A DNA stretch of 64,000 nucleotides from the human T2T-CHM13v2.0 reference genome, Homo sapiens. The notes beneath the pieces were generated by a model. It was not told the DNA's origin and did not search any database. It saw nothing but the letters and a program-made list of their open reading frames with translations. The translations under genes and the position numbers were made by a program. This document shows, in pieces, positions 1 to 64,000 of the stretch. Every line of letters begins with the position of its first letter. The stretch's first letter is position 1. The DNA lies in assembly GCF_009914755.1 (NCBI RefSeq), contig NC_060929.1. One strand, 5' to 3'.

Positions 1-65
1 TATTTGTCGGCAACTCGGAGACTTGGAAAGAGCTCGTTTGTTTTGCTACAGCCTACTTAAAGAAG
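1..65 (+). CDS. ICE1: ICE1 internal coding exon (5' part outside window)
   Basis: Open frame from position 2, ICRQLGDLERARLFCYSLLKE plus 1 nt, ending at donor AAG|GTATGC (66). Phase 1 joins the next exon in frame. Confidence 0.85.
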
Positions 66-1399
66 GTATGCTTAGATTGTGACAATTTTGTATTGAAAAT
101 ATACGATTGCCTTTTTCCCTTATACTGGAGTCTATATTTTCAGCTCTGATTACTGTGTGTCTTTTAAAATAATGTTATGTTTTGTCCATTGAATAGCTTT
201 AGCTATACCCAGCTGCACCTGGTCTTTAGTAGGGCTTACTTATATCAGCACTATATTTCCACTTGTAAATAAATGAGTATCTCTCATTACTGTGTATTTG
301 TTCTATGCTCTGTGCAGCTGCTTTAGAATTAGATATAGTTGCCTTAAAGTATGGGATACTTTAAAGTAAGTGACAAGCCAAACTGCTGTACCACTAGGTG
401 GAAAGGGCAGCAACTTTAAGATGGAATTGTAAGCTGATGAAAAGAAGTAGATGAGAGAAAGCTGAAAGGAGACGGTGACATGAGGGTTGTCCTTTGATTC
501 TCTTTTCTCTTTACTATTTCTTCCATCCCTACTAGTGGATCAGACTGGGAATCATTCTTTGCTGTATCAAATCATCAGTATTTTTAAATCATATGATATA
601 CAAATGAAACCTAGTATCGTATCAGTCTTATCTCAGTGGTAAACATTTACCATCTTTGACTACCATGTTTATGGGGCTTATAAATCAGGATAATTGAGTA
701 TATCCATCACTTTTACTGTTGTGAACGAAGCTGTGAAGTGTTTCATTTGCCCACTTCATTTCTTTGTTTACTCTCTCAGTCATTCATTCAACAAATCATT
801 ATGGAGTGAATGTTGGGATTTCTGTGGTGATTAAAATCAGATGGAGGTACACTTGTCCAGTGGGACTGACAGGCCATAGTCATATCACAAAAACACACAT
901 GAAGTTCAGCAGTTGGTGGGTGGTGGGACGGAACGGGTGTGGGCTCGGCCAGGACCACGATGGATTTCTTCTTCTTCCTCAACCACAGCAAGCCCATTCT
1001 TAGCTCAAGCTTTTGTGCTGACAGCTTTCTTGCTCTGTTTCCCTCAACTCTTGTGTTTCACTCCATTAATTTCACATACCTTCCTAGTCATCCTGGATCC
1101 CTTATTTTTCTTTATTTGCCTTCCTGGCACTTACCACTTCTTAAAGATTAAATATTTTGTTTGCTGTCTCTCTGCTCCTCTAGCTTGTATACTCTGTAAG
1201 GAGAGAATTTATTTGTCTTGTTTCTACTCTGAAGTGTCACCAGATAAACATAGGATTCAAAAATTAACAGATGAAGTTTAGTGCAGTGAGTTTATGCTTT
1301 GAGCTATCTATTCTTAGATGTGTCAGTGATAGATAAAGTAGAACAAAGAAAACTAAAAAGATGTGATTGTACAGCAAACAGGATAAAAATCTTTACTTT

Positions 1400-1985
1400 G
1401 GAAGGCTCTTTGACAGTTTCTTATGAAATTAAAACATTCATTTATCCTATGGCTCAGAAATTCCACTCAGGCACTTACGCAGCAGAAACACAGAGTTAGA
1501 TCATGACATCATTACATAAACTAGCACGCGGATGTAACATCTTGACTCATAGGAGCCCATAACTGGAAACAAATGTCCATCAGCAGGTGAATGGAAAACA
1601 TTTTGATATATCAAGCAGTTAAATACTACTTGGCTATACAAAGGAATAGACTACCAATGCATGCAACAACACGGATGAATGTCAAAACCAACATGCTGAG
1701 TGGGGAAGCCAGACAGAAGAAAGTACCTACTTCACAAATCCATGAATAAATATTTGAGAAAAGGCAAACTAATGTATAGTGACAATAGATCAGGGCTTCT
1801 CTGTATCTGGGGTGAGGTGATATACTGCAGAGCACGAGAGCGAGAGAAGTTTTGAAATGATGGTATTGACTGTTGTGGTGGTGGTTTCGTGGATTTAATC
1901 ATTTATCCAAATTCATTGAACTTTATACTTTAAAAGAGTTTATTTTATTGTCTGTAGACTACACTTCAATTAATTTTTAAAAAAG
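1400..1985 (+). mobile_element. Old L1M (L1ME/MC-like) 3' end fragment
   Basis: Degenerate L1 3' motifs (aactggaaacaaatgtccatcagcaggtgaatgg; catgcaacaacacggatgaat) ending in an A-rich tail. Confidence 0.6.
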
Positions 1986-2100
1986 AGACAAAGAGTGTAG
2001 GAGAAAGTATTTACAACAAAAGAATTGTCATCTAGAATTTATTTTAAAAAATTCTTCAAATCAGAAGCTTTATGTGTTCAATGAGTAAATGTAATGCATA

Positions 2101-2152
2101 AAAACCTATGTAATGTAATACAAAACCTATGTAATGCAAAACCTATGTAATG
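2101..2152. repeat. Short tandem repeat (AAAACCTATGTAATG) x3
   Basis: Copies at 2101, 2122 and 2138. Confidence 0.8.
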
Positions 2153-2390
2153 CATAAAAATTGCCTGTAATGACACATACCAAATGGGAGAATTCTGAGA
2201 CTGAGGAAGTTGGAGAACGGATTTTGGAAATGACTGTGACTGGAGCCTCATCTGGGCTCCCCATTTACAGCTTCCTCCATTGCAGGATGCCTGCAAGGCA
2301 CCAGTGAAATTAATACAATTTGTTCTTAATTTGCAATTTATTTACTCGATCATACATCAAAGAGTTATTGTATTATTTTATTTCTGATAG

Positions 2391-2551
2391 ATTTTCCGGA
2401 GTCTGAAAAATTAACTTTGTTTATTGCAAACATGTGGCATGATATATTTCTCTCTCAATCGGTGATTAATAAAGCAATGCAGTTAGTTGCCAGGCAACGT
2501 GCTAAAGGAGAGGTTCTGAACTGCTTGAGAGCTTTTCTTAATTGGGAAAAG
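2391..2551 (+). CDS. ICE1: ICE1 coding exon
   Basis: Pyrimidine-rich acceptor tttctgatag|, donor AAG|GTGAGC. Encodes (D)FPESEKLTLFIANMWHDIFLSQSVINKAMQLVARQRAKGEVLNCLRAFLNWEK; 161 nt, phase 1 to 0. Confidence 0.9.
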
Positions 2552-3508
2552 GTGAGCCATATTTCTGTTTCTTACAGTATCTTACTTTTAGATATTATAT
2601 AAATGTTAATTATTTTGTTGTGTATTTAGTTTTATATTAGTTCATAGGCATTTTCTTCTTTCTAGATCTTTTAAAATTTAATCAGTTTAGCCTAAGCTTA
2701 TCCATTTTGTTAATTAAGAATGCATGAGACATTCAAGGAAGAATTGTAGACCAAAGGATTGTGTTAATTAACAGTTTGTGTTATACACTAATTTGTGACT
2801 GATGAAACCCACGCATAGGTGTATATGTTTAAAAGTCTCAGAGAAGCTACAAAATTATTTGGTTCTTCAATAGATACTTAGGTAAAAATATATATATTTC
2901 AGTTTTTTCCTATTAGGATTTTTAAAATCTAATATGCTTAATTTTTCTTTCCAGTTGATAGAATTTGTTTTTATGCTGACTAGTTTGTTCCCGTGTTATC
3001 TTTTATTATTATTTTCAGTTATTGATATGTTAAAGTAAGTGTCTAGATGGGTGTTCTTTCATCATTTTCTTTCATTCATTCATTTTACCTAATGAGAGTC
3101 TAACTACCGGTAGCGAACTTCAAGAAGAGGTACTGAAGCCAGTGATATTGATTTTTTAATTTTATTTTCTGTTTTTAATGAGCATGTATTTCCTCTTCTA
3201 AAAACTCCCCTGGGCTTATGTGTGGAGCAGAATTTTATATGCTGTTTTGCCTTTTTTTATTATTACTTTTGATGTTAGTATTTGTTAGGCTTTTATTTTT
3301 TATAAAACGTAAAGGAAAGAGCTTTTGGTGGTCAAAAGTTAGGTAAATATTAAAAAGCAAGTTTGTAATGATCTCTTCATCAATCTATCTAGACACAACA
3401 GAGTAGATTCATGTGAGGTATTGTCATAAATTCTAGTTGGTCATTTTGTGTCAGGAGAGACATCCTGACTCCTACTAATGGATACCAGCAACCACATATA
3501 TATCTGCT

Positions 3509-3880
3509 CCAGAGGGCTGCCAGCTTCCGGAGAGTTACCTGCTTCTGGAAGGTTACCTGCCTCCAGAGACTTACCTGCTTTGAGGGTTACTGCCTTCCGA
3601 GGGTTACCTGTTCCCAGAGAATTACCTGCCTCTGGAGGGTTACCTGTTCCCAGAGAGTTACCTGCCTCGAGCATTACCTGCCCCAAGAGAGTTAACTGTT
3701 CCCAGAGGGTTACCTGTTCACAGAGAGTTACTTGCCTCCAGAGGATTACTTGCCTCCAGAGAGTTACCCGTTCCCAGAGGGTTACCTGCCTACAGGGGGT
3801 TACCTGTTCCTAGAGAGTTACTGTGTCTGGAGAGTTACTTGCCTTCAGAGGGTTACCCGCCTTCAGAATGTTATCTGTCC
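3509..3880. repeat. 18-bp minisatellite, consensus ~GAGRGTTACCTGYYYCCA, about 20 units
   Basis: Read directly; the period-6 peptide repeats in ORFs 3478..3813 and 3441..3686 reflect it. Confidence 0.9.
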
Positions 3881-3989
3881 AGCCTGCTTCTGCTCTCACT
3901 TGGTCTTTCCACTTGCACACTAGAGCCCATCTCCTTTCACCTGTTCAGAATTAAGCAGGATATGGTTAAAAAGACATTACTTATGAAGA

Positions 3990-5390
3990 ACATAACATTT
4001 TAGTAAATGTATTTGCTAAATATTGTATCAAATAAAAATACATAGAGCTTTAAGAAAGGTGAGAAATACTTGGGGAATAAAACCCCATTATATTACAGGA
4101 TTTCCAAATACTCACTTACAGAATTAAACATCTGGTAAACAAAAATGAAGACATAGTACAGTTCATTAATTTAAAAAGTAAATGTGTATGAAGAATATGT
4201 ATTTTTTATATATCTATGACACATTTGCACAAATGAATGATGAATTGGCCACATGAAAACATTCATTTCTAAAAGCAAAGATTTGACACTCAAAATTCCC
4301 TGGTAATAATTCAGTAAAATTTAACAGAAAAAAAATTCAAAATATTTACATTTACTTTGAAATTGAGATATACATTCTTAGACAATCTGGGAACAAATAA
4401 AATATGCAAAGTAAAATCACAGTCTTAAAAGTCAATGAAAAGGTAAACTCAGAATCAAATATCTCTAGCTTTTTTGGAAAACATGTACTCATTAAAGTAT
4501 CTTAAATGTCTTAGTTGTTTAGCAGAAAATAAATGAAGTTAACTGTTACTCATCTTCAACATTAGAAATATGACAAGGGAACCAGAGAAAAAGAATAAAT
4601 TTTAAGAGATAGTAGTAACTAAGTGGAAAAGAAACAGAAACACATAGAAGACAAAAATACTACCTTTAAAAAATGCCAGCAACATAGATAGCTGACAGTG
4701 CAGATCAGCAAAAACAGAGAAAAGCAAAAATAGTGAAGATTTGAAATGGGAAAGTAGACATATAGGACACAGAATGAGAAGACTACTACCTGCAGTCCTA
4801 TAGCAGCAGATTTGGAAACAGGGTGATTTCCTGGCAAAATAAAAATGATGAATATTGGCTTTGGGGTAGAAAACTTGAAAAGACTGGTTGAAAAGATGAT
4901 TAAAACTTTTCTGTACAAAGACATGTGTAGATTCCACCTGAGTTTTAATCTAATCTTTAAAGAACCAAGTAACTATAATCTATTTTAAGCATGAGGAAAA
5001 ATTGAAAGCCTTCTGTTCATTTCTAGTAATAAAACCCAATTAAAAATGCTATAAGAAAGAGAAAAAAGCCAGTTTTTAGTGAGTCACTTAGATGTAAAAA
5101 GTGTCACTAAACAGGAGATTTCAGTATGTATTCAAAGAATAATACTTTATAACTAAATAGAGTTTATCCTGATAAAACAAGGAGAATTCAGAATCAGAAA
5201 ATCAATACATTACTAAATTAAAGAAGAAACCCCCATGGGATTATTCCTAGACTAGGAAATGAAGGAAACTTATTAAATATGATACTACTAGTTAACAAGA
5301 AATCAGTAGTATTGTCTTCAGTGTAAATTTTGAAATTATTTCAGTTTTTAAAATCATGAGTTAGGGATTCCTGCTGTAACCATGGTGGGA
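3990..5390 (+). mobile_element. Highly degraded L1M ORF2-region remnant
   Basis: A-rich strand bias and residual L1 ORF2-like motifs; boundaries approximate. Confidence 0.4.
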
Positions 5391-6359
5391 AGTATTTCCC
5401 TGGGTTGGGTTCTTCAAGGTGGTTCCTCCTCCAACTTTTTCTGGTGGAGGTGATAAAATCTTTAAGGATGCTCTATATGTAGAAGTGACTTCCTGGTTTA
5501 AATTACTGCTGAATTTTAAAGTTGTAAATTTATAAACCTTTTAAAAAAGCATTTAAATTCATGAGTCATGATTCATTTATAAATCAATTAATTGTTAACA
5601 AAGTAAGAATGTGTTTACTTTGGCCATTGATGAATGTTAGTTAACTCATGTATTTAACAGATTCACATTTCCTAAATAATCTTATTTACAAATTTCAGAT
5701 TATCTTAAAACTTTAAACATATTCATAAACTTAAGATGTATTCTTCAAAAACACTTAAAGTAGGCCTTCAAATCTAATAAGCATAATCTTTTAAGCACTT
5801 AAGCAACTCTTGAATGTAGAACATGAGTTGTAATAAATATTCAATGTTTACAAACTTAATTACATTCTGTTAAACATGTCTAATTAAAATTATGATTCTA
5901 ATACCAAATACTTCAATTACAGCCACACCTGAAACATAGGAGATTCTCAGCACTTTATGGAGCGTGTATTGTATACATGCAGATTATCCCATGTTCACAA
6001 TTACTGCCAAATGTAAAATAGGTACTCAAAAAAGTGAATATATGGATTTGATTTCTTTCATGTCAAAATTTATTTCTGCATCTGCTCAGGTTGCGAAGTC
6101 ACTGATTTTTCTAAGTGGGAAATATTTACCATTCTGGCTGAGTTTTGGTTATCAGGTGTATTATTTTGAACCATGATTTGGCTATGGATTATCTTATAGA
6201 AACCTTGAGACTTAGAACCTTTCAGGATATATATGGCCAAGCTACAGGTTCACTTGTGGAGTCCTTCTAGTAATAAAGCAAATTTCCAAGCCCAAGCCTT
6301 TTCTTGTATTAAGTATATTGAGTATTATATGTGTATTATTTTTATAATGAAACTCATGC

Positions 6360-6760
6360 AGTGCTGGTGGAAACGTGAAAAGGCATGACTACTTTGCAAA
6401 ATTGTTGGGCACCATCTTATAAAGTTAAGCCATTTCTTAGCCAGAGGCCCAGGAGTTCCACTCTTAGGTATTTTCAAGAGAAGTGAAATTTACATCCTCA
6501 CAAAGGCTTGCATGTGAATATTCATAGCAGCATTAACAGTAGTCAAAAGTGAATTGATAAACAGTAATATGTCCATATAATTGGTTATTACTCAGCAGTA
6601 AAAAGAAGTTCAAACTACTCTTTCATGCAACACTATGGATAAATATCATAACACATTATACACAGGTGTGAAAAAAGCCAGAAATAAGAATTCATTACTG
6701 TCTGATTCAGTTTTATGAATTTCTCGAAAAGGCAGACTGATACTCAATGTCAGAAAAATA
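6360..6760 (+). mobile_element. Old L1ME-like 3' fragment
   Basis: Motifs gttccactcttaggtattt...gaatattcatagcagcatt...ttactcagcagtaaaaaga. Confidence 0.55.
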
Positions 6761-7120
6761 ATAGAATTTAAAGAATTTTTAAAGGTTTATTTTTATAATT
6801 ATAACTAGCTTTCTAACTTTAATTCTCTAATTTGAGTTGATGAAACTGTGCTTTCCTATCTGGATTACAGGTAAGCTCTTTTCTACCTGATTGGATCCTG
6901 CATCCTGCCTATATTGCTTTTTAATCTGGCTCATCCAGCTACCATTGTGTAATCATTCTGTGACTAAGATAAACATGGTTCCTTAGTCAAACTGTTTTAA
7001 AAAGCTATTTCAGATTAAATGATTAGTCATCGAATGCTTATTATAGTCTTTTAGATAACTAAGGTAAGATGCATTCTATTTGAAACTCCAGATTTTATTT
7101 TATTTCTTTTCATTTGCTAG

Positions 7121-7311
7121 AATGCCCCGGTAGATGTTGGCTTCATGGTTTCTAAGCTGCTTTTGACCATACAGTTATGTCCAAAAACAGAATTTCAACC
7201 TAGTGAAAAATTTGGTGAAGACCTAAGTGATAACACTTGGGAATACATATTTGCCATTGATCTGCTCTGCTGCCATCAGAAATGGATCTGGACGCATGAT
7301 AACATCATAAG
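7121..7311 (+). CDS. ICE1: ICE1 coding exon
   Basis: Acceptor ttttcatttgctag|, donor AAG|GTTAGT. Encodes NAPVDVGFMVSKLLLTIQLCPKTEFQPSEKFGEDLSDNTWEYIFAIDLLCCHQKWIWTHDNII; 191 nt, phase 0 to 2. Confidence 0.9.
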
Positions 7312-7491
7312 GTTAGTTATTTTACTAATTTAAATAAAGATATGTTATTGTAAGGTTGAATTGTTGAACACTGAATTGTGGCTTGAATCATTTTTGTCGT
7401 TTAAGTGTGTAAGGCAGATGAAACATTTACAAATTACACTGTTTTTATTTTATAAGAGTTAATAAAACTACCCTTAAGATACCTTCATCAC

Positions 7492-7847
<356 letters not shown>

Positions 7848-9535
7848 TCACTAGTTTTTGTTCAATTCTGCTATTGTCATCTCTCTCCCCAGTAGAAATG
7901 ACTCTGGAGGGGCGGAGGGTGGCCTTGGTTGGCTTGTGGCGTATCCCTAGCATGCGGAACAGTGCCCACACAAGGGGAGCACCTGGCGAATGTATGTTGA
8001 ATGAAATTAATTATCATTATCGTAACATACAGATACTCACAAAACCTAAAGGGAAGAGAAATATTCAAAATTATAAATTAGCAGCTTCTGTCACCTGGGA
8101 GAAAATTAAGCTCTCTGACATTCATTGTATGTAGTAAATTAACTTTTCTCTGTGCATCTATAATTCTGGCACTAGCTTTGTACCATCTCTGAGAGAATGG
8201 AGAAAATTGTCACTCAAATAATTTTTCTGTAGGTCTTAATTTTCTTGTGGAACCCTGGCTGAGAAAGGCTGGTTTAAGGGAGTTGGTGACATTAAAAAGG
8301 ATGCATCAAAGGTTTGATAATCCATATCCTTGAGATACTTGAAGCTGTGGAAATTACCTTGTCCATGGATCCATGTGTGTCCAAGGATGTCTGTTACTCT
8401 TGTTCATCATCTTGACACTAAGGGAAGATTAGACATCTGAATGTCAAACAGTAAGGAATCAAATCATGGCACTCCTGTATGAGATGATAGCTATATTAAA
8501 ACACATAGCTATGAATGGATTACTATGTATTGACATGGAAAAGTATTTCCCAGTCTGTTACTAAATAAGAAAATGACAGAACAGTCTGTCCAGTGCCAGT
8601 CTGTATAATGATGTGTCAGGGCCTGCTGTGGGCCTCAGCTTTCTGAATCCTCATGGGAACCCATGAGGCAGGGCCCTGCTGGCCCCAGTTATGCATGAAG
8701 AGACCAGGGCTGGTGCCCGTCAAAGATGCTTCGTCCACGATCCCTGCACTCGTGGTGAAGACATCATCAAACATGAGGATCTCCACCTGAGCAACTGCCG
8801 ACCCTGCTCCCTTCCTCAGCACTGGTGGCTCTCTCCAGGTTGTTTACATCCATAGATAGTAGGGAGTATCTAGAAGAAAAGCCAGAATTAGAAGAGTAAT
8901 AATGATCTGAGACTGAGTTTGGAGTGCTTTTAATTATCATTTTTCTTTTGTCTACATTAAACTTTTCTAGTGATACTTTATGAATGCCATGAAAGAAGTA
9001 GATAGATTTTTGAAAAAACAGATGACAAAGAGGAATTGGCACTGTTTTCAGTCAGTGGAAAGTTTCTTTTATCCATCTAAAGTGTTATTTGATTACTGAA
9101 GTTACAGTTTTCCTCTGGCTTAGCTCCTTTTGGTTTACATGCACAGCTTTATTTGTCTGTGATCCTGCCGGATAACTTGGCTTCTAAAACACAGGGGCTG
9201 CTTTTGCACCTGGAGAGTCCAAGTGAAAACTCAGGCTCTACCACTTCGTAGTTCTGGGACACTGGGGATGCTCTTCAGCTTCTCTGTCCAAAGCCTTGTT
9301 CAGAAGAATTAGAACAAGATGCAAGCACTGAATTTGCAGCCACGTTTAAGCTAGCATGGGCACAACTATGCTGTTGGAGAAGATGTGAGCATCCAGTATC
9401 TGTTCTCACTTGAACTTACAATGTTAGATCCTCAGCAGTTATCCTCTTTCACTTATTGCTTAAGGATCATTTATAAGATATTAGTATTATTTGAGTGATG
9501 ATGAGCATACATCTTTTCATGTTGTTTTTTTATAG

Positions 9536-9642
9536 TAAGGAGCTGTGGCCTGTGATGGATAAATGGATAAAATACAGAAAAGGACATGCAAACATTGCGT
9601 ATACTCCTGATATTATTATAGCCTCAATACTGAGGCTGATTG
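9536..9642 (+). CDS. ICE1: ICE1 coding exon
   Basis: Acceptor gttgttttttttatag|, donor TTG|GTAAGT. Encodes (S)KELWPVMDKWIKYRKGHANIAYTPDIIIASILRLI; 107 nt, phase 2 to 1. Confidence 0.9.
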
Positions 9643-9976
9643 GTAAGTTGTCTGTTTTATTATTGTTTTTTTCTTGTTATTGATATCTTGGTGGAAGGCT
9701 GGGGGGGTTAACTGTATAATAAAATATGCTGACTTTGAAAATTTCTGATTTTACAACCATCAGAGTAGATACTTTTGTACTTAAGTCATTCTCCTTTCTC
9801 TCTCCTTGTAAATTAGTGTTTTATTCATCTTTTTCAGAGATTAAGATTTTTCATATTAGTACATTTTAGTTACAATTGAGCTCTTTTTAGATGCTAATAC
9901 TAATATACATAAAGACTAGGATATATAAGTCGCTATAAATTATACTGTAGTTTCATTTGGTTTCTAAAATAAGGAT

Positions 9977-10394
9977 TGTATTAAGCCATTCTTGCATTGC
10001 TATATAAAACTACCTGAGATGGGATAATTTATAAAGAGGTTTCATTGGCTTCCAGTTCTGCAGGCTTTACAGGAAGTAGAATGCTGGCACCTGCTTGGCT
10101 CGTGGGGAAGCCTTAGGGAGCTTTCAATCATGGTTGCAGGTAATGGGGGAACAGATACATCACATATGGAAAGCAGGAGCAAGTGAGGGGTAGCGGGGAG
10201 GGGTCACACACTTTCAAATGACCAAATCTCCTGTGAACTCAGAGCAAGAGCTTGCTCACCACACGGATGGCCCAAGGCATTCATGAGGGATCCGCTCCCA
10301 TGATCCAGACACCTCCCACCAGGCCCCACCTCCAGCACTGGGGATTACAATTCAACGTGAGATTTGGGCGGGGACAGATAAACAAACTGTATCG
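9977..10394 (-). mobile_element. MaLR solo LTR (MST family)
   Basis: tgtattaagccattcttgcattgctat...gagatttgggcggggaca...; 5-bp TSD AGGAT at 9972-9976 and 10395-10399. Confidence 0.85.
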
Positions 10395-10728
10395 AGGATA
10401 TCTTCACACCACCTGCCCAATTTTTTCATACTTGCTTGATAAGGGTCACTTAAGCGAATTACAGAAATGAAATGATTGTTTAAAAATATTTTAAATGAGA
10501 CATGGATCCTTCTTAATCTCATATTTAAAGAGGACCTCAATGGCCATTTGGTTCTGCTTCCTTATTTGCTACAAATCGTTAGTTTTTATTTTTACTTATC
10601 TCCTATGAATCTTTATTTTTATTTTTATTTTTACTTATTTTTTTCTTCTGTCTTGTCTTCAACAAGCTGCTGTCCAAGCCCTGCAGAATTATCAGTGATA
10701 AAATCTATTAATTAGAAAGATCTCTTAG

Positions 10729-13655
10729 ACAGAAAAAACCCTTCAAAAAAATCAATGAATCCAGGAGCTGGGTTTTTGAAAAGATTAACAAAATAGACCA
10801 CTAGCCAGACTAATAAAGAAGAAAAGAGACAAGAATCAAATAGACACAATAAAAAATGATAAAGGGGTTATCACCACTGATTCCACAGAAATATAAACTG
10901 CCATCAGAGAATACTGTAAACACCTCTATGCAAATAAACTAGAAAATCTAGAAGAAATGGATAAATTCCTGGACACACACACTCTCCCAAGACTAAACCA
11001 GAAAGAAGTTGAATCCCTGAATAGACCAATAACAAGTTCTGAAATTGAGGCAGTGATTAACAGCCTACAAACCAAAAAAGCCCAGAACCAGACAGATTCA
11101 CAGCCAAATTTTACCAGAGGTACAAAGAGGAGCTGGTACCATTCCTTCTGAAGCTATTCCAAACAGTAGAAAAAGAAGGAATCCTCCCTAACTCATTTTA
11201 TGAGGCCAGCATCATCCTGATACCAAAACCTGGCAGAGACAAAACAGAAAAAATTTCAGGCCAACGTCTCCAGTGAACATCGATGCGAAAATCCTCAATA
11301 AAATACCGGCAAACCAAATCCAGCAGCATATCAAAAACTTATCCACCACGATCAAGTCAGCTTCAACCCTGGGATGCAAGGCTGGTTCAACATATGCAAA
11401 GCAATAAGCCTAATCCATCACATAAACAGAACCAGTGACAAAAACCACATGATTATCTCAATAGATACCGAAAAGGCCTTCAGTAAAATTCAACATCCCT
11501 TCATGCTAAAAACTCTCAAACTAGGTATTGATGGAACATAACATAATTAGAGCTATTTATGACAAATCTACAGCCAGTATCATACTGAATGGGCAAAAGC
11601 TGGAAGCATTCCCTTTGAAAACTGGCACAAGGCAAGGATGCCCTCTCTTACCACTCCTGTTCAACATCGTATTGGAAGTTCTGGCCAGGCCAATCAGGCA
11701 AGAGAAAGAAATAAATAGGAAGAGAGGAAGTCAAACTGTCTTTGCAGATGACATGATTGTATATTTAGAAAACCCCATCGTCTCAGCCCAAACACTCCTT
11801 AAGCTGATAAGCAGCTTCAGCAAAGTCTCAGGATACAAAATCAATGTGCAAAAATCACAAGCATTCCTATATATCAGTAATAGACAAGCATAGAGCTAAA
11901 TCATGTGTGAACTCCCATTCATAATTGCTACAAAGAGAATAAAATGCCTAGTAATAAAACTTACAAGGGATGTGAAGGACCTCTTCAAGGAGAACTACAA
12001 ACCACTGCTCAAGGAAAAAGGACACAAATGGAAAAACATTTCATGCTCATGGATAGGAAGAATCAATATCGTGAAAATAACCACACTGCCCAAAGTAATT
12101 TATAGATTCAATGCTATTTCCATCAAGCTACCACTGACTTTCTTCGCAGAATTAGAAAAAACTACTTTAAATTTCATATGGAGCCAAAAAACCCATATAG
12201 CCAACACAGTTGTAAGCAAAAAGAACAAAGCTGGAAGTGTCACAGTAGACTTCAAACTATACTAAAAGGCTATAGAAGCCAAAATAGCATGATACTGATA
12301 CCAAAACAGACATATAGACCAATGGAACAGAACAGAGACCTCAGAAATAACTACACATCTACAGCCATCATCATGATCTTTGACAAACCTGATAAAAACA
12401 AGCAACGGGAAAAGGATTCCCTATTTATTAAATGGTGCTGGGAAAACTGGCTAGCCGTATGCATAAAACTGAAATTGGACCCCTTCCTTACACCTTATAC
12501 AAAAATTAACTTAAGATGGATTAAAGACTTAAATGTAAAACCCAAAACCATAAAAACCCTAAAAGAAAAACTAGGCAATACCATTCAGGACATAGGCATG
12601 GGCAAAGACTTCATGACTAAAACGCCAAAAGCAATTGCAACAAAAACCTGAATTGACAAATGGGATCTCATTAAACTAAAGAGCTTCTGCACAGCAAAAG
12701 AAACTACCGTCAGAATGAACAGGCATCCTACAGAATGGGAGAAATTTTTTGCAATCTATCCATCTGACAAAGGTCCAATATCCAGAATCTACAAGGAATG
12801 TAAACAAATTTACAAGAAAAAACAACCCTATCAAAAAGTGGGCAAAGGATACGAACAGACACTTCTCAAAAGAAGACATTTATGCGGCCAACAAACATGA
12901 AAAAAAGCTCATCATTCACTGGTTATTAGAGAAACGCAAATCAAAACCACTATGAGGTACCATCTCACACCAGTTAGGATGGTGATCATTAAAAAGTCAG
13001 GAAACAACAGATGCTGGTGAGGCTGTGGAGAAATAGGAATGCTTCTACACTGCTGGTGGGAGTGGAAATTAGTTCAAGCATTGTGGAAGACAGTGTGGTG
13101 ATTCTCAAGGATCTAGAAACAGAAATACCATTTGACCCAGCAATCTCACACTAGTGGGTATATACCCAAAGAATTATAAATCATTCCACTATAAAGACTC
13201 ATGCACACATATGTTTATTGCAGCACTATTTACAATAGCAAAGACTTGGAACCAACCCAAGTGTCCATCAGTGAGAGACTGGATAAAGAAAATGTGGCAC
13301 ATAATATACCATGGAATACTATGCAGCCATAAAAATGAGTTATGTCCTTTGCAGGGACATGGATGAAGCTGGAAGCCATCATTCTCAGCAAACTAACACA
13401 GGAACAGAAACCCAAGCACTGCATGTTCTCACTCATAAGTGGGAGTTGAACAGTGAGAACACATGGACACAGGGGAACATCACACACTGGGGCCTGTCGG
13501 GGCATGGGGGGTAAGGGGAGGGAGAGCATTAGGACAAATACCTGTGGGACTTAAAACCTAGATGATGGGTTGATAGGTGCAGCAAACCATCATGGCACAT
13601 GTATACCTATGTAACAAACCTGTACGTTCTGCATGTGTATTCCACAACTGAAAAA
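10729..13655 (+). mobile_element. 5'-truncated L1PA element (ORF2 RT/C-terminal remnants and 3'UTR), frameshifted
   Basis: ORF2 fragments (MDKFLDT..., [12 protein letters not shown] motif, HMFIAALFTIAKTWNQPKCP); ~15-bp TSD AGAAAG(A/C)TCTCTTAG at 10714-10728 and 13656-13670. Confidence 0.95.
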
Positions 13656-13783
13656 AGAAAGCTCTCTTAGTTTTGACCTGACTTCTCTATCTGCAGCATG
13701 TATTCTTTGCCCCTGGGGAATATAAAACAAGCTTCATCCAATTTCTGCATTATAGCCCTTAGATACTTTGAAGATAATTATGA

Positions 13784-14110
<327 letters not shown>

Positions 14111-15237
14111 GGATTTTTCTTAATGAAAACTCACAGATAGCATCATTTGAAATAAGGTTAGTGTTTGAGAATCGGTTATATAAGTCAGTCTAAAAATAGA
14201 TCACAGTAGGAAATACCCTGTGAATTTTGTTACTGTATCGGCAAATTTGCATTCCTCCTCTGTGTGTACTTTGCATGCAAATATAGCAACATTGCCCTAA
14301 GTAAATAAAATGGTTCTAGACAAAAACCTGGTTACAAAGTAGACACCAAATTTCACTGGAAATAACCAATAATACACTTGGAGATAAGTTACCAAACAAG
14401 AGTGTAGGAGAACCAAATGATTGCCAAAGACTATGAATTTGGTAGAGATACATCAGAAGATAAGCAGAGGCACAGAAGTGGAAATGAAACTATGCCATGT
14501 GGTGTACAGGTTCAAAACTGTTTTGCTGAATTCCTTAGTTCAAGATACCCTCAAGAACAATTTTCATTCTAGCTGTGGAGCGCTAGGGAACACAGGAGGG
14601 TCAGTGATGGCATTCCCCATAGTTAGGTGACATCTATATATCTGGAAATGCTGATTTCAGTAGCAGCTTCTCTTATGAATTCAGGAAAAAATGCTCATGC
14701 TTTTGACTCATTCTAAATTGTGAAATCTTTTTTGAGAGTTAAAAAAAATTAGAAGAGATGTTTTAAGGTGTAAATAAATATGTTATCCTAGATAATCTGT
14801 GGAATTTTCAAAACAATATGGTATTTTTTTAAGTCACACTTTAAAATATGGTGATTTTTTTGTTCTTGTTTTACTGGTTGTGTTTCTGTATTGGTTAATC
14901 TGGAGAGGAAATAAGAGTGAAGACTGTTTTTTGTGGTCAGCAGCCTTATACGACAGCGGAAGCAGCCTCTTTGCGTTTATAGAGGAGGGTCAGCTGTACC
15001 TGTGATTTATCTTGGTGTCTTCTCCAGTGTCTCTTCTAACTAGTGTTTATCTTCTGGGATTACCAAATTTGGCTGGCCATCCAAATTGCCAGAGAAGCTT
15101 CTTAAAAAACATAGATTCTCAGGTTCCATCTTCCAAGGTTCTGATAGTGTTAGAGTAGTGTCTGCAAAGCTCTATAGGCATGCTAATGAAATAATGGGTT
15201 CGGAAAAGAATGATTGCCATAAATAAAATAGTATACA

Positions 15238-15574
15238 CGGTCATTCACCACATAACAATGTTTTCATCAGCAGTGGAGCACATACCAGAAGGTGATCTCA
15301 GAAGATGATAATACCTTGTTTTCCTGTACCCTTTCTATGTTTAGATACACAAATGCTTACTCAAGTGTTATAGTTGCCTCCAGTATTCGGTACAGGAACA
15401 TGCTGTACAGATTTGTAGCCTATCAGTAGGCTACCCCATATAGCCTAGGTGTGTAGTGGCTACTGCATCCATGTTTGTGCAAGTGTACTCTAGGATGATG
15501 TTTGTCCAAGGACAGAATCTCCTCAAAGATGAATTTCTTAAAATGTGGTCTCCTGACTAAGCGACCTGTGACTG
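15238..15574. mobile_element. Tigger3/MER7-like DNA transposon fossil
   Basis: Degenerate terminal inverted repeats cggtcattcaccacataac ... taagcgacctgtgactg followed by TA; ~340 bp. Confidence 0.7.
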
Positions 15575-16338
15575 TACTTTACCTTTCATTTAGATGTCAC
15601 AAAACTCTTTTAAAGAAAACTATTTAAGATTATATACTTTCAAATATGTACCTTAAAATATGTGAATTAAGAATATGTTAATAGTTTATTTAAAAAGAAG
15701 GATGTGTAATTGTAGGGATAAAATATGGCTTGTAATTTTGTTCAAATCAAGTCTAGTTTATTCTTTGAATCTAAAATTCTGGCTGTTGAGAGCCAAATAA
15801 TTTATGACTATTTAATAATATGTATTATTTAGAGTAATATATGCATACTTATACAATTAAGACTGATATACAATACAATTATATGTTATAGAGAATAAGA
15901 ATAATGTGTAATTAACATAATATATAATTGACAATACCATGTACTAAAATGCTTATAAACATATAAAAGCAGTTCAGAGGATGGATAATTAGAAAGCGTA
16001 ATGTCAAAGTAGGAGCAAAGTCAGGAAGAATAAGCCCTTCTCAGGTCTGCTGATGAAGTCGTGTGCATGAGCAAGATGGGTGTGGGGAGGCTGGAGCACA
16101 GCCTAGTGGGCTGCCACGTGTGCACAGGTGCACCAGCACAGGAGAGGAGCAGCAGAGCCTGGTCCTGCCTGTCCTTTTCGTGCCGTGGCACTATACGCAG
16201 GAGATGGGACTCAGAGCGAGGCAGTTGCTGGGTGACAAGGACAGTAGTGTGGGCTGAGGGCAAAGGGTGAAAGTGAGTGAAGCCTGCTGTTTAGGCCTGG
16301 CAGATTTCTCAGAGGTGACATTAACACCCCCACCCCCC

Positions 16339-16339
<1 letters not shown>

Positions 16340-16379
<40 letters not shown>
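16340..16379. repeat. (CA)~20 microsatellite
   Basis: Read directly. Confidence 0.95.
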
Positions 16380-16381
<2 letters not shown>

Positions 16382-16537
16382 ATCTGGATGAGAGTTTGAA
16401 TTGTTACTAAGGAGAAACTGTTAGTGAACTTTCTTGCCATTTCTGAATCTGACCTTGACTGAAAAATTGAGTAAAAAATCAAGTTGGTAGGCTGTGATTT
16501 AATAATAATAACTTAAGTCACACACTAATCTTCATAA

Positions 16538-16942
<405 letters not shown>

Positions 16943-18699
16943 TGAGACTTGCGTTATCTAATGTTGGATTCAGGTGTGAGCATTGCTAACAGCAAATGGT
17001 CACAGGATTAGTACACGGGGTTTACTCCAACCTACCTTAATGATTAACTATTAAAGAGCATTTTGTGGAATGCTTGAATTGCTCTAGAGTCACAGAAATG
17101 TGGTGGAGAATAGAAACTGATCTCACTGCAGTGCTCAGTTCTTGGCAGAGCTGAAGCCTAGAAAGATTAAGCCCTTCTCTGAGGCCATCCAGTGGAAAGG
17201 TAGCAAAGTTGGGACAGAAATTTGCCTACCACTGGATTCAGTGGAGTGTAAATCTGTAGAATACCACCTTTCTGCCCCAAAGAGCTTATAAAATCCTGAA
17301 TAATTTGCCCCTCCTTGTATTAACTGGAACCTAGAGCTAGAAAAACACTGTGTCACATGTCAGGTTTCTGCAGGTCAGACCGAAGTAGCCATTATTCAGT
17401 GATTTCTATCTGTTCTCTTGGCAAATCTGTCAGCTTTCCTTTGAAATTGTGTCAGCTCACCTTTCCTTTGCAAACTTGCATCCAGAATCTTAAATGAAAA
17501 CCCTGCTGTCTTTATCTTCTAATTAGTGTTTATTAGAAGGGTCTGCCTGTAGACTTACTTTCTGTGCAGGCCTCAGCTCTGCTGGGGCTCCCTTGACAGT
17601 GCTGGGGATTGCATTGTCATGGACGTTGAGATTAGCTCCTCATTTCTTATTTGTATTCTAATACGGCTGGATGGCCCTGGAGTGTCCTCACATACCTTCT
17701 GTGGGGAGCTCTTCCTCCATCATGGCCAATCTGTCATCTCTGTCAGGTCATCGTATATTGAGTCTTTTTCCCCAAATCATCTACTAGACTCATGATTTCC
17801 TCTTATTTTACTCCTTAGCTCCATTAATTTAAATCACTTATAAAACTGAATTTCATTAAGTGCTTTTAATTGAAAGGGAGCCCTTATAACATGATGATAT
17901 ATTTCCTGGGAACGCATGCACATCCCATGATTGAGTAATACCATAGCTGTGCTAGATGTGCATCCCTTTCTCTGCTGTTAGTCATACAGTTAATATCCGT
18001 GGTAGATTGTTCCAGAGGACAGATCCAGTGGTATGCTGGTAGCAGTTTAATCTGATTGCAAAGAGATATTTGAAAGTGGTCAGTGACCTGAAATTTCTGA
18101 TTTCTGAAGTAAATTACTTTTCAGTTTCCTAGGCTCCCTAGAAATTATTCAGATATTTACAATATCATCTTACATTGGGAGTTATCCTGATATTCTTTGA
18201 TCAGTAATTATGTACTGAGCATCTGCTGTGTATCTCAATATTCAGGCTGCACGTACCTAGCACTAAGCTAGTTCCTGTAGAGGATACAAAGTAATGCAAA
18301 TTACTTAAGCGTCCCATGCCTCAGCTTCTCCACATTTAAAATAGAGATGAAACTCATATGCTGGATCCACATATAGACCTGTGGGACACTTGTAGTATTG
18401 AGAGAGAATGTGAACACAGAACGCTGAGCATACAATATGATACTGTTGTAAAAGCACATCCAAGATATGTTCGCAATTCTCCTACTTAGGAGTCAAAAGA
18501 AGATGAGGATTTGCCTGGATGGAGGGAACAGGATTCCACTTTGAAGCAAGTTCTCATCCATAGGAGAGCTCCTGGAGTAAGGGAAGGCTGCGAGTGTAGG
18601 GGAATGGGGGGAATGATGCCATCCTGCTTGCTTTAGCCTTTGGGGAATTTGGTTGCCCTGTGATCTCCATCCTTGGATCTTTGGTTCTCATACCTGTTA

Positions 18700-19965
18700 G
18701 TTATTATTGAGAACCCTCAAAGAACTTTTGTTACTCCAGGTTACATCTATCTGTATTTACTTTGTTAGTAATTAAAAACTCAGAAATTGTTTATTTAGTT
18801 ATTCATTTAAAATGAACAGTAATGAACCCATAAATGACGTTTTTAATGAAAGATAACTATATTTCCAAAACAAACAAAAAATAATGAGAATCGCATTGCC
18901 TTGTTGCAGACCTTTGTACTGTCTGGTTTGATATCAGATGGCTGATTTTTCATTATCTGTTCTGCATTCATTCTCGTGTGTTTTTCATATCCGTAAGACT
19001 GAATATATGAAGAAAACCCATTCTCATACAAATACACAGTTAATGGAGGGCAGAATCTTTTACTAGCCTTTTCAAATACGGATATTCTTTTTTGATGCTA
19101 CAATAAAACTCAACAAGTAGTAATTTCTTAAAGGGTACTTGAAGTGTGAAATCTGAAATGCTGTCAGTGAGCTTTTTATACCTTGTTACACTAAAATCCA
19201 TTGAGCTAGCTTAAATGTTGAAGGGATCCTTTTGCCCACTTATGATTTTGTAACCTGCATTATTCACTTGGAAAATAATTGATTGACATAGATCTTCGAA
19301 ATGCCAACAATACCCAAAAATCACATTTAATATCACCAATCTCATCACAGAAAAGTCTTAAATATTGTAAAGCTGTCAAGCTCAGGATAGCTGATGAAAA
19401 TTGTTCCAAACTTTTAATTTTGCTTAAAAGCTCAGATGTTATTGACCACGAGGATAAAGTTCATTTAAGTTACAGGTTCACTTTGTTTATTGTTGAAAAA
19501 AATCTGCGTTGTTCCAGTTAGCCATAGTTTGTCAGTTCTTTCAATCAAAGGTGGTGTCCTATGAGAAAAAAGCGCCTAATTTCACTCACAAGACAAACAA
19601 TTGGATAAGTGCATTTCTTCACAACAACCAGTGTACTCAGTGTATGGGGGAGTGCTTCCTGTGCCGTCTACAGCATGTTACAGAGTTCTGTGCTTAGGGG
19701 TCCAGGTTTAGTGAGAGTAATTGTGACTAAGTAAAATTGGCTTTTTGAGTGTGAGCACCTGGCAGTGGAGAATAACTCCCATTTAGCGAGGTGCCACTGT
19801 CTTGACTTGCACTCACAGTCCGGTAGTTTGATCTGCTGTGGCTTTTGCACCATCAGACCACATGTCAGCACTGGGAGGAAGGCACTTAACTTCTTAGCAT
19901 TGTTGTGAAGTAGTTTGACTTAGAGGACACTAAGGTTTCTGTAGACTACACTTGAGAATTACTGC
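18700..19965. mobile_element. hAT Charlie1-like DNA transposon fossil
   Basis: Recalled Charlie1 motifs (gaaccctcaaagaacttttgtt..., tctgttctgcattcattctc, ...ctacacttgagaattactg). Confidence 0.6.
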
Positions 19966-20288
19966 TCTGTGGTATAATAGCAGTTGCCAAAGTGTCAGAC
20001 CAAAAATACATATTTTGGTGGGACCATAGTCTTATCTTTGATCTGTTAACTTAACAGAAGTCAGGCGTTTCACATTGGCCCTACTGAAACCATTCTTTCT
20101 TCTAAATTCTATTTATTCCATTGTAACTTGGAAAGCAACACATTGTATATCATCTGGTATAGGTGATTGCAAGACGAAATGATGAGGCATTTTGATCACC
20201 TCTTGTAAGAGAAGTGGACCTTTAAATTCTTAGGAAAAGTTAATCAACATTTAACTGGACTGTTTACATTTTGGTTTGTTTCCCCTAG

Positions 20289-20387
20289 GTCGTTTAGGCC
20301 AATTGGGTTTGAAAGAAGGATTTCCATCTGCTGTGAAAAATATTAGTTCGGTTATTGGTATGTTTATACAGCATGCTCACGATGAAG
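20289..20387 (+). CDS. ICE1: ICE1 penultimate coding exon
   Basis: Acceptor tttgtttcccctag|, donor AAG|GTAAAA. Encodes (G)RLGQLGLKEGFPSAVKNISSVIGMFIQHAHDE; 99 nt, phase 1 to 1. Not in the ORF track. Confidence 0.9.
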
Positions 20388-21847
20388 GTAAAACTTACAT
20401 CTATTAAAATTACTTTTAAGTAACTTGTGTTTCTCATAGTTAAACCTTTTTTGGGGTCCTTGCTGTGTGCTGTGCTCTGTGCTTTGCTTGCTGCCTCATA
20501 GATTAGGGAATATTTGCAAAACATTCCAGCATTAATATTGGAATGTGTGTGTGGATTTTGTGGTGGTATTTGATTACTTAAATAAAAGTCGTTTGCCTTG
20601 TTGGGCACTGCTTTCCTAAGGAAGAAGAAAGTCTCTTCTCTTCCTGCGGCTAACATTCTGCCTCTAAAACTCTGTACTGTGTGATCCCTGACAAGTGACT
20701 TAACCTGGGCTCTCTGCGAGGCCTCCTGGGTGGAGCTGTGTCTTGACGGAATGAAATCCGTGATGTACAGTGAGATGCCAGGTATCACAGAGTACTTAGC
20801 ATCAAGGGGGGAGAGCTTGGAAACCTGGAGACCTTGTGAGCAAGGCTTCGTAGTGGGGATTTCTATTATCATTTACGTATTGCATAGCATGTAATTTTAT
20901 CTCTTGTGGGAGAAGCTTAACTCAAAGTAACTCTTATAAGGGATGAATCTAGTTTTTATTTTGAATATTGTATAATCAAGGAATAATACAGTTAAGCAAC
21001 ATGCCATCAGAAATGCACAGAGTTACATTTTAAATACTGTATAACACCCAAGATGATCTTAACATGGTAGGTTGTCTTCAGCTTTCAGTGGGAGACTGTA
21101 TATTTAGCTTAATGAGAACAGTGTTTCTCATTTAAGCTGCTTTATCTGAAATACCTTCTTTAACTTTAGGATAGCTGCTGAAGTGGTACACATTTCTTCC
21201 ATATTACAGTGTACTTTTTTACAATTGAGGTTGTATATTGACATAAAAGAAAGTAGCCAGAATAATGGCTAATGAGTTGTTTTGCCAGCAGATGCAGTTT
21301 ACTCTGATACTACAGTGGGTGTAACCTAGAAGCTGTGGTAATCCTCGTCCCCATGAGGGAGAAGGAGGAGCTGATGTTGGGGCCTGCTATAGATTAGACC
21401 TTGTGCATGGCACTGCCCCACAGCCTAACGGGATCCCCAAGACAGCCATCTGAGTGGATGGCATTGTCCTTCTTGTATACAGGAGGAAACCAAAGCTCAG
21501 AGAGAAGAGTGATTTGCTGAAGGTGAGGCTAGGAAGTGCCATCCCTGCTGTTTGCCCAGGTCTGTCCCTCTCCAGAGCTAGCTCTTTAAATAGTGCCACA
21601 TGCTGTTATTTATTAAAATTATTTTTAACCTCTTGTGTTTCTCTTACTGTTACACTTTTTTATTTGTTTGAGTCATGGCCTTACTGTGTGCCCCGTGCTC
21701 TGTGCTTTCTCATTGCTTGTGGTTTATGGGGGGGAGTAATATTAAGAGCTGCAGTTGTGCCTGCTTGTCAGCATTCATGTTTGAATGTGTGGGCTTTTGT
21801 ATTATTTGAAATAGTGCTAGTTTACCTTGTTGGAGAAAACTGAGGTA

Positions 21848-22080
21848 CACATTGAGTATATTTTATTTGAAATGCTTGGGACCAGAAGTGTTTTAGACTT
21901 CAGATTTTCTTGGATTTTGGAGTGTTTCCTTTATATTTATGAGTTGAGAGCATCCCTAATCAGAAAATCAGAATGCTCCAGTGAGTATTTCCTTTGTGGG
22001 TCATGTTGATGCTCCAGAAGTTTCAGCTTCGGAGCATTTTGGATTTCAGATTTTTGGAGTAGGAATACAGTGCAACCTCC
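21848..22080. mobile_element. MER46C/Tigger4-like DNA transposon fossil
   Basis: gaaatgcttgggaccagaagtgtttt...gagcattttggatttcagattttt with degenerate terminal inverted repeats. Confidence 0.7.
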
Positions 22081-22721
22081 AACTTTAACTCCTAAATTGT
22101 TTAACCTAAATTATCTAAGTAAATGAAATTTTCATAACTCTGAAATAAACTTACCTTAAAAGAGAACTGTGATAATACACTGTAATGTATAACTTAGCTG
22201 TAATCCAGAATCATACACTGTACTGTAGTTTTTGAAAGTATGGTACGCTACAAAAAGTTTTTCATTATATCTCTTATTATGTTTTCTCATTTCCAAAGTC
22301 CATTTATAAATGCTTCCCGTGGATATCTCATAGAGTCATATGTTTAATGAAGGTTTTAGGATCACGTTTTATTAAAACTTAAATATGGGAGTGTGATCCT
22401 TCCAGAACTGTTTTGGGAAGCTCAGTCGTGGCCGTGGGTGACTGGGATCTTGGAGGCCCTCTCCTTTTTAAAAACACACAAACAGTCCTCAGAACACTGC
22501 TGGGGCCAGGAAACTACAGACAGCTACTGTCTGGCTTTTCTTCTTTTTTATTTGTGGACAGGTCTTAAATGAATTTTTTTACTGTGGGTTTTTTTATATT
22601 TAATTTTCATTGCTGGCAGAAAGCATTCTGTATTTGAATAGTATTCCAGTAGGTTACATCACTAAAATTTTGAATAACAGATATTTTCTTGTTTTATGAC
22701 TGATCTGAAATTTCTTTTCAG

Positions 22722-22903
22722 ATATACCATGGGGTATACAGTTAGCAGCCGTGTATGCTCTTTGTGACTTGAGTCCCAGCAATCCAGCAGAAATTTCCAA
22801 GATCCTGGAAGCTTGGCGGAGAGAGGCCTCCAAAAGCGTTCCGTCTGCGATTGTCAGCTGCCTAGAGGAAGTCAGTGCCCTGAGCACAGAGGAGCTTGGC
22901 TGA
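22722..22903 (+). CDS. ICE1: ICE1 terminal exon, coding part
   Basis: Acceptor tttcttttcag|. Encodes (D)IPWGIQLAAVYALCDLSPSNPAEISKILEAWRREASKSVPSAIVSCLEEVSALSTEELG then TGA (22901-22903). All six exons splice into one continuous frame. Confidence 0.9.
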
Positions 22904-23800
22904 CCTGGGATGCCACTGAGGCTTGAGAAGTGCCTTGACACATTTTGAACACAAATAGTTTGATCAGCTTTCAGAATACAAAGGGAGGTTTCAAAACAAA
23001 AAGACATAAAATAGATAAAACAGACCAGAGGCTCTCCTTATTGTTTGGCAAGGAGACAGGAGAAACAAGCAGTCGCATAGTCGTTTTTCCCTAAATCTAA
23101 TACGTTTCACTTAAGGCTGTTGTGATCTGTGACATATGGGTTATATTATTGTGTCTTTGTCAAACAACAAAAACTTGAACTTAGCCCTTTTTTTGCTGCA
23201 GAAAGTGTCCTTTTAGTGGCTTCTTAAAATTGAGTGGCATTTTATAATGAACTTACCAATATAAAAACATGATTTGGTTCCTGAGCTGTTGTTGTTGGAC
23301 TTGTGTTCCAATGAGTGACTAGGAAAAAATAAATTGGCAAAAACCTAGAGTTTTCTGCTATCTTTGCTGGAAATGAGTTGCAAAAGTTTTTCTCAAGATG
23401 TAGTGCGTAATTGATCAGAGCAAAACATGCAGAGCCCTTAGCAGAAACCCACTTTAATGCATTTTCTTCATATCCCTAAAGTTCCTTAAAAATATGTGAC
23501 AATGCATCAGGAAGAGGAGAACTGAAGAGTAGAAGTTCCCTTGCAGATTTTTTTATCAGTGACATGTAATGAGCAATTCACAGATGAGCGCAGGCAGAGC
23601 TCTGTGTGCCGTGTACATATGGACCGTGCTATGATGTGTCTCACATTGGATGATATTCCACTTTGGGAATTTTAGTATTTGTATATAGAAAATGGGTTTA
23701 ATAACTCACCATGGTTTTGATTTGTCTTATATTCGTTATTTCTTAAAACTCTTGTATGTGTTTTTATAATAAAAAATAAAAGTAAGCCATGGATATTACT
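22904..23800 (+). other. ICE1: ICE1 3'UTR (end approximate)
   Basis: AT-rich, repeat-free stretch between the stop codon and tandem polyadenylation signals. Confidence 0.75.
23768..23780 (+). terminator. Tandem AATAAA polyadenylation signals
   Basis: AATAAA at 23768-23773 and 23775-23780, with upstream TGTA and U-rich element and downstream GT/T-rich sequence. Confidence 0.75.
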
Positions 23801-24149
23801 GTTCTGATTATTAGAGTGAAACTGGGTGTTACTTCTGCTCTACCAAGGGTGAAGAAGACATCTAACCAAAGATAGAAGAAAATGGTCATTCCTAAAGAGA
23901 CCTGCCTTCTGGTGATAGAAACATTGCATTGCCAGTACTTACCCAGCTTTGAGTATTTACGGAGATGCTCTTTAGTGATACCAGATGCCAGATAATTAAG
24001 TGTTTACAGGCCCTCATGATTGGATTTTTTGTTTAATTACAGCTGCTGCCCTTTAACAATTGCATTTGGCAGCAATTTTGTTACTCCTTCCTTAAGTAAT
24101 TATAACAGGCAGAACTGAAATTTTTAAATCACTTGGTTGTCCTTTCGGA

Positions 24150-25060
24150 AGCTTTGTGTTGATAGTCATTCTTACTACCAATATGTTGAACATACTCTGC
24201 CAGGTGCCTTGCTGGGAGGAGCTAGTCACATGGCATTTGGGTAGAGGAAAATCCTAAACGAGTGGTCACCCAGTATATACAACAATCATAAATTGGGGAA
24301 ATAGCAACAAAGAAAACCTGGAGCTTTGCGTATAGAGTAGCAGGGTAGATGCCTCTTTCCACATCGTGGTCGAAGAGGATCTCTCTGAGGAGGTAACATT
24401 ACAAGGACCTGGATGGAGGAACCCAGACTTGAAAGCAGGCAGGAGGAATGTCCCTGCTGGGGCAGCCCTGCAAGGCAACAATCCCATGAGTGCCAGAAGG
24501 AGTCTGCTGGAGCCAAAACACCTGTCACGTGTCCATGGGATCAGGTTAGATAACTGCCAGTCACTCAAGACAGCTGGGAGCACTTTCATGCTGAGTGGCA
24601 TCTGAGGCTCCAGGGAGATTGAGTGGAGGTGTCACGTGCGATAGTTCACTGGAGCTGTTCTGATGAAAAGGGATGTGAGAAGGGCAAGAGGTGAAGTGGA
24701 GAGACCCTGTTAGGAGGCGACTGCAACAGGTGGAGCTGGGAGCTGACGGTTGTGAGGGTGCAGATGACAAAGGGCAGATGGACTTCACATCTATTGGGGT
24801 AGAATTGATGCTGTGTTCATGAAGTTCCGGGGAAGAATCAGGGAAGACGTCCAGGTTACTGAGTTGAGCACCTGGAGTTGGGGATAGATGCACACAGGTT
24901 TAGGAATTACAGGTGGTAGGAATCACGACTCGAGCTTTCCATTTGGGACATGGGAACCATAAGACCTCCAAGGAGAGGTGGCAGGGAACCTTTACAGGAA
25001 AAACTCTATAGAAGGGATGTGACAGAGCTTTGGAAGTTGATAGCATATGGAGACTACTTA
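24150..25060 (-). mobile_element. L2 remnant
   Basis: Degenerate reverse-strand L2 motifs (ctctctgaggaggtaacatt, ggagaccctgttaggaggcgactgcaacag). Confidence 0.55.
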
Positions 25061-26394
25061 AAGCTCTGTGTGTGTATTTCTGCGTTCACCTAGGGAGAAA
25101 AATAACTTCCCCCCAGTCCCTCCTATAATTTGAAGTGCCATGGGAGAGGGAGAAGATGAAAGACGGGGCAGGAGGTGTTTTGGGAGGAAACTTGTCAGTC
25201 ATGTATTGTCCAGGCACTTGGCTACCGATGTGGCTGGAAGCTGCAAGGTCAGGTGAGGTGAGTGACCTTGGTGAGCATCTCCCACATACTGATGGGCTTG
25301 GAATGGGTGGCACAGGGAGTGGGAAGTAAGGAAGAGAGAAGAGCAGGGCGTGGTCCACTGAGTTTGTGGAAATTGTGCTTAGTGAGTGGATTTGTCAGGT
25401 GGTTCAAACATGTTAAACCTCAGCAGTCGTATGTGTTTTTAATTAATGGAGAGGAGGGGCACTGTCGTTTATTAGCACCCGTGCTGACTTTTGCTTGCCA
25501 TACTTGTTCCTTGAGTTTACTTGGCAGCATCCACTCCATATGAACTGATGACGACAAATAATAGGCTTGAAGTTGCCCACTGTACTGTGTTATCCCCAGA
25601 GAGTGGAAAGGTTTTAAGCTGTTATTAATTTCTAGTACCGAAACAGAACATTATTTTAACGTTTTATTACTTGAACCAAAAAAAAAGACTAAAACTGTAA
25701 ACACAAAAATGAACACTTTTCAGCCTGGAGTTAGATGAGGCTTTCAACTGGTGCTTGGCGGCTCAAGCTGGTTCCCCTGCAGCTTGATAAGCCTTTCAGT
25801 GCAGAGGTAAGCAGGAGACACTGAATCAGGCTGCGCTGGGCAAAGGCAGAGATTCTCGGAGCGTCTGCACATGATGGTATTTGCGTGGGAAGCCAGGGCA
25901 GCAGTGAAGAGGGTGAAAATGGTCAACAGAGTGTGGACGGACAGCAAGATGATTACACACTTCGGAGTGTCATTTTTCACAGAGAAAGTACTCTGTTACA
26001 TTGTTTGTTTTTTAAAATAGGATGTGGCAGTGTAATTCAGCAAGTTCAATATTTAAGGAACATGAAATAGAAATAAATTCATACCTGGACTTGGAAAGAA
26101 CTGCACTGTAGCCATTAGAGGGCACTGTAGACTCACCCATGAACAAACCATCCGGAAGAGACAGGGAACCTTAACTGGTGAGGTCGTCTGGGTGCAGAAT
26201 TTGGCGCTCTGAGAGCCTTTCTATCAGGGAAGCATTTCCATTCACGTTTGGGGTGTTCCTTGCACTTCCTAGGGCCATTATTAATAAGTAAATGGGGAAA
26301 ATGTGTGGATAGAATAACATGTAAAGTTCGTGTTTAAGAGCACATTTCAAAAAAGAAAAAAGCAAATACTTAAGTCCTTTGATCAAAAAACAAC

Positions 26395-26637
26395 AAGAAG
26401 AAAGGGAAGGAAGGGAGAAAGAAGAAAAGAAAGAGAAAGAGAAAAAGAAAGGAAGGAAAGAGGAAAGAAAAAGAGAAAGAAAAAAGAAAGGAAAGAGAAG
26501 GAAGGAGGGAGGGAAGGAAGGAAGGAAGGAAGGAAGGAAGGAAGGAAGGAAGGAGGGAGGGAGGGAGGGAGGGAGGGAGGGAGGGAAGGAAGGAAGGAAG
26601 GAAGGAAGGAAGGAAGGGAAGGAAGGAAGGAGAAAGA
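26395..26637. repeat. Polypurine tract with compound (GGAA)10(GGAG)8(GGAA)8 microsatellite
   Basis: About 240 nt with only A and G on the + strand. Confidence 0.95.
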
Positions 26638-28099
26638 CAAGCAAGTGACCAGGTGAGTAATTGGTAGTGGCAGTGAAGTGAATGGCAGGTTGTGTCACTC
26701 TCCTCTGATGAACTGGCAGGCAAAGAAACTAGTCAATTAAGTCATCCTGCCCACATTGAACATTACTTTTTTCAAGCATCCCTGACGCATTATCTTGTGT
26801 AGAACCATATTACAAAGAATTTATAGTGCGAATAGAGCTCACACCTGGAAATCTAATCAACCGCCCTCATTAAGACTTAGGATGCAACAATGTTTCAATG
26901 AGGGGTGTTTTAAAAATTTAGGAGAAAGTTGAAAAAGTCAGATCTATAAACTTGTAAATGCTTTCCTCTCTTGCTTGCTTCCATCTACCTGACGCTTTCT
27001 CAAGGAAATTCAGAGTGCATAATTGTGAAACAAGAAGTTCATTTTCTTGCCCCTCCAAGGGGAATTTTGAGGAATTAAAGCGCCCTCACTGTATTGTAGT
27101 CAGTTTGTTTTGCACAACGAAATAGGTTCTGATGACAGAGGCAAAAACAGAAGTGTGAGTGAAGAGCCATAAAAATGATATAATTCAGTTTTCTATGAAA
27201 ATGAATGCTTTTGCTTGCTTTCATGAAGAACTTTGTGTTTTTGTGAAGGACGTTAGTACCTTGGAATGCCTTGGCTCAGGCCACCTTGTCTTCCAAAGCA
27301 CACAAGATGTGTCTCATCAGGGTGTCAAGGTGCCAGCGTTCACCCTGGAGCCCAGCTCTCATCAGCCATTCTCTTAACTGCACCTTTCGCGGGGCCTGTC
27401 GGCAGTGGGGAGCCTAAATCACACCTGGCTTCTTAGGACTGGAGATTCTAGAGCTTCACCCAAAACCCTTGAGTTTGAAACTCCGGGGGTGCCTCCCGGT
27501 GACATGGATGCCCCCAGCAGTTGGGTAGACACTGCCCAGTAAGTTCTCTGAGCATTGCGGCCTGCTCTGTTCTGCACCCGAGGTCTGCTCACCCTCCCCC
27601 TGCCTGAGCGGCCTCTGCCTTCTCAGCTGCTTTCTGTCTTCAGAGGGTCACAGCTCTGGTCTCTAGATGGCTTTCCCCACCGTCCCATCCCTTGATCCAT
27701 TTCCATGGAAATTTGGAAAGAGGAGAAGGTAAGCTGTTCACTGCCTTCCACCACCTTGAACTGAATCCAGTCCCTAGCTGGTTTTGTTTTTAATTTTTCC
27801 CATAGTCTTTAAGAATATTACTTTTTCCTTAACAGTCATCAATTGCTGCTCTGAGATAACCTCACCCTAAATTACGAGTACACAACTGAAAAACTCAAAA
27901 GGGAAGGCGAGGAGCTGAGAATGTAAACCCTCAACTACCAGACCTTCCACAGCCATAAACGGACCCTCCTAGGTATTGTTTCTCTGTATTAATTATTGTT
28001 ATACTATATCCATTTTAATAGTTTCACTTGTAATGCAATATATACTATTCTTGAATAGCCTCCTCTTGCCTGTGTATTATTGTATGCATATAGCAAATT

Positions 28100-28950
28100 A
28101 AACATTGAAACGGGTCGGCACTGGAATGCCCTCTCCCTGTCGCCCAGGCCCTGTTCTCCCGGGGCTGCACTGACTGGCGGGTCTTTGGCTGCCCTCGCAG
28201 AGATTCCCGGGCAGATGGAGGTCTCAGGGCTGAGGACACCGCCTTCGTAGCCCCGCCCTGGCGGCCCCGCCCGTAGCCTGAGGCCCTGAGGCCCAGCGGC
28301 CCCGCCCCCGCAGCTCCGCCCCCGCAGCCCCGCCCCTGCAATCCTGGTACCCGAAGCTGCGAACCCGCAGCGCAGGCCCAGCCTCCGCAGCGCCATCTCT
28401 GCAGCCCAGTCTCTGCAGCCCCGCCCCCGCAGCCCCACCTCCGAACCCACAGCCCCGCCTCCGACTCTGCAACCCCGCCCCGCAGGCCTGCCGGCAGGTG
28501 CCTAACAGTGACCTCGCCGTGCTGCACTCCCTGCGCGTTGGTCACTTACAGTCGTCGCAGAGGTGGATAAAACTTGAGGTGCCTCCTTCTGCCCTCTTCA
28601 GCTACTTATTCCTGCCAGTGCATACTCCGGCCCTGTGCGTGCGCTTCCACTGGGGAAGTTGTCCCCTGGGGTGGAAGGGTCGAGGCCTCCGTGGGCTTCG
28701 GGTTACTTGGGGAAGCTCGTGACCCTTGGAAGCGAAGCTGCTGGGCAGGCTGCGGGAAGGCTCGCTGGCGCGGGGCTTAGGATTTGGGATGCAGGAGCTT
28801 CCTCTAGGGGTGCGCCTCCTGGCTCGCCGCCAGGGACCGGGCGCTGTCAGGCCTGAGGCCCCTGTGCCCCAGATCCTCCACGGCGGCTGTGCTGGAACCC
28901 CACACTTGCTGGACGTGTGTGCCGGGATCCCCGAGTCCAAGCCAACACCA
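28100..28950. promoter_or_regulatory. CpG island with GC boxes (candidate promoter/enhancer)
   Basis: High GC and CpG density against a CpG-poor background; many CCCCGCCC (Sp/KLF) motifs. Confidence 0.75.
28246..28490. repeat. Degenerate 14-bp tandem repeat GCAGCCCCGCCCCC
   Basis: Read directly within the CpG island. Confidence 0.75.
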
Positions 28951-29038
28951 GCGAGATTCTTAAAACTATCCTTGGTAAAAATGTAGCAAAACCTCAAATA
29001 AAGTAAACATTTTGATTTTTGAATAATAGTCACATTTA

Positions 29039-29581
29039 GAATATTGCAACAGTTTTGTAAGAAAATAACACCTTGAAATGTTTCAGGAGTTGGACTTCAG
29101 AGGCAAAAGCATGTTTGCGATGAGGTAACCTGTCTCGGTGTCTTTGCATCCTGCTGTGCCCCACCGTGTTTTGAAAGAGGGTTGCAGAGTCACTGACCCT
29201 GTGGGATGGCCAAACTGCACATGCCCAGCGCTCTGCCCGCCCCAGGGCACCTCTCCCACCTGCCAAGGAACCTGCTCCCACCCTGACCACTCGCAGATAA
29301 TCCAAGACTCACTATATCTTAATGGAAAACCACAGTCACATTGGCAAATGTTTGGACAACCCGAATCTGACCTCCAGAAAGGAGAGCCCCGCGCACCCCC
29401 TGCTCAGGAAGACTTGGCTGTGCGAGTGAAAGTGTGCAGCTGTGAGGAGAAAGCCCTTCCTGGCCTGTTGCCCTGTATTTTCTGACCACTACGTTTCCTT
29501 TGGTTAAAAAAAAAAAAAAAAGTCTCTGGAGAAAGATGATAGAGTCCTTTATTAAAAGGCATTTAGCCTACAGGAATGTCT
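29039..29581 (+). repeat. Local direct duplication, copy 1 (543 bp)
   Basis: About 98% identical to 31213-31757; near-identical ORFs appear twice in the ORF track. Confidence 0.95.
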
Positions 29582-31212
29582 TCTGCTAAATGAGGTTCTC
29601 TGTCAGCCCTACAGCTGCCTCAGACATAAAAAAGGTGTATGGGGAAAGCTCCAGGGTCCTGAGCCTATCGAACAGGTGATCCTGAGCCACCCCAGCCATT
29701 CCAGGACGCTCCCATTAGTCACTCAGAAGCTGTTCATAAGCTTCTCTTTCAAATCACCCCTCGTGTCCCGGGAAGAAGGGGAAATGGTCTACAAGGCGGA
29801 AGAACCTACAAATTGTAGGATGTTTACTTAATCCAGGGCCTTGTTAGTGTGGAAACACATCTGTAAATGCAGAATTGAGCTCACAATGCCCTGGCAGCAG
29901 CGATGCTCTTTAGAGCTGTGTCGCTGTGTTCCAGGAGACATGTGTTTGCCAAGGAGGAGAAAACCAAACAGGACCCTGTGCCTACCTTAAAATGCGAAAG
30001 TGCTTTATGAAACAATGAGCTTCTCTTGCAGGTCATTCTCCAGAATGCCAATTACATACTTATTCTTCCTGCTTGAGAAACGGGAAACATATTCCGTTGT
30101 CCAGGAGAGCCATCTGCATTGTGGTTGCTGCACCTTCATGGAAGGAGGGAAATTGTGACTTGCAGTCGAAGCCGAGGGTTCCAACAACTTTTGTTCTGAA
30201 TTTCTGTAACGGAGGGCCATCCTTTATTTGCATGTTGAAAATCTGTTTGTTAAGTCTGCAGTGGAGCAGAAAATAGAATTTTTAAAGCACTCTCTCCTGA
30301 CCTTTTCTATTTCGTATTTTTTAAGAGACAGAAATTTAACCCCTATCACATTGGCAATCATCCGGAATAATGTTTTAAATGCATCTTTGTGTTTGTAAAA
30401 CTTGCTTCGAGATGAGAAAGTAAGTTTTCTGGATTTTGACGCAGTTTTGAAGTGCAGCATGTTAATTTCTAAATAGAAGCACTGGCATTGGATAAACTAA
30501 AGTAACGTGAATATAATTCTAGGAACTATAAGCTTACTTTCCTTATTTCTGGCTTTCTTTAGCTCTACGTATCTATTTTTTAATGCACTTAAGAAAAAAG
30601 CTATGCAATTGTGAAGGGTTTTTTTTATTATTATTATTCACAGGTTGAGGTTCATTTTGTCTTTCATCTGACAATTCTTTTCATTTAAATTCCACAATAT
30701 GCCCGAGTGAGCAAAGAGAAAGGAGTCAGGGAGACAGAAATCTTCAAACTAAAACAAACAAACAAACAAAAAACATGCTATGCCTGGCTTCCCAAGCTGA
30801 TTTTTTGGTTACTGTTATTACTAACCCCATACAAGTGTTTTTAGTGGGAAATAATGTTGATTCAGTTCCCCGGCTCTGGTGCCCACGTGAGCCCTGCAGC
30901 CGCCTGTCCTCCCCAGCAGGGAGAGCTCTGCGCTTTGATCATGAACCCTGGCTCTCAAAACGGTTCTTTCATATGGAAGCTCTCCTTCTTCAGACCAAGA
31001 ACAGGCTTAGGAAAGAAAAGAAACAAAAGGCGTATTTCAAATCCACCCAATGCCATCTTTTTTCAAACATGTTCCTCATGTATATTTCAAAGGGGCCGTT
31101 TCCACAGAAGCAAAGACTGCATGAGCCAGTGGCGGCAACGCTTCTAAAGCGCTTGAGAGGGAACTTCCAATAAAGAGCTTTACAGACAGCATTGAGAAAT
31201 TAGATACTTTTC

Positions 31213-31757
31213 GAATATTGCAACAGTTTTGTAAGAAAATAACACCTTGGAATGTTTCAGGAGTTGGAGTTCAGAGGCAAAAGCATGTTTGCGATGAAGT
31301 AATCTGTCTCTGTGTCTTTGCATCCTGCTGTGCCCCACCGTGTTTTGAAGGAGGGTTGCAGAGTCAGTGACCCTGTGGGATGGCCAAACTGCACATGCCC
31401 AGCGCTCTGCCCGCCCCAGGGCACCTCTCCCACCTGCCAAGGAACCTGCTCCCACCCTGACCACTCGCAGATAATCCAAGACTCACTATATCTTAATGGA
31501 AAACCACAGTCACATTGGCAAATGTTTGGACAACCCGAATCTGACCTCCAGAAAGGAGAGCCCTGCGCACCCCCTGCTCAGGAAGACTTGGCTGTGCGAG
31601 TGAAAGTGTGCAGCTGTGAGGAGAAAGCCCTTCCTGGCCTGTTGCCCTGTGTTTTCTGACCACTACGTTTCCTTTGGTTAAAAAAAAAAAAAAAAAAGTC
31701 TCTGGGGAAAGATGATAGAGTCCTTTATTAAAAGGCATTTAGCCTACAGGAATGTCT
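31213..31757 (+). repeat. Local direct duplication, copy 2
   Basis: 10 substitutions and A16 vs A18 relative to 29039-29581, counted by eye. Confidence 0.95.
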
Positions 31758-32118
31758 GTATTATTGTGATAGTGATTATTAAAAAATAATCGCAATATAA
31801 CTTGCCTGGAATTGTTGTTGTTAAAAAGGGTTAGGAATACTTGCATGTCTTTCAGATCGAGGTGGAAAGGGGAGCACCTATAGTTTCTCATGGCTTCATG
31901 GGGCTCCTTGCACCCCTGGTAATTGTCTTTTGTCTTGGTGTAGCAATTATGAAACAAGACAAGTGTATCATAAATCATATTTTTATAAGAGTCATCCCCA
32001 AATTTTTGGTAGGGCTTAAAACTTTTTTTCGACACAAAATACAGTGCCCCCAAGAAATGTCCATTCAGATAATGAGAATTTGACCTCACAAGACATTTCC
32101 GCTCAAAAGACATTTCTT

Positions 32119-32514
<396 letters not shown>

Positions 32515-32778
32515 TTAGCAGTCTTTCACTATTGAGATGAAGTAATTTTGATCGCTTTCTTTTGCCTTTATCTTTGATTTTCATTTTGTTTTATGGGGAT
32601 GGAATGGGCAGGGATTTACATGAAATTTTCAAGTTTAAACATAGATATTACAATATTGTTAATTATTGAAGTAATTTCATGCCACTAATTTTAACTAATT
32701 AGGCATTACAAAAATCTTTGCTTGATAAAGAGTTTTTCAGAACTAACTTGGTTTTTCTTTTAAACCAAGGAATACTCA

Positions 32779-32976
32779 ATCTCTGTCTTCCTTAGAACAT
32801 GCTTGAAAATCAGATATTACTATCATTGTATCTGCTTCTAAAGCTGAGGCACAGGCAGGCTAAGTGACCTTAACATCAATGAAAATGTGGACTTGTGAAA
32901 AGCACGAAGCAGATTCTCTAAACCTGCCTGCTGATTCCAATATCCTCATGAAGTACCCAATGGCCTAAGATAAAAT
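32779..32976 (+). repeat. 198-bp duplicated segment, copy 1 (contains MIR-like core)
   Basis: Colinear with 35703-35900. Confidence 0.85.
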
Positions 32977-34184
32977 GTGTTTCCTCTCCCCCAGACCCTG
33001 TGTTTTCACCATCTTAAGCTGGGGAAAGAAACGACAAAAAGTGGCAGAAAGATTAGACTTGGTTTATAGTCATTTCCATCATCTCTTGGAAGAAGAAAGA
33101 TGCTGGTTACCTTGGGCCTGTAGAGCAGGTCCCGGGAATTGACCACATGAGGCACATTTGTGCGTGGAAAGCAAAAGCAGTGTGTTTTCGGCTGCCTGGG
33201 GACCTGGGCACCAGGCACAGTGCTCAGAGCAGCCATCCCGAGGCAGATTTCACCGTGCACAGCCTATGGCATAAGAGCCATGCTGCAAGAGCCGGTGAGT
33301 GGCAGACAGAAGTTGCAAACTAGGTCTCTCTGCCTGTTCTCTGGAGCCTGCCTTTTTCCTGGGTGCATTGCCCCTTCTCACTGCCATATTGTATGCATTC
33401 ATATGTGAGGTTCTTCTTTTTCTGCAAGAAAAAAGAACAAAACACATTAAGGATTTCAAGATTATATCCACCTTATTCAATAGATTTTACCCCAGATAAT
33501 TTCACAACCTTTTTATATAATTCCAGATTTGATTAAACACTTCCCTTCTCAGTTCTGAAACTTGCATGGACTTAGTCAACCAAAATGTTTTCTCACAAAA
33601 ACCTCAAAGAACAGTTAACACACACAATTTCTAGTGGTCATGTAAAAAGATAGTAATATATATATTTCTACCTATTGATTCATTTAAAATTAGAAATAAT
33701 TGCTAAGCATTTTGAGAAAATAATTAGGACTAGTTTGAAGTTTAATTTGGGTAGAAGTCAGTTTGCAGGAATGATACATTTACTTTTAAATTTAGTCATA
33801 TCCATATTCAGGTCAACATTTACAGTGACCAAAATAAAGACTAATATAAAAATCATTTTAAGAGAATATTTTTAAAACAGAATATTTTTACAGTTGCAAT
33901 GGACCAGCGTCCTGAGGAAGGAGCAGGCTTCCCCTGTTGATGCTCTGCAAGGTAGACCTGCAGAGGACTGCCTGGCTCCCTTGTCTAAGAAGGGCAAACA
34001 TCTTCACCTCTCTTAGATGAAGCCTGAAATGTGCTTTAAATCCATAATCCCTGGGTACTCCTGGAAACCACAAACCTGCCCACTCATTGTCAGTAGAGCC
34101 CAGTAGAAGTCAAAAATAAAGAGGGGGTTTCTGCAGAATTGTAGACTAATAGCATGATTAAGATGCTGACTAAAATATATATAT

Positions 34185-34467
<283 letters not shown>

Positions 34468-35702
34468 ACTAAAATATTTTTAATGCACAGTTGAGCTAGC
34501 AGCAAATAAAGGAATCTCTTCAAAGTGAGAAAGGACAAGAAAGCTTAACTCCCCAGGAGAAAGGAGCACTGAAACCATTTGCCCTAGATTTGAACAGGGT
34601 GGGATGTAGACAGTCTCGGGTGGGATGCAGATGGAAGGTTACAGGCCACATAGAAGGGCAATGGAGACAAAGTCTGGGGCCAAAATTAGGGGATGTCATA
34701 TCAGCGACAACCCCACCCCCAAAAGCCAAGTCTCACATAGGGAGATATCTTGGGGGTAAGCCAAAAAAAAAAAAAAAAGCCCCCAAAGAGGAAGAAGATA
34801 GGGATGCTAACCTACTGTTAACCTAACTGTGGGTGGATCAGAGAAAAAAGCACACACAAACAGCAATATCTCCCAGAAGAATTTCTACCCAAAGGCCTGC
34901 ACTCATGAATTTGGGACAGGAATATATACTGCTAGTGGGCTCAATTCCCCCAAAATGTGTTTTCAGTGATCCCAGGTTAGAAGTACCATCGAGGACCTGC
35001 AAAGGCAGTTGCAAATCTTCACTACAGGGAAGTTATTTTGATTCCAGTCCTTAAAAGATCCCCACACATGAAGTTCCAAGGATCATGAATTCATACTCCT
35101 ACCCACACAATCCTAAGCAGATGAGAAATAAAAGAACAAATAAAACATCATGAGAGAATTTCCAGGAACAACAAACTGTGCTTAGAGGCAGACTTACAAA
35201 ATTTGTGTATATTTTATTTACCACATTTAGAATGTCTAAAATATGTGTGTTTAATATGTTTAAGAAATAAGAGAGGAATGCAAAAGTATGACAAAAGAAT
35301 AAGAGATTACAAAAATTTACCAAATTTGAACAAGAGCAAAATGGAGCTTTTAACAACAAGACCACACGAACATAAATATTTCAAAGTATAAAGCCAGGAA
35401 ACAAGGATAAAAGCAGATTAGTTACAAATGATGAGATAATTTATGTATGATTTGTCTGAAAATACCCAGAAAACAGCACAGGAAGACACAGTGATAGACA
35501 ATAGAAAGTAAGAGGATGGAAGATTTCTCTTATGTTTAGAATGTAGAAAATAACAAGAAACTATTATTTTAATGAAATAACCCAAGCAAGATGTAAGAAG
35601 CAACAAAATCATAGTCTTTCTAATCAGAGAGCTGATGATTAAAAAAAAAGAACCCATACATGATTAAATTCTAGAAAATAGCAGAGAAGACAGATATATT
35701 TT

Positions 35703-35900
35703 ATCTCTGTCTTCATTAGAACATGCTTGAAAATCAGATATTATTATCATTATGTCTGCTTCTAAAGCTGAGGCACAGGTAGGCTAAGTGCCCTTAACTT
35801 CAATGAAAATACAGACTTGTAAAAAGCCCTGAGTAGATTCTCTAAATCTGCCTGCTGATTCCAATGTCCTCATGAAGCATCTAATGGCCTAAGATAAAAT
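35703..35900 (+). repeat. 198-bp duplicated segment, copy 2
   Basis: Roughly 88-90% identical to 32779-32976, no visible indels. Confidence 0.85.
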
Positions 35901-36112
35901 CTCTTCCTTTTCTGGGAAGGGAAGAGATTCTCATTCTTCTTGTAAACACAAGAGAAAAAGAAATCTGCCATAGATGGGGATAAAGATGAATTAGGATGAA
36001 CTTTAGTAAAGGTGCAATGGCATATATGGCTGACAGATTAGAATTCTGAGGCTCCTCAATAATAGAATATGCTTCCCCCACAGGCTTTCCTCAAATGCTC
36101 AGGAACAGTATG

Positions 36113-36743
36113 TGTGATGGTTAATGTTAGGTGTCAGTTTGACTGGATTGAAGGATGCCTAGATGGCTGGTAAAGTATTGTATCTGGGTGTGTCTGTGAG
36201 GGTGTGTCTTGAGTCAGTGGACTGGGAGAGGAAGACCCTCCCTCCATGTAGGTGGGCACCATCCCATTGGCTGCCAGCATGGCTGGAACCAAGCAGGAGG
36301 AGGAAGGTGGGATAGGCTGGCTTGCTGGATGTTCTGGTTTCCTTCTTTTTCCTGTGCTGGATGCTTCCTTCTGCTCCTCCTGCCCTTGGACATCAGACTC
36401 CAGGTTCTTCAGCCTTTGAACTCTGGGACTTGCACTAGTGGCTTGGCAACGACTCTCAGACCCTCATGCACAGACTGAAGGCTGCACTGTTGGCTTTCCT
36501 GGTTTTGAGGCTTTAGGACTTGGACTGAGCCACTACCAGCTTCTCTCTTCCCCAGCTTGCAGACGGCCTGTTGTGGGACTTTGCCTTGTGATCGTGTGAG
36601 CCAATTCTCCCTATAAAAACAAACAAACAAACAAAAAAAAAAAACAAAAGAAAAAACCAAACCAAAACAAAAAAAACACTCCCCCTTTTATATGTACATA
36701 TATCCTGTTAGTTCCATCCATCTGGAGAATCCTGACTAATACA
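36113..36743 (+). mobile_element. ERVL solo LTR (MLT2 family)
   Basis: TGTGATGGTTAAT...gtgtcagtttgactggattgaaggatgc ... ctggagaatcctgactaatACA; near-TSD GTATG/GTATA. Confidence 0.85.
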
Positions 36744-36957
36744 GTATACCAGAGCCTGCGGTGGAGACCAGATAGAGACCTGGAGATTCCCCTGAAGTCC
36801 AAGGCACCTTCTCCCAGACCAAGGCAACACCTACTGAAGGAGGAGAGAAGCAGAGCGTGAGATCTGTGATAAATCAACCCAAGGCACTCACCATTTTTAG
36901 TTCCCAAGAGCCGGGCATAAACAAGAGACCTGAGGGAATCCTCCTCTCTTAAAAAAC

Positions 36958-37186
36958 AAAAGCAGTGGACCAACTATGAAGAGGAAAATTTCTGCCTTGA
37001 ACTGTATCTGAAAGATGTTATTTGGGAAAGAAAAGAAAGAGAAGAATGGGCAAAGAAGTAATCACATGGTTGAAGTCTGTGGATGCAACTGTTAATGAAG
37101 ATGGTTAAACTTGAAATAAACAATTTTAAGAATTATTTGGTCTGCAGATATTTTACTTTAAATAAATGTCTATTGTAATGGTAAAA

Positions 37187-37218
<32 letters not shown>

Positions 37219-37231
37219 CAAAACAAAACCA
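36958..37231 (+). pseudogene. 5'-truncated processed pseudogene of UQCRB (complex III ubiquinone-binding subunit)
   Basis: 36963-37061 translates [32 protein letters not shown], matching the recalled UQCRB C-terminus [32 protein letters not shown]. Followed by 3'UTR, AATAAA (37161), A/(AAAAC)n tail, TT|AAAA insertion site and AAAAAAC TSD. Confidence 0.9.
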
Positions 37232-37239
37232 AAAAAACC

Positions 37240-39480
<2,241 letters not shown>

Positions 39481-39770
39481 AAGAGAGAAAAATATCAAGG
39501 GAGGCAATACCATCTGGAGAATGTCTGTCACATGTGCTGTGCTACACACAGGGGGGATGAAAATAAACTTCTATTTTGACAGCAAGGAAACCGACAGTGA
39601 TAAATAAATGTGGTTAGTAAGTCAAAGTAGTCCCAAGTAGAGGAAGTGGAAAAGCAAGAGGAGGCGGTGAATTACATGAGTTTCTCTAACCCTCTCAGGT
39701 GTACTAAAGCCAGTTTTCAAATCCCGTGTTAACAGCCAAATGGAAGCAAGTCTATATTGCTACTCTATTA

Positions 39771-40185
39771 CAGTTGCCCCTGAACAATATGGGTTTGAAC
39801 CCCGCAGACTTTCTTTTGCTTCTGCCACCCCTAAGACAATCAGAACAATTTATCTTCTCCCTCCTCCTCCTCAGCATACTCAAGAAAATACAACCAGGAT
39901 GAAGACCTTTGGGAAGATCTGCTTCCACTTAATGAAAAGTAAATACATTTTCTCTTCCTTATGATTTTCTTAATAACATTTTCTGTTTTCTAGATTACTT
40001 TATTGTAACAATACAGTATATAATACACACAATATAGAAAACCCGTATTAATTAACTCTGTTATTGGTAAGGCTTTCAGTCAACAGGCTATTAGTAGCTA
40101 AATTTGGGGGGAGTCAAAAAATTTTGGACTGTGTAGAGGGTTGGTGCCCTTAACCCCACATTGTTCAATGTTCAAGAGTCAACTG
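39771..40185. mobile_element. Tigger2a/MER28-like DNA transposon fossil
   Basis: TA|CAGTTG...CAACTG|TA terminal inverted repeats with TA target duplication. Confidence 0.8.
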
Positions 40186-40229
40186 TAATCAATATTTTGT
40201 AATTATATTTTAAAATGTGCCTTATGTGA

Positions 40230-41580
40230 GATCCACTATAAAAAGAACTTGATCACTAATATACTGCATACAAAGTCAATTTGAGATGAATTATGGACCC
40301 AAATGTAAAAGCTAAAACAATCATAAAACTTCTAGAAGAAAACACAGAAGATTACGTCTGTGATCTTGGGGCAAGCAAAGATTTTTTAGGAGACAAAAAA
40401 CATGCTGATAAAATTAAAAAACGATTAATTATACTTCATCAAGATAAAACAATCCGGCCAGGCACAGCGGCTCATGCCTGTAATCTTAGCACTTTGGGAG
40501 GCCGGGGTGGGTGGATTGCTTGAGCTCAACAAATACGAAAATTAGCCAGGCATGTGGATCGCTCCTGTACTCTCAGCTGCTTGGGGGATTGAGCTGGGAG
40601 GATCTCTTGAGCCCAGAAAGCAGAGGTTGCAGTAAGCCAAGATCATACCACTGCACTCCAGCATGGGTGACAGAATGAGACCCTGTCTCAAAAAAAATAA
40701 AATCTTCATCACAAAACATTATCAACAAAATAAACAGTTAAGTCACAGACTGTGAGAATGTATTCATAAGAAAGAGGATTTGTATCCAAATTACATGAAG
40801 AACTTCTAAAACTCAATGATAATAAGACAAAGAACACAATTTAAAGGAGAAAAAAAGCAAAGAGGCTGTTCACAAAAGAAGACATAAAAATGGCAAATAA
40901 GCACATGAAAACCTGCTCAACTTCATCAACCATCAAGAAAATACAAACTAGACACCCCAGGAGCTCCTACCGCATGCTGCCCTAGAAGACCTGCAATGCC
41001 CAAGGCTGACTGCAGCAGGTGCTGGGAGGAATGCGGAGCCCTGGGATGCTTATCTGCTGCTGGCAGGGGTGGAAAATGGTACAGCCACTTTGGCAAACTG
41101 TCTGTCTTCTCCTAAAATAATATACTTCCATCCTATGACCCAGTGATGTCATTCCCAGGTATTTGTCAAAAATAAATGCAATATATTCATAAAAGTTCCT
41201 TTACAAAAAAGACTTTTATAATAGTCAAACCTGGATTGTTTAATCAACACGTGGGTAAATTATGCTTTGCTCATGCACTTGGATAGCAGTCAGCACACAA
41301 TATGCATGAGTCTCAAGAGTAACAGGCTAAGAGGAGTACAGCAAACACAGAAGTGTACATCCCAGGTGATTTAATCCATACAAACTTGAAGAAATAAGCA
41401 CAAGAGACTGAGGGTGACAGAAATCTGATCAGTGCAGGTTTTGCAGTGGAGGACTCACGGGAAGGAGAATTAGGTGCCTTTCTGGGACGGGGAAGATGCT
41501 CTGTGTCTTGACAGGCACCGTAAGGTATACTTGAGATCTGAGCACTTCCGTGTATAAATTGCACTAAAATTAAAGTTTCC
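40230..41580 (+). mobile_element. Old L1M ORF2 end/3'UTR remnant with nested internally deleted AluJ-like (40455-40700)
   Basis: aatgtaaaagctaaaacaatcataaaacttctagaagaaaac; caaataagcacatgaaa...tgctcaacttcat; ggtacagccactttgg. Confidence 0.7.
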
Positions 41581-41877
41581 CTTGGGTGCATCTGCATAAT
41601 TATGTCACCCCTGAGGCTGAGAGAGCATGGTAGGAACCACCATGGTCCTTGGAGATTCCTCAACAAAACCGTCTAGGAGGAAAAAGGGCAGAATCTGAGA
41701 GCAGCGCAAGAACCACCAGCTGTCTGTCCCTCCCTCTTCCCTCTGCAGTTCCCCATGCTGGGAGCTCTTGTGGTTCCAGGACAGCAGCTGATGGACCCCA
41801 AGGACTGGCCGCTTTTTGGGGGAAAATCACTGTTCTTGCCCTGTGGAAGTTCTAGAAAGAAGACAATCTATGCCAGC

Positions 41878-42426
41878 TCGGATGATTAATTTTATGTATC
41901 AAATTGCCTGGCCTTTGGTGTATGGTAGTTTGGTCTAACACCAGTTTACATGTTGCTCTGAAGATCTTGTCCAGATGTGATTAACATCTATAATCAGTTC
42001 ACTCTAACTGAGATGACCCTCAAGGATGTGGGTGAGCTCCATCCAATCAGTGGAAGGCCTGAAGTGCAAAGATGGAGGTTTCCCAAAGAAGAAGAAATTC
42101 TGTCTGAAGACTGCAATATGGAAACTTGAGTTTCCAGCCTGCTGCTCTGTGGAATTTGGACTCAAGATGGCAATATCAACTCTTCCCTAAATTTCCAGAT
42201 TCTGATGCCTGCCCTATGGATTGCAGACTTGCCAACCTCCACAAACATGTAAGACAATTCCTTAAAATTTCTCTCTTTGTCTGTCTATCTGTCTGTCTAT
42301 CCATCCATCCATGCATCCATCATCTGTATTGTATTAGTCAGGGTTCTCCAGAGACACGGACACACCGAACCCATGTGGGGATCCATCCTCCTGGCTCTGT
42401 GTCTCTGGAGAACCATGACTAGTGCA
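41878..42426 (+). mobile_element. ERVL solo LTR (older MLT2)
   Basis: gattaattttatgtatcaaattg...catccaatcagtggaaggcctga...tctctggagaaccatgactagtgca. Confidence 0.7.
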
Positions 42427-45400
42427 CACCAGCTCTGCTTTCCTCTGCACCCACGCAGCATCCCGATTTGGAGGAAGCAGGTGGCCCAGTGTGAAAGGTC
42501 ATTTATCTGAAAGGAAACATTCCTGAAGTGACTGATGAGTGTGCCTTTCAGCTGGCATATTTGGGGACAGGGGCATTCATATTTCTGAGTCCAGATTCCC
42601 TAAAATGGGATGCTGTATTGCTCATCACATAAGTCTTTATGATGTACCTGTTCATTATTTTCTCAATGAAAAATAGTGGTTGGCTGCAAATTGTGAAACT
42701 GCAATCTCTCTCCATCTCAGGGTATGTGGGCTTTTTAATCACACGGGCCCTCTTTCTTTTCAAGGGCAATTATGTTGTTGATTACTCCACTGTGAGCTGA
42801 GCAGTGACGGAAGGTCAAGTTCCCAAAGTCATGTTCGGATTCATTCCTTGGTTGTGACTGGAAGCCCAGAGTGAACTGAGGTAGGAGGGCTTAGTCCACA
42901 CCAACACAAGCCCAAGCTTGTGGTCCCACTCACACTCAGGGCTGCTCCTCCCCTCCCTTCCCTGCCCCAGGATTTATTAAGCTCTTGCTTCTGTGTCCCC
43001 AAATCAGAAATTCCTCTCAGTAGTCATACCATGGCCTCTTCTAAGGTCCCTGTCCTCATTCTTTCAAGGAAAGTGCGGAACTGTTTGCAGAACCCCACGT
43101 GGCTCCAGCTGCAGCCAGCCACCCTCAGTGTGTCAGACCATGGGGTTGAATGAAGAGAACCACATCCAGACTGGGACAAGCTACAGGTTCTGGAACAGAA
43201 GGGACATCAGAGTGGGAGTTGAGGGGGAAGAGGGCAGGAGGAGCAGCTCTCTCATTCTTCTGAGGGACGTTCAATTGTCCTGCTGTGGACTGTGATGAAC
43301 CCACCTTCATCTGTCCTCCATCACTTTGCCCCTGCTTTTTCCACTCCCCTTGTCTCTTCTTCCCTCCTTTTCAAAGTCACAGAGAGGTGAGGAGTCTGGG
43401 TGGTGCCAGGAAGGCTCATCCATTTCCTAACACCCCTCACTGTCAGCGCTGACACCACGAAAGCCTGCAGCCTCATACTAGCCGTGAATCCATGTCCTCT
43501 GCTGATCTGATCCGGAGTGCGTTTATGTCACTGTCTCTACAAAGCACATGACCACCTGGATTTTACCCGTTGCTCTGGGTTGCCTGTTCGTCAGGGCCCT
43601 TGGGGAAGACACCCCCCACTCTCCCACTCTGCCTGTGAATACCCCCCACTGGGTCCAGCGCCTCTGGGCGCACCCTTGCTGTTCCACCCCTAGGACTTTG
43701 CAGAATTCCAGAGCCAGGGATTTCCTTCTCTTTCTCTTGGATAAGCACTGAGCTTTCCCCACACAGCCTAGGACCCGCCCCTCTTTTCAGCTTTCCTCTC
43801 GCCCTTTCTTAGGGAGGCTCGCTGTCTACCTTCCCCCTCCACCCTGGCAGGTGCTGCGCCCCTCAGTTCTGCGTGAAGACCCTACACACTTCCTTCATTG
43901 ACTTCTGCTCCTTCCGGCCGGCTATCACCTGGACCCTCCTGGACTGGGCTTTTGCCTAAGAACTTTCCAAAAACCACACAAAATAGTGAATGGCAGTTTC
44001 TCCAATAACAATTCCAAATTATCTGAAAATAGCAAACCATGGCTAATTTCTAATGAACAATAATACTCTTCTCTATGACTGAAAGGGAAGTGCCAAGCAC
44101 AGATGTGTGAGAGGCCACAGATGCATGGCCCTGAGCTGAGGGGGAAAAGCGGAATGACTCTGAGCTGATGTACGGCTCAGTTCAAACAGTCAGCATGGAT
44201 GGTAATTGCTATCTGTTTTCCTGAGATCGGAAAGTTGCTTGTAATACGGGTAGGTAAAAAGAATCAAATATAATAGAACTGAATAACTTTTCAGTACTAG
44301 AATAAAATCAATATGTTGCAAGTAATTTCAGAAGCAACAGCAGCTTCCAAGAATAACTATTTATCAGGATGGGCACTTACGCATGTTTAGGGATCTTGTG
44401 AAATAATTTAGTGGTGTTTGGTCAACAGTCAACCGTTCATTCATTTTGCTGTTCCTGAGCCTCCATTGCACACACGGCAAAGTGCTCACAGGTGCTTGCA
44501 TGGAAGGATTCCCTCCGCAGCTAGAAACTTACATTTAGGGATGATCACGTGTTACAAAATTATGTTTACATTTAAAACGCCAATATTCTATCACGATTGT
44601 AAACACAGATGGAGAGCAAGGGAAGCCACTGTTTATTCACCACTTGCCTGTGCTCTCTCTGTTCTTGTGACCTGATGGATTGTGCAGGGTCGTAGTAAGG
44701 AAAGGGAGGTTGTCCTGGGGCCAGGTCGCTGAGTATGCAGTGGGCCAGGTCCCACTCTGCAGCCCCTAAGGGCCTCACCCATAATTTGACCTTGAAGAGA
44801 AACCTCTTCAAGTCTCTCTGCCTCACTCTTCTCTTCTGTGAAACAAGGAGGACAACAGAACCGCCCTCACAGGTAAACGAAGAATTGGAGATATTGAACG
44901 TAAAAGTGCACAGCACGATATCAAGGATACAGGAAATGGGCAATAAATGCTGGCTTCTCTATGCTTGATTCTCACAAGCCCATGAGATAGAGCTGAGTGC
45001 TTGAAACCCATCCTGCACTCCCCAGAAGGCAAAGCCTGGGCAAGGCTGCCCAGCTCCAAGTGGGGGCCCTGGAATTAAACCCTACTTTGCTGTTCTGTCC
45101 TCTGCTTGAACTGCCCCCTTCGCTACACAGGTCCCATCCTTAAGGGCAAACATCTGCGGAGCTGCAGAGTGGGACCCACTACTTAGATCCCTTGTGGGGT
45201 CAGCCCAGGACGCTTGCACCAGGCAAACACCTTCTGTGGTTCCAGCCAAATGGTATTAAAAGCCACCATGGTGTTTTCAGTTGTTTTCAAAGGCCCTCAG
45301 CAGAAACCAGGGCTTTCCAAATGGGGAGTGTTTGTCTCTGTGGAAGGAAAGCATGTTGGAAAACACCAGCAATCTTTTCAAAGGGCACCTGGACATGAGA

Positions 45401-46741
45401 GGTCACTTTCTGTTCCTTTGTAGTCTCGATGTAAACAAGAGAATTCTTCAGAAAATGGTGTGGAAAGTTGTCCCCAGATCCCCTGAGATCTTACAAAATG
45501 TTATATTTTTCACGTGACTGAGTTAGATTTACTACGAGAACTGAAGGTGGAAGAATTCACACAGGGGCACATGATAGTTACAAGGAAGCGATGGCCCCGG
45601 GTCGCAGGCCCATAGCTGGCCCTCTGGCTGCCCTCAGCACTGCACAGAATCCTGGAGAGCAGGGACACAGGAGGTGAGGCAGGGCGTGGACCCCGTGGCC
45701 GGAGGGCCAGCGGCCGTGGGAGAACAATGCTCTGAGACAGTGTCATGTGGCATTTGTGTGGCTTCTCTCCTTCTCTCCACATCAGGCTACCCTCATGAGT
45801 GGCTGGATTTACCTGGGGCCAGTGCTTTGAAAGTGGAGAGATGAATCATTTTCTGTTATATTGTTGTGCTCATGAAGTAGAATCACACATAGGAAATCAC
45901 CATGCACATGGTAGATGAGTAGACAAATAAAAGTGAGTTTGGGTAATGGACAAACCACACCTGAGGTATCGATGTTGCTTATTCTATAAACTTAGAATAC
46001 TCCGTGTGTCCAATTCCTGGCGAAGCAGAATATAAAATTGCGAGATGTGAGTAACAAGTACTTGAATGCGATGTGGGGGCAAATTAGATTTCTTTCTGCA
46101 AGTCCAGTAACTTCAAGAATCGTGAATGACATAGGCTCCCAATGCCAATGCAGAAGACAGCCTGAATTAAATGAACTATTTTATCATCTGTTACTCTCTG
46201 GTCCTCTTGTTTAGGAGACTTAATTGGTGCTTTATCCTGTATTGTTCTTGGAAAAACCAAGTAGCTGATGATATCAGTTTCAACCGTGTGACGCATTTTT
46301 AATCAGATATTTACTTACATTAATGTGCTACTGCCAAAACCAAGGCTCACATAAACCAGATGTTTTTATCACGAGCCTTTGGTATCTGGAGAAAAAAAAA
46401 ATAGGACAGTACAGCATGCTGGCCATTAAACAGAGGGAATTTCAAGGAAAACCATCTTTATAACGTTGTTTTGAATATTCCCATAAATTTCTTAGTTTTA
46501 GGAGCTACATTTGCCTAAACAAGTGGAAATGGTAGTTATTTTGGAAAATAATGGTAAGGATATTTGAATCTGTTTGGCCAAATTCATTCTTACTCCAGAT
46601 TTTTTAATAATATTTTTTTCTAACGCTATTGATCTAAAGCTTGTGTTCTAACCTCTAGCCATCCTCTGAGGGAACCACGGGTGATAAACAAGGTGGAATT
46701 CCATCATATTGATGCCACTGGTCAAGACTGTTTTACCCACT

Positions 46742-47046
46742 TTCTTTTTTTTTAAATTTTCTTTTTTAGGGGATGGGAGCAGAGTCTCACTCTGTTGCCC
46801 AGGCTGGAGTGCAGTGGCTCACTGCTACCTCCGCCTCCTGGGTTCAAGCAGTTGTCCTGTCTCAGCCTCCGGAGTGGCTGGGACTACAGGTGCACACCAC
46901 CACGCATGGCTAATTTTTGTACTTTTAGTACAGATGGGGTTTCTCCATGTTGGCCAGGCTGGTCTTGAACTCCTGACCTCAGGTGATCTGCCCACCTTGG
47001 CCTCCCAAAGTGCTGGGATTACAGGTGTGAGCCGCCATGCCTGGCT
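46742..47046 (-). mobile_element. Alu
   Basis: Reverse Alu dimer with a short internal deletion. Confidence 0.85.
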
Positions 47047-48665
47047 TATTTTTTCTCTTTCTTAATGACTCTCGTCTGGTCTTTCCAATACCCTGGTCTA
47101 ATTCTGAGATCCCTGCATTTGCTTGGAGTTTCTCCTCTGCTTTTGGCTCTCCTCCCAGCCTTCATGCATGTGGGCCTTGCCATGGGCTCCGTGTCTCCCT
47201 TTCCCGGCATTGCTCCATCTCTCTTTTGCTCTGCCTCACTCTTTCCCTCCCCAAGGCTTGACAACCATTCCTTTGCATTTCCCTTTTCTTCTAAGGAATA
47301 ATTTATCTGTTTTTGTATCTGGTGTTATGATGAACCTCTTATTCCAGCAACCCTTCTTGTCACTCCACATCTACCTGAATTTGTGAGATAAATAAAGCTA
47401 TGAGTTTTATACTTCAAGTCAATATTTTTCTTAATTGTCTGTTTAAGTTTAGCTGGAGAGGGTACAGTGATACAAGCAGGCTCATATATTATTGGTGTCA
47501 CCATGAGTTGTTATAACTTTTTGAAAAGAGATGTGGCAATATGCCTCAAGAGCCTTAAGTCATTAATCCTCTTTAACCCAGTAACTGAACTTCTGAAAAT
47601 CTATCATGTGCAACAAATCTCCAACTGGAGCATAAAATCACACACAAAGATATTTATAATAGCATTATTCATAATTGTCCCAAATGCAAAATAATCTAAA
47701 CATCCCATAATAGTAAAATGTCCTGTAATAGTGAAATAATCTTTAAAATGGCAGTAAATAAACCAAAATATTATAATGAGAAAAATATTTGTGTCAAATT
47801 GAGTGACTGGTAAAATGGAAGACTTGTGTAAGGACTTCCTTGGGATTGAGGGGTCTGTCTGGAAATGGATGGAGAGTGGGGGCTCTGGACAAGTTCGAGG
47901 AACGTGGCTGACAGTGGTGTAGAGGGTTGTGCTTACTAAGGGCTGTGGAAGTGGCCTGAGCCTGAGTGGTGCAGGGCAGCAGGCATCTTATTATGCTCCC
48001 AAACCATGTGGGCCAGGAAATTATACAGAGCACAGCGGGAGCACAGGGGCCTCATTCAGAAAGACGAATGGCTGGAGTGACCTGAGACTGGGCCCTGGAA
48101 CCATCTGGAAGCTTCTTCACTCAGATGTGTGGTGCCTGGGCTGGGATGACTCGGTACCAGCCTCCACTCCCATGGCTGAGCAAGTGTGAGCACATGGCAT
48201 CTCCAAGTGACCTGGGCTGGGTCTCGAGGAGTGCTCCAAAAGCCACTGCTGCTCGAGGCCACGTGGAGGCTGCGTGGCTGTGTATGGCTTCACTTCAGGA
48301 GCCCTAGGGCATCATCAGCGCCACCCACTGCATTGCTTGATTGATTTAAGGGGAGAGGACATGGACCCAGTCCCTTGAAGGGAGGAGTGTTAAAGAAGTT
48401 GTGACTTTTTTATTTGAAGCCCCACATTGGGAAAGGGGTAACATTCAATTTGGCTTTTATCTATGAAGACCTAAGCACCAAGGCCCAGGTGGATGGAGGA
48501 GACATCACCAATGAGAGTGCCCATGGATCAGGAAACTTTAGAAATTCATCATGGAGCTAAAGTCTCTTTTCCTCTGCCCAGTGCCCATGTGTTCAGTAAG
48601 AGGAGAACTCATGACACAAAGGGGCTTTAATGTCAAACGCTTGATTCAGTGCGCTCTCAGATCTT

Positions 48666-49103
48666 CATTCCTTTTCTCCACAACCTCACCAGCATCTGCT
48701 ATTATTTGACTGTTGAAAAGGGAGCACTTCTACACTCTTGGTGGGAGTGTAAATGAGTTCAGCCATCATGGAAAGTAGTGTGGCGATCTCTCAAAGAACT
48801 TAAAACAGAATTATCATTCTACCAAGCAATCTCATTACTGGCTGTATACCCCAATGAATATAAATTTTTCTACCACAGAGACACACGCACTTGTATGTTC
48901 ATTGCAGCACTATTTACAATAGCAAATATATGGAATCAACCTGAATGCCTAGCGACAGTAGACTGAATAAAGAAAATATGTTACATATACACCATGGAAT
49001 ACTACACAGGTGTAAAACAGAACAAGATCATGTGCTTTTTGCAGCAACATGAATGGAGCTGGAGACCATAATCCTAGGCAGATGCAGGAACAGAAAATCA
49101 AAT
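48666..49103 (+). mobile_element. L1 (L1PB/old L1PA-like) 3' fragment, left half, with short inverted 5' segment
   Basis: ORF2 C-terminal remnant (MFIAALFTIANIWNQPEC); resumes at 54753 after the provirus. Confidence 0.8.
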
Positions 49104-49557
49104 TGTCAGGCCTCTGAGCCCAAGCCAAGCCATTGCATCCCCTGTGACTTGCATGTATATGCCCAGATGGCCTGAAGTAACTGAAGAATCACAAAAGAAG
49201 TGAACATGCCCTGCCCCACCTTAATTGATGACATTCCACCATAAAAGAAGTGTAAATGGCCAGTCCTTGCCTTAAATGATGATATTACCTTGTGAAAGTC
49301 TTTTCCTGGCTCATCCTGGCTCAAAAAGCTCCCCCACTGAGCACCTTGCGACCCCCACTCCTGCCCGCCAGAGAACAAACCCCCTTTGACTGTCATTTTC
49401 CTTTACCTACCCAAATCCTATAAAACAGCCCCACCCTTATCTCCCTTCGCTGACTCTCTTTTCAGACTCAGCCCGCCTGCACCCAGGTGAAATAAACAGC
49501 CATGTTGCTCACACAAACCCTGTTTGGTGGTCTCTTCACACAGACGTGCATGAAATT

Positions 49558-49575
49558 TGGTGCCGTGACTCGGAT
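49558..49575 (+). other. Primer-binding site complementary to tRNA-His 3' end
   Basis: TGGTGCCGTGACTCGGAT immediately after the 5' LTR. Confidence 0.95.
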
Positions 49576-51282
49576 CGGGGGACCTCCCTTGGGAGATCAA
49601 TCCCCTGTCCTCCTGCTCTTTGCTCCATGAGAAAGATCCACCTACGACCTCAGGTCCTCAGACCGACCAGCCCAAGAAACATCTCACCAATTTCAAATCC
49701 GGTAAGCGGCCTCTTTTTACTCTCTTCTCCAGCTTCCCTCACTATCCCTCAACCTCTTTCTCCTTTCAATCTTGGCGCCACACTTCAATATCTCCCTTCT
49801 CTTAATTTCAATTCCTTTCATTTTCTGGTAGAGACAAAGGAGACACGTTTTATCTGTGGACCCAAAACTCCGGCGCCGGTCACGGACTGGGAAGGCAGCC
49901 TTCCCTTGGTGTTTAACCATTGCAGGGACGCCTCTCTGATTATTCACCCATGTTTCAAAGATGTCAGACCACACAGGGATGCCTGCCTTGGTCCTTCACC
50001 CTTAGCAGCAAGTACCGCTTTTCTGGGGAAGGGGCAAGTACCCCAACCCCTTCTCTCCTTGTCTCTACCCCTTCTCTGCTTTTCTGGGAGAGGGGCATGT
50101 ACCCCTCAACCCCTTCTCCTTCACCCTTAGCGGCAAGTCCCGCTTTTCTGGGAGAGGGGCAAGTACCCCTCAACCCCTTCTCCTTCACGCTTAGTGGCAA
50201 GTCCTTTTCTAGGGGGCAAGAACCACCAATCCCTTATTTCCATGCCCCGACCTCTTATCTCTGTGCCCCATCCCTTATTTCTGCACCCCAACCCCTTATT
50301 TCCACTCCCCAACCCCTTTCCTGCTTTTCTGGAAGGTAAGAACCCCTGAACCCCTTCCCTCCGTGTCTCTACTCTCTGTTTTCTCTAGGCTTGCTTCCTT
50401 CACTGTAGGCAACCTTCCACCCTCCATTTCTCCTCCTTCTCCCTTGGCCTGTGTTCTCAAAAACTTGAAACCTCTTCAACTCACACCTACCTAAAACCTA
50501 AATGCCTTATGTTCTTCTGCAATGCCGCTTGACCCCAATACAAACTCGACAGTAGTTCTGAATAGCTGGAAAATGACACTTTCAATTTTTCCATCCTACA
50601 AGATCTAAATAATTCTTGTCGTAAAATAGGCAAATGGTCTGAGGTGCCTGACGTCCAGGCATTCTTTTACACATCAGTCCCTTCCTCGTCTCTGTGCCCA
50701 GTGCAACTCGTCCAAAATCTTCCTTCTTTCCCTCCCGCCTATCCCCTCAGTCCCAACCCCAAGTGTCGCTGAGGGTTTCTAATCTTCCTTTTCTACAGAC
50801 CCATCTGACCTCTCCCCTCCTCGCCAGGCCAAGCTAGGTCCCAATTCTTCCTCAGCCTCCGCTCCTCCACCCTGTAATCTTTTTATCACCTCCCCTCCTC
50901 ACACCTGCTCTGGCTTACAGTTTCATTCTGTGACTAGCCCTCCCCCACCTGCCCAGCATTTACTCTTAAAAAGGTGGCTGGAGCCAAAGGCATAGTCAAG
51001 GTTAATGCTCCTTTTTCTTTATCCCACATCAGAAGCGTTTAGGCTTTTTTATCAAATATAAAAAGCCAGCCCAGTTCATGGCTCGTTCGGCAGCAACCCT
51101 GAGATGCTTTACAGCCCTAGACCCTAAAAGGTCAAAAGGCCATCTTATTCTCAATATACATTTTATTACCCAATATGCTCCTGACATTAAATAAAACTCC
51201 AAAAATTAGAATCTGGCCCTCAAACCCCACAACAGGACTTAATTAACCTCACCTTCAATGTGTACAATAATAAAAAAAAAAG

Positions 51283-52442
51283 TTGCAATTCCTTGCCTCC
51301 ACTGTGAGACAAACCCCAGCCACATCTCCAGCACACAAGAACTTCCAAACGCCTGAACCACAGCAGCCAGGCGTTCCTCCAGAACCTCCTCCCACAGGAG
51401 CTTGCTACAAGTGCCCGAAATCTGACCACCAGGCCAAGGAATGCCTGAAGCCCAGGATTCCTCCTAAGCCATGTCCCATCTGTGCGGGACCCCGCTGGAA
51501 ATCGGACTGTTCAACTCACCTGGCAGCCACTCCCAGAGCCCCTGGAACTCTGGCCCAAGGCTCTCTGACTGACTTCTTCTTGGCTTAGCGGCTGAAACTG
51601 ATGCTGCCTGATCACTCGGAAGCACCGTAGACCATCACGGATGCCGAGCTTTAGGTAACTCTCACAGTGGAAGGTAAGTCCGTCCCCTTCTTAATCAATA
51701 CGGAGGCTACCCACTCCACATTACCTTCTTTTCAAGGGCCTGTTTCCCTTGCCTCCATAACTGTTGTGGGTATTGACAGCCAGGCTTCTAAACCTCTTAA
51801 ACTCCCCAACTCTGGTGCCAACTTAGACAATACTCTTTTATGCATTGTCTTTTAGTTATCCCCACCTGCCCAGTTCCCTTATTAGGCTGAGATATTTTAA
51901 CCAAATTATCTGCTTCCCTGACTATTCCTGGACTATAGCCACATCTCATTGCTGCCCTTCTTCCCAATCCAAAGCCTCCTTTGCATCCTCCTCTTGTATT
52001 CCCCCACCTTAACCCACAAGTATAAGATACCTCTACTCCCTCCTTGGTGACCGATCATGCACCCCTTACCATCTCATTAAAACTGAATCGCCCTTATCCC
52101 GCTCAACGCCAATATCCCACCCCACAGCATGCTTTAAAAGGATTAAAGCCTGTTATCACTCGCCTGCTACAGCATGGGCTTCTAAAACCTATAAACTCTC
52201 CTTACCATTCCCCCATTTTACCTGTCCTAAAACCAGACAAGGCTTACAAGTTAGTTCAGCATCTGCGCCTTATCAACCAAATTGTTTTGCCTATCTACCC
52301 CATGGTGCCAAACCCATATAACTCTCCTATCCTCGATACCTCCCTCTACTACCTATTATTCTGTTCTGGATCTCAAACATGCTTTCTTTACTATTCCTTT
52401 GCACCCTTCATCCCAGCCTCTCTTTGCTTTCACTTAGACTGA
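51283..52442 (+). pseudogene. Defective HERV-H gag-NC/pro/pol remnants
   Basis: CYKCPKSDHQAKEC knuckle (second knuckle has H to R); protease active-site region FLINTEAT lacks D-T-G; RT N-terminus (QYP...SPYHSPILPVLKPD...LVQHLR) is frameshifted. Confidence 0.85.
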
Positions 52443-54752
52443 CCCTGACACCCATTAGACTCAGCAAATTACTTGGGCTGTACTGCCGCAAGGCTTCAGA
52501 GACAGTCCCCATTACTTCAGTCAAGCCCAAATTTCAACCTCATCTGTTACCTATCTCAGCATAATTCTCATAAAAACACAGGTGCTCTCCCTGCTGATCG
52601 TGTCCTATTAATCTCCCAAACCTCAATTCCTCACAAAACAACAACTCCTTTCCTTCCTAGGCATGGTTAGTGCAGTCAGAATTCTTACACAAGAGCCAGG
52701 ACCACACCGTGTAGCCTTTCTGTCCAAACAACTTGACCTTACTGTTTTAGCCTAGCCCTCATGTCTGTGTGCAGTGGCTGCCGCTGCTTTAATACTGTTA
52801 GAGGCCCTAAAAATCACAAACTATGCTCAACTCACTCTCTACGTTTCTCATAACTTCCAAAATCTATTTTCTTCCTCATACCTGATGCATATACTTTCTG
52901 CTCCCCGGCTCCTTCAGCTGTACTCACTCTTTAAGTCCCACAATTAGCATTGTTCCTGGGCCGGACTTCAATCCAGCCTCCCACATTATTCCTGATACCA
53001 CACCTGACCCCCATGACTGTATCTCTCTGATCCACCTGATATTCACCCCATTTCCCCATATTTCCTTCTTTCCTCTTCCTCACCCTGGTCACGCTTCATT
53101 TATTGATGGCAGTTCCACCAGGCCTAATCACCACACACCGGCAAAGGCAGGTTATGCTATAGTACAAGCCACTAGCCCGCCTCTCAGAACCTCTCATTTC
53201 CTTTCCATCGTGGAAATCTATCCTCAAGGAAATAACTTCTCAGTGTTCCATCTGCTATTCTACTACTACTCAGGGATTATTCAGGCCTCCTCCCTTCCCT
53301 ACACATCAAGCTCGAGGATTTGCCCTCACCCAGGACTGGCAAATTAGCTTTACTCAACATGCCCTGAGTCAGATAACTAAAATACCTCTTAGTCTAGGTA
53401 GACACTTTCACTGGATAGATACAGGCCTTTCCTACAGGGTCTGAGAAGGCCACCGCAGTCATTTCTTTCCTTCTGTCAGACCTAATTCCTCAGTTTAGCC
53501 TTCCCACCTCTATACAGTCTGATAACAGACCAGCCTTCATTAGTCAAATCAGCCAAGCAGTTTTTCAGGCTCTTAGTATTCAGTGAAAACTTTATATCCC
53601 TTACGGTCCTCCGCCTTCAGGAAAAGTAGAACGGACTAAAGGTCTTTTAAAAACACACCTCCCCAAGCTCAGCCACCAACTTAAAAAGGACTGGACAATA
53701 CTTTTACCACTTTCCCTTCTCAGAAGTCAGACCTGTCCTCAGAATGCTACAGGGTACAGCCCATTTAAGCTCCTGTGTAGACGCTCCTTTTTATTAGGCC
53801 CCAGTCTCATTCAACACCAGACCAACTTAGACCATGTCCCCAAAAAACTTGTCATCCCTCCTATCTTTTGTCTAGTCATACTCCTATTCACCGTTCTCAA
53901 CTACTCATACATGCCCTGCTCTTGTTTACACTGCCTGTTTACACTGTTTCTCCAAGCCATCACAGCTGATATCTACCTTTTATACCTGTTTTTCTCCTTC
54001 TCTTATTCCATTTCATTTCTCAATTCATCCAAAACCATATCCAGGCCATCACCAATCATTCTATACGACAAATGTTTCTTCTAACAGTCCCACAATATCT
54101 CCCCTTACCACAAGACCTCCCTTCAGCTTAATCTCTCCCACTCTAGGTTCCCACACTGCCCCTAATCCTGCTTGAAGCAGCCCTGAGAAACATCGCCCAT
54201 TCTCTCTCCATACCACCCCCCAAAAATTTTCGCCGCCCCAACACTTCAACACTATTTTGTTTTATTTTTCTTATTAATATAAGAAGGCAGGAATGTCAGG
54301 CCTCTGAGCCCAAGCCAAGCCATCGCATCCCCTGTGACTTGCAGGTACATGCCCAGATGGCCTGAAGTAACTGAAGAATCACAAAAGAAGTGAATATGCC
54401 CTGCCCCAGCTTAACTGATGACATTCCACCACAAAAGAAGTGTAAATGGCCAGTCCTTGCCTTAAATGATGCTATTACCTTGTGAAAGTCCTTTTCCTGA
54501 CTCATCCTGGCTCAAAAAGCTCCCCCACTGAGCACCTTGCGACCCCCCACTCCTGCCCACCAGAGAACAAACCCCCTTTGACTGTAATTTTCCTTTACCT
54601 ACCCAAATCCTATAAAACAGCCCCACCATTATCTCCCTTCACTGACTCTCTTTTCGGACTCAGCCCGCCTGCACCCAGGTGAAATAAACAGCCATGTTGC
54701 TCACACAAAGCCTGTTTGGTGGTCTCTTCACACGGATGCGCATGAAACAAAT

Positions 54753-55020
54753 ACCACATGTTCTCACTTATAAATGGGAGCGAAACACTGAGTCTACACG
54801 GACACAAAGAATGGAAGGACAGACACTGGGGCCTCCTGGAGGGTGGGAGGAGGAAGAGGATCAAAAAACTACCTTTGGATACTATGCTTAGTACCTGCGT
54901 GATGAAATAATCTGTCCACCAAACCCTTATGATACACAATTTACCTGTATAACAAACCAGTACATGTACCCCTGAACCTAAATAAAGGTTACAAAATAGA
55001 AAATAAATAAACAATGAAAA
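54753..55020 (+). mobile_element. L1 3'UTR, right half of the element split by HERV-H
   Basis: accacatgttctcacttataaatgggag...acatgtacccctgaacctaaataaa plus A-rich tail. Confidence 0.85.
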
Positions 55021-55532
55021 GAAACATTTTAATTTTGGGAAAAACAAGACCTTGATTCCAGGACAGCTATTGAGTAAAACAGCCCATCTTGGATAGTCTG
55101 AAAATATTTCCATTTAAAGTTGGATGAATTTGCATCAGACTCTTGGTTTCTATGATTCATTCATAGAAGTCATTTTCTCTTTTCCTGATCTTTGAAGATT
55201 TATAACCAGAGATTAAAATCCATGCCACGATTCCTGAGATGAATTGTTTTACTATCGAATGCTCATTATATACAATCCCTGAAAGGGTCCAGGAAATAGA
55301 CCTGCATATATTATAGACACAGTTTGTTGGTATCTATCTGAGGATTCCAGGAAAAAAATAATATGAAGGATCAGTCAATACATGAAATTTTGAAAGAAAT
55401 ATTTCTCCCTTTTTTGCCTCTTTGAATTTGAGAGCAAATTATAAGTATTTTAGAAATGAAATTCATGCTCATTCAGTAATCATTCAGAATGTTTATTTCC
55501 AAATCTCTTGATTCCATGTTCTCCCATGATAT

Positions 55533-56267
55533 TGTAACTGCCCAGTGGGTTCACCTTGCCCGCTGCCTAGACAGAGCCGATTCATCAAGAGAGGGGGCCA
55601 TAATCCTAAGCAGATGCAGGAACAGAAAACCAATAGAGAAAGAGTAATTCATACAGAGCCAGCTGTTTGGGAGACCAAAGTTTTATTATTACTCAAATCA
55701 GTCTCCTCAAACCTCCTAGTTTAGGGGTTTTTCATAGGCAGTTTGGGAGAATAGGTTGGGGTGGCCAGGTAACAGGTGCTTACTGCTGATTGATTGGGGC
55801 AGAGATGAAATCATAGGGGGTGGAAGCTGTCCTACTGCAGGCTGAATTGCTTCTGGGTGGGGCCACAGGAGTGGGGTTGGTGGGTCCAAGTGGAGCCATG
55901 GGTGTCAGACATGTAAAAAAAAAAAAAACTGAAAAGATATCTCAAAAGGCCAATCTTAGGTTCTAGGATACTGATATTATTTGCAGGAGCAGTTAGGTCA
56001 GTTGTATGTGGCTGACAATCGTTTCTGCCTGCACCTTAGCAGGGTTAAGGTTCCTCTGCTCCTTCTAGCCTGCCAACCTCTCATTAGCTGGGGAGGGCTA
56101 TTATCATTTAAACTATGAACTAAATGTCTCCCAAAGCTAGCCCAGGAATAATCAAAGGCAGCTGGGGGTGGTGAAGAGACTAAAGCTAGGAGCGGGGTTG
56201 AGCTAGAACAGATCTCCCCCATTGTCACAACCTTCTTGCTGATTCTAATTTTGGAAAGGCAGTTTCA
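55533..56267 (-). mobile_element. ERV1 solo LTR (LTR8-like)
   Basis: TGTAACTGCCCAGTGGGTTCACCTTGCCCGCTGCCTAGACAGAGCCGA ... TTGGAAAGGCAGTTTCA; 4-bp TSD ATAT. Confidence 0.8.
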
Positions 56268-56817
56268 ATATTTTCTTTGAGTCTTTCCAATAGTGTGTAT
56301 CTTATCCTGTCTTGGATTATTGTTTTTGTCCACTTATCTAACTCATTATGTGCTAGCTCAAATATGCTTAAATGATATTCTATACAGTTAGTATAGGGCT
56401 CAAGCAAATGTTTGTTTAACTGAATTAAACTCCCTTTTTCCTGCCTTCTTTTTCGATAGGCACAATGATTAGCAGCTAAAGTTTTCAATGATGATGGCAT
56501 CTTTTATTTCTTCATATGCTTGCAACATTAACTACTTATGTTAAGTCCACTTCTAATATTAAGTTAATCTATATTCATAACCATTCATAACTTTATCTTT
56601 TACTTATGTTTTATAAAATATTCTGAATGACATGTTTAATTTTTTATCATGAGTGGACAGGATCATTTCTGTTGGGAGCATTCATTGTGTTTTTTTGAGA
56701 GCAATGCTATAAATATTTTTGTCTAGTTCATTTGTTTAACATGATTCTCTGATTACTGGGCACCGACTTGTCCTTCTTCCAACCGTTGGAAAGTTGAGCA
56801 GGAATCGCAGCAGCGGT

Positions 56818-57480
56818 TGTCATAGGTGTTAGAACCAGAGTGACTCCATTTTGGGTGAGGGCTAGGAAATTGAAACTGAGACTCCATTTTGAGTGAGGGC
56901 TAGGAAAATGAAACTGCGACTCCATTTTGAGTGAGGGCTGGAAAATGAAACTGAGACTCCATTTTGAGTGAGGGCTGGAAAATGAAACTGGACTTTATTT
57001 TGAGTGAGGGCTAGAAAATGAAACTGAGACTTGCTAGGCTGCATTCTCAGAAAGTTAGGCATTCCGAGGCTCTAGATGTTTAAGGTTAAGGGGACAAATT
57101 AATAATGTTTACTAAACAAACCCAAACTTGGGAGTGTCCAGATATCCTGATATCTGGACATCAAAGGCATTCCTAATTTTGCTTTAAAGATAAGAGTATT
57201 GAATCTTGCAAAATACAGTAGTTAAGAAAATTAATCCTTTATCACAAATCCTTGTAGCAGAGCACACCTCCCCATAGATACAAGCATTGTACCTAGGGTG
57301 GATGTGTTCCTCCTCTTACTTTCAGGAACATCCTACTCAATGGAGTAGCTGTCCTTTCACCACTTTACTTTCCTAATAAACTTGCTTTGACTTTGCACTG
57401 TGGAATAGCCCTGAATTCTTTCTTGCGTGAGATCCAAGAACCCTCTCTTGGGGTCTGGATCAGAAACCTTTCCTGTAACA
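56818..57480 (+). mobile_element. ERV1 solo LTR (MER41 family) with internal tandem expansion
   Basis: TGTCA...gaaccagagtgactccatttt ... aataaacttgcttt...gagatccaagaaccctctcttggggtctggatc...TAACA; 4-bp TSD CGGT at 56814-56817 and 57481-57484. Confidence 0.85.
56842..57052. promoter_or_regulatory. Five tandem 36-38 bp units each with an ISRE (GAAANTGAAACT), plus a GAS site (TTCTCAGAA)
   Basis: ISRE matches at 56866, 56904, 56941, 56978 and 57014; GAS at 57044-57052. Motifs are seen directly; function is untested. Confidence 0.6.
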
Positions 57481-58478
57481 CGGTTACTGAGGACCTGTGG
57501 ATGATGTGGACAAATCCTGTTACATTCCCTGCTGCCGCTTTCTCACCTGTTAAGTGGGATTTATAATACCTGTCTTATCTACATCATGAAGTTGTTTTGG
57601 GAAAAAGTGAAAAAGTAACGATGTACTTTGACATGCCCAAGCACATTCTGGAATGATTATGATGATACGCTTCTTCTAAGGAGAGAAGTGGCAAACGCAC
57701 AAGCCCTGTGCTGTGGCTGTGGCTGACCCCATTCTTCACAGTGACCTTCTCCTGGACCTTGATTCAGCCTCAGAAGCTTTCTCAACACAGTACCAAGAGA
57801 TTAAATTTGGCACAGGATGTAAATTTGCTTTAGAAAGCATGTTTTAGGCGACCCAAGAGATGTTCAATATGATTGAGCTGAAATACTCTATGCAGAGGGT
57901 ATTTGCAAAAAGTACTGGGTCCCTGGCTTCTTCCCCGCCCTTGCCCACACACGTCTACAAGCACATCTCTGTTCACTCACACAGAGGCCAGTCCCTCAAC
58001 CTCGCTGTCTGCTTTTTACAAAAAGCTTCCCCTTCTTGCCCTTTCTCCTTGCCCTGAGACCCAACCTTCCCTCTCAGGCTCACTGATGGAGTCCAGAGCA
58101 CAGACACAGCCTGGGGTCAGAGGGAGCAAGCACAGGTGGCTTCTGAACAAGGTTTCATCTCCTACTCATGCTCCTAGCTGAATCTCCAGAGGAAATGGAT
58201 TATAAATAAATGTCTGTAAGATTGACTTGCTTGATTACATTTCTCTAATCTGTCATTTTGCTTTTTAAATTAAAATTCTTTTTTTTCCCCCTGAAAACAC
58301 ATTATTACATTTGTGGTTAGGTTGTACATCTTGAAACCCTTTATTCTGCCCCAACCACTACTTGGAAACTTATAATTAAGTAACCTGGCATGCTTTCATA
58401 AGAAGTGGAAATTTTCTAAGAACACAATGTGTTGGTGGATGTATCCTGAGAGAGATTTCCTAGTTAAAAAAAAATTAA

Positions 58479-58820
<342 letters not shown>

Positions 58821-59222
58821 AGAAAGAGGTAGAAGTTTCAAAACCAAAGAAAAGTTTGTTAAGGAAATTAACACAAGAGTAACATTCTTAAGAGAATGTA
58901 CTAACACAATGCACTAAGTCATTTGCCATTTGCCCAGTGAAATGAGTTTTTTCTCCTATGTCTTTTCCGATAGTCTTTCTGCTACATCTTTGCCACAGAC
59001 TGCTGGGCTTTGGAAGCAAATAAGAGAACCTCTGCAAAATTGCTGTAAGCAATTAAGAAGAGACTTCTAATTCTGCTAATGGGAGACTAGATAATGAAGA
59101 CTAGTCTTCCTACCAGGAACAATTAGAAAAACTGAACACAACATAAAGAAAAAAAAAAAAAGCTCATCTATCTGTTTAAAACTTTGGAGAACTTCCAAGA
59201 CAGCAAGAACTCGAAGGCCAAC

Positions 59223-61523
59223 TGATGTGGTTTGGTGCTGTGTCCCCACCTAAATCTCACTTTGAATTGTAGTTCCCATAATCCCCATGTGTCATGGGAG
59301 GCACCCAGTGGGAGGTAATTTAATCATGGGGGCAGTTACCCTCATGCATTCTCATGATAGTGAGTGAGTTCTCATGAGATCTGATGGTTTTATAAGGAGC
59401 TTCTCCCCCTTTTGCTTGGCATTTCTTGCTGCCACCATGTGAAGAAGGACATATTTGTTTCCCCTTCCACCAAGGTTGTAAGTTTCCTGAGGCTTCTCCA
59501 GCTCTGCAGAACTGGAGTCCATTAAACCTCTTTCCTTTATATCTTGCCCAATCTCAGATATTTCTTCTTAGCAGCAGGAGAACATACTAATACAGTAAAT
59601 TGGTACCGAGGTAGTGGGGAGCTGCTGTAAAGACAGCCAAAAATGTGGAAGTGACTTTGGAACTGGGTAACAGGCAGAGGTTGAAACAATTTGGAGGGCT
59701 CAGAAGAAAACAGGAACAATTTGGAGGACTCAGAAGAAAAGTGTGACACTTCCTAGAGATTTGTTGAATGTCTTTGACCAAAATACTGATAGTGATATCA
59801 GCAGTGAAGCCCTGGCTGAGGTGGGCTCAGATGGAGATGAAGAACTTGTTGGGAACTGGAATAAAGGTGACTCTTGCTATGTTTTAGCAAAGAGACTGGT
59901 GGCATTTTGCCCCTGCCCTAGAGATCTGTGAAACTTTGAACTTGAGAGAGATGATCTAGGGTATCTGGCAGAAGAAATTTCTAAGCAGCAAAGCATTTAA
60001 GAGGAAGCAGAGCTTAGAAGTTTTGAAAATTTGCAGCCAGATGATGTGATAGAAAAGAAAAATCAATTTTCTGGAGAGAAATTCAAGCCAACTGTAGAAA
60101 TTTGCATGAGTAATGAGGAACCGAATGTTAATCACTAAGACATTGGAGAAAATGTCTTCAGGGCATGTCAGAGACCTTTGCGGCAACTCCTCCCATCACA
60201 AGACTGGAGGCCTATGAGGAAAAAATGGTTTTGCGGGCTGGACCCAGGGCCCCCTCTGCTGTGTGCAGCCTAGGGACTTGGTGCCCTGCATCCCAGCAGC
60301 TCCAGCCATGGCTAACAGGTGACCAAGGTACAGTTCAGGACATGGTTTCAGAGGGTGCAAACCCCAAGCCTTGGCAGCTACCAGTGTTGTTGAGCCTGTG
60401 GGTGCATGGAAGTCAAGAATTGAAGTTTGGGAACCTCTGCTTAGATTTCAGAGGATGTATGGCAACCCCTGGATATCTAGGCAGAAGTTTGCTGCAGGGA
60501 CACAGCCCTCATGGAAAACCTCTGTTAGTGCAGTGCAGAAGGGAAATGTGGGGTTGGAGCCCCCACTCAGAGTCCTCACTGAGGCACTGCCTAGTGGAGC
60601 TGGGAGAAGAGGGCCACTGTCCTTCAGGACCCAGAATGGTAGATCCACCAACAGCTTGCACCATGCACCTGGAAAAGCTGTAAGCACTCAACACCAGCCT
60701 GAGGAGGCAGCCAGGTGTGTGTGTGGGGGGTGTACCCTGCAAAGCAACAGGGCTGGAGCTACTCAAGGTTGTGGGAGCCCATCTCTTGCATCAGCATGGT
60801 CTGGATGTGACAAGGAATCAAAGTAGATCATTTTGGAGCTTTAAGTTTTGGCTGCCCCACTGTATTTCAGACTTGATGGGGCCTGTAGCCCCTTTGTTTT
60901 GGCCAATTTCTCCCATTTGGAATGGGTGTATTTACCTAATGCCTGTACCCCCATTGCATCTAGGAAGTAACTAACTTGCTTTGATTTTACAGGCTCATAG
61001 GCAGGAGGTACTTGCCTTGTCTCAGATGAGACTTTGGACTTGGACTTTTGGGTTAATGCTAGAATGAGTTAAGACTTTGGGGGACTGTTGGAAAGGAATG
61101 ATTGTGGTTTGAAATGGGAGAACATGAGATTTGGGCAGGGCCATGGTGGAATGATATGGTTTAGCTCTGTGTCCCCACCCAAATCTCACCTTGAATTGCA
61201 GTTCCCATAATCCCCTTGTGTCATGGGAGGGACCCAGTGGGAGGTAATTTAATCATGGGGGCAGTTACTTTCATGTTGTTCTCATGATAGTGAGTGATTT
61301 TTCATGAGATCTGATGGTTTTATAAGGGGATCCCCCCCTTTCACTTGGCACTTCTTGCTGCAGCCATGTGAAGAAGAACGTATTTGCTTCCCCTTCCACC
61401 ATGATTGTAAGTTTCCTGAGGTCTCCCCAGCACTGCACAACTGGAGTCAATTAAAACTCTTTCCTTTATAAATTGCCCAATCTTGGGTATTTCTTCACAG
61501 AAGTGTGAGAATGGACTAATACC
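59223..61523 (+). mobile_element. Full-length THE1 (MaLR) element, LTR-int-LTR
   Basis: LTRs 59223-59594 and 61152-61523; internal region starts GTAAATTGGTACC; TSD CCAAC/CCAAG. Confidence 0.9.
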
Positions 61524-62339
61524 CCAAGATTATGGGAAGGCGATTACAGTGAAGAAACCCTGACATTAGGTGCCACTTTTTCCTTCAGGGCATTTGTAGT
61601 AACCAAATTTTGAGAATCTGAACAGAGCTCTCAGCAGGCTCCCAGACCTGGAAAAACAAATATCAGATATCAGAGACCACTGTGAAAAAGAGGTTCTGGG
61701 AAATACCCCATGCTTTCAGTTGGAAATCTTGCAGAATAACATGTAAGAGTAAGGATTAACCATAAATGGAACAGGCCCCAGAGAGACTGAAGCCCAGCTG
61801 GGAATCAGCTCAGTCCTCTTTTGGATTAAGGTCATCTAGCCCTACCCTGACTCCCCTTCTAAAGCAAAAGTAAGTGTTCCCCAGAGAATGATAGCATAGA
61901 TCAGTCCCTCACATGATTTCTAATTTTCCATACATAATGTACTAAATAAAGTTAAAAATAACAGATAAAAACAGATAAGAATAGACCAAAACCAAACAGA
62001 AAATACTAGACAACAGGAACAGAAGCGCAGGAAATCCAGATATCAAAATTATCAGAAATAGACTTTAAAGTAACTATGATTAATATGCTCAAGAATTAAA
62101 AGTCAAGTTGGAGAATTTCACCAGAGAAAAAGAGAATAGGTGAAAGACAATGAAAAGAATGAACCATAGAAAAAATAAATGATGAAAAATGTGGCAAAGA
62201 ATAAAGAGAAATATTCACAAAAATGAAAGGTCTAACATTCATAGAATTGAGTTCCCAAAGGTGAGCAAACAGAGTCAACAGCAGTCTTAAAAGAGATAAT
62301 GGCTGAAGATTTTCTTTTTAAAAAAATATTTACCTACAT

Positions 62340-64000
62340 GTTTATTTTATTTTATTTTATTTTAAAAACTTTTATTTTTGGTTCAGGGGTACATGTGCAG
62401 TTTTGTTATATAGGTAAACTCATTTCATGGGGGTTGTTGTATAGATTCTTTAATCACCAAGGCACTAAGACTAGTACTGAAGAATTATTTTTTCTGAGCC
62501 TCTCCCTCTTCCCACCCTCCACTCTTAGGTAAGCCCCAGTGTGTGTTGCTCCCTTCTTTGTGTCCATGTGTTCTCATCATTTATCTCCCATTTATAAGTG
62601 AGAACATGCAATATTTGGTTTTTCTGTTCCTGAAATAGTTTGCTAAGGGTAATGGCCTCCAGCTCCAACCATGTTCCTGCAAAGGACATGCTCTTGTTCT
62701 TTTTTATGCCTGCATAGTATTCCATGGTGTATATATACCATATTTTCTTTATCCAATCTGCCATTGATGGGCATTTTGGTTGCTTTCATGTCTTTGCTAT
62801 GTAGAATAGTGCTGCAATGAACATATGCATGCATGTGTCCTTATGAGAACTATTTGTGTTCTTTGAGTATATACCCAGTAATAGGATTGCTGGGTCAAAT
62901 AATAGTTCTGTTTTTAGCTCTTTGAGGAATCATCATACTGCTTTTCACAATAGTTGAAATAATTTGCACTCTTACCAACAGTGTATAAGCATTCCCTTTT
63001 CTCCACAACCTCACCAGCATTTGTTATTTTTTGATTTTTTAAAATTATTTTTAATTTTTTAATGTTTTATTTTTTTTTTGAGATGGAGTCTAGCTCTGTC
63101 GCCCAGGCTGGAGTGCAGTGGTGCGATCTTGGCTCACTGCAATCTCCCCTTCCGGGTTCCTGCCATTCTCCTGCCTCAGCCTTCCGAGTAGCTGGGACTA
63201 CAGGCACCCGCTACCATGCCTGGCTAATTTTTTGTATTTTTAGTAGAGACGGGGTTTCACCGTGTTAGCCAGGATGGTCTCAATCTCCTGACCTCATGAT
63301 CCACCCGCCCTGGCCTCCCAAAGTGCTGGGATTACCAGAGTGAGCCACCGCGCCCAGCCTTGACTTTTTAGTAATAACCATTCTGACTGGTATGAGATAA
63401 TTATCTCATTGTGGTTTTGATTTGCATTTCTTTAATGATCAGTGATGTTGAGCCTTTTTTTTTCATATACTTGTTAGTCACTCGTATGTCTTCGTTTGAA
63501 AAATATCCATTCATGTCCTTTGCCCACTTTTTAATGAGTTTTTTTCATGTAAATTTAAGTTCCTTATAGGTGCTAGATATTAGACTTTTGTTTGCAAATA
63601 TTTCCTCCCATCCTGTAGGTTGTCTGTTTACTTTTTTGATAGTTTCTTTTGCTGTGCAGAAGCTCTTAAGTTTAATTAGATCTCATTTGTCAATTTTTGC
63701 TTTTGTTGTGATTGCTTTTGGTGCCTTCATCATGAAATCTTTGCCAGTTCCTATATCCAGAATGGTATTGCCTAGGTTGCCTTCCAGGGCTTTTATGGTT
63801 TTAGGTTTTACATTTAAGTCTTTAATCCATCTTGAGTTAATTTTTGTATATGGTGTAAGGAAGGGGTCTAGTTTCAATCTTCTGCATATGGCTAACCAGT
63901 TATTCCAGCACCATTTATTGAATAGGGAGTCCTTTCTCCATTGCTTGTTTATGCCAGCTTTGTTGAAGATCAGATAGTTATAGGTGTGGGACCTTATTTC
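62340..64000 (-). mobile_element. L1 (old L1PA/PB) 3' portion running off the window
   Basis: Reverse ORF2 fragments ([24 protein letters not shown]; WYIYTMEYYA), T-rich tail near 62340-62380. Confidence 0.9.
63065..63360 (-). mobile_element. Alu (AluY-like) nested in L1
   Basis: Reverse dimer with ccattctcctgcctc and cgtgttagccaggatggtctc; flanking TTTGA(T/C)TTTTTA duplication. Confidence 0.9.

What the first reader, a model, noticed from the sequence alone, without database searches (positions are those of the whole stretch)
56818..57480. MER41-like solo LTR with a five-fold amplified ISRE next to a GAS site: candidate interferon-responsive enhancer
Seen: inside a TSD-bounded (CGGT) LTR, the unit GACTCCATTTTGAGTGAGGGCT(A)GGAAAATGAAACTG(A) repeats five times (56842-57027). 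Each unit has GAAANTGAAACT, the reverse complement of the ISRE consensus AGTTTCNNTTTC; four read GGAAANNGAAA (Ets/IRF composite type). TTCTCAGAA (GAS, TTCN3GAA) follows 18 bp after the last ISRE. Established: IRFs and ISGF3 bind ISREs, STAT dimers bind GAS, and MER41 copies can act as IFN-gamma-inducible STAT1/IRF1 enhancers. Inference: this copy gained an ISRE (my recollection is that the family consensus has one unit reading about GAAAATGAGGCTG) and then multimerised it, much like a synthetic 5xISRE reporter. Unit number may vary between individuals and tune the response. Possible targets are ICE1, the CpG island at 28 kb or the HERV-H LTRs 2-7 kb away.
Basis: partly seen in the sequence, partly recalled or inferred. 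Interest (0 to 1): 0.8.

Follow-up and report, generated by a model that had tools for sequence, protein, structure and literature searches.

The report
Five-fold interferon-response motif array in LTR
An old retroviral solo LTR downstream of ICE1 gained an optimal interferon-response motif by two base changes and then copied it five times in tandem, giving a unique candidate interferon-responsive enhancer whose action in cells is still untested.

Summary
Window 56818-57480 is a 663-bp solo LTR with TG..CA ends and a CGGT target-site duplication. It carries a 38-bp unit repeated 5.1 times (56842-57031). Each unit holds GAAANNGAAACT: 5 hits in 64 kb against 0.30 expected.

The evolutionary reading is supported. 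All 29 relatives fetched from the same genome have one unit, and 0 of 29 have an ISRE (16 read GAGGCT where this copy reads GAAACT). Whole-genome pattern scans find the ISRE-bearing unit and its unit-to-unit junction only here. The family belongs to the MER41 group but is not MER41B.

Three units carry GGAAAATGAAACTG, the best sequence of a JASPAR STAT1-type ISRE matrix. The only other close pair of this core in the genome lies upstream of an Ifi-6-16 family gene. A RefSeq enhancer (56810-57089) covers the array and the inherited GAS site.

The motif is not a canonical Ets/IRF composite. A second family copy on chromosome 1 amplified the same segment four times without any ISRE, so amplification needs no selection. 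Unit divergence suggests an old array.

Interferon response, factor binding, target gene and polymorphism were not testable. I rate it a new variant of a known kind, of moderate interest.

The parts
56814..56817 (.). Left target-site duplication, CGGT
   Evidence: A 4-bp TSD is a family habit: 12 of 26 evaluable relatives have identical 4-bp flanks.
56818..57480 (+). Solo LTR of the MER41 group (not MER41B; subfamily unassigned), 663 bp, TG..CA ends
   Evidence: 40 scored relatives at 86-89% identity, out of 2670 first-look candidates; only the 5' and 3' ends are homologous to copies that carry the published MER41B motif.
56842..57027 (+). Array of five 36-38-bp units (starts 56842, 56880, 56918, 56955, 56991). 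Each unit carries a CTCCATTTT-type box and an ISRE. TRF extends the array to 57031.
   Evidence: family D3.
56866..56877 (+). ISRE core 1, GAAATTGAAACT
   Evidence: One mismatch to the 16-nt ISGF3 consensus.
56904..56915 (+). ISRE core 2, GAAAATGAAACT
   Evidence: One mismatch to the ISGF3 consensus. The 14-mer equals the JASPAR-derived best sequence quoted in PMC13030575.
56941..56952 (+). ISRE core 3, GAAAATGAAACT
   Evidence: (two mismatches to the ISGF3 consensus).
56978..56989 (+). ISRE core 4, GAAAATGAAACT
   Evidence: (two mismatches to the ISGF3 consensus).
57014..57025 (+). ISRE core 5, GAAAATGAAACT, lacking the 5' GG
   Evidence: Not among the hits with up to 2 mismatches.
57044..57052 (+). 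GAS site TTCTCAGAA, inherited from the family
   Evidence: TTC[T/C]CAGAA is present in 23 of 29 relatives.
56810..57089 (.). RefSeq functional element 'enhancer', covering the LTR start, the array and the GAS site
   Evidence: Hub annotation supplied with the finding. The assay behind it was not seen. Its 280-bp size fits the ATAC-STARR-seq bin format; this is an inference.
57137..57160 (.). Palindrome, 10-nt arms around a 4-nt spacer. A family feature, slightly extended in this copy.
57273..57281 (+). TATA-like box of the LTR, carrying one substitution relative to most relatives
57353..57373 (-). Family-conserved IRF-like half-site cluster in the R region. It is not a full GAAANNGAAA.
   Evidence: The reading as IRF-like is an inference.
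57375..57380 (+). AATAAA polyadenylation signal of the LTR, which fixes its orientation as +
57481..57484 (.). Right target-site duplication, CGGT

Best explanation
A MER41-group retroviral LTR inserted here and was reduced to a solo LTR. In the 5' part of U3, the family's single 38-bp unit changed at two bases: most relatives read GAGGCT and this copy reads GAAACT. That turned GGAAAATGAGGCTG into GGAAAATGAAACTG, an optimal ISGF3/IRF9-type ISRE.

Replication slippage or unequal exchange then copied the unit stepwise to five, between the 4-nt direct repeat GACT that stands at the unit start and immediately after the unit. Units 3 and 4 are the most recent pair.

The result is five ISREs at 36-38-bp spacing, placed 18 bp upstream of the family's inherited GAS site. 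I infer that this block binds ISGF3 (STAT1-STAT2-IRF9) and IRF dimers co-operatively, and STAT1 dimers at the GAS site. On that reading it acts as an IRF- and interferon-driven enhancer module, and the RefSeq enhancer call at 56810-57089 reflects this activity.

Shown: the anatomy, the uniqueness of the ISRE array in this genome, the family state, and the motif quality. Inferred: factor binding, interferon inducibility, and the order of the mutational events. Any gene-regulatory consequence remains open.
For: - Array and ISRE count are far above chance.
- All 29 fetched relatives have one unit, and 0 of 29 have GAAANNGAAA. At the position of GAAACT, 16 read GAGGCT, 3 GAAGCT and 1 GAGACT.
- Genome-wide, the 30-nt unit with up to 2 mismatches has 41 hits. 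Of the 39 elsewhere, none reads GAAACT: 27 GAGGCT, 4 GAGACT, 4 GAAGCT, 3 GAGTCT and 1 AAGACT.
- The unit-to-unit junction is found only here, both exact and with up to 3 mismatches.
- The ISRE in unit context is found only here. A looser pattern gives 11 hits: 5 here and 6 elsewhere, against 3 in the controls. The two closest elsewhere are not in a MER41 context.
- Motif quality, from passages of PMC6954429: TGAAAC and GAAACT favour IRF9, GAAANNGAAACT is enriched in IRF9-dominant regions, and the ISGF3 consensus is WBVGGAAANNGAAACT. Two units match that consensus at 15 of 16 positions and two at 14 of 16.
- GGAAAATGAAACTG is listed as the JASPAR-derived best 'STAT1' sequence in a table of PMC13030575.
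- The only other locus with two GGAAAATGAAAC cores 30-60 bp apart lies 3.8 kb upstream of an exon with the Ifi-6-16 domain, on the same strand (E 5.9e-20).
- The GACT microhomology at both unit borders is read directly from the sequence.
- The RefSeq enhancer at 56810-57089 comes from the hub annotation.
- None of about 8 mutational events among the units hits the 10 specified ISRE positions. The probability under neutrality is about 0.09, which is only suggestive.
Against: - No binding, accessibility or induction data could be consulted.
- The assay and cell type behind the RefSeq feature are unknown to me.
- If it is a plasmid reporter assay, ISRE-driven signal can reflect the transfection-induced interferon response. 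The ATAC-STARR authors name this concern.
- A second copy of the subfamily (G000:C1:236719293-236719483) amplified the same segment 4-fold with a 48-bp period while keeping the non-ISRE state. Amplification therefore needs no selection for ISREs.
- No gene is annotated within 100 kb downstream. ICE1 ends 33 kb upstream, and I know of no evidence that it is interferon-regulated.
- The LTR's TATA-like box is altered in this copy.
- The P of about 0.09 for ISRE conservation is not significant.
Confidence: 0.6

Rival explanations
1. The array is a neutral minisatellite with no function in cells. It is a slippage product in a U3 segment that is prone to duplication. The ISRE is a chance by-product of two common G-to-A transitions. 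The enhancer call reflects episomal reporter behaviour only, and the locus regulates nothing in chromatin.
For: - The same segment amplified independently in another copy without an ISRE.
- Both single-step intermediates, GAAGCT and GAGACT, occur in other copies.
- Conservation of the ISRE cores is not significant (P about 0.09).
- No gene is annotated for 100 kb downstream (hub annotation).
- The plasmid-induced interferon response is a recognised confounder of STARR-type assays (abstract of PMC11668083 in the listing).
Against: - Five near-optimal ISGF3 sites are a strong binding platform wherever the chromatin allows.
- If the RefSeq feature is an ATAC-STARR region, the DNA was accessible in the source cells. 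That is an inference from the sizes of the features.
Confidence: 0.27
2. It is a constitutive lymphoid IRF enhancer rather than an interferon-inducible one. In B cells or myeloid cells the array is held open and driven by abundant IRF4, IRF8, IRF5, IRF7 or IRF2 dimers on the ISREs, independently of ISGF3.
For: - IRF family motifs are the most enriched in active ATAC-STARR regions of the lymphoblastoid line GM12878, harvested at a time chosen to avoid the plasmid interferon response.
Against: - The canonical PU.1-IRF composite GGAANNGAAA is absent from the array.
- The TGAAACT half-site and the 5' GG fit IRF9/ISGF3 best.
- That the RefSeq feature comes from the lymphoblastoid data set is only my inference.
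Confidence: 0.1
3. The activity comes from another amplified motif, not the ISRE. Candidates are the CTCCATTTT box (I recall this as a YY1-type initiator sequence) or the inherited GAS site and other MER41 sites.
For: - CTCCATTTT is present in 4 of 5 units. It has 5 hits in the window against 1.7 expected, and 3 of 100 shuffles reach 5. It occurs in 18 of 29 relatives.
- YY1 is named among motifs enriched in active ATAC-STARR regions.
- MER41 elements bind STAT1 at GAS sites (PMC2897888).
Against: - The single-unit relatives carry the same box and GAS site, so these cannot explain what is special here.
- That the box is a YY1 site is recalled, not tested.
Confidence: 0.05

Closest known systems
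MER41 LTRs as interferon-gamma-inducible STAT1/IRF1 enhancers (Schmid and Bucher 2010, PMC2897888, passages read. Chuong et al. 2016 was not held, and is cited only through PMC10069462, passages read.)
   Same: - It is an LTR of the primate-specific MER41 group.
- It keeps the family's GAS site in the 5' part of U3.
- It is a solo LTR away from promoters.
   Different: - It is not MER41B, the subfamily with tandem GAS sites at 21-bp spacing. Only the ends align to MER41B-motif copies, at 71-86%.
- The distinguishing feature is a five-fold ISRE array specific to this locus. That predicts ISGF3 and type I/III interferon input, which the family state lacks (0 of 29 relatives have GAAANNGAAA).
LTR10A/LTR10F internal VNTR carrying AP-1 motifs (Ivancevic et al. 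2024, Sci Adv, passages read)
   Same: It is a tandem repeat of about 30-40 bp inside an ERV1-type LTR, and each unit carries one transcription-factor site. Unit number therefore sets motif copy number.
   Different: - The LTR10 VNTR is a subfamily-wide feature and is shown to be polymorphic.
- Here amplification is seen at 2 loci, among about 587 unit matches genome-wide. Only one of the two has the motif.
- The factor class is IRF/STAT, not AP-1.
- Polymorphism is untested.
Tandem ISRE pair upstream of the chromosome 1 Ifi-6-16 family gene. I recall this gene as IFI6 (6-16); the gene name comes from memory.
   Same: - It has the same core, GGAAAATGAAAC(T).
- The core is repeated head to tail within direct repeats of similar period: 41 bp there, 36-38 bp here.
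- These are the only two loci in the genome that meet the pair pattern with GAAAC cores.
   Different: - There are two copies there, directly upstream of CCAAT-like and TATA-like boxes of a gene. Here there are five copies in an LTR with no annotated gene nearby.
- The two loci have independent origins.
Synthetic multimerised ISRE reporters (a general laboratory tool, recalled)
   Same: Several ISREs are arranged head to tail.
   Different: This is a natural array with 36-38-bp spacing, extra sequence in each unit, and an adjacent GAS site.

Membership tests
MER41-group LTR (ERV1) | LTR termini TG..CA with a 4-bp target-site duplication | tested here: met
   (CGGT on both sides). 12 of 26 evaluable relatives have identical 4-bp flanks, and at least 7 others run into a shared internal sequence, as 5' LTRs would.
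MER41-group LTR (ERV1) | Sequence homology to copies identified as MER41 by a published marker | tested here: met
   The MEME motif that PMC2897888 attributes to MER41B has 976 genome hits with up to 1 mismatch. All 12 fetched copies align to this LTR at the 3' end, within positions 516-663, at 71-86%. 10 of the 12 also align at the 5' end (positions 1-65 and/or 174-247) at 72-84%.
MER41B subfamily | Full-length similarity, including the central region that carries the published MER41B motif | tested here: not met
   The central part, about positions 250-515, gives no alignment to any of the 12 MER41B-motif copies.
MER41-group LTR (ERV1) | Best match to a Dfam/Repbase MER41A-G consensus (subfamily assignment) | not testable with these tools
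   No repeat library is on hand.
ISRE of the ISGF3/IRF9 type | Core GAAANNGAAACT | tested here: met
   5 of 5 units. The definition and its IRF9 enrichment come from PMC6954429.
ISRE of the ISGF3/IRF9 type | Extended consensus WBVGGAAANNGAAACT | tested here: inconclusive
   Units 1 and 2 have 1 mismatch and units 3 and 4 have 2. Unit 5 is not among the hits with up to 2 mismatches.
ISRE of the ISGF3/IRF9 type | Interferon-induced occupancy by STAT1/STAT2/IRF9, and interferon-dependent transcription | not testable with these tools
   No ChIP, ATAC or expression data are available. Supplement searches for ICE1 in four papers found nothing, and one supplement was unreadable.
Ets-IRF composite element (EICE) | GGAA and GAAA separated by exactly 2 bases (GGAANNGAAA) | tested here: not met
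   0 of the 11 window hits lie in the array. The spacing in the units is 3 bases.
GAS site | TTCNNNGAA palindrome | tested here: met
   57044-57052. Not above chance on its own, but conserved in 23 of 29 relatives.
TE-embedded VNTR enhancer (LTR10A/F type) | The tandem unit with the factor motif is a subfamily-wide feature | tested here: not met
   29 of 29 fetched relatives have a single unit. Pair scans find one other amplified copy in the genome.
TE-embedded VNTR enhancer (LTR10A/F type) | Length polymorphism between individuals | not testable with these tools
   Only one human assembly is held.

The most novel reading that the evidence does not exclude
This would be a 'super-ISRE' that evolved de novo. 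Two point changes in one MER41-group LTR, followed by four duplications, built a five-site ISGF3 platform that converges on the tandem-ISRE architecture of the Ifi-6-16 gene promoter. In vivo it would work as an enhancer or promoter inducible by type I/III interferon, acting on ICE1 or on an unannotated transcript in the gene-poor region downstream. Unit number would differ between people or between apes and would tune the response.
Probability: 0.15. Interest if true: 0.65.

Novelty: new variant of a known kind. Interest (0 to 1): 0.45.

Why it matters
MER41 LTRs are the textbook case of retroviral DNA co-opted for interferon-gamma signalling through inherited GAS sites. This copy shows a different route. 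After insertion, one copy acquired an input the family lacks (an ISGF3-type ISRE) and then raised its dosage by local duplication.

The genome also supplies natural controls: single-unit relatives, one-step intermediates, and a four-fold array without an ISRE on chromosome 1. These make the contribution of motif gain and of motif number directly testable.

If the array is active in chromatin, it would add a type I interferon-responsive element next to ICE1, in a region with few annotated genes. If it is inactive, it is a clean example of a strong reporter-assay enhancer without a role in the genome. That would be useful for judging annotations based on STARR-type assays.

Tried and rejected
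- Chuong et al. 2016 could not be read under the PMC id I recalled. MER41 background therefore rests on PMC2897888 and PMC10069462.
- Subfamily assignment (MER41A, C, D, E or G) was not possible without a repeat library. I can only exclude MER41B.
- Supplement searches for ICE1 or KIAA0947 found nothing in PMC10069462 (one file not searched), PMC11019363, PMC10743977 or PMC6606597. The supplement of PMC11934927 was too large to read. These files may still hold peak lists by coordinate that I could not query.
- A literature search for the 13-mer found 4 papers, and only one was relevant.
- Searches combining MER41 with ISRE and tandem repeat, with IRF and STARR-seq, and with ISGF3, STAT2 and IRF9, plus VNTR with LTR and enhancer, turned up no description of this array or of any ISRE array in MER41.
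- I first concluded that amplification of the unit was unique to this locus. One search showed this was wrong: the chromosome 1 copy has a 48-bp period, which lay outside the gap range. Only the ISRE-bearing array is unique.
- The argument 'two rare events in one copy imply selection' was dropped for the same reason, and also because of ascertainment bias.
- The Ets/IRF composite reading was rejected on spacing.
- The pair scans require exact cores, so strongly decayed arrays in other copies could have been missed.

Full report
**Observation.** CGGT stands at 56814-56817 and again at 57481-57484. It flanks a 663-bp element that begins with TG and ends with CA and carries AATAAA at 57375-57380. 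Tandem Repeats Finder reports a 38-bp unit, 5.1 copies, 92% matches and score 317 at 56842-57031. The five units start at 56842, 56880, 56918, 56955 and 56991 and are 38, 38, 37, 36 and 37 nt long. GAAANNGAAACT occurs five times in the 64-kb window, once per unit, against 0.30 expected; 0 of 100 shuffles reach five. TTCTCAGAA lies at 57044-57052, 18 bp after the last core. TTCNNNGAA as such is at chance level in the window (26 against 26.6).

**What the element is.** The window's own assembly could be searched. The LTR gave 2670 first-look candidates. The 40 that were scored are 86-89% identical, and all align as query 1-56/66 plus 174/180-663. That is, they carry one unit where this copy has five. 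I fetched 29 relatives; two of them, L017 and L018, are identical duplicates on the X chromosome.
- Of 26 relatives whose ends could be placed, 12 have identical 4-bp flanks. At least 7 others continue into a shared internal sequence, as 5' LTRs of proviruses would.
- The element here is followed by unique sequence and has a matching TSD, so it is a solo LTR.

To tie the family to a name I used the MEME motif that Schmid and Bucher (PMC2897888, passages read) attribute to MER41B. It has 976 matches with up to 1 mismatch in the genome. All twelve copies fetched align with this LTR at the 3' end (within positions 516-663, 71-86%), and ten of them also at the 5' end (1-65 and 174-247, 72-84%). 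None aligns in the middle. The homologous 5' stretch of those copies reads differently in the unit. So this is a MER41-group LTR but not MER41B. I cannot name the subfamily without a repeat library.

**Is the ISRE array specific to this locus?** Yes.
- In the 29 relatives, none has GAAANNGAAA. At the position of GAAACT, 16 read GAGGCT, 3 AAGGCT, 3 GAAGCT, and one each AAGACT, GAGGCC, GAGTCT, GAGGTT, GAGACT and GAGGAT; one could not be placed.
- Genome-wide, the 30-nt unit with up to 2 mismatches has 41 matches. Of the 39 outside this locus, 27 read GAGGCT, 4 GAGACT, 4 GAAGCT, 3 GAGTCT and 1 AAGACT; none reads GAAACT.
- The ISRE in unit context is found only here (4 exact matches).
- A looser pattern gives 11 hits: 5 here and 6 elsewhere, against 3 in the reversed-pattern controls. 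The two best hits elsewhere are not in a MER41 context.
- The junction between units is found only here, both exact and with up to 3 mismatches.

**Is amplification itself unique?** No, and I first got this wrong. A scan for the unit core with up to 3 mismatches gave 587 matches (20 in controls). It showed three cores close together on chromosome 1. That copy (G000:C1:236719293-236719483; L088 494-684) has a 48-bp unit repeated 4.0 times at 95% identity. Its unit begins at the same GACTCC but extends 10 nt further, and every unit keeps GAGGCC, so it has no ISRE. My earlier pair scan had a gap range too narrow to see it. Two further pair scans find no third amplified copy with exact cores. This U3 segment has therefore been duplicated in tandem at least twice, independently and with different borders. 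Amplification does not need an ISRE or selection.

**How the array arose (inference).** All five units carry GAAACT, so the two G-to-A changes most simply came first. Both one-step intermediates exist in other copies. The unit begins with GACT, and the sequence right after the unit in single-unit relatives also begins with GACT. This 4-nt direct repeat 38 bp apart is a natural substrate for slippage or unequal exchange. Units 3 and 4 share a one-base deletion and differ only by one further indel, so they are the youngest pair.

The mean pairwise substitution difference among units is 2.1 per about 37.5 nt (5.6%). The rest of the LTR differs from its 29 relatives by 11.2%, and the relatives differ among themselves by 11.3%. 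Taken at face value the array is about half as old as the family's spread. That makes it old rather than recent, with wide error and possible homogenisation by conversion. I therefore expect it to be shared among apes, and I do not expect a highly unstable VNTR. Neither point could be tested.

**Motif quality.** Passages of PMC6954429 state three things. TGAAAC is bound better by IRF9 than by IRF3, IRF5 or IRF6. GAAACT and GAAANNGAAACT are enriched in IRF9-dominant regions. The detailed ISGF3 consensus is WBVGGAAANNGAAACT. Units 1 and 2 match that 16-mer with one mismatch and units 3 and 4 with two. Unit 5 lacks the 5' GG.

The 14-mer of units 2-4, GGAAAATGAAACTG, is listed in a table of PMC13030575 as the exact sequence derived from the JASPAR matrix under 'STAT1'. 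In a genome-wide scan for two GGAAAATRANNC cores 30-60 bp apart (39 hits), only two loci have GAAAC-type pairs: this one and G000:C1:27513580-27513632 on the minus strand. There, two 41-bp direct repeats each hold GGGAAAATGAAACT, upstream of CCAAT-like and TATA-like boxes. An exon with the Ifi-6-16 domain (PF06140, E 5.9e-20) lies 3.8 kb downstream on the same strand. I recall this gene as IFI6; the name comes from memory. The array thus repeats, five-fold, the core of a classical interferon-stimulated promoter.

The 'Ets/IRF composite' label does not hold. GGAANNGAAA has 11 hits in the window and none in the array.

**Other content.**
- Each of units 1-4 also carries CTCCATTTT. It has 5 window hits against 1.7 expected and occurs in 18 of 29 relatives. 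I recall this as a YY1-type sequence but did not test that.
- The GAS site is inherited: TTCTCAGAA in 13 and TTCCCAGAA in 10 of 29 relatives.
- A palindrome at 57137-57160 and an IRF-like cluster in R are family features.
- The LTR's TATA-like box carries one substitution here. This fits an enhancer role better than a promoter role.

**Functional evidence.** The hub annotation lists a RefSeq enhancer at 56810-57089, which is the LTR start, the whole array and the GAS site. I did not see its source. Its length (280 bp), and those of the window's two silencers (50 and 80 bp), fit regions merged from 50-bp bins at 10-bp steps, as in ATAC-STARR-seq of GM12878 cells. In that study IRF motifs are the most enriched in active regions, and the harvest time was chosen to limit the plasmid-induced interferon response (PMC9435738, passages). 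I put the odds of this attribution at about 0.7. If it is right, the DNA was accessible and active in lymphoblastoid cells. No binding or induction data could be consulted. Supplement searches for ICE1 in four papers found nothing and one supplement was unreadable.

**Weighing the readings.** The anatomy and the evolutionary story are well supported. That five near-optimal ISREs respond to IRFs or ISGF3 in a reporter is close to certain from general knowledge. That they do so in chromatin is plausible. That they regulate a gene is open: ICE1 ends 33 kb upstream and nothing is annotated for 100 kb downstream. None of about 8 mutational events among the units hit the 10 specified core positions, which gives P of about 0.09 and is not significant. 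The ISRE-free array on chromosome 1 removes the argument that amplification implies selection.

**Comparison with what is known.**
- MER41 elements are known as interferon-gamma/STAT1/IRF1 enhancers (PMC2897888; PMC10069462, passages).
- LTR10A/F elements are known to carry a subfamily-wide, polymorphic 28-30-bp VNTR with AP-1 motifs (Ivancevic et al. 2024, passages).
- This case combines the two ideas in a new way: a locus-specific gain of a motif class that the family lacks, followed by local multimerisation.
- My four literature searches found no description of it.

**Verdict.** I rate it a new variant of a known kind, with interest 0.45.

Noticed in passing
L088 494-684 (G000:C1:236719293-236719483): Another copy of the same LTR subfamily has a 48-bp unit repeated 4.0 times at 95% identity. 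It covers the same U3 segment plus 10 more bases, and every unit keeps the non-ISRE state. It is a natural control for the effect of unit number without an ISRE.
   Followed up: yes
L089 9570-9660, minus strand (G000:C1:27513580-27513632): Two 41-bp direct repeats, each with GGGAAAATGAAACT, lie upstream of CCAAT-like and TATA-like boxes. An Ifi-6-16 domain exon lies 3.8 kb downstream on the same strand. It is the only other locus in the genome with two such cores 30-60 bp apart.
   Followed up: yes
window 49104-49555 and 54294-54747: Two long direct repeats about 5190 bp apart and 96-98% identical look like the LTR pair of a provirus of about 5.6 kb, 2 kb upstream of the MER41-group LTR. RefSeq enhancers at 53871-55163 overlap the downstream LTR.
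   Followed up: partly
window 49061-49101 and 55593-55633: A 41-nt direct repeat (90% identical) lies just outside the provirus-like element on both sides. It contains GGAACAGAAA, one of five such hits in the window. It may be part of an older repeat.
   Followed up: no
window 57137-57160: A palindrome with 10-nt arms and a 4-nt spacer sits in the LTR body. Relatives carry nearly the same palindrome, so it is a conserved family feature of unknown role.
   Followed up: partly
window 57273-57281: The TATA-like box that most relatives share carries one substitution in this copy.
   Followed up: partly
L017 and L018 (G000:C23:74577558-74578052 and 74583722-74584216): Two copies of the LTR on the X chromosome, about 6 kb apart in opposite orientation, are identical over 458 aligned bases and have the same flanks. 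This looks like a recent inverted duplication.
   Followed up: no
window 28362-28531: The two RefSeq silencers (50 and 80 bp) near the CpG island have the bin-like sizes expected of ATAC-STARR silent regions. That is part of my reason for the inferred source of the enhancer call.
   Followed up: no
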